Below are positions 1 through 64,000 of a stretch of DNA of 64,000 nucleotides, one piece after another. Below the pieces are notes generated by a model that saw nothing but the letters and a program-made list of their open reading frames with translations, ran no database searches and had not been told where the DNA came from. Within the stretch, counting starts at the first letter, position 1; the number at the start of each line of letters is the position of its first letter. This DNA comes from Rhizodiscina lignyota (lineage: Eukaryota): NCBI GenBank assembly GCA_010015805.1, contig ML978128.1, positions 124,001 through 188,000 of the forward strand, written 5' to 3'. Both the position numbers and the translations under genes were made by a program.

Positions 1-1127
1 TTCGCTCAAATAAAGTCCTTGATGTCTTGTGGTTTTGACAAGTATATCTCTGACGGTCCGAAAGTTGTTCTGAACGATCTTGAACTGTTATGGATTCATC
101 TTCAAAGTTTTGCCGGCAGAGTGTGGATGGTGGTGCAATTTTCTAGCAGGAGCAGTGTCGTTAGGGAGCTCTCTTTTGCTTCCTCGGGTCCATACAAGAA
201 TGTTTTGGAGTCCATGTAAGGTGTATTCTCAGCGTTGTGGTCTAGTTTCCTCTCTTCTGGGCCAAACCATCGTGGTTTTGAAGTCATGTCGATTAGCACG
301 TTTCGATGCTTTTAATTGCCGATCTTGTGGTGAAGGTCGAGTGTCGAAGACATTGTTTTAAGGTGTTGTTGACAGAATGGGGTTTGGCCTAGCAACAACT
401 TTAGTTGCCAAAAATGGTTAGTACATAGCCCCAGGCCAGTTCCGGTTACGATACGCATACAGTCCGACACGTGACAAAGCGCTGGTACTTAGGTTACCGC
501 CAGACCTGAACGACTACAACCAGGCTGGGCGCGTGTATCTCTGGCTGTCTCCAACTACACACCTCAGGTACTTCTGCCACTACGACTCACCGTCCTTTCC
601 ACAGGATGTTGATGCAGTCTCAGCCTTCCCATGGCTTACCCGAGGACTGGTTAACTCGAGTCTTGTTCAGATACACGGGCTGAAATATCCATCTCATCGA
701 AGCGACAATGGCCCGCTCGGAGACTATATCATTCTAAGAATGTATAGCTTCGATCGCTTTCATGCGAATTATGCAAAGTATTTGATCAGATGGTACGGCG
801 GAGTGGGCTCGGTCTGGACACTGCGTGTCCTTCTATGTATTCACTTCAATCACTTGGCTTTGTTTTTGTGTCTTCAAGCTTTTGCGCCAATCTCTACACC
901 GACGTGTTTAATTTCGTACCCATACATAACAAGATCAAACAGCATTCCTTCATTGTCCTCGTAGAGTCAAGCTATCCTCCAAGAAACACGTCGAAAGTGA
1001 GGTCTGATTAAGAAAGTTTGACGGTCAGCCGACGACATTAGTGTCTACCGCCACACGGGAGCGCTGTTTGTGCCGGTTACAATCTCGGAGAACTCATATT
1101 TCTGCTACTTGGCTCTGTGTCCGCACG

Positions 1128-2347
1128 ATGGACCAGTTACCGTGGAATAAGGAGTTGTGGCGGCAGGAATACAAGAAAAAGAAGCTGCAGAGCCGCTCGC
1201 TTCACGGAGAAGGCCTTTTCTCTGCTGCTTCTGAGATTGGCTTCGATCAATATATGCTTTTGAGAGTCGTCTGGAAGGAAATTCGGCTCCAATACCTGCT
1301 GATGAATGAGCGCGCTCAGTGGGTCGAAGAAGAGACGTTCCAATCTGCAAAAAAATTCTTAAAGCGTGAAACATAGTTCCAAGCATATCTGGAGACTTTT
1401 GACAAAAACAGTACCGAGCTTCGTGGGGTCCGTTATGCTGGCCTTGGGACATTTGCTCTTGTTAGGCAATCTCAATGTGCGGTTTTGGAGGAGACCAGAG
1501 GATCGGACGATTACTCTCAGCCCAAGATACATTATACCCGGCAACAATCACAACGACAACCTGCGCCGCCTGTTACTCCTACTCCTGCACCACGACAACG
1601 GCATACAGACCTCCTTGATATCTCCGAAGACATGTCAAACCTCGAAGTATGGTCATCAGAGATGTCTGAAAAGGAGCTCCGCTCTATCACGAAGTCGGAG
1701 ATGTTATCTCCTTTATCCCCATTAGATGGTGAAGAAGCCAAGCATCATCGAGCGACAGATGACGAGCAGACAGTCACACTGCACTTCTGGAATATTTAAA
1801 CGCTATCAGTATTCACATTAAGGAAGTTAAAGGAAAGTGGTCATCTAGAAGGTATCGTTTCCTTTTGGGTAATGACAAGGGGAAGGTCTTCGAAGCACGA
1901 GTCGATGGATACCTTAGAGCACAGGATCCGGAGCAAGTTATCGCTATAGTAGAAGTCAAACCCCTTTTAAGCTCAACATCCAGGAAGGCAAAACTCGTTC
2001 AGATGCAGGAAGCAGCACAATTGGCAGCTTGGATCAGCCAAGATCCGCCCAATGATCTTGAGGATCACCGCACAAACAGAACTTTGATGAAGTATGCCAA
2101 TTACTAGCAATTGTAGTGACCATGCTAACTGTTTGCAAGACGTCTGCTCGTGTCCCAAAATCGACAGGAGATCTATCTCGCCTTTGCCACATTTGATGTG
2201 AACTATGTGGATTACGTCCAGGGGAAAAATGCTGGAGTAAATTTCCTTGAAGTGCAGCAATACGGGCCATTCAGGACCGATATACAAGACCACATGCGTT
2301 CGCTCTCATACTTTATGCTTGCATTCGCTCTACAGAATTGCAAATAG
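1128..2347 (+). pseudogene. Disrupted fungal hypothetical gene with a PD-(D/E)xK-like motif (ARVDGYL...IVEVKP...QEAAQLAAWI)
   Basis: ORFs 1041-1376 and 1485-1799 are in the same frame, separated by TAG at 1374-1376. An apparent 1-nt deletion near 1776 joins DEQTV to TALLEYLNAISIH...WSSRRYRF and ORF 1865-2107. GT-AG intron at 2092-2139, then the last exon to 2347. Confidence 0.6.
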
Positions 2348-2375
2348 GCGTTCTGCTAAACAGAAAACAAGGAAT

Positions 2376-3569
2376 CTATACACTTATTGAACCTGCTTGG
2401 ATATCGTACCCTCTTCTGACCTTCTCATAACCACAACACCCGACTAAAAGTAGCGTTTCAAAGCTTCTGTCGTCCCTTGGTAATCTTACCAGACCTGCTT
2501 TCCACACCTCGGTGAACTCTTTATAGCTGATCATTGGCGACCCCTCCAGCGACCTCCCTGGATCCGTTTCTGCATCCCAGAGATATGTCCTTGAGTCGAA
2601 TGGCAGCGCATCCAAAAAGACACTATGCAGAAAGACTCCACTCCGCACCGCCGCAAACGTATCGACCAGAATATGTGCGAGCAGGATCGTTCGCCGCACG
2701 CTCTCCGCATATGTCCACGCCTGCCACGCGGTCAAACTTGCCGGCAGATGCTGCGGCACACGGCTGTACAGCAGCTTTGTCCATGCCGAGAGTGTTCTCA
2801 GCAGTAGTCCTGCCTCGTCATCCGAAACTGCATCCGGCGCAAACAGCAGTGCCATCTCTGCCAAGAGAAGTGCCTGAACAGCGCTTAGGAGACCTTCAAA
2901 TCCACCTTCGGCCGGCCGGCTCTCAATCAGGCGCTGCGCAGCAGACTTCAGGTCCCACAGGCCCGCATAATTCCCAACGTAATGGTAGCTCACACAAGCG
3001 TCGAACACTTCCTTCGCGCGCGGACTGGACACCAATCTCATCTCGCTCAGCAGTGGGTGGATGAACGGCGTCTTGCCGGTGGAGCAGTACAGCTCGGGGT
3101 AATATCGTAGCGTGTTGACGAGGTAGGCTTGCGTCAACGCGGTGTGTGAGATGCGCACAGCCTTGATGGACGGCTCGAGGAGCAGTATGGACTTCCACTC
3201 GCGCGCCTTTTGCGCTTGTATGCGCTTCTCTTCGTTCGACTGTGGGACGGTGCCTTGAGAGGCCCAGCGTGTCATCATCGCCGCGTTGGAGATGCGCTGC
3301 TGGAGGTGGAGGCTATCCTGTTCTGAGAAGGTCGGAGTGGCGTACTCGTCGGAGGTGGGTTGTGATTCCACATTGTAAGTCTGTGGAGAGGCTGGCGGCC
3401 TAGCGGTGGTATCTATCTTTGGTGCTGCTAAGGGCTCGTTGGTATACTGGCAGGTCTTATTTCTCTGGCTACATCGTGTGCATTGTGGCATCTGGCGGTC
3501 ACAACGGCGCTTTGCTCTGATGCAAGCAAGACACGAACGTTCGAGTGGCACTGATCTTCTCTGCTGCAT
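2376..3569 (-). CDS. Zn(II)2Cys6 fungal transcription factor
   Basis: N-terminal SCLACIRAKRRCDRQMPQCTRCSQRNKTCQY binuclear cluster; 397-aa single ORF. Confidence 0.9.
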   Translation of the reverse strand: MQQRRSVPLERSCLACIRAKRRCDRQMPQCTRCSQRNKTCQYTNEPLAAPKIDTTARPPASPQTYNVESQPTSDEYATPTFSEQDSLHLQQRISNAAMMTRWASQGTVPQSNEEKRIQAQKAREWKSILLLEPSIKAVRISHTALTQAYLVNTLRYYPELYCSTGKTPFIHPLLSEMRLVSSPRAKEVFDACVSYHYVGNYAGLWDLKSAAQRLIESRPAEGGFEGLLSAVQALLLAEMALLFAPDAVSDDEAGLLLRTLSAWTKLLYSRVPQHLPASLTAWQAWTYAESVRRTILLAHILVDTFAAVRSGVFLHSVFLDALPFDSRTYLWDAETDPGRSLEGSPMISYKEFTEVWKAGLVRLPRDDRSFETLLLVGCCGYEKVRRGYDIQAGSISV

Positions 3570-4434
3570 GACTATCTTCTAAAGTACGAAACGAAGAACA
3601 ATTGCTTTTCAACGCAAAACGTCAGGCCTCCCACGCGTAGCGTTACAGGACTTGAACTCAAAAGGCTTGAAGTCGCGCGACAGTAAATATCAGACAGATT
3701 GAGGAGACGGATAGACAAATTAGGACAATGACGGGTGGAAATCTAGAGCATTTCTAGCATTTCTAAAATGGTGAAAATGCAACGCGCGGTGACGCGCCTT
3801 TCTTACCCATGGCGAGCATTTTCTGGATCTCTCCCTATGAGGGCTCACTGGATCCGTTAAAGCCGTAAGTTAGTAAGAAATGGCACAGATGGCTTGCACC
3901 TACCATTTGACATTGCATCGCAGGGCTAGAGAATGAAGCGGGCCTTATTTCCCTCCCTTCTCTCCCGCGGCTCCGCAGCTGCAGTAGCGGGCAGATCTAA
4001 GCCCGAGTTTACGGTGTATACGGCGTACCACGTTCGCAATAATCGTAGCGAACAGTCTATAAAAGAAGGTGATCTGCCTGCATGAACACCTCGTCCATGT
4101 CCGCGTGGCTCGCAGGGCTGGGCTTCGCAGGGCTGGCGGCCCATGCCTGTGCTCTGCGTGCTGTCTGATGCTGTGAGCCTGTGATGCGCTCTGATGCCCG
4201 GAACAGGAAGGGGAGACGGATGATTAAGGCCTCAGAGATGGCCCGAGCGTCGCTAGCGATAGCGAGGAGATGTTGAAACAGACGTCGGCCGAGCAGGACG
4301 GAGAAGACGAATGGAAGGGAAGGTGACTTTGGTACCTGAGCATTAATAGGGCGCGCGAGGGCTAAAGGTTGCGAATTGAGGCAGACCGGGCCGAACCTAT
4401 TCCCGGGCTTGCCTTGCTTGCCTCGAAGCGATCG

Positions 4435-4518
4435 GGTCAAGGCTAGGGAGCACCAGCACATCATGTATGTACTTGCTAGTGCTCCTGTCAGAGTCTGCGG
4501 TGCTCCCTAGCTTCGACC
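4435..4518. mobile_element. 84-bp MITE-like element with 20-bp imperfect TIRs and a 9-bp TSD (Mutator-like signature)
   Basis: Left end GGTCAAGGCTAGGGAGCACC (4435-4454) and right end GGTGCTCCCTAGCTTCGACC (4499-4518) match 18/20 as an inverted repeat. AAGCGATCG lies directly on both sides (4426-4434, 4519-4527). Confidence 0.6.
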
Positions 4519-5418
4519 AAGCGATCGGCTCCACAGGCCCGGACGCCGCGCGATGCGGACAGCGCAGGGCTGACTCCTTGCCCGTGGGGAAGGCAAGCAT
4601 AATAGCATGAGGTGATGTCGGCGACGAGGCATGGTGATGCAGTCGTTCCTCACTTCTCGGTCTCGCAAGCCTCGATGTGGACAATTCTAAGACAGGGCAA
4701 TGCTTGGATCTGCTTGGACGGGCCTCGGCAGGCAGGCTGATTACAGTCAAGCAGCCGACACCTGACGAGATTCGCCGCTGTTGAGCAGTGAGCAGTGCGT
4801 GCGGCGGCCGCGGCAAGTCGGGAGACTTGCCATGGTAGATGGAGCGCTCAGAGAGGAAGATTGAGCGGGCGGACACGGGTGGACATGGGCGGACGACGGC
4901 AGGCATCATTTCGCACACTCGCTACAAGTGTGCGTTTCGGGACATTGGTGGGAAATTCGGGGATATCATGGGCGTAGGGATAGAGCAGAGGGTGGAATCT
5001 TCCGCGGAAGCCTTCCAATTGGGAGCATTCGACGGATGATGCCCTGCAAGCCATGTCCGGACTGGAGTCATATCGTCAAGCCCGTCAGACTGGCGGATTG
5101 TGGGAATAAAATCCTGATTTCTCATCTGTCCCTCTAGAAGGGTCTGAATAAGGCTCAATAAGCACTGCCCTGCGCCTCTCACAAGCCTTCGCTGTGCATG
5201 TATGCCTTGGTCGGAAAAGAAGGAGAAGTAAGGCAGCCGGAAACCCAGGTCGATCGTGATAGAATCTGGAGATCAGAAGAACTCCTTTTGCGGCACCGCA
5301 ATCGAAGTTTCTGTCACCGCTAGATTATCTGCGCCAACGCTATGCAAGTACGCCTTGGACGGGAATAAAACAGTAAGGCACTCGGTGTCTGCACCGATTG
5401 AAGCAACGTTTGGGAGAA

Positions 5419-6533
5419 TCAGAACATGTCATCTCCGGCATCACCACCGAAGCCTTCGTCACCGCCAAAGTCGTCGTCTCCACCATCAAAATACTTCTCT
5501 GCATTGTAATCGTCATTGTCGTCATCGTCATCTTCATTGAAGTCGTCATCCTGATCGTTGCCCTGTTCTTCCTCATCTTCGTTCACCTCTCCATCTTCAT
5601 CCACTACAATTTTGGCTGGGCTGCGAGGGCCAAAGAGTTCGTCCTCAGCTTTATCGACAGGTTTATCGACGTTGGAGCTTTTCTTCTGCCTCATGTGCTT
5701 GAGTGGCTGTTTCTTCATCTTCTTAAACCTCTTCGCGCGCTGTTCGTCCGCGTACGTAGTGTCGCTCGGGTCTATCGTGGACCAGAGCTCTTTGGGGAAG
5801 AGTTCCTTCACTGCACTCGCAAGGAAGATTAGATTCAATCTCGTGTAGTAGACGAGGAATCCATACCGTAAGGGAGCGGATGCGCAGCCAAGTTTGGCTC
5901 GGTGCGCGCCTTCTTGAGATACTTGTCGCTGTACTTTGGCATGGCACTGAAGGTATCGGGAGGCTCAGCAGTCTTCTGCTCCTTCTTGACGAAAGCATCG
6001 TCGGCCAGATCGCAGTAGAATGGGCCATTGCGAGCGCGCTCGACATTGGCGCGATGGATGTCGACCACGACTTGCTCCCACTTGGTGATCGCCTTCGGCT
6101 TAGGCTTGCGTCTAAGCTGTGGCCATATTAACGAATACTCCGGCTTTGAAGTCAAGACAAAGTGCTCCATGACAGAGCCCCAAGACTCGAAGGACGGAGC
6201 ATTGCTGCGATCGCCACTCTCATGCACATCATAGTTTGCCGCGCGATTAACTAGCGCGTCGGGGACATGCGGGTGGGTAGCCCACGTGCGACAAGCGCCG
6301 ATAATTGGCTTGGAAATTTTCTCGGACTTGTGCGTAAATGGAAAGTGACGGACGGCGCACGAGACAAGATAAAAAAAAATAGAGCAAGCCCAAATCTAGC
6401 ATACCGGAGGCCATTTCACGTTGAGCTTCAGCTTCTCCTCGTTCATCGCCTTTTCCATCTCTGGAGTCAGTTTCCAAGGCAGCTGCATGCCCCCTATAAA
6501 GACGGCCTTGCCGCCTTCTTCATCTCGAGCCAT
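5419..6533 (-). CDS. RPC31: RNA polymerase III subunit C31 (RPC31/RPC7-like), 3 exons
   Basis: Exon 1 MARDEEGG...WPP from ATG 6533; middle exon has GPFY...MPKYSDKY; last exon has LFPKELW and a highly acidic tail DDDYNAEKYFDGGDDDF. Confidence 0.75.
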
Positions 6534-7580
6534 GACTGATGAGTGCTTGCGTCTCGTGTGTTGCTATGTGAATTTCGATACTGACAGTGTTGAGATTTTG
6601 GCCATGCCAGAAAACATGGGTGAGTGCTTGCAGTGAGGAAGCGAGGTGAAAAAAAAAACCAAATAGAAGAAGAGACGATGACGTGAAAACGAAGAATAGC
6701 TTCCTTAAGAAAGAGAGTGTTAATTCGGTGGAGGGTAACCACACCAAGGGGTCGCTATAATGTCGAGCCTAACCTAAACTGTCGTCCGTTTAGGACATAT
6801 CCACACCTTGTTTCATGAAATAATAAAATCTGTGCATGATTTGGCCAATATCAAAAAGGCCTTCTCTTGTCTGAGATCTAACATAGCTCCTGATTCAGGC
6901 AAAGAAGTCGTCTTGGCCGCTCGTCTGCCTTCGATCATTCTAAGGTTCTACAAGCTGCCATAACGCAGTACCGGTATGTTTAGTTGAGATATTGTACTGT
7001 CATATCCAGGTTGCCTTTCGTGTTACCAATAGGCGCTCATGTTTACCATTTCAAGCTCATAGGAGACCTTATCCTACTTCTAATGAATGGCCAGGTTACA
7101 CGGCGTTTCTGTTGATAGATGCGATATAGTGTTTCGACATTATAATCGCTGCCTTGGGGGCGGCGGAGTTGTGAGAAGCTCGAGCTTCAAGGCACCCTTG
7201 TGCGTCACCTCCGTCCAGCTCGAACGAACACACATGCCCCGCCAACACAACACCACGACGCTATTGTCTTTGGATTCGTGCAGGCGACTGCCTTGAATGG
7301 CGGTGCTCGCCACCTGTGACCATGCTCTTTGCCTCTCACTAATCGAGTTACTTCCATCATCCATCCTACCTCCATTAGAAGAACCACACTATCGAAGCTT
7401 CTCTTGACTGATGGGGTTCTGTCGGAAGGCAAACTCAGGTTGATTTCTGGAATCAAAGTGGCAACTCTGACTTGGCCAATACATACCGTTATTCCATTCT
7501 CTCTGCGCTAGCTCAGAGAAGTCCAGGCACCTGACGGTTAGGCATTCTGCAAACACGAGCAAGAACCGCAATATCGCAAT

Positions 7581-9711
7581 ATGGCGCAGAGAACATCATC
7601 TCAGCAACTCCAGGCTCATCTTGACCAGGTCAAAGATGGCTCGCACTCTCTGAATACCGACCTACTCGAAGAGTTCCGCGTATTTGGAGTTCCTCATCTG
7701 TCGCTTCAAGATTCTCAACAGCTTGCAGTTCAGCTGTATCAGCTCCTGCCTCTGTTACGAGAAGACCCAACTCCTGTTAACGACCTCCTCCAAACCCTAC
7801 TCGAGCCTTGGCCACTTGACATCGTCCTACAAATCGAGCCTCCAGTAGACTTCGCAGCCGGCCTCGACTTACGAGCCAAACCGTTCCACTCGCTCACACT
7901 ATCGTTGCTTGAGAAGGGTATATCAGATATAGCGTCAGCGAGGAGACTGGCAGCTACACAGCCAGAGGTATTCTCATCATTACTGAAGCTTTGGCTGGGC
8001 ACAGATGAATCGGGCGTTGCTCAGAAGGCTGGGCTGATTGTATTTGGGTTGCTGAAAGCGGATAAAGAACTTGATGGCAGTGGCATATTGCCTTCTGCGG
8101 ATGACGACCTGGCTGCAGACAATCCGATCTGGCGACGCATCTTCAGGGACCCAAATGTCTACGGCCTACTGTATTCCACGATGGACCTGAAGAAGCAATC
8201 AAACATGAGCAAGAATCAGAGGACACTTGCTCAGGCCAGGTTGATGGAATTCCTACCAAAGCTCGGCGCTCTAGACTGGAACGCTGCAGTTGAGAGCCAC
8301 CTTCCGGATGTCGAGTCCACACATGGTCTCAAAGCTGGCCAGGAAGGCTTACTGCATTTTGCTGCGATCCACATGGTTGATGTAAAGGGGGACGTCCTTA
8401 TGCACAGGAGCCTCATCAACTTCTTCGCAGATCTCATACAGAACTGTAGCGACTCGTATACCGGAAGGTAAGCGACTGCCCTTGCTTCTTTGTGCACTAT
8501 AGACTCCTTTCGGCTTTTAAATCATTATCACATATTTTCATATTTTCACTACCTTCAGAGCAGAATACAGCACCCCTTATATTCTAAACTGGATATTAGC
8601 TTTAATCTCCACCCCTTTTGTTATATCAGCTCAAGTTTCTTAATTCCAAACGTCACATGGATACTGACTATCGCCCAGTCATCCATCAGCCTCTTCCGCT
8701 TTGTCCTTTCTCGTAGACAATAAGCTTCACGACCGCACCATGAAAATCTATTTAAACCCTAACGATCGCTCTCACGACCCGCTCGACATAACGTTCCTCT
8801 ACTCCGCCGCCGCGGACTATGTTTCGGTATACACATCGATCTGCGCTGCGCATTTCCTTGCCTCCTCAGACGCGCGCAAAGCGCTTCTAACTCGTCTAGA
8901 CAAATGTCTCAATCTTCCCCCATCTCGATGGCAGAATTCTCCGCCGCCATCCGCAGACCTACACGTCCTAGCTTCTGTTACGCGAGAGTTTCTCTTGCCA
9001 TCCTCTAGCGCACTGTCACCATTGCTTTCTATTCCAACTCGCCCGGCCAATGCAGACGCTCTCAACACTCTCGCGACGGTCTTTCATGGTCCAGATACGC
9101 CTAAAGAGTCCATCACGTTTCCTCCTCAAGCGACGTCTACTATAGCGACTGCGAGAGAGAAGCCAGAGTCCGTGGCAGCACAGAAGCTTTATGTCGCATA
9201 TCTGTCGCACAACAGTCGTATGTGGCAGGACGTCATCTCCACTGCAGAAACGGTCGCGATCAAGGACGCTGCACTTGCTGCCATCAACCTCATCTGCGCA
9301 GTGGCTACTGCGCGGTGGTCATCGGAGCCAGACGGCGATACGGCAATGAGCGGCACTACTGACGTCGGCGCAACGTCTCACACTGGAATTGAAGCGCTCC
9401 TCTCGCCACCCACACTAACTTCCGTGCTCCCGTACCTCCTACGCCCACCGCAGCAGTTTTCGAACCTGGTGGGCGGTCGAGGTGATGCCGAGGGCGCGGC
9501 GTACAAGGTAGCGGCTGCCAAGTTTGACGCTCTGAAGGTGGTGCAGAAGAGGCTGGAGGCGTGGATTGAAGAGGATGCGGAGAGTGAGAGTGTGCAGATG
9601 AGGAGGGGCGAACTGAATCGGATCGTGGAGGCAATCAAGGAGAGGACGAGGGAGGGAATTTGGGGAACTAGAGGGGATATCGGGGGCCGAATCGCCACGC
9701 TGGAACTTTAA
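7581..9711 (+). CDS. Helical-repeat protein, HSM3-like (proteasome base assembly chaperone), 2 exons
   Basis: ORFs 7581-8471 and 8701-9711 are joined by an AT-rich intron (donor GTAAGC at 8468, acceptor near 8678). Family call is from recalled motifs such as AQARL and DVLMH. Confidence 0.5.
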
Positions 9712-9915
9712 GAGTCGATGAAGAGGTTGATGGGCTCAAAGCTCGAGGAAGTTACGAAAAGGCATATTTCTAAGTGTCTCAAAATTGTGGAGCAATAATG
9801 ATATCACAAAAGATAAATTTTTCAAGTGAACAACCACCTTTCTCTACCATCCTGTAGTCGGATTCGTGAACTGTTGTTCAAGGCTATCATTTCGGCCACT
9901 GATAGCTGAGAAAAT

Positions 9916-11562
9916 CTAGGTAGCCTCTCTTCCGGTGAGGTTCTCAATCATCTCGGCAACATCGAGGACCGTCTCATCGTTTCCAAACTGGCCAACGACT
10001 TGCATGCCACATTTTGTTTCAATGGATTGTTCATCCACAGACGCCACCGGCACACTAATGGCTGGTAACCCAGCTAAACTTGCTGGAACCGTGAAAACAT
10101 CGTTCGTGTATGTCTCCAATGCTGTCTGGCCACGCACAGTATCCAATGTCGGTGGAAGCGTCGGAGCAGTGGGATGAAGGAGAACGTCCACTTTCCCATC
10201 ATCTGCAACAACATGATCCGCCGTCTCATGTCCGATTGGCTCTTCAGATAGCAGTGGGTTCGAGGCTCGAAACACGCGGTCGAAGTCGCGCTGCACAAGA
10301 CGTCGTGCTCGCTGCGCCTGGATGAAGTAATTGTCTATCGCTGCCGCACTAAGCGAGTATGTACCAAGTAGTATTCGTCTCTTCACTTCGTTGCCGAATC
10401 CCTCGCCTCGAGTCCGCGCAAATAGTGGCGATCGGTCCGGCGCGTCTGACGCGGCGTCCGCAGCTCTCGAACCGTAGCGCACACCGTCGTATTTGGCGAG
10501 GTTAGACGAAGCCTCGGCAGGTGCAAGGACATAGTATGCAGGGAGGGCGAGGCGAGTGGTAGGTAGAGAGACAGATTGAAAAGACACCGTTGCTTTGTAA
10601 TGTTCGCGTAAAGCTGAGATGATCGAGAGCCAAGACTTGCGAACAGCAGGAGATAGTTCGAGGACGTTGTACTCAGATGGGATGCCGATACGTAGGTGGC
10701 GGTCTTTACGGTGGCTTTTGGCAGAGCCTTTGCGAATAGACACAGGAATGGATGTTGGATCCTGACGATCATGCTCACTTAGGACATCTATAGGATGTTA
10801 GTAGTATCCTCTGTAGACTTATTGCAGTATGAACCCACCAAATATATCTCGTGCGACACGTACATCGCGCGATAAGATGCCCACGGTATCGAGCGAATTC
10901 GCATATGCGATCACGCCCCATCTCGAGATCAAACCATACGATGGCTTGAACCCAACGATGCCTGTATAAGCTGCAGGAAGACGGACAGAGCCTCCTGTAT
11001 CCGTTCCCAATGCCCTAATTTTTTTTTATCAATATCTCATCTTAACCAATATATCCACATGTCAACGTACGCCCAGCATTCCCGTCCCGCAACAGCTATA
11101 GCACTTCCACCGGAGCTGCCACCCGCAGAGAGAGCTTTGCCGTCAACATTCTGTGAGACCGGACCAAAGTAGGAGTATGTTGAGTGTGAGCCCATGCCAA
11201 ATTCGTCGAGGTTCGTCTTGCCCGCAATCACAGCGCCGGCGCTCTGGAGCTTCAAGACGACGGTCGCATCGTAGGGGCTCGTGAATGATCGGAGGATACC
11301 CGAAGCTGCTGTCGTAGGCAGGTCCTTCGTGCAAATATTATCTTTGATGGCTATGAGATGGCCATTAAGCGGTCCTGAGTGGTATAAGAGCTCTGATTCA
11401 ATTCTATAGCGATGGGAAAGTCTTCCTACCTGCATTCGCTTGAACCGCATGTTGAACCGCTTGCAAGACATTATCGGGGTTTGCTGCCGCAATGAAAGCA
11501 TTGAACTGCTTTCTAGCCGCCTGGTTCGCAATACATCGTTGCGCTTCCCGAAGCAGCGACAT
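9916..11562 (-). CDS. HER2: Mitochondrial glutamyl-tRNA(Gln) amidotransferase subunit A (amidase signature), multi-exon
   Basis: [72 protein letters not shown]; start [10 protein letters not shown] at 11562. Confidence 0.92.
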
Positions 11563-12209
11563 ATGAGCCTCGTCGAAGAGAAGATGCAGTCAAATTCAAT
11601 TGCTTCCAGACAGAAGGGCAAGTGTAAACGGCTACGCTATTCCGTAAATGGAATAGTGGTATAATTAGATTTCGTATTTTGCACTACGTACCAGTCCTCA
11701 GCTCTAGCAGTCCATAGGCTGGACGATTTCCCGTCCATTTCCCACACTCATACCAATTCATATCGATGACCATCGACTGGACAGCGGGATCGAGGGAATC
11801 CAACATTCACAGCCAAGGGATCTATCACCTCTGGTAGAGCAGACGCGAGCTAAGTTTCAGTACTTAAGAGTTGTACATTCTGAATATGCTAGGTATCTGG
11901 TGGATTCGGGATGGTCTGGTTTTCACCGACACATCAGCCAAGAGATGCCAGCTCCTGCTTCAAATCGGTGGACGCGGAGGCGTCTGACCTGCCAGGCTGC
12001 ACAGACTTTGTCGGAAATTATGTATATATCAGGAGGTGATTCTAGCTCACTAGCGCGTGAGCACGTGCACTTGAGTATTATGGCATTCCTCTCCTTGAAT
12101 TTTGTCTCTTCAATCCATCCACGATATTCGCCACTTCGTACTCGCTGTGTGCTCTGACACTATATATCATCATTCACCATCCTGGGAGTTACATTAAACT
12201 ATATCAGCC

Positions 12210-12804
12210 ATGCCGACACGCAAGGTAAGTCTCCTGCGGCCGAAACGTCGCGTCGTCTAATTTGCTCAGCGTCAATCGTCCTCAGCTGAGGTGGACGACA
12301 AACCCGTAAAGAAGGCTCGCTCTGCCACGTCCAAACCAAAGGCGAAGGCGAAGAAGGACCTTGGAACATGTTCTCTAACCAAGAAAGAGATCGGAGATAG
12401 AGTGAAGGAGGCATTGACTCTTCAGAAGTACCATATCCCGCGAATGCGATTGGACGTATGTACATCCCCTCTCGTTCCTTTCTAACAACCCCGCTTGTAC
12501 AAGCATACCATTGCGGGAGACAATGGTTGATCGCCTATCCAAACAGATGAAGATGGACGTCGCGTTCTTTCGATCTTTCTTCGTCAACAACGACGCGCTC
12601 AGCAAGCCGCTCCAAATTGCACCGAGCGACTTCGATGACACTTCCTCAGTCGTTGTCGTTGAGATGGGCCACAATCAAGCCGGCGAGCTACTTGGCGTGA
12701 GCAAAGTCAAAGGAGGTAATAGGATGGAGACCACCTACCTCGCTGCGATGTGCGTAGTCTTTCGACCGTCAGAGGGGCGCTGTACGATGTGGCTCACCGT
12801 GTAG
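12210..12804 (+). CDS. Small Lys-rich hypothetical protein, 3 exons
   Basis: ATG 12210 (MPTR) followed by donor GTAAGT; exon with KPVKKARSATSKPK; second donor GTATGT; last exon MDVAFFRSFF...WLTV. Confidence 0.6.
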
Positions 12805-12961
12805 AGTTCTGCTACTGGAGTTGGTAGCATTTCCACTAGACATCATTTAATCATAATCGAGCTTCTTGTCACTAAACTTTGATAGTTTCTTTGCTCTTTA
12901 CTCGCCGTGCTCAACGGCTTTGTTGACTCATGGTTCTAGTAGTTCGGCCTCAAGCTTTGAT

Positions 12962-13350
12962 TTAAGGCTGCAACTTCGCCAACGTGCCGTCAGGATCTTC
13001 AAAGTAGAGACTGTATCTTCCCTGGGGCCACTTCATTCTTGCCGTGATGGGGAGGCCCCTCTCTATCATGTGCTGATCGCGTTGCTCGACGTCTGAAATA
13101 CTGTCAACGGCCAAACAGTAGTGCTCGAAGTGAATGTGAAGTTGCTTCTGCGAGTCTCTTCGATTCGTCCTCCGGGAATTCAACGATGTGTTCAGACGGT
13201 CCGTATCTGGGGATTCGATAATCTGGCTTTGCGGGGTCGGCTACAACATCTTGTGTCGTCATTTTAGCACGAAAAGCAGGAAGACAGTGTTGCCGAGATG
13301 GAGGCTTGCTCCTCGTCCAGACCCAGACGTGTTGGTCTTAATGCCAAAGT
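12962..13350 (-). pseudogene. Degenerate glyoxalase/VOC-fold gene
   Basis: HYCLAVDSISDV...KWPQGRYSLYFEDPDG matches the VOC C-terminal motif. Upstream LGNTVFLLF and RIPRYGPSE segments are in other frames; no intact start seen. Confidence 0.6.
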
Positions 13351-13446
13351 TGTCGAGATCACTTCTTTGCTGATGGGATACCGAATTCGAGTATCAAGAC
13401 GATCATGCACAGAGTCTCTGTTACTGCTCCTGTCGTCCTCACTTCG

Positions 13447-15803
13447 CTACAACTTCGAGATATCTCCGTGCCCGGCTGCCCATCTTTCATAGCCTTCGAC
13501 CATCTCTCGCGTAATGGTCTTACGATAATTCTGCACCAAGTCTTCAAACTCATCCATCTTCACCCTCTCATTCAGAATACCGTCATTGTCTCCACTCTCA
13601 AAGTTCGCGTGTGCTCTCAGTGCAGCGAACCAGGCAGCATCGTTACACATGGACGCGATTTCGGCACCCGAATGGCCTTCCGTCAACTCTGCCAACTTGA
13701 GCGGATCAACGTCCTCGAAGATTTTGGAACTCATGTTTATAGCGAAGATCTGTTTTCTGGCCTCCAGAGGCGGCGGCGACACGTATAATACGGCATCGAA
13801 TCTTCCCGGTCGCAGTAATGCAGGATCCAGAATATCAGGGCGGTTGGTTGCTGCAAGCACCAATACATTATCAAGGTTCTCGATACCATCCATCTCGTTC
13901 AGTAAGGTCGTTAATACATTCAGTCCAGGTGTGCCGCCGCCGGACTTGCCGCCTCCCTCTGTGCCTCGTGAGGACGCAATAGCATCAATTTCGTCAAAGA
14001 AGATAACAGATGGGCTGGCAGCCCTCGCCTTGCGGAAGACCTCCCTAACGCTGCGTTCCGTTTCGCCAACGTACATGCTCGTCAACTCCGCTCCTTTCAC
14101 TGCGACGAAGTTCAAGCCTGAAGATGCCGCTACAGCTTTGGCGGTGAGTGTTTTGCTGCAACCTGGAGGCCCGTAGAGCAAGATACCTCGAGGAGGCCGG
14201 ATGTTAAAGGCGGACATGATCTCCGGATGTTTAAATGGCAGATCAACAAACTTCGAGAGCGCTGCTTTGACGGTTTCGGAACCCCCTATGTCGGACCAGG
14301 ACACATTTGGCGTTGATAGAGTGATTTCACGCATAGCTGTTGGGCGGACTCGTTGTAGAGCAGTGGCGAAGTCTGAAAGGAGTATCTCTGGATTCTCCGG
14401 ATGATCGTTGTCGGTAAATCCGTGCTCTATCCCTTTCCTAGACACAAAGTCCCCATTCGGTTTGTCTGTCGCAGTTGCTTCGCGAAGGATTCGAAGTTCC
14501 GCAGCGTGCGCGGCAGCTTCACACAGCTGATCCAAATCACGGCCGACGAACCCGTGAGTTTTATCACCAACAGCATCTATTACTGTGTCCGAGATTGATG
14601 TTAGTGAGCCCCTGAGTGCTCTTAATATTTGCCTTCGCCCAATTGCATCCGGAACAGGTAGCTCCAATTCGACATTGAAATAAGGCCGTAATTTTGTGTC
14701 AATATCATTTGGATTGCCTGTCGCTGCAACGACAAGAACTTGTGCCTCCCCAAGGTCGCCCATCTGCTTCGCAATAATCGGTGGTAGAGCGTAGTGCTTG
14801 CCCTCTCGATCGCCATTCCCCGCGAGGAGGTGCAAATCATCCATTACGATTAAGCTGGGTTGCTGTGATATTGCATCTGTAAAAGCTTTCTGCGCCATTG
14901 CTCGATTGGTAACTGAGTCGCTGTCGATGGTTGTCACATTGCGGAAGCCGGCCGTTTTGAGTTTGTTGAGCACCAGAGTCTTTCCTGTACCTTGCGGCCC
15001 ATGCATGAGGATTCTTGCCGGCTTTCGACGAGGCCAGAGCTTTGATGATAGTCCATTCTTGTCAAGGAGCCGTTTCATAGCGGCGATGTGACCGTTTAGC
15101 TCTTCCAACTGGCGATCCAATGCTCCAATCCCTTCGCCATCAATTTGGATTGGGGTCATGGCATGCCCTTTCGAATTTTCTACTCCGTCAGGGACGGTGC
15201 TGTGAGAAAGATGCAAGATGCTATCGGTATCGAATGTCCAAGGTCGCACAGGCAGACCCGCAGGCAGATCTGGCTCTATTTTTTCAATGGTGAATCGTCT
15301 CTTTCTTCTACTGGACTTTGGGAGAACATCAATTACACCACCAGTCCAAATTGCTTCTAAGTGATCTGAAGTAGTCAGAGTCTGTGAGAAAGCTAGGGCT
15401 GCTTCGGATACTCACAGAGCGTCGAGTGGATGCTATATTTCAAGGCAGCTTCTTCTTCCCCCTCTTGAACACCTTGACCAGGCGTAACCTCTTTGGCCCA
15501 AATACTCTGGATTCGCGGAAGGTTCCCTTCATCCTTTGAGACAGAGAAACGGTCTTCCAGTTTGAAGCCGTACACTTCTTTGAATGAGTGGCTTGCCTTC
15601 ACGATCGCACGAGAACTTTTCGCATCCCCGAGCCAGGCAATCCCCACACCTGCCACCGAGCCGGCACTGAGAACACAACGATCGCCATTTTGCAATCTAA
15701 GTGTCTTCAAATCGTCAGGGTGAAAATAGACGCGGAATTCACCGTCAAGAGTGGACGACTTTTTCTCAAGTAATCGAAGTTTGAACGATTGGGCTTCTGC
15801 CAT
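13447..15803 (-). CDS. AFG2: AFG2/DRG1 (SPATA5-like) double-ring AAA ATPase for ribosome biogenesis
   Basis: D1 GPQGTGKT; D2 GPPGCSKT, FFDEIDA, AATNRPDILDPALLRPGRFD; start MAEAQSFKL; one intron near 15370-15420. Confidence 0.85.
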
Positions 15804-15941
15804 TGCTGCAGTGAAAGAGCTTGCGTCGAACAAGCCAAGGCAAAAGAAGCCAGTCGCATTTCATGCTTGTTGTCCGACTGTGCGATTTTCAAAGAAGGGC
15901 AGACCTCGCCTTGAACTTTTTCCTTGGGCGAGCTAGCCACC

Positions 15942-15955
15942 AACCCTAACCCTAA
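15942..15955. promoter_or_regulatory. Telomere-like motif AACCCTAACCCTAA in a divergent promoter (candidate Tbf1-type site)
   Basis: Two TAACCC-type units between the AFG2 start and the divergent kinase gene. Confidence 0.5.
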
Positions 15956-16290
15956 AGATACATTATGGCGTTATCAAGACCGAAAGGCTCCGAGCCCCAT
16001 GGGGACTTTTATAATACAACAATTTCTTGCCTGCTGCGGATTTGCACAGGCGAGATGCGTGAATGCTTTATAACCTACTTGATTGTTGCTCTGGCAGACT
16101 TTCCTTCTGCGAGACCTGGAGGCTGAAACATTCCTCTGGACTCTTGTGCCTCAAGCTTCGACTACCACACGATTAAATCTCCGACTAACTCGCAAGAGGT
16201 TGTCTTCATCTACGAAGGAGTGTCTCAAACAACCCATTGCCCTCAAAAACAGATCCCATCTCCAGGCCGCTTCGCGTTCCGTTACCAAAC

Positions 16291-17523
16291 ATGGCAGACG
16301 AAACGAAAGATCAGGTGGCAGAGTTTCTTGACAAGCTGGATGTTACTTCTGCTTCCCTTCGAACGCTGGTAGACAATATACGTTCAAAATCCGGACCCAT
16401 ACACGTCGTTGTCTCGATCCTCGCAGGTACCGGCAAAGCGGAGGAATTCTACAAGAAGCACATACCGAAATTTCTCGCCAAATTCGATCTCAAACAGGGC
16501 GATGACTATACAACGCATTTCACAAAATCGGCTACTACCGTCACAGAGCTCGCTCAGGAAGTATTTGCGATACAAGCTCGGAGCAAGCAGGTCTTCATTA
16601 TCCTCCTCTCTGGCGATGGCGGAATCGTCGACTTGCTTAATGGCCTCGCCGCTTCTGCTCACAAAGACGGATATGTCCCTCCCATCGTAGCGGTACTTCC
16701 GTTTGGTACTGCCAATGCTCTAGCACATTCTTCAAGAGTCGCATCAGACGAAACATTCGGCCTCTCCACTCTCTGCCACGGGTCACCGAAGCAGGTACCC
16801 ATTTTCAGTGTCCAGTTTTCCCCAGGGGCACGTCTAGTCACTGACGAAGGACGGCGTTACGATGAGCTCCCACAAGTACTATCTCCCAAGCCCCCACATC
16901 CAGTGACACAAAAGGCTGCTGAGACCAGTTCTATCCCCATACCGCTGCTCTACGGCGGCGTCGTGTGCAGTTGGGGCTTCCATGCTGCCATTGTTGCGGA
17001 TAGCGACACCGCCGAGTTCCGCAAGCACGGCATCGAGCGCTTTAAGATGGCTGCCAACGAAGCGCTCTGGCCATCCAATGGCAAAGGCCCCCATGAGTAT
17101 GTCGGCGATGTGTACCTCTCCCGCAATGGGAAATGGATTAAGATCCCACGAGAGAAACATAGCTATATCCTGGCCACTACGGTATCGAATCTGGAACAGA
17201 AGTTCGTGATAAGTCCGGCATCGAAGCCCATGGATGGGAGCTTGAGGCTTGTGCACTTCGGACCTATGGGTGCGGATGATGTTATGAAAGTCATGATGCA
17301 GGCTTATGATGGAGGAAAGCATGTCGACGAAGAGACGGTGGGATATGAAACCATTGATGGGCTGTGGATCGACTTCAAGGAGGATAGTGATGAAGATGAT
17401 GACGGGCAGCGATGGCGCCGTGTATGCGTGGACGGCAAGATCATCGCGGTAGAAAAGGACGGGTGGATATGTGTGACGAAGGATCCGACGACGGTGCTGG
17501 AGCTTATCGTTCCACCCCGATGA
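16291..17523 (+). CDS. Diacylglycerol/sphingosine kinase catalytic-domain protein
   Basis: LLSGDGGIVDLLNG, PFGTANALA, VCVDGK. The start may extend upstream (frame open from 16237). Confidence 0.85.
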   Translation: MADETKDQVAEFLDKLDVTSASLRTLVDNIRSKSGPIHVVVSILAGTGKAEEFYKKHIPKFLAKFDLKQGDDYTTHFTKSATTVTELAQEVFAIQARSKQVFIILLSGDGGIVDLLNGLAASAHKDGYVPPIVAVLPFGTANALAHSSRVASDETFGLSTLCHGSPKQVPIFSVQFSPGARLVTDEGRRYDELPQVLSPKPPHPVTQKAAETSSIPIPLLYGGVVCSWGFHAAIVADSDTAEFRKHGIERFKMAANEALWPSNGKGPHEYVGDVYLSRNGKWIKIPREKHSYILATTVSNLEQKFVISPASKPMDGSLRLVHFGPMGADDVMKVMMQAYDGGKHVDEETVGYETIDGLWIDFKEDSDEDDDGQRWRRVCVDGKIIAVEKDGWICVTKDPTTVLELIVPPR

Positions 17524-18074
17524 ATAAGGGGTGTGGTACAGTTGGGGAAAACATCCAAGGTCAAGACTCACGAGGAACGTTCTGGGAAGAAATGCGGATG
17601 AGATATAATAACGCATAAAGCGTTCTTCTAAGCGTTAGAATGCAATATCCCTCAATTAATCAACTGATCCTTTACTAATGCAAACTGAGGAAGCTTTTCG
17701 AAAGGCACATTTTATGGTCAGGGAAGCCGATCCTGACTGAAATGTTCCCTCAGTGTCAGTCGTGAGCGTCGGTGCTATGCTTCCACGTAGAACGTGGTGT
17801 AGGTTAAGTAAACGACCAAAGAAAGAATCCCAAAAAGCAAAACACTCAAGACTCATGCCTGATACAACATGACAAGGTTCTATTTCAATGCATCGCAAGA
17901 CCCGTCAGCTGGCCTTGGTCAATGTTGCCTGATGACAGCGCCAAATGGAAGTCACGAAAAGAACGATGCACCGGCACATTCGGATGCATTCAGGGACTGA
18001 CCCTTAATCACAAGGCTGACATCGCTGTCCTCGATTGGCCTTGTCAATTCATCCTGATAACGCTGGCGGGTCTC

Positions 18075-21000
18075 TTACTGTGAGCAATACGAGAAGAGCG
18101 ACTCGTCCTTGTCCGATGAAAGGCTCCTTTCCATGGCGCGACCGATTTGCACGTCGACCTCGACTAGATGGTGCTCCTTGCTCTCACGAGCTTCGCTTTG
18201 GTCCTGAGCCAAATCCTGGTAGTCGTTTGGCAATTGTGATACGACAGTCTCATCGTCGAGCTCAGTTATACCGTTGGTTGAGCCTGGAGCGGCTTCGCTC
18301 GTGCTTCGTATTGTTATGGACGATGGATGGCGGTGCCGGGATGCGGTGGCTTCACCAGGGACGGGAAGCGCAGAAACATGTGTTGGGCCACCGAGTAGGG
18401 AAGCAGCACGGTCGGTGAGGTCCAGATCTTCGTCGTCGGAATCTTCAGGCTCGTATCCACTATCTTCAGCCGGAATTTCTTGATCATTGGAACTGGCGAA
18501 ATCGTGGCTCGAAATCGATGTGTTGGGTAGATGTCTTACGAACAAAGGAGCTTCTCCAGTAGAAGTATCAACAGGAGAATCAAGTCCAAGAAAAGATATG
18601 TCGCTGTCACTGCAACTCTCAGGAAGGCTAGGAAGAAGCGGCTCAAATGCCTCCATCCCTCCATCGTCGTCGGTGAGGCCGTATAAATCGTTGTTTGGGT
18701 CCTCTGAGCTGGTAGGTGGTGGCCAATCTCCACTCACGTAAACGTACCTTGGGCTGAGGCCGCCATCGATATCGCCACGCTTGTATTTGTCAATATCCTC
18801 AATGAACCGGGGAGTCTCTGGTCGAGGTGGCGTATTCTGGTTCGTGTCTGGGTTTGTGACGCGGAGAGGCATAGGAGATGGGCTGGGACTATCGATCTCG
18901 CTCGTTGGGGAGTTAGACCTGGAGCTGTACGCGATCGATATTGCACGTGATATCTGGGTCGTTCCTTGCAGTACGGGAGACTCTGTACCCCTAACTGTGA
19001 TCTTTGTACCGTCGACGAGCTCTTCTGAAGAGATGATGCGGTCGTAAGCGAGACACTGTGATCCAGCAGACAAGCTAATGTCGTCCTTCGATTCATCACC
19101 AGACTCCGATTCGTCGTCAGATGGAGGCGGCAGGTATGATTCATCGTTATCATCATCACTTCCCTTGTCCACATCATTCCCACTAGCGTTGCTAATGCCA
19201 TCATGGAGCGGATCTCCAGTGTGTGAAGCGCAACGCTGGGGAAAATCTGTGCCTGGTAGACTCCCACATGAAGCGCGGTTTGAACTGGTACTTCCGACTG
19301 TGTTAGACTCCGGACTAGCTGAAACGAAGAGGCGGCGAAGCACTGAGGGATCCGTAATAATCCGCGTACTCGGGGCCGAGCCACCGGGTGGAGTGGAAAG
19401 TTGACAACACAACGGCGTACTGAGATGTCCCAAGGGAGGAGGAATCCCATGGTAAGAAGCGTAATACTCAGGATCATACAGTGAAGTGTTGATGCGGGCG
19501 CGCCGCACAAGCTCAGAGTACGTTGGGGTACTGAGATTCGATTTTTTCTCCTGACCGTGCTGAGTTTCGATTGCTTGCTTCAGAACCATTACAGATGCCT
19601 GGCAGAGCGCTAATTGACGTTCCAGGCGTCTCAACTCGGCAATTTTTGTGTCATAGGAAAGCTGTGCAACAGTGGTGTGAGGCGTTGGACACTTAGGAAA
19701 TCTATACTAATTTTAGCAAGCCTATTGCTCTGGAAAATGCAGTAACCTACTCGATCGGTGCGACCCGTGAAGCGGTTGGATCAAGTTGTCCAAACACGTC
19801 ATTAGGGTGACCCACAATTGGCACGACTGGCATCGCGAGGGTGCATCCAAGTCGTGGCGTGTCCAGGCCTTCTTCTTGAGCTCTAATCTGTCGCACTCGC
19901 TCAGGTGGACTCAAAAGTGGATCCAAGGTGCAGTAAGGCGGCGGGTTAGCAATGGCGGAGTTGCTCGCTGTCGAGAAGGCTTCGATGGGATCCTGTTTGA
20001 CAGGTTCAGCTGCTTTGGACGGCTCATCTGGCTCTGAAGATCGATGGCTCTCAGGTGAATCTCCTGGAGTGGCTTGCATGTTGGACGGCCTTAGAGTCAG
20101 AGTCGTGCTGACACGCCTTTCCATGCTAGCAATATCTTCGAAGCGGCCCCGTTCAAGAACGCTAACTGATATGCTTGCCCCTGGCATAACTGCAGAGTCT
20201 GTAATGTTAGGGTCCGCAGCGTCAAATGGTGCTCGGTATTCGTTTATCCGCGACTCTGACTGGGGGTCTAATGGATCGACGAATGGATCATTGAGCGAAG
20301 ACAAGGCCTCAGGCATGTGGGAAGAGCGAAACGGCGAAATGGTGCCCGTGTCGCGGACGTCCTCGATAACAGGGACGCTGGTGGGTGTCCCAAGCTGCTG
20401 ATACTCCTCACAATCAGATTCGAAAAGCTCAGATTTAGGCACATCACCATCCGGTTGCTCATATGCAACTGTTGGGGGGATGCTCCCAGCGATAGGCGCT
20501 GGTGAACGAGGCTGTGTGCCGACGACGAAAGTCTCAACATCATCTTCGATGGTCAACTCTTCATGGATCAGGGCACTGAGAGGCCGACCGGAGATGTTGA
20601 TGTTGACGGTAGGCGCTGGAATCGGAATGGGAGACGAGTGATGCACCTCAATGTCGGCAAAATCTTCTGGGGCTGGCGTATTATAGCTCGATACATTCGA
20701 TCGAGGTTTATTCATCTTGCGCGACCGAGACGAGAACGTAGAGAGAATGCTCGTTCTTTTGTATTCGCGATGAGACGGGGATGGCGAGAGTTGTTCCGAA
20801 GTTGACAAAATCGACGAGTTCTCGAGGTTAAGCACGCTTGCAGACGCTGGAGTATGGTAGGAGCTAGACCGATCCGGAATCGTTATTGGACTTTGGTGGG
20901 GTCCGCGGTCGAGCAGAAATGAACCATGGCGCTTCAAATGATTTTTTAGGGACAAGGACAAAACGCTGACAGACGCCGACTTTGCGAATCCCTCTGGAGT

Positions 21001-21295
21001 CCTAGGTGTCCCTGACATCCTCAGAGGAGTGTTTTGGTCGCTTCAGTTAGGATAGAAATCAGCAAACGGCCCCATTGATATCGACTAGACCTTACGTTTC
21101 ATCTTCAGCATTCATTGCAACTTCGAGAATATTCGAAATGCTGGATCTGGCCTTGTGAAGGTTCCTGCTGACACCAGCCACCATCTTCTTGGTAATGGTC
21201 TGTTGCCACGACTCAGAGGATTGTTTGATCTGTGTCGATTCGCCCATGCTGATGCCCGAGTCTTTTCGAGTGGGTGCTCTTTCGGCGGGGTCCAT
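18075..21295 (-). CDS. Large Ser/Pro/Asp-rich, probably disordered hypothetical protein, about 3 exons
   Basis: Three consecutive same-strand ORFs (21092-21295 from MDPAERAP, 19747-21018, 18075-19634) separated by short intron-like gaps with splice signals. Confidence 0.6.
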
Positions 21296-22024
21296 GGTGC
21301 CTGGACCGAGTATTTTCAGGGGAGAGCAAATGACAGTTCGATGCAAGCCGTTACAACGGCACCGAATAATAAGATGGGAGAATGAGATGCAAGTAGAACT
21401 TGAAAACAACAGCAAATAAATTGGGGAAGGTAGGGCGTGCCTGCACGAACCGTTATAGCCGTCCCGAGCAACGCGAAGCCTGCGACTTATAGCAGGAGCC
21501 ATGAGCTCGACCGCGACCGACTTACTTCTGCAATATCTCCTGCTGGTAATTTGAAGGTATCGAAACGCATTGGTCACCTTTAGCACACAATACCCACTCT
21601 TAACGGAAGGTTCAACGGCGAACTCGTAGTCGTTGAACGAGGTGGGGAAATCATCGTCAAAGAGAGATGACACAGGTAACGCGAAAAGCAAAGACGGATC
21701 ATTTGGTTATGGTGCAAGAGGGATGGGACATGCTTTTCTTTTCAAGATGCCGTTTTCTCGCAATCCGCAACGAGACGGTCTCCTCAGTCGTCTCTCAGGT
21801 TGTCCAGCAAAGCGCCAAGCCCTGTGGCCCGTGCCCGGACGCGCTTGCATTTCTACACGCGATCGCGGCTCTGAAATCTATCAACGAACGCCCCTTCCGC
21901 ACAAATTTCCTCCTCACACATTCATTCTCGCTTACTGCGAGCTTCCACTGTCTGGAAACTTCGGTCTTCGGGCCTCGAGCATCAAGCACGTTGAGAGTAT
22001 CGACTGCCAGTTGGTGTTCTCAAC

Positions 22025-23202
22025 ATGGCGCAAAACACAAAGGCCGCGGAGGTCTTCAACAAAATGATTCAAGAGTGTAAGATCCTGCAGAACCTTCACC
22101 CCGGCTTGAGGCCACACTGACATTGCAATTCCGTAGCTCGAGAGCGCAAGAAGAATGAAGAACGCGCCAATGCCATGTTGGGAAGCGGACGCCGCTCCAG
22201 TGCACCTGGAGTAGCAAATGTGGGCAAAGCGCGAGGAAACCTTGCTAGTCGGATGGGAGTAGCCAAGGTTAGAAGCTGTTTACAGACTCGCCCATGCGAA
22301 GTTTGACGTTACCGTTCAGAAATCTGTCTCTCCATTCGCACGACCGTCTTCGACGAAACCAGCCGACCGCTCTCCTGCCAATGGTTCTGCAGCGAGATTC
22401 AAGTCTCGGCCCTTAGCACGAACAGCGTCAGATTCACGACTGGATCGAAGGAATCGAGCCCTGGAGGACGCAGTTACGCACAATTCTTCACCAAGTGGCT
22501 TGCGTAACCAAATTGACAATCGTGACACCCAAACAAATGGCTCTGGCTTCAGCATCCGCGGTCGAGCTGCACCTGAGACAATCACCGTCGTGGCTCAGAA
22601 TCTCGCACCAGGTACAACAGCAGCAGACATGGAGGCAGTCATTCAGCCACTTGCGGGTGAGGTGCAGTGCAAAATTGTGACTGCGCGACCGACTGTCATT
22701 TGCGAGATCGTATTCCAGGATAGAGCCGCGGCAGATAAGATTGTGCAAATGTTCAACAACAAGATGGTGTGTCTCGAAATATGGACACGTGCAGAAGAAT
22801 GGCAGCTAACTGTCTCAGGCTGATGGCCGGAAGCTCTATGTCTACATCAAGGACTCAGCGAACGCTCCCTCAAATGCCCCTTCAAACGCTCCCTTGCCAA
22901 GTAGAGCGCCGCCAACTGGACCCCGAGCAGATCGCGAGCGCAATGACAGGCAGCTGGAAGATGAGATGATGGATGTTGATGATGACCGTCGCCGGTATGA
23001 TGAAGAGCGCAGGTATGACGAGGAGCGCAGGCACACTCGTCGAGCCGATCCTGAGTACCAGGATGGACGATATGGCTTTGAGGAGCCGCAGAACTACCGC
23101 GATCCGAGACCTGCTGGCCCCAGAGGTAACCAGAGGGATGGTCAGAGGCTGTACTCTGACGGCATGGTCGGAAGGCGAGGTGAAGGAAGGTACGGACGCT
23201 GA
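22025..23202 (+). CDS. RRM-domain protein with Arg/Gly/Asp-rich tail, 4 exons
   Basis: ATG 22025 (MAQNTK); FSIRG...VVAQNLAPGTTAADM...CEIVF...FNNKM|ADGRKLYVY; RG-rich C-terminus. Confidence 0.75.
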
Positions 23203-23714
23203 GAGCACTATAAGCTCTCGTCCTCAGTCTGGTTCGGAGCGTTTTGGCCCGTCGCCTGCTCGCAGTACCGTTGGGTCGTCGATATGGCAAATTGGCTTAT
23301 GCTAAGTCTAACAAATGGAAGCTTCACGTCTGGGGCGGGATGGAGTGAAAAGTAATACGCATCATCTCTGGCTGTGGTTTGATGTTGAATAGTATGCGGA
23401 GCGATGATGCGTCACGAAAAGGCGAAACTAGAGCAGCTGTAGGATAAAATCGAGAAGAAAATCTCTGAAAAATTTCATGGCTGTGACTACGCTATCCATT
23501 AACTTAAAGTACCTCAATGCTGGACTCTGACTTCGCATGCACGTGCATTCGCGACTTCGCGCGCGTGAACTCACCCTGGCCCAGTTGCACTGTGTGGAGT
23601 TGAGCCGCTCTCCACTCTGCACAAACCCAGCTTCATCACCACCAAAATACAGCAATTGCGCTGGCCCATCCTTCCTCAAACATTATTATAGCCTTTGGAT
23701 CTCGCAAACCAAAT

Positions 23715-24657
23715 ATGTCAGAGCAAAATACCTCTGCGGTTGGAGCAGAGTCCGCTCAACCCTGGGACGAAACCCGCATACGCGCTTCATTAGCACGCAT
23801 CGAGCAATTGCAAAACCAAGTACGCTTCCAATGCTCTTAAATGCACTCTCAGAACCCGAATGCTGATATTATTCTCGCTAGCTCGATGCGCTGCGCTTCG
23901 TTATCCCCACAATTACCGCCTCTGCTGTGAATCAAGGCACCTCGAGGACGACGTATTTCAAGCAATTTAGCGTTACGGCTATTGGTGGGAGCGAGCAGCT
24001 GGAAAAGTTCAAGCGCGATTGGAGGGATAAGAGCACGCAGGAGATCTTCGACAAGGCCAAGACAAGGAGAGAAGAGGACTCCAATCTGAGCATGGCGGTT
24101 GGGGTGCCGAAGTATGGGTGGATTGAGCAGGATGAAGGAGGGTCGGCGTTGAGCAGTACAGAGGTGGAGGATATGAAGAAGACTGTCGAGATGTGGAAGG
24201 AAAAGCATCCAGAGGTTAAGGTGAACCTGGAGGACGAGGATAGCAAGGCAATTGTGAGTATCTACGGCTGCAATTGACTGGTGAGCCCTGTTAATGTGAT
24301 ATATAGGTTCAGTACACCGCTGGACCATACAGACTCCACTTTACCGTCGCTCGTGTTGTTGAAGACAATCGGAAACAGGTCTATCAAGTCTCATGCTCAG
24401 GAGCGAAGCCAGTATTTGCGGCAATGGAACGATGCATCGCGTCCCGACCTCGAACAGATCGTCTATATGACACTCTGGACATGCTGTCTGCCTACTCGAA
24501 TCTGCCAACTGCTCAGTGTGCCACTTGCAAGCGTCTGCTAGATCGTCAGGCTACCATTCCTGCTGCGCGGAGACGGAAGCAGTCGGCGTCTCCTCCGGCT
24601 GAGAATGGGACAGATGTAGAGTGGGACGCCCTTCATGAGAGCTGCTTATCACGATGA
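23715..24657 (+). CDS. MED27: Mediator subunit Med27-like, 3 exons
   Basis: MSEQN...PWDE start; C-terminal LDMLSAY...CATCKRLLD...WDALHESC (CxxC...HxxC zinc motif). Confidence 0.65.
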
Positions 24658-24941
24658 GCATGATCTGGCCTTTACGAGCTTTCACGACTCACGAACGGGC
24701 AAAGGATAGAGGTTTGGTTTACAACTACAAGGACTTGGGACTGTTTTGTAGGATACATGTTGGAATATGAATATCGATACCCACCAAAAATCAACCCCAA
24801 CACCGTCTGTTAAGCCCGACAGGATAATTACAAGCCAATCATTCCGTGCGTCTACAGGCAAGCCTAACAAGCCAGCAATAGGGTTCACAATTTTAGTTCT
24901 AAACGAAAGAACTCCCCTTGACATGGCAACCTCAGCCGGCC

Positions 24942-25439
24942 TCACCACATGGCATTATTGTAGCCGGCCAGGACTGGCTGCGGAGTAAACCACCAGCCAT
25001 CCGGAGTCCTGAACCTCCGAGGGATCTGATCCTTCGTTTTCGCCCCCGTCTCCCACTTCACGTCACTCCACATACCCTCATGCCCGTCTTTCCACTTCCT
25101 CGTCCTAAAGTCGTACTTCTGCGCTGCTCCCCTTCTTGCATGCCAGAACGGCTTGCCAATTCCTCTGTCACGTGGACCGTCTCCAATCACGGCGTTGAAA
25201 GCCCATGGGTCGTTCTCTGGGCGGTCGAGGAAGTCCCAGCGCGACCACTGCGAACGTGTCGGTGCATCCCATCCGAGACCTCGACCACGGTGCGTCGCGA
25301 CGAAGATGTCTGGGCCGCTGTTGGTTAGAATGTCGGCGAGGCGGCCAAGGCGGGTGCCGCGTTTGCCGTCTTTTGGCCAGATGAGGGCGTGTCGTTTTGG
25401 CGTTTTGCGCCGGACGGTCCATGGTGCTTGATATGCCAT
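24942..25439 (-). CDS. Trp/Arg-rich hypothetical protein (about 165 aa)
   Basis: ATG 25439 after an A/C-rich leader; open frame MAYQAPW...NAMW with coding-like composition. Confidence 0.55.
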   Translation of the reverse strand: MAYQAPWTVRRKTPKRHALIWPKDGKRGTRLGRLADILTNSGPDIFVATHRGRGLGWDAPTRSQWSRWDFLDRPENDPWAFNAVIGDGPRDRGIGKPFWHARRGAAQKYDFRTRKWKDGHEGMWSDVKWETGAKTKDQIPRRFRTPDGWWFTPQPVLAGYNNAMW

Positions 25440-26362
25440 TGTTGGTTGGGGACTTGGTTTTTTTGGGGGGTTCTGTTTTTTTAGCAAAATATATGTGCTT
25501 TTGGATTGGAAAAAAAGGTAGATGAATTCGGGGTTCAGAAATTAGAAAGAGACAAGAGCAGATATCCACCCAAGACAAACAGGTTCTGATGTCCAAACCT
25601 TCTCAACGGATCTTCTCTGCTGTGATCAATCTACCTTATGACTCTTACTATATACCTCAACTGCATGGCAGTTGCCTTGCTGTCGTTGTACGGTCCTGTA
25701 TGTGTGATGAAAGTTTGATCAAACAAACCGCAGCAACTGGAGGAATATCAAACCCAAACCCAACGAGCGGCAGCAAGATTCACTCCAGACTCACGCAGGT
25801 ATTTGCGGATCGGGAAAACAGCGAAATGGCGCAAGAAAAGCTGCTCAGGTAGCAATAGAGGGAACTCTTTTGGGCATCTGTGGGAAGTGAATATTATCGT
25901 CTGAGAGTTCTGCTGAGAGGTTTGACGCTGTGGGTCAGGAACAAGCGGGGAGAGTGTTTGCAACAATGTTCGTTGAGCAATTTGGAAGATACTGCAGAAC
26001 TGATTGCCTGTGTAATAAACGCGTTTCTTGGGCGATAATGGAAGGAACGCCGTTGGGATACCAGAGCAAATTCAAAGTGGAAATCAATTCTTGTCAAATA
26101 TTGCCACTGAAAGGACATACTTAGATGCTGTTAGAAGTTGAAATTCGTGAGCATCTCGGAGCATGTGACGGAAATTTTGGCAATGCCATGATAATGAAAG
26201 CCTGAAACTTTTGAATGGTTGCACGAGGATATCGCAAGAGAGGTGAGATCGGCGATTGCTACCTGTTCTCCATTCAAAGTTCCGTCGACTCTATTTTGAT
26301 ATATACATAAGGGACTATTCAAACAGCCGTTCGTCCGCTCCTCGAATCAAAAATATCTTGGT

Positions 26363-26844
26363 TTACAGCTTGCTGATGAAGAGTCTTGCGGCCCGTGTAC
26401 GCACCGTCTTGGGCAGGACATATTTCGAGAAAAGGTAGATGAGAGTCGGAAGGCAGATGAAGGCAACTGTAACCTCGTTCATGAAGTAGAACGGGACGAG
26501 TTGGGGCATGGCAGCCTTCAGGATGACCTGTAGTTCTCCCAATTAGCTTTCCAGCATACTCGGAGCTGGCTCCATAGGTGCACGGGAGGTCATACCGATG
26601 TATTGAGCTCGCTCTCTTGGCTCTGACCGGTGGTCTGCTGTCTTCCCTCCTTGCGGATCTGTCCGAGTTTCTGGACTTGCGCGTTGATGGATGGAGTGAA
26701 CGGGGCGACATTGCGCTTGGTGGTGAAAGTGGCAATCGCAGCCGGCCTGACAGCAGGCGAGGAGCGCACAATCGATTGTGCGAGAAGGGGCTGGCGCTGT
26801 TGCAGCGACCGAGCAAGCGGTCGGAGGAGTCGGGCGGAAGACAT
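26363..26844 (-). CDS. ATP8: Nuclear-encoded ATP synthase subunit 8 with N-terminal mitochondrial targeting extension, 2 exons, 137 aa
   Basis: Exon 1 26844-26596 (83 codons). Intron 26595-26528 (GTATGA...GCTAAT...CAG, phase 0). Exon 2 26527-26363 reads VILKAA-MPQLVPFYFMNEVTVAFICLPTLIYLFSKYVLPKTVRTRAARLFISKL*, the 48-aa fungal Atp8. Confidence 0.92.
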
Positions 26845-27220
26845 GCTGGGTGCTGTTGTGAGAGCGATTGTGTCAGCGGGGAGCTTTGCCGGTTATGCTG
26901 TGATCGTAGGAAGGAGAATACATACAGCTGGGAGCTTCACAAGCGTGTCGGAGATGGCAAACGGACCAATTGAGATGGATTCTTGTGGTGGTGAAGCTGT
27001 TCGGGCTGCAGCACTGAGGTTCTGCGGAAGTGCCAAGGCTACGCGCGCGGCTATATCCTAACCCTGTCACTATTTTTAAGCGCGACAAACACGAAATCGC
27101 GTCGAGCTCTTGTTTGCGCGCAACAGCTTCCCTTCCAGCCTGCCTTTACCACCACAACCACACACCCAAAGGCAGCGCTGGCCAACCTGAGGTTGCTGCT
27201 TGATTCCACCGCAGCCCAGC

Positions 27221-30200
27221 ATGTCGTCATTGTTCGGGAACTTGGGCGGAAACGGCCAGAAGCCGAACTTGTTTTCAGGTCTTGGGGGGCAGTCAACGTC
27301 CGGTGCAACGACGAGTGGGCAAACAGGTCCCTCTCTCTTCGGCACCTCTACTGGAGCGAGCAATGCGACAAGCTCGGGTCCGAGCACTTTCTCGGGTTTC
27401 AACACCGGTGCGACTTCTACGAGCTTTGGTCCAAGCCTCCTCCCGCCCTCTCAGCCCGCTTCCACTGGCGGAGGACTCTTTGGAGGCTTGAACACGAAGG
27501 CTACTACTTCAACTGGCGGACCGAGTCTCTTTACAACGTCTCAGCCTACGACGACTAGTGCCCCGAGTGGTGGCTTGTTCATTGGTGGCTTAGGTGGCCT
27601 GGGCACCACCACTGCTGCGACTTCATCAAGCACGCAACCCACCCAAACCGGATCGCTGCTTGGTGGATCAGTGTTTGGGGCTCCACAAAAGCCTCAACAG
27701 GGTCAGCAGCAGGGACACCCTCAGCAGTCAGGCCATTCTTCGCAGCAGCAACCATCGCAACTCGTTCAGGAGGCCATTAATGACCCAAACGCGTCCAAAC
27801 CTGTCCAGTCAGCCTACTTCGATCATTTGCTGGAGCGTGGAAAGAAGAGGAACAATGAGAAGAATGGGACATCGCAGCTCGGTGAGCTGCCAAGCCTGCA
27901 ATTGGGCCTAGGAGATATTGCCCGGAAAGTTCGTAACTTGGGGACTGGTGGGCCTTCTGCTGCGCAAGCGCGTGGCACTGGCGACACAAAAGCGTACATT
28001 ATCCTAACCTTATGCTGTGTTTGAGACGGAAGTGGGCTGACAAGATCATGTAGTCATTACCTCCTTGCTGCTTCGGGTGTCAACACGGCGACGACGTTAC
28101 GTGACCTCAACAGTTTCACGGCGCAAGCTGGTGCAAGTGTTGCCCCGGCTTCTCGTCCCGAAGCCGTGGACACCGACCTGGATAACTATGTCGCGAGCTT
28201 GAGAAATCAGTCCACCCTCGATCTGATCGCCGAAGGACTAGAGCAGTCGAAGAGGGATTTCGATGCATTCTTGGAAGAGAGCGTGCAACTTGAGTGGGAC
28301 CAGCAAAGGAGAAGAATCTACGAACATTTTGGCCTAGCTAGAAAAGACGACAATCTTGGCGGAAGTGTCGACGGCGGAGCTACCGGCGATGATCGAGGTG
28401 CGTTTGGGAGATCGTCGAGGAGAGGCCGTGGCTTGGGCAAGTCATCACTTGCTACAAGCATGGCATTGGGCGCATCTGGTATGACCCGATCAGTCATTGG
28501 TGCTCCCCAAGCAGGCAATGGACGAGCTAGCATGTTTGGCGAGTCGCCAGAGAAGACGACCCCGACTAGTACTCAGGGGGGTGTAGCAGATCGCTTCCAA
28601 AGGGATCGCCAAGAGAAATTGGCCGAGGAAGTCAAGAACCTCAATGCTGCCCGTATAAGAAAGACAACATTTCCCGTCTTGCACCGATTTGCGGAAATTG
28701 AGAAAGAGGCTGGCGTTGACAATGTACAACCACTTGTCGACTCGTACAAGGCGGTTATTGCCATCACTGGAGAGAAGTCGAACGTCGCTCGCTTATCTGA
28801 GCCTGGAGTTCTTCATGAGAGGAGCTACAGGCTGGAATATCGCGAAGAGGGCGAGCGACCCAATTCTGACGAAGCCATCCGCCTACGCAAACGCATAATC
28901 AACGGCTCTCGCACCTTCCTCGAAAACCAATTCTTGGACCAACTCACCACTCTTGTCACTAAGAACCCTCGCGAAGCCCAGCTGGGTGGTGTACCCTCTG
29001 TTGTTGACAAGATCCGTGGCTTTGTGCGCATCCTTGAAGCTCGTAAGGAACTAGGCTGCGAAGTTACGAAACTTCAGCACCTAGGCAATGACTATGTGTT
29101 CGTCATACTATACTTCCTTCTCCGCTGCGGGCTCCTCGAGGATGCGAAGAAGTACATTGAGGAGCATAGGGTCGCTTTGGGTCGCATCGACAGGAACTTC
29201 AAGTCTTTCGTTGAGTGCTATTCGAAGGATCCGGACCGTCGTTTGCCACCTGAGTTGCAGCAACGGATCACGACAGAGTATCTCAGCCAGACAAAGGTTG
29301 TTGCCGACGACAATAGAGACCCATATAGGGTCGCATGCTACAAGATTCTGGGCCGCTGCGAGCTCTCCCGCCGCTCGCTTGATAACATTGGAGGTGGTTG
29401 GGAAGACTGGCTGTGGTTGCAATTCAGTCTTGCAAGGGAGCAGCCCCGTGCAGAGGCCAGTGCTGGTGAGACGTTCGGTCTCGAGCAACTCAGAGAGGTG
29501 GTTAGAGATATTGGCACAAGACATTTCCAAGTCGGCCAGAGCAGTGATATCGGTGGCTACGGGACTTACTTCTTCCTTCAAGTCTTGGTGGGCTTATGGG
29601 AGGGTGCGGTCAATTGGCTTTATCAGCACGATCTCATTGCTGCTGTGCACTTTGCCATCTCAATGGCGTACTATGGTCTTCTGAGGATTGCAGATTTCTC
29701 GGCGCCGCAGGAGCTGTGTAAGACTTTCTTTCTATCGTGCCATATAATAATGAACTGACAGCTCTACCAGTAACATATTCGACCCGCCAACTGCCGCAAC
29801 TCCATTTTGGCCTGATGATCGGCTACTATACCGCCTCCTTCCGTACAGCACGACCCCTGCATGCAGTCGACTACCTCACTCTAATTGCTCTCAATGCCGA
29901 CTTGGAAGGTGAAGCAGGCAAGCAGCAAGCCCAGCTGTGCTACGAAGCCCTCCGCGAACTCGTCCTCGAGACGCGCGAGTTTGCCGCGCTGCTTGGCGAC
30001 GTCTCAAGTGACGGGAAACCCGTCAAGGGCGCGATTGAGACCCACAAAGAGTTGCTGAAGTTGGATGATGAAGACGAGTTCTTGAGGACGATCACGTTAT
30101 ATGCCGCCGGCATGGCGCAAGAGGCCGGCCGAGTTACGGACGCAGTGCTACTGTTCCATCTTGCGGAACAGTATGACTCTGTTATTCAAGTCTGCAACAG

Positions 30201-30927
30201 GGCATTGTCCGAATCGATTGCAATCGAGCTAGGTCAGGAGCCAATGCGTTTGGAGCCTCTGAAGCCCGCATCACAGGCCAACGCGCAGAATGGCGTCAAG
30301 CAGCAGCAAGGCACGTCTGTCTCCTTGTCGCTCACGAGTATCGAAAATCCCGAGCAATTGTCCCGAGCGATGGCAAGAATCTACAACTCCAACGCTCTGG
30401 ACCTCCAGCGTATCAAACCGCAGAACCGCGAGACGTGCGAGAAGCTGGTAGCTATTGCCGAAGCGAAACGTCACGTTGAGTCGGGCCAGTGGTCGGACGC
30501 CTTGGAGTCCATCATGAGAGTGAACCTTCTCCCCCTGACGCTCGAGCCCAACTCATTCGTCATGCTCACAACAAACTCTGGGCAATCGACCGCCCTGACC
30601 CCTGTAACTTCCCCGCCGTCGAGCAACACGCCGTCCAACCTGCCTCTCATCCGCGACCGTGCGGCTGTCATGCAGGGCCTGCCACAGCCTCTCGCGCAGA
30701 CGGTGCCGGCGCTGCTACTCATGACGCTCACGGCGTTGAGCAGGTGGCGCGCAGAGTTGCAGTCAAGCCCGTTTACTGGGGGTAATGTGACTAAGCGGAC
30801 AAACATGAAGGCGTTGGGAGACGCGGCGAGGGATCTGATGGTCTTCGCGGGCTTGGTGAGGTACAAGCTCCCCGGAAGGGTGTTTGAGAGGCTGGGCGAG
30901 GTTGTGAGTGAGGATGGTGGGATGTAG
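27221..30927 (+). CDS. NIC96: Nucleoporin Nic96/Nup93 with FG-like N-terminal extension, 3 exons
   Basis: LPSLQLGLGDI, SKRDFDAFLEE, FLLRCG, DPYRVACYKILGRC, EDWLWLQ, LRELVLETREFAALLGD; introns near 27994-28053 and 29718-29770. Confidence 0.92.
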
Positions 30928-31596
30928 GAACTGCTAATGGCGTTTGATATTGTCGCGAGGAGCACTTTGCAAAACAGTGGAGCAAAAAAGTTGTGTTTTG
31001 GCAATAGATGGTCTCTGCGTGTAGCTTGAATGAGACGGGCAAAATACCAATAACAGGCTCGTTCAAGAACTTTCTCAGATTGTTTCTCCTAAAGAGTTGT
31101 CATGCATCTAAGCCAGCCATACTCTCGAAACAGAATTATGTCTGTCGCCATCAGCGCTCGTCATGAGAGCAGCCTTTAAACCTTTTCGTCAATCCAGTGA
31201 CGCAGTACGTTCTATAAGAGAGTAAATGGTGAACCTTCGCAGGCACGAAGCTGACTTCCTTCGCGATTAGAACTAGCCCATGCAGGGATTTCCCCATGGT
31301 GTCTCTGCTAGAAAGTTTTCTAAACCTAAAGAAAACCAGTCTTCTACGTTGCTTCTGAGTGTGTAAACTAAGGGACTGGTCGTTGTAATTTTGGGAAGAG
31401 GGGGCATGCACCAACTTCGTTTATGGTATATACATTCGTACCGTTACACGTGGCAACTCAGCCTTATGGATGCAGCCCAGCTTTCACGCAACTACGACCC
31501 CACCTCAAGTTTAACCTCGTGGCCGCCTAAGCCTGATTTCTCTGAATCAACAATAATCCTCAGATACTAATTTCTTTGGGTTCGGGACTTGGCTAC

Positions 31597-33302
31597 ATGG
31601 AGGACTTTGTGTACGAGCAGATTGACCTCAACACTCTTGGATTCCGACTCCTGCGCCTTCTCAAAGGTAACGGGTACGACGACCCTATCCAATGTGAGCT
31701 CCTCGCTGCCTTCCTAGACGAGGAGTATGTCCCCGATTATGAGGCGCTGTCATATACTTGGGGAGGAGAGGGGAAGCCATGCCATGTAGAAGTGGATGGA
31801 AAGACGATGGCGGTCACAGAGAATCTGGAGCTGGCCTTGCGACACTTGCGGTTGGAAACTCGAGATCGACTGCTGCGGGCCGATGCGATACGTATCAACC
31901 AGCGCGACAACAAAGAAAAAGGGCATCAAGTTGGCAATATGCAGCACATCTACAAAGCTGCGGTTAGAGTGATCGTTTGGTTAGGTCCTGCGACTTCTGA
32001 GACGGATTTCATTATGGATCAATTAAGGCAGCTCGGGATTGAAAGCAGAAACCAGCCGCGTATGATGTTGGACTTTGCGAAGGAACGAATACAAAAGCTC
32101 TGGCTCAGGGCGCAGCCAGCCACTCGTAGTGTTGGAGTCGTATCTGAACAGCGAAAGGGACTGGAGTTGCTTCTAGCGCGGCCTTGGTTTAGAAGAGTCT
32201 GGATTCTTCAAGAAGTCGCCAACTCCAGGTCTACCGAAGTCGTTTGCGGCAACATGACAGTCTCCGGGGAGATATTTGCGTTCGCTCCCTCTCTGGTTGG
32301 TGTCGACACCAGCATAAACTGCCAGGCCGTGCTGGATATCATGTCCCCAGCTTCACGCATCTGCTCTTGGTGGGCCCAAAAACGCATCTCCTCACTCTTC
32401 TGCAGAAGTTCGGCCAGAGCGAAGCGACTGACGAACGGGATCACATCTTTGCCTTGCTTAGTTTGTCAACGGACAGAAATATCTCGGAACACATAATAGC
32501 AGACTATGAGAGGTCTGTGGATGATGTTATCCACGACACAACCGTCTTTTTACTGGGAGTGGCCAAGAGTGTCCCCAGGCAGAGTCTGCCACGATGGGAC
32601 ATGTCATCTCTCTTAAACTTCCAAGGAGATCTTACAGTAGCCGGGTTTCGGCATAGGGCATTTTGGCGGGCAATATCTGACAACCGCGACGTCCCTGTGA
32701 AGGTGCTCATCGAGTCCATCAATATGGATTTTAATGAGAAAAACAACGAGGGCGAGACAGTACTACTATCGGCAGTAACTAGAGGCCACAAATCGGTTGT
32801 CGAGGCCCTCCTTGCGTTGCCCAAGGTCGAGATTCATTCACAAGACAATCAAGGTAGTTCACCACTGATGATTGCGATGCATAGTCGGGACACAGGGATT
32901 GTGAACCTTCTTCTCGAGCAAGACGACATAGACGTCAACTCGAGGGACGATGATGGCCGAACACCATTACACTTAGCGATAGTTATGTATCGTCATAAGG
33001 GAGCTATCAAGCTTCTTCTCGAACGAGACGACATAGACGTCAACTCGAGGGACAATGATGGCCAAACACCATTACACTTAGCGATACGTACACATTATGA
33101 TGATGAAGACGTTGTCAAGCTTCTTCTTGAACGAGACGGTATAGACGTCAACTCGAGGGACAATGACGGCCGAACACCATTGGAGTTGGCTGCATACGAG
33201 CACAAGGTGTGGATAGAGAACCTGCTGCGCAGCCGGATGAGAATTCCTACATCAGTTCCACATTGGCTTGTAGGATTTAAGGGATGGGGAATAGGATCGT
33301 GA
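31597..33302 (+). pseudogene. HET-domain (heterokaryon incompatibility) plus ankyrin-repeat gene with a frameshift
   Basis: YEALSYTWG, NLELALRHLR, HQVGNMQHIY, PWFRRVWILQEV in frame 1. ATDERDHIFALL and ankyrin repeats are in another frame; the shift is near 32383 with no intron signals. Confidence 0.75.
32907..33181 (+). repeat. Three near-identical ankyrin-coding DNA repeats (spacing 105 and 108 nt)
   Basis: GACGTCAACTCGAGGGAC(G/A)ATGA(T/C)GGCC(G/A)AACACCATT begins at 32931, 33036 and 33144. Confidence 0.9.
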
Positions 33303-36300
33303 CCAGGCACACAAAAGTCGCTACATCGGGCTGAAAGTAAAGTTCGTGGAGGAAGGGTCAGACAGAACATATACTACATGAAGTAGGCTTGTCTGTGAAT
33401 TTCCTTGTTACGTGTTTCTTAAACAAGTCAGCGTATTTGAATACATTTTGGGTTAAATGTTGGAGGAACAGCTTTACCTGGTCGCATACGATCAAGCATG
33501 TCAGCTGTAAATCAAAACTCCCAATCTATTCGAGCGTCTGTTTGAGACCCCTGCTCAGCAAGGTGATAATGTTGACAGTCGTGTATAAATTCCTCAACCC
33601 AATTCCAGTACTTGCCGCTCCCCCTAAGCCTCGTTCGGCATCCACTTGTGATGCACAAGGCTGCAAAAAAACAAAAAAAAAAAAAGGAGGGAGGAGACAA
33701 GCCCGCTAGTAGAGATAATGTTCCGTCATCGCTCAAAGAGACATTCTTTGACCTTGACAAAAAAAACTATAAGAAGACTCTTCCGAGCAGGGTATGAAAT
33801 CTGGTCAAGAAGGCCGTGGTAGCATTTGACGTGTTTTAATGAGAAAAATATTTATTTTTGGAGATCTTAGAGGGTTTAGAATCAAGAGAAGGTTCTGGCA
33901 GGAGCAGATATGTAGAAAGGTATGTGAAAGTCGGCCTCTGTTGTGTAGAAAACATTACTACTTACTCAGTCCGGAAACCTTGTTGCAGTTAAGTGAAATC
34001 TGTTTGAAACGGTTTGCGTCGATCGAATTAAGACACTATGAGAGCAAACGCCATCGGAGCTGGTCACTGCTCCTGAGGATTTGAATACCCGCAAACCTTG
34101 GCCCCAAAGACGGAAATGAGAAGAGAACTCTTAATTGTAGAATATACCTACGCGGTCGACTTCGTCATCAATGTTTACGCCGCGTTCAAATTGGCTCCGC
34201 AAGCCGCTTCGCGTCTAAGAAATAGTAGCGCGAATGGACAATGTTTGTGGAGTCGTGAACGAGTGATGGTCGCGTCGTAGCGCGTTATGGCGTCCAAACG
34301 GCGGCGGGAAGGCTTCCGCGCCGTCGATGACCTCCCATGCAAGGCCGATCTTCGACGTCCATTCTTCTGGTGAAGTGTTCTCGAAGTGTGACAGTTGAAC
34401 TCGGAGGAGGAGAGAAGCAGAGACGATAGCTACTGTTGGGGAAAAGTACGGAGTACTGTAGCACTTTTTCACTTTACGCGCCAACCATCTCCTAGCAGGG
34501 GTTCAGAACTTTTTTTCCTGCGCTGTGCTTCATTTTGAGGGGGGAGGCTGAAACGTGACTGCGGGCCGGCAGCAGCTGGGCCTTAACAACTTGAAAGCCA
34601 CAACCCCACAAGGACAGTTATCAGCTTATTGTTGCGGCCGGAGTGCGAAGGATTGCTGAAGGCTCGCTGACGATGCAGTAGCTGCTCAAATCCTGCGTCT
34701 GTTTGACATATCTGACGGCAAAGTCGCGCAAACTGGCTTCCGATCCCTACGACGATGGACATAAAATAATCTGATATACAGCGTCGAGGCCTTGTCAACG
34801 GCGCAGGCTTGCAAAGGCCGGCCGAAGCTTTAGGCTCGCACGAGGCGCTCAGGCGAGGCGGACCCGGTACCCGGACAATTGCGCTGGGATGCCTAGCGAT
34901 CACCCTTGCATGCGGCGCTGCGATGAGTTGTCAATTTGATCTCCGCTGTACAATTTATTAGGGTTGGCAAGCCCTGACCCTGAGAGAGTCGGCCGCTGCG
35001 GACGTTATCCGCCGATTTTTACTTTTCGTGATGAATCGGATACGGGGGCAAGTAGGCCGTAAATTGAGTTGGATTAACTTCTGACGGTCCGACGGACAAC
35101 GCATATGTACTCGGAGATACGGAGTGCCAGTTCTTTATTGGTGGTACGGCAGGACGGAGTATGTATTCTTACAGCAGAGCCGTGAAGCTCCTTTCGCCTA
35201 TCACTGGTTTAGCTTGGTTTGCCCATCCGGATGTCTCAGTGGAGAGATGGTTTGGGAGGGATGGATTTCACAAACGGCTAAAGAGCGACGTGTGTCGCCG
35301 CACAGCAGTGACGGAGTAGAAAGGCGTGGACGAATAGAGGAAAGAAGGGTCAATACTCTGTCTGGACTGGCTTCCGAAGTAATGCAGGTACCCGCGCCTG
35401 AGGTGCAGAGAGAGAGAGCTTGAGAACGTCGTCGTGTGCGGGCGGAGTTACTAGTTACTCTCGTGTCCGCTCCCGTTGTCCGCAGCGCGACGACATACGA
35501 GTGCATCCTCCGTAATTCCTCATCATTTCGCTCTGCACAGCTTTCGTCATTCACCGTTCAGTGATCGCGATCACGGCGGAGCCTTTTCGGCAGTGAGAAA
35601 TTTACCCCTGGCACATGCCACCCAGCGATCCCGTCACATGCCTGCATTGGCTAGCTGCTTAGGGGTAGGGGCTAATTTCCTCCATCCCTACCACCCATCG
35701 CAACCAATTTCCTCCGCCTCATCGATAGTCTCTACTCTCTCTCTGTCTTTGGATCTACACCGTCACTCGTTCAACTGCACTCTCTGAGAGACTCGCCGTT
35801 CTTTAACCTGCGCACCGCGTGCTGCATTTCACCGACAAGAACAACACAACACTACCCACGCGCGACGGAGTACCAGAGCATCTACGCGACTCGTGCTCCC
35901 CCAGTCCCCCTTTAAGAAACCCCGGAACCAAACACAAAAGTCCAAGCGCGGCCAAAAATCTACCACTCCTCGAACGACGCCTTCAACGATTTCTTTGCGG
36001 CCAGAGCCAGCAACATATTTCGAAACTCCTGCGAAACGACGCACCAGAACCGATATTCACTCGCATCACGGCGCGTCACCTGGCAAGACCTGATCTGTTG
36101 CACACTCCACAGGTGCTGCGAGTCAACTGCACCAGCCCAAGCTTCGAATGGTATTTTGGTAGTTCACTCGACCTGTCTACGCCAGAAGAGCACAAAGAAT
36201 TCAATTTCGACGCGACGACAATTGCTAGCAAGGCGCGTCTGCCTAGGACGGACCGCATCCACACGACGCGTCGCAACACACCACTTCTCCGCAAGAGCGT

Positions 36301-36492
36301 GCTCACACAGACATACTTCCTTCATCGTGTGTCTGCGACGCCTGGTCGTAAAATTTGGTGTTGGCGGTTGACCTCCGCCTACAGGACATCGTCGGTTGAT
36401 AGTCGTGGTGGAAATCCCCTTAAGCACACCCCTTCCCCTAAAATATATCTTATCAACTCATCGTACGTATGATTTTCGTCACTAATCTAGCC

Positions 36493-39400
36493 ATGGACGC
36501 GACAAGTCCTACTCAGCCGCCAGTAAAGCGGCAGAGAAAGTCAGAAGGATCATCTTCGACTAACTTCTTCAAGGCAACGATGAATCGATTTCTCACGAAG
36601 AAGCGGGCCAAGAAGGCTCCTGAAGTCCCAAAGCCCGAACTCGACCTCACGGCTGTCTTACCTCCCTCTGACAATTTCAGAACGAGCTTGCTCATGCCTT
36701 CTCTTTCGACGAGATTCTCCATGCTTCGAGAACAAGACGATCCAAGCTCAAAGCTTGGCAAGGCCAGTGATGACAGCGTCCTCACGCCGAACCGAAGATC
36801 GCGACTGTACGACTTTGGATACAGTCCATCCGGCCTGACAGATATTGCCGAGGTCGCTTCCATCAATGGTTCTGTCAAGCCGTTCGTATCAGGACGGAGG
36901 CAAGATTCTTTTGCATCAGCGGATGGTTATGGTTCGGACAATGAGTCAATGAGGTCCGGCAGCATGATGACCAGATCGAGACCAGGTGAAGGCAATGTCC
37001 TTTTTGGTGGACGTCAGAAGATATACAAGATCGCAGTTGGCGGCCAAAGCGAAAAGAGCCTTGGAAGCTCATCCACTGGTAGTGGAATGGGAGGAAGAGC
37101 AGTCTACGAAGATGATGTGAACCTCTCTGCCTTTCAGAAGTATAAGCAGGCGGAGCGCGAGAAACAGCTCATCGAAGCTGCTGCTCACTTTGATTTTGGC
37201 ATTCAGGCAGAGCCGGAGCCGGAACCAGAACCAGAGGTGGAATTGGCGCAAGAACAGGAACAGGAGCAGGAGAGTCTCGCGAAGGGACCTTCTACATCCC
37301 CCTCCTTCTCAAATTACAACAACAGGCGCGAGACAACTTCATCCACCACATCAGGACAGAACACACGAACCTCGACAGCCGCGACATCAGTAAACTCACA
37401 AGGAGCCAACGCAGTAGCTGCCTCCCCCGCTCTTACCAGTCCCACCGTAGGACCAACTACCAACCTGGACCGATCTGGGACCAAGAGCAAACGACTATAC
37501 GACCATGGCCTAGATAAAGACATTCAAGACCAGCACTCAACAACACTGAATCGCTTGAATTCAATCCAAAAGGGCCGCGGTATCGGCATGCCATACATAT
37601 CCCAGCCTAAGAGTGCTCCAAATCTGCTAGACCGGTATCAACGAGGCAATCCATTGAGCCGTACTGTCAGTCCTATCTCACCTGCATTATCAACAATTCC
37701 ATCCGACGTTCGAGACTACGCGTCACCTGAAGACTCGCCCCGGACTCTACCAGATTCAAGGCCAATTAGTCCCTTGGGTAGTGATTTTGAGGATAATACA
37801 ATCCTCTCCGCCTCCATTGATCCCCGGGACCGTGGCAAGGCAACTGCCCTTGGAGTGTTCAACAAGCCAACCAAATTTGATCAGTCCGAGTACTTGCAGA
37901 GGCAAAAACAAATGGAGCCGGGAAGGTCGACGCCGACTCTGACCAGGGAACCGTCGAAACCCACAAAGCCCACAGGCTTCGCGTTTTCTAAACCGGATAG
38001 TGTGAACCCTGAGTTGGCTCGCTCAAGATCTCCAACAAACTCGAGTCAGAAGTCTGAGCATACTGCTTTCTCACTCTTCCAGAATGCTGCAAATCAGATG
38101 AAGATGAAATCAGATGCACGTCCAGATCCCCGACCTCTTTCGCCAGATGCTGGAAAGACCTTTCTCACATCACCTGGAGCAAGTGAGATAGAGTTTGAGC
38201 CGTCAATATTTGCGCCATCACTGACGCCATATGGCCAAGGCACCCGTGTCGTCAAGAAGGCCGACATTCCCAAGGCTAGACTTATGGCTGAACCTCCCCG
38301 CAATGACCATCCTGCATTCCGACCAAACAGTCCTTTCGAGCGTATCGATCGGCCCGAGGAACCACAGCAGACTCCAAATGCGCCCATGCCACAGCGCAGC
38401 AATTACGATGACATCCTCCCATCTGATGACTTACATACGATGACGGCGCATGAACCAAAGGATGTCTCTCCGCCTCCTGCTACTGGCGCAGGTTTGAGCG
38501 GCCTTGTCAGACAACATCTTCGTCACGGCAGTGACAAGTCCTCGATATACGACTTCCCTTCTCAGCCGCCCCCATTGCGCATGAACAATAGCAATCTGCC
38601 TACTTACAGCTATGGTCAAGGTGCGCCGCTGGGTGTGCCGTTGCCTAGCCAGACGCCCGAACATACCAGCCTAACAGCATCCAATCCGTGGGATCTTGAT
38701 GACTTTGACGGCGCTCATTACCAGGAGCCAGACAGCCGAAGTTCCGTCAGCCCAATGGATTCGGATCAATTGAATGACGAAGGCTCAACGCCTAAGGCGG
38801 AATTTGATGGGCTCGATACTACGCCTGAGGCAGTCGATGTTCCGTGGCAACGTGAACTGAAGGCGCAGCATGCAAGAGGCGCAAGCACCGAGACGACGGC
38901 TGAGCGAGAGGCTTTGGCAAACGAGCTAGAGGCACGCAGACGGGCAATCCAAGAGAAGCTGAAGAACAAGGCTGAGAGTGAAATGAGGTCATCGAGCCCG
39001 ACTCCACCCAAAGCTGGTGGTCTGAAAGCAATGAACATCCTCAAATCGAAATCTAGCCGTGATTCGATGGTAGATCGGACTGAGCCGCCGCAGTCAAAGG
39101 CGAAGAAAATGCTAGGTCTTGGAGGCTCCTCAACCAACCTGGTCGGTCTCACTGGTCCTGGTAGGCGCTCAGAAGAAGAGAAGGCTCGCCACGCGGCAAA
39201 GTATGGTGTGCCCATTCCACCAGACCCTGAAGACGGCACCTCGGTGTACGACACCCGATCTCGCGAACCCTCGAGAGAGAGGAGCAAAGATATCCCAAGG
39301 AGCGCTAAAGGCAGGTCTCCGCCCGCTTCATCGCGCAGCTCCGGTATGCGTAATAGGTCGGACTCGGAAGCTTCTGGCGGACGCTCTCGAAGCCGAAGTG

Positions 39401-40353
39401 GCAGATATAAGGACGATCTCGAGAAGGCCATGGTTGAGGGAACATCGAGTCGCACGACTTCAATGTACCCCGACGCCTACTCTACGCCAGACCTGCTCGA
39501 GCAGCATCCTCTTCCACCCCCACTCCCTCAGCTTCAATCACCTCAGCCTTCTCCTCGTCTCCGCAGCAACAGCAAGTCAAACTCCCCAGCAATTGGAACT
39601 GGGCAGTGGGACCAGAGCCAACTCCATCCTGCTATGCGGACCAATGTTTCCGCAGCGCCGTCTCCCAAACTTCCTCAGGGGATGGGAATCCACGCTTTGA
39701 ACACTGCTTCGTCGCCGAACCTCTCTCGTCCATCTCCTAGCCCTCTTCAGCCATCAAACACCTTCCCAGGATTGGCCGGTCCTTCCCCCAACTTCCAACA
39801 GAGTTCGTTCGCGGCAAACATGACGCCGCCAATCTCTGGATCTTCCACGCCAGTCTATCCGACATTCCCTGTGCAACAGACACAGACAACAGGTTCTCTT
39901 CGCACAACTACGCGCAAGCGCTCGATTCAGAAGTCGGAGATCTCGGAACCCACACTTATCTCGACCACCTCTGTCGTCGACACCGTCAATCTCCCGCCAG
40001 GTGCCAGCCTCAAGAATGGCCTCGATGAAGCCGCCCCGCCCGTTCCGCCAATTAATCCCCGTCGCCGCATGTTCGGTTTTGGCCGGTCTGGGGAGAACTC
40101 TCCAAACACGCAGACTCCACTATCGAACAGCCCACCACGAGAGGCAGGAGCAGGTAGCGTGTTTGAGGAAGACGACTTTGAGCGGAGCCGTAGTCGCTAC
40201 CGACTGAGAAAGACTCCAAGCAATGGCAATAGCTTGGCCGAGAAGGCTAGGCGCGATAGGGAGATCGAAATGTTGGGCGGCGCTGGTGGCCCGCAAGTCC
40301 TACATCAGCCGGTCGGCAGCCCGCCTATCGTGATGGAAGGTGGCATGTTCTAA
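36493..40353 (+). CDS. Large Ser/Pro-rich hypothetical protein (about 1290 aa)
   Basis: 3.9-kb open frame with motif-like blocks FRTSLLMPSLSTRFSMLREQDDP, RSRPGEGNVLFGGRQKIY, ISEPTLIS. Start is either 36493 or 36580 (MNRF). Confidence 0.8.
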   Translation: MDATSPTQPPVKRQRKSEGSSSTNFFKATMNRFLTKKRAKKAPEVPKPELDLTAVLPPSDNFRTSLLMPSLSTRFSMLREQDDPSSKLGKASDDSVLTPNRRSRLYDFGYSPSGLTDIAEVASINGSVKPFVSGRRQDSFASADGYGSDNESMRSGSMMTRSRPGEGNVLFGGRQKIYKIAVGGQSEKSLGSSSTGSGMGGRAVYEDDVNLSAFQKYKQAEREKQLIEAAAHFDFGIQAEPEPEPEPEVELAQEQEQEQESLAKGPSTSPSFSNYNNRRETTSSTTSGQNTRTSTAATSVNSQGANAVAASPALTSPTVGPTTNLDRSGTKSKRLYDHGLDKDIQDQHSTTLNRLNSIQKGRGIGMPYISQPKSAPNLLDRYQRGNPLSRTVSPISPALSTIPSDVRDYASPEDSPRTLPDSRPISPLGSDFEDNTILSASIDPRDRGKATALGVFNKPTKFDQSEYLQRQKQMEPGRSTPTLTREPSKPTKPTGFAFSKPDSVNPELARSRSPTNSSQKSEHTAFSLFQNAANQMKMKSDARPDPRPLSPDAGKTFLTSPGASEIEFEPSIFAPSLTPYGQGTRVVKKADIPKARLMAEPPRNDHPAFRPNSPFERIDRPEEPQQTPNAPMPQRSNYDDILPSDDLHTMTAHEPKDVSPPPATGAGLSGLVRQHLRHGSDKSSIYDFPSQPPPLRMNNSNLPTYSYGQGAPLGVPLPSQTPEHTSLTASNPWDLDDFDGAHYQEPDSRSSVSPMDSDQLNDEGSTPKAEFDGLDTTPEAVDVPWQRELKAQHARGASTETTAEREALANELEARRRAIQEKLKNKAESEMRSSSPTPPKAGGLKAMNILKSKSSRDSMVDRTEPPQSKAKKMLGLGGSSTNLVGLTGPGRRSEEEKARHAAKYGVPIPPDPEDGTSVYDTRSREPSRERSKDIPRSAKGRSPPASSRSSGMRNRSDSEASGGRSRSRSGRYKDDLEKAMVEGTSSRTTSMYPDAYSTPDLLEQHPLPPPLPQLQSPQPSPRLRSNSKSNSPAIGTGQWDQSQLHPAMRTNVSAAPSPKLPQGMGIHALNTASSPNLSRPSPSPLQPSNTFPGLAGPSPNFQQSSFAANMTPPISGSSTPVYPTFPVQQTQTTGSLRTTTRKRSIQKSEISEPTLISTTSVVDTVNLPPGASLKNGLDEAAPPVPPINPRRRMFGFGRSGENSPNTQTPLSNSPPREAGAGSVFEEDDFERSRSRYRLRKTPSNGNSLAEKARRDREIEMLGGAGGPQVLHQPVGSPPIVMEGGMF

Positions 40354-42302
40354 CCAGACACTGCTCCATCAACATACATGCAGTCACTTTCGATCTTTTT
40401 TTGACCTGGTTATTCTGGCCTGACCGTTCGATACCAACAACGCCCGTAATCTTGCTGCATTCCGTTCTACTTCTTTCAAGCTTCGAGCTGTACATACCGT
40501 TTCGTCCCTTTCACTTGGTGTTCTGGGGATAACGGACGGTATGGGTGGCTACACTGGATGGACAAAAATGTCGAGCGATCGATTGTTGTCTTTCTTCTCA
40601 CTTCTTCTTCGATAAACGCCTTCCCACGGCGCAGTTATAGTTTTTGCTTAAGGAGCTCACTTTTGAGCTTTCGCCTTTTTAAATATGCGGATGGAACACA
40701 TGAAGGTGGCGGCTGGGTCGCCAGAGATGGAATGGATCTGGAAATGGCAAAGGGCTATGTCTTTTTGCAACGGCCGTGGGATCTTTTCTTCAGTTCTGTC
40801 TTACTAACGTCTGGCTCGGAGGTGGAATAGCTGGCTTCTGGCTTGTAAGATCAAATCGAATAGTAAACGAAATGATAACTGTGTACTCTACATTGCTGGC
40901 CTATGAGGAGCGCGGAGAAGCTCTTAGCATGTGCGTGCAGTGAGCCGCAGAAACTGTTTCACAACCTTCGGAACGTGTTTCGCAGAATGGAGATGTAGTC
41001 CACAGAACACTTTTCCTTTCACGGCGCAGTGATCGGCCGTCATATTCTTCTACAATCACCGTAAGACCTCATCCTTGACTTTGTCCAGCGCCTATCGAGA
41101 ATCACCATTATCCTTATTTAGCTCCCAACAAAAGCGTTTCTGCCTTATCAAGTGTTCCTCCTCTGCCCTACCCATATGAAACTTCCAAACTGCAGAATCG
41201 GTGCTTCATCTCATGCAGCCAGCAGCAGGCGATGACGAACATTGATTCCGGCAGATCTCCTCGCACAGACTTTCAGGCCCCTTGTGCCTCCACGTTTCGT
41301 TGGCAAGTTGCCCACGAGCCACCTGTTCATCGCGCTCACAGTGAACCCCACAGGTGGAAACGCACAGAAGACGGGTGTCGCCGTTGCACAGCTAAAATCA
41401 AGTCCAGTTAGCATCGCTGGAACCATCTCGCAATTTATTGGGTGCAATTTCACTTATTCGAGAACGGCCAAGGGGAAAAAAATTCAATAAAGTCGAGCAA
41501 CAACGCTCCCCTGTCCCCTATCTGTGCCTGAGCCCAACCGTCCATCCAATTAAACCCTCTACACCCAATATATCAACTCCTCACCTTCCCCCTTGCGGCA
41601 CTAGCCCAGCCGCCTTTCCCAATTCCTGCTCGAGCCCTCGTCTGGGGAACGAACGTTCGGCGCTGACACAGGGGCCAGCTTCGACGTCTCCCGCCCATCG
41701 TCACGTCGCACGAAGCAATCCACCACGCTTGTGTGGAGCGGTGAGGTTGCTCGTCACATTTCCACCTGTCAGCCGCTGGAGCGCGCTGGATGGGACGCCA
41801 ATTGGCACGTTTGGATGAAGCGAGCCATGGCATCGGCGTGCGTGGGCTGGACCGTGGGCGATGAGTTTGGTGGACTGATGGGACCTTTGTGGTGACGCGA
41901 CGAAGACGGGAGCTGATGTTTGTCGTGTCGTGGAGGGCTGGATGGCAGGAGTGAGATGGGTATTTTAATTGCTTGCTCGTCTCTACGTCTTTTGCGCGCG
42001 GTTTGCGTTACATCTCTTTTATTGAGCTTATGTCTTGGTTGATGAGACCTGGTGAATCAAGTCAAGAATTGTTGAAGCTTCGTTCTACTATCCAATTGGT
42101 GTCTTCATTATTCTAGTCAAGCACTTTCCTGTGTCATCCATCTCAGCTCCACGATAGGCCATCTCGCAACACAAGCGTATCACTGAAGCTATTGTCCCGA
42201 CTCTGTTCGAACGATATTCCCTCCGGTTTACAAAGTGTTACATGTACAATATCACCACTGTCCATCCTCAGCTTGGCATTTGAGCCTCCACAATTAAGGA
42301 CA

Positions 42303-42970
42303 ATGAAGTTCACATTGATCGTCGTCTCGTTGGCCGTTGTCGGCTCTGGCGTCAAGGCATTGGATATCGAAGGACTGCCAGACTGTTCTGTACGTCTGAT
42401 ATCACTCCACTGTGGCTCTTATTCCCCTGCCTCTCCTTTCTCTTGACTGCTGTATTCATATTGAGGACGTCCAAGCGCTAAGACACCACCTTCCTCCAGC
42501 TCACCTGTCTATCAGCTGCCATCCAGGGCAGTGGCTGCACCCTCCAAGATACCCTATGCCAGTGCACGACTGGCAACAAGAACATCACGGAGAAATCAGT
42601 GCCTTGCATTGAAAGTAAATGCGATCCTGCTGATCAAAAAAGTATGTCCTCTTGCATGAACCATTTCTCCAGATCATAACGATCAACCTACCAATTTCAC
42701 TACGAGAGGCCCTTCCTCCTAATCCATGCTTGTGCAACAATACAACCTGGAATCTTTCTGACTGCATCAACAGGCGCCGCCATAGCCGCAACTTCAATCT
42801 GTCGGGCAGCGATCGCGTCTGCTTCCTCTGCAGCTCATACGGCTACCGGCTCATCTACCACCACAGATGCAAGTGCTGCTGCGCACTCCACCGGTGGTGC
42901 CGTCCCCACGCGAGTGCATGGCTACGCTGGTGCACTTGGCGTTGTCGCAGTTGGCATGCTAGCGCTGTAG
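42303..42970 (+). CDS. Secreted, GPI-anchored CFEM-domain protein, 3 exons
   Basis: Signal peptide MKFTLIVVSLAVVGSGVKA. Eight Cys after splicing: PDCS|LTC...SGC...DTLCQC...PCIESKC...|ATSIC. Ser/Thr/Ala linker and hydrophobic end GALGVVAVGMLAL*. Confidence 0.85.
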
Positions 42971-43251
42971 AGACGAACGCAGACCGGCTGAGGGGAAGCA
43001 AGACGATGGAAATGAAAGTCAAAACAGTTGACCTCCCTGGCGTATTTGAAGATAAGTGTCTGACTATTGGAGTATTCGAAAATGGCGTTGGTGCAGGCTT
43101 CACAAGGCACCTTTTGGTACTGGGGGCGCATTGTCTTCTCGACGACCATATCATCTCCTACGGGCTGTGGGCGCTCATGGCGTCCCATAGGCTGCTTAAC
43201 TCTTGTAATCGAGTTCTCAATCTGTTTCCAATCGAGAAACTGTTTGATTTA

Positions 43252-44370
43252 TCATCCGCTGCGCAACAGTGGAATCCACTTGTCCACCCAATCTGCGAAT
43301 GCGCGATCCTGGCCTGGTTCAGGACTGTCATCCCAACCATTCTTAACTAGCACAACAGCGTTGATAGCGGAATCGCAGCACTTTTGCAATTGGACCACAG
43401 CGCCTTTCTCGTCCAATTCATAGAATTTTCCTGCGAGCTCATCGACATCTTCCGGAATTCGTTTCAGCAGGTCCATAACCTCATCGAGCTTCTTCACTCC
43501 CGCCTGGGCCTTTACAGTTTCGTCTGTTTGTCCATTGGGTCTCCCCACATCCTCAAATGGAAATGTCTTGAGCCTTCTCTTTCCCAAAGCCTTATACCCC
43601 ATCTCCACCAGCTTTAACTTCTTCACTGCCCCCTCCACTTGCGCCCTGAGTTCCGGCTTGTTCGTTGGACATTTGCTCGGCCCAAACTGCACGTCACTAT
43701 CCTGGTCACTGACCTCTTCATCATCATATCCCTCATCCTCCTCTTCCGCCCACTCTTTGAGCTCATCAATAGCATCTCGTAGCAAACTGCGATACTCTTC
43801 CGCCTTCTTGATAACTATATCCGCGGGCGAGGTAGCAGATATAGTGACGAGTGCGTCACAAGTAGACCACACCTGCCCCGTTGAAGCCAGCGTGCTGTCA
43901 CTCTGCTTCTGTGTGCGCGCAGCATCCTCGCCCTTGGCGACGCGCTCGATGTCCTTGACCAGTTCGCCCACCGCGCCGAGAACGGCGTTGACCTTGCTCT
44001 TGACGTGCTTCTCCACACAACTTCCCCAGCAAACCCCACTGGGCGTATTGAGCAGTTCGATGGCACCCATCATGGCGGGGAGACATGTTCCGGTAATCTC
44101 GCTTAGGACCTTTACGACGGCAGAAGGTGTGAACGGCTTGTTGAGAAGGAGGAGACCGAGTTTGGTTGTGTGAGCCTTGAGGAGTTTGGCGGCATCTGCA
44201 AGGACGGAGAGCGGGTTCGGAGGAGATGTAGAAGAAGATTCGGGACTTTGTGATTGCGAGGCTGTGGAAGCAGACGAGTTTAAGAGGAGAGATTGGAAGC
44301 GAGCGAGAAGGTGGTGCGTCGACTCCAGGAGCGCTGGAAGTGCGGACGATGTTGGCGCTGGAGGAGGCAT
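43252..44370 (-). CDS. GCIP/CCNDBP1-like (Grap2 and cyclin-D-interacting) protein
   Basis: AHTTKLGLL...PFTPSA, TGQVWSTCD, LRDAIDELKEW followed by an acidic stretch, VDELAGKFY. Confidence 0.65.
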   Translation of the reverse strand: MPPPAPTSSALPALLESTHHLLARFQSLLLNSSASTASQSQSPESSSTSPPNPLSVLADAAKLLKAHTTKLGLLLLNKPFTPSAVVKVLSEITGTCLPAMMGAIELLNTPSGVCWGSCVEKHVKSKVNAVLGAVGELVKDIERVAKGEDAARTQKQSDSTLASTGQVWSTCDALVTISATSPADIVIKKAEEYRSLLRDAIDELKEWAEEEDEGYDDEEVSDQDSDVQFGPSKCPTNKPELRAQVEGAVKKLKLVEMGYKALGKRRLKTFPFEDVGRPNGQTDETVKAQAGVKKLDEVMDLLKRIPEDVDELAGKFYELDEKGAVVQLQKCCDSAINAVVLVKNGWDDSPEPGQDRAFADWVDKWIPLLRSG

Positions 44371-44723
44371 GTCGCAGAGCACTGTGATAGATATTCCGGG
44401 TATGTGCCTTATGTGAAGTTCAACCGCTGACCAAGAACGACCGGGCAGTCGAATATGAGCTCGGGCTTGATGGCCGAATATGACGCTGATTTGGATGGAA
44501 AAAAGTTTCAGGACAGGCAGTTTTTCGCGAGAAATGCGGCCGGTTGGAGTTGCCCCAATCCCCTTCCGACTTCAGCTCCTCCACCACTAAAGCTGGCTAC
44601 CCACTACCATCGCTCTTGTGGCCACTCTCCACAATTCAAACACACAATGTGTTTCCATCAAGCTTATCAGCATATCGATCTTTTGCTATATGTTTCTTTA
44701 TTCCGTCGGAAGTTCCTCCCAAC

Positions 44724-46045
44724 ATGACCGAGTGCAGGCGCAAGTCGCGATTTGGCTGTCGAAATTGCAAACTGAGGAAATTGAAGGTAAGTTAAACTAT
44801 TCTCCGCCTACTACCGATTGTTATAGAGCTAAGTATAGAACCCTTAACTTTATAGTGTGACGAGACAAGACCACATTGCACAAGATGCCGTACTTACGGA
44901 GTCCTATGCAATTTCGATTTTAATGTACCCGATCTCCAGCCGCTCTCTGAGGAACGAGCAAAGCAAGAAATAGTAAGGCGGTCTGGGTTGACATCGCCTC
45001 GGTCGAGTATCAGCAATGCCATATGGGCGGATAATGGGTGGACATTTTTCATGCTAGATCTGCAAGATCAAGAGCTTTTTAACCGGTTTCGACACCGCAC
45101 CGTATACTCCCTTGGTGGCTCTGAAATGGTAGACTGCTATGAAAATCATATGCTACGGCTCGCTTTCACCGTGAGTATAATGAGCCCGGATATGCGGACT
45201 GCTTCAAAATTACACTCAAGACAACTTTTAACTAACTGATGCTCTAGTGTCCATTCCTGATGCATGGTTCACTGGCGGTGGCAGCTGTCCATGATCGCTA
45301 TCTTGGCCTAACGCCAACCAATCGTCGCTCATTTCGGGAGTCCTATCACTGGTCTCAATGCACAATTTTGTTCAACAAGTGGTTGAGCCATCCTATCGAG
45401 GAAAAATACAAGGATCCCCTCTGGGCTACGGCTGGTAGCCTTGGTATCTTGACCTTCTCGTCCATCAATGTTCGTTCTCCAGAGGAAGCATGGCCTCTCG
45501 GGCCAGCCGACTCCTCCGACCTGGAGTGGCTACGACTAGGGGTTGGCAAGATGAAACTGTGGCATCTGGTGAATCCTTTGCGGCCAGGAAGTGTATTCCG
45601 TATCATGTCGGAGAGCTTCGCATATATGCATACACCTTTACCTACTAAAGGCACCGATGGAGTATCGGCAGAATTAGTACAACTGTGCGGGCTCGACGAG
45701 TCATCGACGCGAGAGAATAACCCATACTTCTCTGTTGTACATGCTATTTCTTGGCTTTTGGAGGCACCGAAAGGCGAAGTTTCGCAAGGAAGAATCATGA
45801 TGGTCTCAAACCACATGCATGATGAGTTTGGAACGTATTTGGAGAAGAAGGACCCGGTAGCCCTTCTGTTGTTATGCTTGTGGTACACCAGAGCCCGTGA
45901 AGCTAAATGGTGGATTGAGTTTCGCGCCAGACATGAACTTCCCGCGATTTGCACATATTTGCATCGATATCACAAGGACAACAGCGCCATTCAGGCACTT
46001 ATACCTTGGGTTAGCCTTCATGAACAGCAAAAGTCGATAGCATGA
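44724..46045 (+). CDS. Zn(II)2Cys6 transcription factor (Upc2-like architecture), 3 exons
   Basis: RKSRFGCRNCKLRKLK|CDETRPHCTRCRTYGVLC; CPFLMHGSLAVAAVH; DPVALLLLCLWY. Confidence 0.85.
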
Positions 46046-46108
46046 TTGGAAGATACGTTTCTCATATTATTGTGTTATATGTACAAAATGTTATTAAATA
46101 ATTACGGA

Positions 46109-49100
46109 TTATATGGCGATCAGGATTCCCAGCAACCCGAGCACCGCACCCGGCCATCTAACCGCCTTCACGTCTGCGGCGGCCTGTGAACTGGTTGGCG
46201 CCGCCAGGCTTTCCGATGCACTCGGGCTAGTCCTAGCCGCGGTATGGCTTGAGGTGCTCGTAGCTTCGAAGTTGCCATTCGCTATACCGCTCATGATCAA
46301 ACTGGCGATCACGTCTCCATCAGCTGCGTCCGTGGCATGGGGCAGTGAAAAAGTCTGCCCATCGACAACGATGATGCCATGGCCGTTGGAAATAGTCTGG
46401 CCATTTATGATCGTAGACGCGCCAGGTGTGATCGTCCGGCTGCCGATAATGAGGTCGCCCGCCGCGTCTGTGCTGATTTGGCCTGCTTCTAAATCGGAAT
46501 TGAGAACTGAAGCAAGAGCAGGGACAGGGACTATCCGTCCATCTACCAAGACTTTCCCTCCTTGCCCAACAGTTACGGTATGGCCTGCAATCACTGTTCT
46601 CTCTCCAGGCGTGAGAGTTTCGCTGCCGCCGATGACTATATCTCCAGCTGAGTCCGTACTGATTGCGCCCACGAGGGAATCTGCGCTTAGAACAGATGCC
46701 AACGTGGGAATGGGTACTGCTGTTCCGTCAAGAGAGACTTGTCCGTGGCTTCCCAGAGCAACAGTGTGGCCTTCAAAAACGGTCGACTGTCCTGGAGTCA
46801 AAGTCGCGCTATCGCCTAATACCAAATTTCCATTGCCGTTCGTTGTAACTAGGCCTATGCCAGCGCCAGCACCGAGTACTGACGCAAGAGACGAGCCAAA
46901 GAACTGAGCGACATTTGACCCTGTGGTTTGAATGGTCTTTCCTGCCGAAGGAACAGCGAAGGTATTGCTCCCGATGACAACAGAACTTCCATCACTTCCA
47001 ACCGAGATGCCAACGCCGTTGATCGTCGTCTTTTGGCCTTCGCTAACTGTCGTTCCGCCGATAACGACACCGTTCGAAGTTGCTACTACCGGATTTGTCC
47101 CGACAAGTGGCACAGCAGCCGTGATCGGAGCTGGGGTGGTCGCTGGAGGAACTTGTACCGTGTTCCCGTTAATAACCACTGCGGGACTCCCTCCATTCCT
47201 TGCCGCGGATATTGTTGTGGAGCCAACAGTTATCTGCTGCCCAGGAGATACGGTTTGCGAGCCTACCAGGACACCACCGCTAGCTGGCCCGCTAGTAATG
47301 GCGACCACGGGCTGGGCGCCGAGCGTGATCGCGCCAGAACCGTTGCCCTGGCCTTGATTCCCGGATCCAGAGTTTGAGTTCGACCCAGAGTTTGCGTTCG
47401 ACCCAGAGTTTGCGTTCGACCCAGAGTTTGCGTTCGACCCAGAGTTTGCGTTCGACCCAGAGTTTGCGTTCGATCCGGAGTTTCCACTCGACCCTGAGTT
47501 CGCGTTCGACCCAGAGTTTCCGCTCGAACCAGAGTTTGAGCCGCCTTGTGTGCCAGTGTTTGATCCTCCCTGCGAGTTAGAACCGCTTGAGGGAAGCGCG
47601 ACTGTAGATGTGCCCCCATTCCCTGCAACGACCAGAGAAGAGGAACCTGCGGAGATTGTTGTAGCCGCAGTGCCACTCCCAACAACGATTGGGCTTCCAC
47701 CTGCGGAAGCGGTTTGCGATCCAACAGCCACACCTCCTCCGCTGACTTGGGAAACCGTAATTCCACCTACTGATGTGATGGTAGATGGGTTTCCGTTTCC
47801 GCTGGCGCCACCACCATTTGAGTTCGAGCCAGAGTCCCCTGAGCTGCCCGAGTTGCCCGATGAGCCACTTCCGCTGCCTGAATCTCCATTCCCTCCGGAG
47901 TTCCCAGAAGACCCGGACTCGCCATTACCGGAATCGCCAGATGATCCAGATGATCCAGAATTGCCATTCCCACTCCCTGAGTTTCCACTGTCTCCAGAGC
48001 TACCAGAAGATCCGGAATCGCCATTGCCCGAGTTGCCAGACGAGCCAGATGATCCAGATCCACTATTGCCGTTTCCGCTACCCGTGACTCCACTAGCTCC
48101 AGAGACGCTGGACGAGCCAGATCCCCCACTGCCGCCTCCATTATTCGATCCCGAGCCAGGACTGCTCCCTGAACCACCATTGTTTGACCCAGATCCACCA
48201 CTATCACCGGAGCTTCCCGCGCCCGAACCTCCGTTACCATTGGCAGCAGAACTCGAAACGGGGGGAGGGGTAGTGGTGGAGTGCCCGGGGTTTCCGCCGT
48301 CTGCCCCAGCAGGTTGTGTGGATGGTGTCGAGGAGTGTCCAGGTTTCCCGGTATCCTGCCCAGAAGGTGAAGTAGGCTTTGTCGACGGTGCTTGTCCAGC
48401 GCCACTGCTGCTTTCCGGCTCCGCAGGAGGTATGGTACTACTTTGAGACTGCGTAGGGGCCAAGAGCGCGCCGACACTACCAAGCGCCGTAGGTGGGTCT
48501 AGGAGAGAAGAATTTAATTAGCACAGCTCTGGGCGTGACGTTTGTACCATAGGATAACATACCGACCGCGCCCTGCAGACCAGTTACGCAAGTGCTGAAA
48601 TCAAACGCGTTCGTAATCTCAGTTGGATACGCAAAACGCGGGATGCATGGGTCGGCGCCAGTCAGTGGGGTAGTGCGATTCGGATTGTTGCAGCCGTTGA
48701 AGTGCCGAAAGTCGAAAGATTCTGAAATCGTCGTAATGCCACCTGGACCTCCTGCTTCAAGCACCAGGGTCGATACGTCAGTGGGTTGAACGGGGAGGAT
48801 CACGGTGCGGTCTGGCCCTGATGAGCACAGGTCAAACTTTGCAATGTTCGTATATTGGAAGTAGACTGTGGGTGAGCGACTGCAGCAGAATCACTGAGTT
48901 AGTTGAAATGATCGATATCATAACATTTGCTGGTTGTCGAAGAATTGAGGGACGCCGAGAGCTTACTATGTCGTGCCATTCAAAGCCACGGCTGTCACAT
49001 TTGGCTGAGGATTCGGAGTCTGCATAAAGGTTAGCGAGATCATCCAGCAGGACGGGAAAGAGGTTCGAACCGGCCAATAAAGAACCCTCACGTTATCTGC

Positions 49101-49921
49101 ATCAATCTTTTGCATCGAGTAAATTAGCACAGCTCTGGAATGCATGTTTGCACCACAAGATCTCTTACCGTGCATGTCGAACAGCACGGCGGCTGCGCGG
49201 TTAGATCGAACTCAATCGGGATGGTCTCTGTTGCAGTAGTTGTAGTCACACGTCCATTGTCCCCGGTAACAGTGTCAGTTTCTATGTCGGTGTCCGACGA
49301 GGGATTCTGGGCGTATGATGATGAGGATGCGAGTGAACGTTCAATGCATTCAGTGAGGAGACTCGTCGAATTTATGAAGCCTTGATAATCTGCGCATCCA
49401 TCCCAGAAGATGTTATTAATATCATTATTCGTAAGAATCGAGTTGCAATCGAACTGGGTGGCATTGTTCGGACTCGATGATGTAGCGTTACTTTTGATGA
49501 CTGCTCCTGACGATGGAGGCGACGAAGCTCCGGTGGAAAGAATGACCCCGGTAGAAAGCCGAGCTGCTGGTGTTATGGATGCAGGGCTTGAAGATGATGA
49601 TGCGGATGCATCTGGCACTGGGATACCGCTGGATAGAAGAGCGACTGGAGAGTGTACGTTTAATGTTGTAGATGAACTGGAGGATGTACTGGAGTGCGAT
49701 GTTGATGGGCTTGAGCTATTCGCAACATGTCGAGGGTAAGCTATTGCTCTTCTCCTCGGATCAAAATCTATAATTCTCCATAAGTACAATCGTTCAGTCG
49801 TTTTATCGACTGAGTCAAATCGTTGACCACACTTACTATAATCCTTTCCGTGAGCGAACGACGCAAAATGAAGCGACAGGATGATGGTTACTACTCTCCA
49901 TACTGAGCAGGAATGAACCAT
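46109..49921 (-). CDS. Large secreted, probably GPI-anchored Gly/Ser/Thr-rich mucin/adhesin-like protein, multi-exon
   Basis: Signal-peptide-like start at 49921; Cys-containing N-domain (PCCSTCT...VRVLYWP, DPCIPRFAYP); G/S/N low-complexity block; VVIGxxTxTPG repeats; hydrophobic C-terminus AVLGLLGILIAI*. Internal exon boundaries are approximate. Confidence 0.75.
47367..47540 (-). repeat. Coding 18-bp minisatellite (SGSNAN)n
   Basis: CCAGAGTTTGCGTTCGAC on the + strand, about 5 near-perfect copies plus degenerate flanking copies. Confidence 0.9.
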
Positions 49922-51524
49922 TTCGGCTTCTTCGCTCCCCCCTTTGCCGCCGATTGACACTAGAAAGCGCCCAAAACGAGTAGGTCGAATATATATCGAA
50001 CGATAGTGGTTTAAGAGCGAAAGTTTGGTTTATGTAACGAGTGGCCAGGTCACCTTTGACTTGTACAGATCAACATGGTCGTAGAAGTCGTCGGCAAATC
50101 TCTATTTTGCGTCGTGCCATACCGAAATCAATGGTGCCTCAAGATGGGTCCAAGGAACAAGTATATTAGCGAATGCGACGCTGAGCTTGATTTGGAAAGA
50201 AGAGAAGATTGCGTTTAGTCGTCACCGCATAAAGCTAACTTGCTTGGCGGCCAAAAGATCGCCTCCGAAGACAAGGTATTTTACAAAAGCGACTCTGGTA
50301 GTGCTGACATGATATGAAAGCAGTGGAGATGGGGGAAGAAAACGGACGGGTACTCATGCAGTTCCTTGGAAAGAGGTGGTGCACGGGCGCTGGCCGGCCC
50401 TCCTTTTTGATTCCTTTCATTCATTATCTTGTCGCAGACTTACTCTGTTTGGGAAAAGGTTCGGCTGAAGCCGATTCTTCAACAGACACTTAAACCCTAC
50501 AGGATAATTTAAGGACAAATAGCTGTTTTAGGTTAGATGCTTCGGCCGTGTTCGCACTTTCGCGTACAACAGTCCCAACCGAGATTTGCGACACTCGAGA
50601 TCCACTCTCTAGAAATGGGTTTCGTGATAGCCGTACGTGCGAGCTAAAGGTGCATTCGCCTCGTTTCATAGTCGGGCCGAATGAATAAGCTGATAACTCT
50701 TGAAGTCCCTGCTTGGAGAGAGTTTGGGAGTTGGACTGGTGCCGCGTCATATATGTAGCATCGCTCTGAATGGCTTGGTATCGGGTACAACAATCGGGGG
50801 ACTTGCCTTTAAAGGTTGTGGAGAAATGGTGCTCCACCATCAGATGAGTGGACTCTTCCATTTCCTCCTCGGTCCCCCCACAATCGCGGTCTGCTGTAAC
50901 TGGGCTGACGTCCTGGTTGTCGTTCAAGATTATGTGAACATGAACGTCCCACACCTCAGCGCTGGTCGTGATTGTTAAGTAGCATGGGATTCATTCGATT
51001 TATTGGAATCTAAGATGCAATGCCATGAGAGAGTGGAAGAGAAGAGAGATAACGAGTCAGAGGGTGTATGATACGATATCAGTAGACGCTGGTGCTGTTG
51101 AATTAAAGCTGAGAGTGGTTATTAATCATTCGCATTGGCTCTTGCGCTCATAACTATATGCTTGAAAGAGTAAAGGCAGTAACCAGAATCTTAACGGTCG
51201 GTACGATTAATTTCTTCGATTTCAATTATTTACAGTATTAGTAAACCGGCAATACAGCATTAGGGTTCCCAAACGACATCCGTACGGAGTAGAAGCCAAG
51301 AAATGCGGCTCCCGATCGACACGCCGCCGCGACCTAGATCCCGAAGCCTTACGAGGAGCCATCGACGAGAAAAAAATCCCCCATCTTTTACCAGCGCCAG
51401 TGCAGCGACTACCGCAACCCTGCGGATATCATTTCAAGGTCTTCGGCAGCAGTAGACGTCACACTCACCTTCTTGTTATCCTTCCGCCAAGTTTCGGTTT
51501 CTAAGCTCGACGCTTGCCGTCAGA

Positions 51525-53175
51525 ATGACCTCTTCGGAGGATGCTGTCACCCTCAAGGAGAAGGGCAATGCTGCTTTCAAGGCGCACGATTGGCCCTCTG
51601 CAATAGATTTCTACACACAAGCAATCAAGGCGAATGACAGAGAACCATCGTTCTATACAAATAGAGCTCAGGTCAGCTTCACACTGCCCCAGTATCTGCG
51701 CACGCGACTCACCATCCGAAGGCGAATATAAAGCTCGAATCTTATGGCCTAGCTATAGCGGACGCAACGAAAGCATTGGAGATTGACGAGTCGAATGTCA
51801 AGGTGCGCACTGTTGTTTATCACCTCATCCGGGTGGACACTGAGACATAGGAATTAGGCGTACTATCGGAGAGCAGTAGCAAACACTGCGATATTACGAC
51901 ATAACGACGCCCTTCGCGATTGGAAGATTGTCCTCAAGAAGAACCCCTCTGACAAGAATGCGCGAATACAATACGAGCAGTGCAATAAGAGCGTCAAGCG
52001 CGATGCCTTCCTCAAAGCCATCGAAGTGGCAGATGTGCCGTCCGCCGCGGAAGGCCTGGACATTGACCACATAGAAGTAGAAGCAGACTATGACGGGGTG
52101 AAGTTAGAGAAGGAAATGACGCAAGGGTTCATTGACGACATGATACAGAGGTTCAAGGACGGAAAGAAGTTACACAGGAAATATGTGTTTCAAATAATAC
52201 TGGCCGTCATGGGCATCGTGAAGGAGGAACCGACTATGGTGGAAATGGAGGTAGGAGCGGGAGAAAAGTTGACCGTTTGTGGTGATACCCATGGTGAGTG
52301 TCCCATCCCGTCGCTAAGTTGGTCTGCTTGTTGCCCCAATTTGGAGAAAGCCTCTATCTGAATCGGTGGATCATGGATCATCGCACACAAGGACTAATAT
52401 GATTACAGGACAATTCTTCGACCTTCTTGAAATATTCCGTCTCAATGGCTATCCGACCACATCGCATCTCTACCTCTTCAACGGCGACTTTGTCGACCGA
52501 GGTTCCTGGTCTACCGAAATTGCCCTCCTCCTTTACGCATATAAGTGGCTGTACCCGTCCAAGCTGTTCCTTAACAGAGGCAATCACGAAACGGATGACA
52601 TGAATCGCATGTATGGATTTGAGGGCGAGTGTCGAGCCAAGTACAACGACCGGGTCTTCAAGCTGTTCTCCGAGTCATTCTCTGCGCTGCCACTCGCCAC
52701 ATTAATCGGCAAGAAGTACTTTGTCCTGCATGGCGGTCTTTTCTCGGACGATGATATCACACTTGAGGATATCAGGAAATTGAATCGCCACAAGCAACGA
52801 CAACCAGGTCAGTCGGGTCTGATGATGGAAATGCTCTGGACAGACCCGCAGACGGAGAATGGAAGAGGGCCGAGCAAGCGAGGCGTTGGACTGCAATTCG
52901 GCCCAGACGTAACAAAGCGGTTCTGCGAAAAGAACGGTCTCGAGGCGATCATAAGAAGTCACGAAGTCCGCATGGAGGGCTATGAAGTTGAACACGATGG
53001 CCGATGCATAACTGTCTTCTCAGCGCCCAAGTACTGCGACAGCACGGAGAACAAAGGCGCGTATATCAATATCGGACCGGAATACAAGCTGGATTTCACC
53101 AAGTTTGATGCGGTACCGCATCCCCCAATACGGCCCATGGCGTATGCAGCAAACGGTCTCATGTCTATGATGTAA
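51525..53175 (+). CDS. PPT1: Ser/Thr protein phosphatase 5 (TPR plus PPP catalytic domain), 4 exons
   Basis: TPR KEKGNAAFK...YTNRAQ; VCGDTHG|QF, NGDFVDRGS, NRGNHE, IRSHE, FSAPKYC, PMAYA. Confidence 0.95.
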
Positions 53176-53536
53176 TGGAGATATACCCAAGTCTCTGATA
53201 ATGGGAGGGGCTGTACAGTATTCTGCCGGCGTTGATCTGACCTTAACAGTGGGCTCTTTGTAGCATAGCTTGCATGCGATCCAGCGCTTCTTGAATGGTT
53301 TGCGAGGCACACTTCCTGGGCTTAGCAAAGATATACATATACATATTTGAGTTTTACCTGGCACCTATTTTGCGTCAAAGAAACACGGAACGGAATCATC
53401 CGGTTATTTTACACCCCTGGCTAACCCGATTAGGGAGGCAATCTAACCTCTAACCTCAAACCTCAAGGCTGGACGTCAAGATCCTCCATCCAACTGAGCT
53501 CACTTAGCAGCCAAACCGACTCGCTCAGCCTGAACA

Positions 53537-54973
53537 ATGAAGCATTCAGCAGGCAAAAACATCAACAGTCTACCCGACGAATGTCTTCTCAATGTTGGAA
53601 GTTTCCTCGACTTGTGGAGAACGGCGAGAACATTTCCAACAGGACCTCAGGACGATAGAATGGTTGGCCTGCAACGGAACGATATTCATCGGTGCTGGAG
53701 AAAGGATGTGATAAAAAATCAAGTCAACGATGTTCAAGCCATCCTGAAATTACGCCTCATCTCCCGGGCTTTTGCTAAAATTGGCGGTGAAGTCCTTAGA
53801 CGTCAACTGCGAAGGATTTACATCTGTCCAACGGCGAGGTCAATCCAAGCCTTCCGGCAAATCATTCGACATCAAAACTTTGCTTCAGGTATTACGGAGA
53901 TTGTCGTCTTAGGAAGTTGCTATCTCCCACTCAATCTTAAATATCCGGAAAAGACGCTGGACGCTGATTATCGTAACTGGCGCAGGATGCTTCGTGGTGA
54001 GGAAGCAGACTTCGAGGCAAATGCTAGCGGCGAGGGATGCAGCATTTTCCAGGATATATCCGGTCTTGTCGGAGATATGAGAGCTTGTCTTGAACTTGGA
54101 ATTAATTTGCTTCGACATCTAGAGAAAATCACTTTTATGTACTACATCGATCGCCCCGGGTATGGCATCGAGCGAAGATGGTGGACATCTGATTACTTGT
54201 CCGACGAGGACACTCGGCTTATCCACTACACCGACTTCTCTCCCGGCCTCGGCTTCGACGACGTACATGAGATCGTCCGTAACCATCATCGAGAGAATCC
54301 GGATCGGCCAGTCCTATTACAAGTCGGAGCTCCTGGTGACTCGATGCCTTCGTGGATCGTCGACCAAGTTCGAGTGTGGGAGGTTCCAAAACTCTCTATT
54401 TGTTACCTGGAAGGGCAGCCTCCAGCGAATGAGAGCGGTGGTAGCCCAGGAAATCTTGCATCCTGTTCTATTCTCACACATCTAGAGATCTCTATGAACG
54501 AAGTCGTGCACCTGTACGACTTTGATAAAGTTTTTAAATCAGCTGAGTGGCCTCATCTGCAGACCTTTGGTCTATCGTACGCTGTTGTCGACCTGCAAAA
54601 CTTTCTCCGATTCCTGACCCGCCATCGAACGTCATTGCGAACGCTTATTATGAGAAATGTCACGTACTCAAGCCTCCTTTTCTGGCCTTCCGCTATTCCT
54701 GCCGCTGAACAACACGCTTATTGGTCGCCATTCCTAACCGGTATCAAGGAGAATCTCTCACTCGAAAATGGAGAGCTTTACAGCATCTTCGATGAATTTG
54801 GGTCGGCATGTGACGCAGACAACTCACATGACTTCAATATCAAAGAGATGGAATTTTGGGAAGATGAGGGATTCGATACTGAACAAATCGAAAGGGAAGG
54901 TTCAAGGATTTTCCTGAGGAACGGCCGATTTTTATGCTCACGGTGTGCCCAAACACCAACAGCGCTGCGATAG
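53537..54973 (+). CDS. F-box-like hypothetical protein with LRR-like C-terminus
   Basis: N-terminal INSLPDECLLNVGSFL...LRLISRAF; C-terminal WPHLQTFGL...FLTRHRTSLRTL; 478-aa ORF. Confidence 0.6.
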   Translation: MKHSAGKNINSLPDECLLNVGSFLDLWRTARTFPTGPQDDRMVGLQRNDIHRCWRKDVIKNQVNDVQAILKLRLISRAFAKIGGEVLRRQLRRIYICPTARSIQAFRQIIRHQNFASGITEIVVLGSCYLPLNLKYPEKTLDADYRNWRRMLRGEEADFEANASGEGCSIFQDISGLVGDMRACLELGINLLRHLEKITFMYYIDRPGYGIERRWWTSDYLSDEDTRLIHYTDFSPGLGFDDVHEIVRNHHRENPDRPVLLQVGAPGDSMPSWIVDQVRVWEVPKLSICYLEGQPPANESGGSPGNLASCSILTHLEISMNEVVHLYDFDKVFKSAEWPHLQTFGLSYAVVDLQNFLRFLTRHRTSLRTLIMRNVTYSSLLFWPSAIPAAEQHAYWSPFLTGIKENLSLENGELYSIFDEFGSACDADNSHDFNIKEMEFWEDEGFDTEQIEREGSRIFLRNGRFLCSRCAQTPTALR

Positions 54974-56175
54974 ACATTTAACCTTTCCACATATTGCGAC
55001 GCGTTCAGAAAGCCCCTCAACGAGATCAGCATGCGCTCGACTTTCTCTTCCGCGATTCATGAGGTCGTTGTCTGCACATACTAGAAAACATCGGAGGTTA
55101 TTGCGACTTGCCCTCTAGGTACATCTTCGCGAACGGTTTGTCGAAGAACCTGAAATTACGAAGGAGCTACCGAGCTAGTTTCCCGGGAGCGTATGAGACC
55201 TGTAATGACGTCTACTTTCTGTGGCAATGAGAAGTGAATCTTCTAAAGCGGGCCTGGGAAGCTATTCCCTAACATCTTCGAACGTCAACTCACCAATATG
55301 CGGAAGCTTTTTAAAAGAACTGAAGGCGATTGTAATAGGGTGACTATGTCGACTATTCGCTTGCGGGAAACTAGCTCCTTCGTTCTTCCAGTTCTTTGTG
55401 GACCAAGGACGACGAAGGCCAATTCCAGGGATTTCTCTGCGAGCTCAGCCATCGAGTAACTGGGAGCTTGGATCAAGCAATAGTGAACCTCTCTCATCTC
55501 GAAGCAGTCCACTGGGTACTGCCTTAACACGATGTCGGGTTCGGCCAGCGTTCGCAGGTCCTGCTAAGAGAAGAGATTACGTGAGGATCTCCAAATGCTC
55601 AAGAATCTCTGTTGCGAGAATGGAGATTCTGTGTTCAGAATGTTTGTCAAATCTTCACCAAGTCCAGGAAATCTCGTAGAGGAGGTGACAATCGTCGGCG
55701 GACACCTCCGGTTCATGACTTTGACGCCGAGTGTCGTATAATGGATTGCCAGTATCTTCACTCTCGAATCAAACAGTGTCCTTGACGGGTACGGACCTCA
55801 AATACGAACATTTCAGACTGTTTCACGTCGTCACGACACAGGCTCACAATTGGTACAGACGACACTGTTGAGTGTGCAACCATACAACACGGATATACCG
55901 ACATATAAGAGCCGGAATTTCGTTGGAAATGGATTCATCCTCCGCATCTTCAAGAGCACCGTCATCAGTTGACAATACGACAACCTCACCGAGTTCGTCT
56001 GACGAGAAAGTGACCAATAGCTCATCATCCTCGGCCAGCACTCTCGACCCCGACGCTTCGTATGACAGAGCTCTATTCCATTTAGGTACCAGTTAGTCAT
56101 GATATTCATGTGTCGTTGGCATTCTCTCCTAACATTCTATGGCAGATCAAACCTCCGTTGTACCGGCGTGTCAAA

Positions 56176-56592
56176 ATGTGTGTCTGGCGTGGCCAGTTCC
56201 ATACGACTTGTCAGCACTTCGACTGGATTCTCGTCAATCGGTGCAGCTCCTTGCCCAGGCCTGATTACGGCGAAACAGACTGGCAGCATGGCAACACAGG
56301 TCTGATCTTCGCAGGTGGAATGGGTGCCGCGTCCAGCTACGTGATTCGGTTCACAGTCAGGAGCCATTGCATCCAACACCCTCCAGGAATGCCTAGAGCT
56401 GTTTTCCTTGACCATGTGGCCGACTGGCTGAAGCGAAGACTCGATGAGGCCGATCCGCATCATCGGTATGTCTGCGGGCGGTTCAGCATCGACACTATCA
56501 TAAGCGAGACCCAAGACCTCTGCTTAAGCTGCATGACGCATCAGTCAAACCGATTCAACGTGCACGACCGTAGTGTTTGGCAAATGGCATAG
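56176..56592 (+). CDS. Small Cys/His-containing hypothetical protein
   Basis: ATG in AAAATG context; MCVW...TCQH...C pattern and C-terminal CLSC. Confidence 0.4.
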   Translation: MCVWRGQFHTTCQHFDWILVNRCSSLPRPDYGETDWQHGNTGLIFAGGMGAASSYVIRFTVRSHCIQHPPGMPRAVFLDHVADWLKRRLDEADPHHRYVCGRFSIDTIISETQDLCLSCMTHQSNRFNVHDRSVWQMA

Positions 56593-57859
56593 TGGATCCT
56601 ATCACTTTAGAAGGGCATTTCTCTGCGCTGCTTCCTGAGTGGAAGTGGCCATCTATCACTTACATACAATCTTTACACGAATTCTGGAGGGGATGCATGC
56701 ATAGCGGAGGCGTTTAAAGATTGGGGAAGGTTTTTGATATTGAATGCATTTGGATTGGATATACCTGCTTGACAAGACACAGGAAGAGAGTCTGACAGAC
56801 GACTCCTTGTAGGCGGTGACTTGGTGGTTGAATAGAAGATGGCTGATTAGGGGGAAGCACACTCTGACTGAGGGTGATTGGGCAGGAATCAGAACAGTTG
56901 GCTAGATGAAAACACAAAGCAAGCACGGCAAGGCCGCGCGATTCTAGCAAACACATTCTACAGCATACGTTATCAAGGCTCTACACATGATCTCGATTGC
57001 CTTGAAGAGTGATATAATCTTAACTTAGAGTGTTGCAGGTCTACGGAGAGAGGCACCTGCAAGACGGAAGGAAACGTGATTCTGGATATGGCAATCTTAC
57101 AAGAGAACAGCAAGCTGCGGGGCCTCAACGATACGTTGAGACTTCTCGGAGACCCATCTATTATCCTCGCCATATACGACGCTACACGGCCTGATGGGTG
57201 TCCTGGTAAGGGCGGCCTATCCAGTCAAGAGCGAGGCTCCGAAGAGAAACGCGAGACTACAACCTGCAGCTCTGCGAATACTGCAACTCGATCGGCCATA
57301 TTCAGGTTGACTGCAAAATCGCAAGGTTAGCTACAGGCGCCCAGCAATAACACGCATGAGGACTGCCACCCATAAAACTCTCAAGCTTTCGTCGTCGGCG
57401 GGGTCACCCTGTTCCTCTTTGCCACCTTCATCCGTTCAGCCGTGTGGCACATCGAGACCATTGCAAGGATTCGGCGATGCTTGCCATGCAGCCATCAAAT
57501 TTCCAGTCCGCCCAATAAGGAGTTAGTGTATGGTCTTGACATTTCTTCCGCTGGGATAGGGGCGAATCCACGCAGGCCTAATGACGGAGTATACTCCGTA
57601 CCCACACATCATTTTATTCCTGTCAACAGGCAGCTACGCTACCTCCTAGCTTTTGGCATGCCATTGAACAATCTCGTGTCAGGGGTGTCTCGTGTTCCCG
57701 AAGTTTATCCAGGGATAGGGCGACGCGTCAAATATCACCTGATATGTATCGCTTCTGGGCTCTGGGTTGTTGCTCTCACACCATCACGCGACAAATATCT
57801 CCCAATTAACGTGCCACCTACCATGAGCCAAGGAAAGTAACAAAATAATCTGGATCCAG

Positions 57860-60800
57860 ATGGATATCGACCCAGTCGAGGAATTTGATAGGTTGAGTAT
57901 CAGGGAAGTCCTGGATCACGACTCAAGACCCACATTCGTTCTTGATCTTGATCCTGATGAAGATATTCCCAATGCCTCCAATTCAACAATACTTCCAATT
58001 TTTTGCAACACCGCTCTGCGACTGCATGAACGGCTCCTCGATGATATGACTGGCAAGGCAAGCGAAGAGTCGGTGAGATCTTCCGAACAGCCTTCGCATG
58101 AAGACTTCAAGAGCTGGGCGACAGGTTTTACCCCACACGACGATTCAAAAGACGTCTTCCCACAATCATTCATCTATCGTGGACTGCAATGGACAGGTTC
58201 TACGATGCGCCAACGATGGAGGCTGATTAGTGGGAACCTCTTGCTGGCCCCTCACATGTCTCTACATGATTTATCCTCAGGACCACCTGTCGAAGTGACA
58301 ACTAGTGTTTTGCGGGCAGCACGTGCTTCTGACAAGCATGATAAGACCCTCGGAATTTCGCCGAAGCGGTCAGAGGCACAGATGGAGGGCAGCACACTGG
58401 CAACGTCGACAACTCTCGCGTCATCGAAACAACAACAATCTTTGAAAGTAGTCAACGTTCCCAAGGCATCAGAGGGAAGCTCAGAAACTACTGGTTCCTC
58501 ACAAAGCAAAACGCCATTGACCCTGGCGACACCGGAGAGAGCTGTTTCGGACTGGACGGCCCCCGAGCCGAAAGGAATATTGTCACCTCATCTTGCCTTT
58601 GCTCGAACAGTTGACTGGGCCTCAACTCCTTTGGGGCCGATGGAAACTTGGTCACCCGAATTCCGCCAAGTCACGAACCTCTGCATGAGTAATCCTCATC
58701 CAGCAGCCATTTTCTGGGGCAGCGATTTGACAATGTTGTACAACGAGGCCTATGCAGCCGAAGTGGCTGGTAACAAACACCCAACTTTGATGGGAACAGG
58801 GTGCTCAGGTCCATTTTCAGAGCTTTGGGAGGCCGTTAGCCGCTTATTTGCCGAATGTGCCCGCACAGGTATCAGCATCCGCAAGGAGAATGATTATCTG
58901 CCAATTGAACGGCGTGGTTTCCTCGAGGAAACCTTCTTCTCCTGGTCGTGGACTCCTGTATACGGTGGTACGAATAAAATACAAGGTTTGTACAATGCGC
59001 CCTTCGAGACTACGCAACAGGAAATGTATCGGCGGAGAATGCTCACTATCAATACGCTTGGTGAAACAGTAGCACACGCAAAGACCGTCAAACAGTTCTG
59101 GCAATATGTACTCGATGGCCTGGAAGACAACCATTACGATATTCCCTTTGCCATACTGTACTCGGTCGGGGAAGGTGAAGAAGGGGACTCCTCGATGTCT
59201 TCTGAGAGCACTATATCCCAAAAGTCTTGCTCTCTTGAGGGGGCTATTGGTGTTCCCGAAGGCCATGCTGCGATTCCACAACAGCTGGATCTGAAGAGGA
59301 GCCGAGAAGGTTTCATACCGTCATTCCGCGAGGCAATGCGAACCAGAGAGCCTACCTTGTTACGATCTAAAGATGGAACGTTTCCAGAGGCACTCCTTGA
59401 AGGATTGAATTGGCGAGGATTCGGTGATCCTTGTCATGAAGCCATCATATTTCCAGTATGCCCAACAAACGGGGAAATGGTCTTGGCATTTCTTCTATTA
59501 GGTGTGAATCCACGCAGGCCTTACGACGAAGGATACAAATCTTTTTCAGCTATGCTTAACAGGCACTTAGCCACCTCGTTGGCCTCTGTCATGCTATTCG
59601 AAGAAGAAGTTCGCCGAAATCGGGATGCCGCCGAGGCAGCTGCTTTAGAGCAAGAGCATCTGGAGCAACAGCTTGCGCTGCAAACAAGCCGGTTACGGCG
59701 CATGACAGAGCTCTCCCCTCTTGGCATGTGTCTCATTAGTCCAGATGGAGTCCTGCGCGAGGCAAATGACCGGCTCTTCGAGATGACCGGCCTTCCGAGG
59801 GACAGCATGGACGAACTATCTTGGATGGAATGCTTGACTTTAAGCAGTATGCAGACCATGCACGAAGGTTGGTATCGCTTGGTGACCGAGCATCTTCCGT
59901 GGTCCGGAGAGCTTCAACTCAAGAATCAATTGAGTAGCCCGGGAATGTTTAACGGAGAATCCATAGACTACTGGGTCCTATTTGCGGCTCAACCCGAATT
60001 CGCGGCCGATAGCTCATTACGGTCTATTATGGGATCAATGACCGACATTTCACATCTGAAGTGGGCGCAAGGTCTCCAGGATCAGAGGCTTCGAGAAGCT
60101 GAAGAGACGCGAAGGCAACAGAATGAGTTTATCGACATCACTTCTCACGAGATGAGAAATCCGTTAAGCGCCATTTTGCAGTGTGCAGATGACATCTCAT
60201 CCACCTTGACCATATTCCAGTCGAAAGCTACTTCACCGCCCCAAGAGGTTGTAGAAAGTTGCTTGGATGCCGCAGAAACAATTGCATTATGCGTACAGCA
60301 CCAGAAGTCGATTGTTGACGACATTCTCACTGTCTCAAAGCTAGCCTCTAACCTGCTGGTACTCACACCAGTTGTAGCTCAGCCAGCTGCAGTGGCCGAA
60401 TGCGCCTTGAAGATGTTCGACCCAGAGTTGCAGGCTAAGGATATCACAGTCGTGTTTCATAAACAGCCTTCGCTCGAAGAGCTCGCGGTCTCTTGGATGA
60501 CTCTCGACCCTAGTCGAGTCCTTCAAATTCTCATCAATTTAATGACAAACGCAATCAAGTTCACCGCTGGCGCAGACAAGCGAATCATCAATGTTGCAAT
60601 AGGAGCATCTGTCGACCCGCCACTAAATCCCGTCTCACCAGAATTCCAATACATTCCAGCCAATGCGACAACCGCCCCTATGATTAGCGGCGGCGATTGG
60701 GGAATCGGGCAACTTCTGTACCTACGATTCGAAGTTCAGGACACTGGTTGTGGTCTTACGCAGGAAGAGAAAAAGATCCTCTTTGACCGATTCTCGCAAG

Positions 60801-61543
60801 CAACCCCCCGAACACACGCGCAATATGGGGGCAGCGGCCTCGGCCTCTTCATTTCCAGGCAATTGGCGGAGCTGCACGGAGGTCAGATCGGCGTCACATC
60901 CGAGGCTGGAGTGGGTAGCACTTTCGGCTTTTTCATCGCAGCAAGGCGATCTGCACCTCCTCAATACCGTATACCGGAGGTATTGCTTCCTTTTGGCCCT
61001 AACATCTCAGAAGAGATTTCTCACACCCAGCGTATTCCGCTTCAGCGACGGAAATTGGAGTCAGTTATCCCACCCGCCAGTCTTGTTGCGGCCCAAACTG
61101 GTTCGACCTTCAACCCTAAAAATCTCTACATTCTTGTTGTGGAAGATAACTTGATCAATCAAAAAGTCCTTGTGAAACTACTCAAGCAGGTTGGGAGTAC
61201 TGTTGATGTCGCCAACGATGGTGTCGAAGCGCTTGCACTACTCGAAGAAACACACTACCGCAAGGAAGGAGGGCGTAGGCTCTCTGTCATTCTGATGGAC
61301 TTGGAGATGCCTAACATGGACGGCTTGACATGTGTCCGCGAGATTAGAAAGATGGAAGCGGGTGGCAAGATCAACACGCGTATACCTATTATTGCGGTGA
61401 CTGCGAACGTGAGAGATGAACAGGTGGCAGCTGCCATGGAAAGCGGGATGGATGATGTCTTGTCGAAGCCTTTCCGTATTGCGGACCTATACAAGAAGAT
61501 TGAGGTGGTGCTGGAGGGACATTATACGGTCTCCGCTGTATGA
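57860..61543 (+). CDS. Hybrid sensor histidine kinase/response regulator (PAS-like, HisKA, HATPase, receiver)
   Basis: DWASTPLGP PAS-like region; SHEMRNPL H-box; QILINLMTNAIKFT; DTGCG; GGSGLGL; receiver VEDN...ILMDLEMP...KPF. Confidence 0.95.
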   Translation: MDIDPVEEFDRLSIREVLDHDSRPTFVLDLDPDEDIPNASNSTILPIFCNTALRLHERLLDDMTGKASEESVRSSEQPSHEDFKSWATGFTPHDDSKDVFPQSFIYRGLQWTGSTMRQRWRLISGNLLLAPHMSLHDLSSGPPVEVTTSVLRAARASDKHDKTLGISPKRSEAQMEGSTLATSTTLASSKQQQSLKVVNVPKASEGSSETTGSSQSKTPLTLATPERAVSDWTAPEPKGILSPHLAFARTVDWASTPLGPMETWSPEFRQVTNLCMSNPHPAAIFWGSDLTMLYNEAYAAEVAGNKHPTLMGTGCSGPFSELWEAVSRLFAECARTGISIRKENDYLPIERRGFLEETFFSWSWTPVYGGTNKIQGLYNAPFETTQQEMYRRRMLTINTLGETVAHAKTVKQFWQYVLDGLEDNHYDIPFAILYSVGEGEEGDSSMSSESTISQKSCSLEGAIGVPEGHAAIPQQLDLKRSREGFIPSFREAMRTREPTLLRSKDGTFPEALLEGLNWRGFGDPCHEAIIFPVCPTNGEMVLAFLLLGVNPRRPYDEGYKSFSAMLNRHLATSLASVMLFEEEVRRNRDAAEAAALEQEHLEQQLALQTSRLRRMTELSPLGMCLISPDGVLREANDRLFEMTGLPRDSMDELSWMECLTLSSMQTMHEGWYRLVTEHLPWSGELQLKNQLSSPGMFNGESIDYWVLFAAQPEFAADSSLRSIMGSMTDISHLKWAQGLQDQRLREAEETRRQQNEFIDITSHEMRNPLSAILQCADDISSTLTIFQSKATSPPQEVVESCLDAAETIALCVQHQKSIVDDILTVSKLASNLLVLTPVVAQPAAVAECALKMFDPELQAKDITVVFHKQPSLEELAVSWMTLDPSRVLQILINLMTNAIKFTAGADKRIINVAIGASVDPPLNPVSPEFQYIPANATTAPMISGGDWGIGQLLYLRFEVQDTGCGLTQEEKKILFDRFSQATPRTHAQYGGSGLGLFISRQLAELHGGQIGVTSEAGVGSTFGFFIAARRSAPPQYRIPEVLLPFGPNISEEISHTQRIPLQRRKLESVIPPASLVAAQTGSTFNPKNLYILVVEDNLINQKVLVKLLKQVGSTVDVANDGVEALALLEETHYRKEGGRRLSVILMDLEMPNMDGLTCVREIRKMEAGGKINTRIPIIAVTANVRDEQVAAAMESGMDDVLSKPFRIADLYKKIEVVLEGHYTVSAV

Positions 61544-61799
61544 CGAAATGATTAATGATCGCGTGGACCTCTCACAACGTCTTTCACGACTGGAAGCCTG
61601 AAGGGCTTCGAGTAAACGGCGTTTCAATCGGCTGGCTGCTTTCAATTGCGATAGATATATTTTCAGACATGAGATACCCCTCTATTGACAGTGTTCAAAT
61701 GTCTTTTTGACCCATGTCCTTGACTCATATGCAGCGCGCCTTCATGTGCATTCAGAAGACCGTTCTGTAAACAACGCAGCTTGATCCTCAGATGACCTT

Positions 61800-62578
61800 C
61801 CCATTCAAGTGCTAAACATTTCAGTCTGCTCTCGACGTACTAAACAATTTCCGTTTGAACGACCATTTCAAACAATGATGGATGATATTCTGGCGCTCAC
61901 ATTGAGGAAACTACCAAACCTTAAGATGGTCTCCTTCCAGGACCAAGTTATACAGCTAGGTAAACGCCGAAACCAATTACACTGTTTTAATCATAGAAAG
62001 AGAAGTGGCGCTTTCGAGTCTTGAGTGAATATTATGCCGTCCCAGGAGTCAAGCCTCTCACTTTTACCATCGGTCGTAAAACTAGGCTGCTCTCGACTTG
62101 CATACAAGGTCAAGAGAGTCAGGAAACTGCGCCTTGGGGAGACGATGTCGGCATGTCGAACATTCCGAAGATTTCGATATCCTGTGATAGGAGTTTTGTC
62201 TTTTCGCGTGGTGATTTCCTCGGCACAATTGCATCCACGCCAGTCGTCACTCATCCCGAGATCCGTGCCGATGGACACTGGGTTGAACTCGAAAGCATTC
62301 GTGAGATTCCGAGATTCCTGGGCGACTGCAACCTGCCGAATCTTCAAGACTTCAAGTTGGTCTCGACCAGACTGAACTATCGCTAGTTAGTCAGGTTCCT
62401 CCGGAGACATCGCTCTTCTCTGCGCAGCGAAGCGTCACTCTCGAGGATCTCGTGCATGTTGCCGATTCAGGACAAGAGGGAGCCAGCGCATGGACGGAGA
62501 TGATGGTTTTCCTGAGAGATGAAAGATCGATAATGAACATCAATCGAATTGGATCGATTTACGATATGGAGGAATAAT
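61800..62578 (+). pseudogene. Degenerate paralog-like remnant of the F-box/LRR-like gene at 53537-54973
   Basis: LRKLPNLKMVSF; LPNLQDFKL...R*LVRFLRRHRSSLRS; after a frameshift, WTEMMVFLRDE...GSIYD. In-frame stop at 62384-62386. Confidence 0.5.
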
Positions 62579-62907
62579 CATGGCATTTTACGACAGTAGA
62601 TAACAATGGACACAAAGATATTCTCAATTGACGTACTGTTAGGTCCATATCGGCAGTGTCACGATCAGCTTGAGAAGTATAGCGAGGGCCATCCCATAAG
62701 CCCGCGCACTCGTATTCGAAGAGCTTCGGGCGACTGGTCACTAAGCACACTGTAAATATCTGGTGTTCTGGGATTTAAGAGATTCGGCTGAGCTTACAGT
62801 TGCAGCTAAATTTTCGATACAATACAGTTCGTATGCAGAACCCCGCTTGGACGCTGACAAAATCGAGGTCATTTGATCCCACTGTTCTAGCTGTCCTTTT
62901 GCCCTAT

Positions 62908-63926
62908 CTAACCTCCTGATGCTTTCGTCGCCAACGTGCCACTCCCTCTTGAGCTGAAGATTGCCATTATCCCAAAGCCAAGATAAAAGAGTCCCAGTGG
63001 GTACGCCACCAACCACCTCATCTCGCTCATCCTACCCACTGCACAGAACATCGCGCTACTGCTATAAGTGCACCATAGGATTGCTGCGCTGACAAAGACA
63101 TACCCGAATAATCTGTCCATCGGCACTACGATGCCCACGAGGCTCGTTAACACAAGCGGCAGTAGGCAGTAGCCCAATACGGAGGCAGAGCGCAGGAATG
63201 TCAGTGAGCTGTTGAAATGCGAGCTCGTATGATGGACTTGTGAGGGAGGAGATGCTACGTTTTGTGCCGAAGGTTCAGAGGGCGGCGCCATGAGCGAGAA
63301 GATAGTGTGGAGGGTGACGGAGCCGAACGCGGCAAGGCCGTAGATGAAGCCAAAGTTTACCTTGCCGGACTATTTAATGCAATATTAGCTGGATTGCCTC
63401 ACGTGCGGAAGAGGATGGTGTTGTCCTTACCAATGCAAGGAATATGCCAAAGAGCAGCGCAAACAATATAGGACCCGCGAGGTCCGAATCATCCATGAGA
63501 TGCTGGTCTATTCGCGCCGTAGGGTTGAGCACTGAAAGAGTCTGACAGCAGCCGTATCGTGAGCGCCTGCTTCCGCTACTTCAAAGCGGGCAAACCTACC
63601 TTTGTCTTGATGTGATCGAAATTGACGCCAAGCTCTTCCAATAATGGAGGCTCCCCATCATATCCTTCGGTTCCAAAGGCCGCCAGCCAACCTGTTCTCA
63701 ATCCGCCTTGCTCTCCCATGCGCCCACTGACGCCAGGTTGGCCTCCAAAGCCGCCCCCAAAGCCTGCATTTGAGAATGCATTTGATTGTGCGCTGCCCGT
63801 GTATGCTTGGAAGGGCGTCGACTGGCCGGAGACGGGGGGTTGCGAGTATCCGGAGGAGTAGAAGTTGAGATTTTGAGGGTTCGATTGCGGGTAAGCGGGT
63901 TGGTTGGGTTGGTAGTAGTTGGCCAT
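62908..63926 (-). CDS. YIP1: Yip1-family ER/Golgi trafficking membrane protein, 3 exons
   Basis: EPPLLEELGVNFDHIK, DSDLAGP, FGFIYG, SVLGYCLLPLV, LVAYPLGLFY. Confidence 0.92.
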
Positions 63927-64000
63927 GTTGGCCAGTTTGCGGAGAAGGCGACGCGCGATGCGGTGGAGAAGAGAAAGGCGGCGTCGTGAAGACCTTTGAA

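Follow-up and report, generated by a model that had tools for sequence, protein, structure and literature searches.

A probable nuclear gene for mitochondrial ATP synthase subunit 8, with a predicted presequence, in the Dothideomycete Rhizodiscina lignyota

Subunit 8 of the F1Fo ATP synthase is among the few proteins that are encoded by mitochondrial DNA in almost all fungi and animals. The stretch of DNA analysed here (the window, 64,000 nucleotides) comes from Rhizodiscina lignyota, a member of the Aulographales in the subclass Pleosporomycetidae of the Dothideomycetes. It holds a short spliced reading frame that ends in a subunit 8-like sequence and stands beside a nuclear gene. Is this a working gene that moved from the mitochondrion to the nucleus and gained a targeting sequence, as the initial annotation proposed, or a mitochondrial insertion that happens to be open? 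And if it is a gene, is it particular to this fungus or part of an older event?

Gene structure and identity of the product

The locus consists of the following features, given in the order of transcription of the subunit 8 gene and followed by the neighbouring gene.

26596..26844, minus strand: exon 1, 83 codons with the ATG at 26844, encoding most of the predicted N-terminal mitochondrial presequence
26528..26595, minus strand: spliceosomal intron of 68 nt, phase 0, with donor GTATGA and acceptor CAG
26546-26542, minus strand: branch-point word CTAAT, inside the 68-nt intron
26363..26527, minus strand: exon 2, 54 codons plus TAA
26510..26527, minus strand: junction VILKAA, six codons that open exon 2 and link the leader to the ATP8 Met
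26366..26509, minus strand: ATP synthase F0 subunit 8 (A6L) domain, 48 codons from MPQL, the predicted mature part
26363..26365, minus strand: stop codon TAA, read from the sequence
26845..27220, no strand assigned: divergent intergenic region of 376 bp, from the ATP8 ATG to the NIC96 ATG
27221..30927, plus strand: NIC96/Nup93 gene, a nuclear neighbour recognised by Pfam PF04097 and open reading frames, which marks the locus as chromosomal

Read without splicing, the frame ends after 84 amino acids. Removal of the 68-nt intron extends it to 137. Four GT..AG pairs keep the frame in the range scanned around the intron, and the 68-nt pair is the sole one that combines a consensus donor, a branch word, the position used by relatives and agreement with the public gene model. 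A search with the predicted product in a protein collection of 5.8 billion clusters led to the 137-residue NA57DRAFT_77275 (P0003) of Rhizodiscina lignyota. The two are 100% identical, as a script confirmed for every letter of the spliced translation, so the public annotation already has the same splice. That protein lies on a 1.87-Mb contig and is labelled ‘hypothetical protein’ by NCBI and ‘ATP synthase protein 8’ by UniRef. The phase-0 intron at 26595-26528, which had been called from the letters and said to join the exons in frame, is thereby confirmed in its coordinates and translations and matches the public model.

Two Pfam Nic96 (PF04097) matches lie on the plus strand, at 28025-29755 (E 1e-91) and 29722-30924 (E 1.3e-86), downstream of the open reading frame that begins at 27221. 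They confirm the head-to-head arrangement with NIC96 that had also been claimed, across a gap of 376 bp. This gap presumably contains a shared promoter and 5′ untranslated sequence, its promoter function being putative.

The second exon carries the family signature. Its residues 7-54 match Pfam PF05933 (Fun_ATP-synt_8) across the full profile, positions 1-48 of 48, with an E value of 7.5e-22 and 77.7 bits against a cutoff of 26.1. A search with the whole spliced protein of 137 residues places the same family at residues 90-137 with 74.4 bits. Among solved structures the best match is the yeast ‘ATP synthase protein 8’ 6b2z_A (E 1e-12, 48 of 48 residues aligned), a chain that is present in 38 entries (37 besides 6b2z_A). 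The domain is 48 residues long, starts with MPQL, has one central hydrophobic segment and ends in a basic tail, with five K/R and no D/E in its last 15 residues. By sequence, residues 90-137 are fungal ATP synthase protein 8, or A6L, and the match is far beyond chance. The suggestion that the 48-residue MPQL stretch is F0 subunit 8 is borne out by this full-length match.

Related nuclear genes, composition and selection

ATP8 domains behind an N-terminal extension are widespread among the relatives. They make up 26 of 31 candidates in one search and 19 of 48 in another, and more occur among the 128 matches obtained when the 137-residue protein was searched with phmmer against 1.84 billion representatives at E<=1e-3. 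An alignable leader is found in named relatives from eight orders: Aulographales, Pleosporales, Venturiales, Mytilinidiales, Phaeotrichales, Eremomycetales, Botryosphaeriales and, in the subclass Dothideomycetidae, Mycosphaerellales (Extremaceae). Some of the genera with nuclear atp8 we take to be Pleosporales.

A metagenome scan provided 80 atp8 loci for comparison as DNA. Seven are of nuclear type (L001-L005, L018 and L022; GC 0.46-0.62) and 73 are of mitochondrial type (locus GC 0.23-0.31). The 73 mitochondrial loci that serve as the comparison set were recognised by their GC, and named Dothideomycete mitochondrial ATP8 genes are absent from them. In the window and in six of the seven nuclear-type metagenome loci, the acceptor of a phase-0 intron lies 6 codons before the ATP8 Met. 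In the seventh, L005, it lies 7 codons before the Met, and this locus has a one-codon insertion. The position thus recurs in 8 of 8 nuclear-type loci examined as DNA, counting the 7 codons of L005. The introns of the nuclear-type loci measure 51-68 nt in the script output, which for L018 and L022 took an upstream donor; by eye, the donor in these two is GTTCGT, directly following an ATG codon. Extremaceae appear to have an intron at the same position, judging solely by a protein model that retains it (P0027 compared with P0028).

The composition of the gene is that of its nuclear surroundings. GC at third codon positions (GC3) is 0.73 in the ATP8 domain, 0.67 in exon 1 and 0.60 in a NIC96 exon, against a mean of 0.13 in the 73 mitochondrial atp8 loci. 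The description of the codons as GC-rich and nuclear in style is therefore accurate. Overall GC in the 24-30 kb region of the window ranges from 0.42 to 0.61, and there is no AT-rich flank.

Selection was estimated by the Nei-Gojobori method over the 48 codons of the domain. Between the window and L001-L005, dN/dS is 0.16-0.23; against L018 and against L022 synonymous sites are saturated. Estimates were obtained for 24 of 28 pairs and range from 0.03 to 0.54, the two highest coming from near-identical pairs with very few changes. These values are rough because dS, at 0.9-1.4, is near saturation and 4 of the 28 pairs are saturated, yet they exclude neutral drift, and the nuclear copy is under purifying selection. 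Across 16 aligned, named nuclear orthologues, 26 of the domain's 48 columns do not vary.

The nuclear copies are also less hydrophobic. Their mean Kyte-Doolittle value is 0.88 (n=8) against 1.21 for mitochondrial copies (n=51 unique; Mann-Whitney p 1e-5), and the most hydrophobic 17-residue stretch averages 1.80 against 2.21, a contrast that is not phylogenetically independent because one nuclear clade is set against metagenome mitochondrial contigs. The Rhizodiscina domain has a mean of 0.76 and a top 17-residue stretch of 1.77. PMC3420929 describes a need for reduced hydrophobicity in nuclear Atp9, the same direction as in the nuclear ATP8 copies.

We conclude that the locus is very probably a working nuclear gene, with a leader, from which a Dothideomycete makes subunit 8 (A6L) of its mitochondrial F1Fo ATP synthase. 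The claim of a functional transfer from mitochondrial DNA with an acquired presequence, as opposed to a nuclear mitochondrial insertion (NUMT), is supported by six lines. These are the full-length family match, nuclear composition and codons, the shared intron position, purifying selection, conservation across eight orders and the identical public gene model.

Has the mitochondrial copy gone? Published mitogenomes point that way for other carriers. According to PMC5626475, Stemphylium and other Pleosporales have no mitochondrial atp8 or atp9, and the nuclear homologues in Pleosporales have longer N-termini with presequences predicted by TargetP. Loss from mitochondrial DNA has also been described for Phaeosphaeria nodorum, Didymella, Shiraia, Bipolaris and Exserohilum. 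Mitogenomes without atp8 number 9 of 20 in Dothideomycetes (PMC7225605). In Pleosporales the loss is general, but other orders, Mycosphaerellales among them, commonly retain the gene (PMC8956966). A transfer of atp8 is stated for Shiraia-like fungi (PMC11881002). For Macrophomina, the mitogenome lists atp6 and atp9 and does not list atp8 (PMC8451660), in agreement with the nuclear copy that we find there (P0152). By analogy with Pleosporales (PMC5626475 and PMC8956966) and with Macrophomina (PMC8451660, P0152), Rhizodiscina may likewise have lost the mitochondrial gene.

The strongest competing account is that the transfer is unfinished, so that a functional nuclear gene and an intact mitochondrial atp8 both encode subunit 8. 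Such a state has a place in the history of the class. Mycosphaerellaceae keep and transcribe the mitochondrial gene, with atp8 and atp6 co-transcribed in Pseudocercospora (10.1101/694562), and Extremaceae of the same order have the nuclear gene, which implies a period of coexistence somewhere in the class. For Rhizodiscina itself we consider it unlikely. The mitochondrial copy is absent in the documented carriers, that is, in the Pleosporales (PMC8956966 and PMC5626475) and in Macrophomina (PMC8451660, P0152), and the strong purifying selection on the nuclear copy fits the status of a sole copy.

The leader, the junction and a proposed route

The 89 residues before MPQL include 13 K/R and only 3 D/E, and the first acidic residue is at position 66. 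The N-terminus had been described as acid-free, and it is so up to that residue. In 15 of 16 orthologues no acidic residue occurs within the first 30. Leaders among the 16 orthologues range from 52 to 89 residues, with that of Rhizodiscina the longest, and M1, R5, P9 and R33 are invariant in the 16 aligned sequences. An inner module of the leader is common to Rhizodiscina, Venturia, Trichodelitschia, Botryosphaeriales, Extremaceae and L018/L022 and is missing in Pleosporales. The helical hydrophobic moment of the leader, with a maximum of 0.53, is not above that of composition-matched shuffles, 352 of 2000 of which reach 0.53. The argument for targeting is therefore one of composition and conservation only, and by these the leader is predicted to be a mitochondrial presequence.

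Exon 1 matches no Pfam family at E<=1. A DUF4512 hit on the leader scores 17.7 bits against a cutoff of 27 and was taken as chance. Among the best 32 of the 128 phmmer matches there is no unrelated protein that carries the leader; all 32 are either relatives of ATP8 or, in P0030, P0034 and P0057, close relatives whose exon 1 is read through. The matching stretches of the remaining 96 all fall inside query residues 73-137. From the 32 best matches, a donor of the presequence, if there was one, is not identifiable.

The junction before the ATP8 Met is kept in relatives as [TVI][IVP][LV][KQ][AS][AG], and the MPQL start that follows is invariant in 16 of 16 orthologues. In Rhizodiscina the VILKAA junction is, on this conservation, the probable processing region. 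The length of the leader allows another reading, in which part of the 89 residues is retained after import and the protein has become an ATP8-like protein with an N-terminal tail or some other role. The inner leader is conserved in P0030, P0034, P0057 and L018/L022 beyond what targeting would need, as this reading would have it. The conserved junction and the invariant MPQL suggest, to the contrary, a need for the canonical N-terminus. Hydrophobic proteins are also known to be helped through import by presequences that are long or duplicated, as for Neurospora Atp9 and allotopic yeast Atp8, and in our judgement this other reading is very unlikely.

An alternative in which the locus is a NUMT or a pseudogene in decay, inserted recently and without function, with a 48-codon ATP8 frame short enough to have stayed open for a time by chance, is rejected as next to impossible. 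It is contradicted by the domain GC3 of 0.73 against 0.13 without an AT-rich flank, by a domain in frame with a presequence exon through a canonical intron, by leader orthologues in eight orders and the intron position in seven other loci, all with open frames, and by dN/dS of 0.16-0.23.

Taking the locus as a functional nuclear gene, we propose the following route for its product. Transcription would start from the region shared with NIC96, and splicing and translation in the cytosol would yield the 137-residue precursor. The presequence would direct import through TOM and TIM23 to the matrix, and the less hydrophobic membrane segment would pass through rather than arrest in the inner membrane. 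The leader would next be removed by the matrix processing peptidase, perhaps stepwise, with a cut at or close to the junction that precedes MPQL. The product, of about 48-54 residues, would insert into the inner membrane with its N-terminus toward the intermembrane space. This is the topology of subunit 8 known from yeast work. The product would then be built into the enzyme next to subunit a, at the foot of the peripheral stalk, and would stand in for the protein that the lost mitochondrial gene once supplied.

Origin of the gene and comparison with known systems

When did the transfer take place? In a tree built from 72 rows of the 48-residue domain, 21 of 22 nuclear rows lie on the same side of a branch whose SH-aLRT value, 86, falls short of 95. 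The long-branched copy of Ascodesmis, a Pezizomycete, is placed with mitochondrial rows. Forty-eight columns are too few to count origins, and a single origin is argued from the leader and the position of the intron instead. The wide occurrence of the former and the repeated position of the latter speak for one old transfer. The gene probably derives from one event in which a piece of mitochondrial DNA landed downstream of a presequence exon or acquired one. By their common leader and gene structure, the Rhizodiscina gene is orthologous to the nuclear atp8 of Pleosporales.

The mitogenome literature implies an origin in or near Pleosporales, and loss of atp8 is placed, as a suggestion, after the split of Dothideomycetidae and Pleosporomycetidae in PMC5626475. 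We lean slightly toward an earlier date, in which the chimeric gene, with its presequence exon and phase-0 intron, arose once before that split. If so, subunit 8 would have been encoded in two compartments for a long time, a state that was then resolved in opposite ways in different lineages, and atp8 would have been lost from mitochondrial DNA several times independently. A genome bin labelled Pyrenula (Eurotiomycetes) also has a copy, on a 334-kb contig, with nearly the same start of the leader. If this bin is uncontaminated, the copy would mean a still older origin or a transfer from nucleus to nucleus.

The novelty of the gene as such is low, because nuclear atp8 is already published for Pleosporales (PMC5626475) and the protein is in NCBI and UniRef, where it has been named automatically. 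What is added here is the breadth of the leader, which spans the deepest subclass split in Dothideomycetes with carriers in eight orders, and the recurrent position of the intron. With these, existing genomes can be used to test when the transfer took place and how often atp8 was lost from mitochondrial DNA. Our literature search, which had subscription journals outside its scope, found no publication linking Rhizodiscina with atp8 and no published statement of nuclear atp8 across orders with one intron position. A natural relocation of ATP8 would show what synthesis in the cytosol needs: a leader that is long and basic, a junction that is conserved and a membrane segment of lowered hydrophobicity. 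It bears on why mitochondria keep genomes and on allotopic ATP8 as a concept for therapy.

The nearest known system is the nuclear atp8 of Pleosporales, for which Stemphylium lycopersici TW65_04673 can stand. It belongs to the same family and has a presequence-like N-terminal extension, and the leaders can be aligned. The Pleosporales-like metagenome loci have their phase-0 intron 6 codons before the Met (7 in L005), as in Rhizodiscina, and the ATP8 domain is 69-75% identical to those of named Pleosporales proteins. The differences lie in lineage and in length. Rhizodiscina belongs to the Aulographales, and its leader has 89 residues against about 52, with an inner module that Pleosporales lack and about 25 further residues. 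The basic C-terminal stretch reads PKTVRTR in Rhizodiscina and PQRVRLF in Pleosporales.

Compared with the mitochondrially encoded Atp8 of fungi (S. cerevisiae, 6b2z, 6cp6), the domain is alike in its 48 residues, its MPQL start and its ISKL end, and 28 of the 48 residues are identical to the S. cerevisiae chain, counted by hand on the alignment. The Rhizodiscina copy differs in being nuclear, in using the standard code with GC-rich codons and in having a leader and an intron in front. Its mean hydrophobicity of 0.76 is also below the 1.21 of the 51 unique mitochondrial copies.

Engineered systems follow the same principle. Allotopic ATP8 has reportedly been made in human cells from a recoded nuclear gene with a presequence, the same combination as in Rhizodiscina. 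In the engineered constructs the presequence is taken from another protein, whereas the Rhizodiscina gene is natural and ancient and has a presequence exon of its own. In yeast, a targeting sequence together with recoding sufficed for allotopic Atp8, according to PMC3420929. That source also covers nuclear ATP9, in Podospora (PaAtp9-5/-7) and Neurospora, and its experimental relocation. ATP9 too is a relocated F0 membrane subunit, and there likewise a long presequence goes with a less hydrophobic membrane segment. The two subunits differ in that ATP8 has one membrane helix and stands at the base of the stalk, whereas ATP9 has two and forms the c-ring.

Genes neighbouring nuclear atp8

Next to the nuclear atp8 gene under study is a NIC96/Nup93 gene, read from the plus strand. 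This gene and two other plus-strand open reading frames (ORFs) in the window are listed here.

Features of the window (all plus strand)
27221-30927, plus strand: NIC96/Nup93 gene, divided among three or more reading-frame blocks (27221-28024, 28025-29758 and 29722-30927)
31546-32496, plus strand: ORF encoding a heterokaryon incompatibility domain (HET, Pfam PF06985; E = 9.2e-31)
22263-22823, plus strand: ORF whose RRM_1 match is borderline, scoring 21.1 bits where the cutoff is 20.7 (E = 2.9e-4)

The first NIC96/Nup93 block (27221-28024) is rich in Gly, Ser, Thr and Phe, and a Pfam search of this block returned no match. The Nic96 domain is carried by the other two blocks, 28025-29758 and 29722-30927.

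Gene models and unusual reading frames

Nuclear atp8 is evidently difficult for automatic annotation. Nine public or metagenomic models recovered in the database searches look mis-modelled (P0008, P0011, P0018, P0019, P0027, P0036, P0009, P0020 and P0035). Some of these models keep the intron as coding sequence, that of P0009 extends beyond the stop, and those of P0020 and P0035 place the start far upstream.

Unusual architectures were also found among the other ATP8 proteins and the AT-rich, mitochondrial-type metagenome loci. P0029, a representative protein of 178 aa, consists of three identical mitochondrial-type ATP8 units with an identical 17-residue spacer between units; an assembly artefact, tandem or circular, probably accounts for this triple arrangement. 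In P0048 (201 aa), the ATP8 domain is fused in frame to an N-terminal part of 120 residues that looks like a LAGLIDADG homing endonuclease. The five residues preceding MPQL, the start of ATP8 proper, are similar here to the junction, the conserved residues at this position in nuclear copies. At two mitochondrial-type loci, L048 and L058, the atp8 frame stays open beyond its usual last residue, in one of them giving a reading of 371 residues. These extended frames may represent fused ORFs or a different stop context.

ATP8 in a bin labelled Pyrenula and in Ascodesmis

A 131-aa ATP8 (P0033) lies on a 334-kb contig in a genome bin labelled Pyrenula ochraceoflavens (Eurotiomycetes). Its leader, the N-terminal extension, starts in almost the same way as that of the window gene. 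Its presence in this bin could mean that a Dothideomycete contaminates the bin, that the gene arose earlier, or that it passed from fungus to fungus.

Ascodesmis nigricans (Pezizomycetes) has a 105-aa ATP8 (P0154), encoded on a 2.97-Mb contig. Its basic leader differs from that of the window gene, and the four residues just before MPQL resemble the junction. In the tree of the 48-residue ATP8 domain (72 rows, nuclear and mitochondrial-type), P0154 occupies a long branch and groups with mitochondrial rows. The gene for this protein may stem from an independent move of atp8 from mitochondrion to nucleus, in Pezizales.
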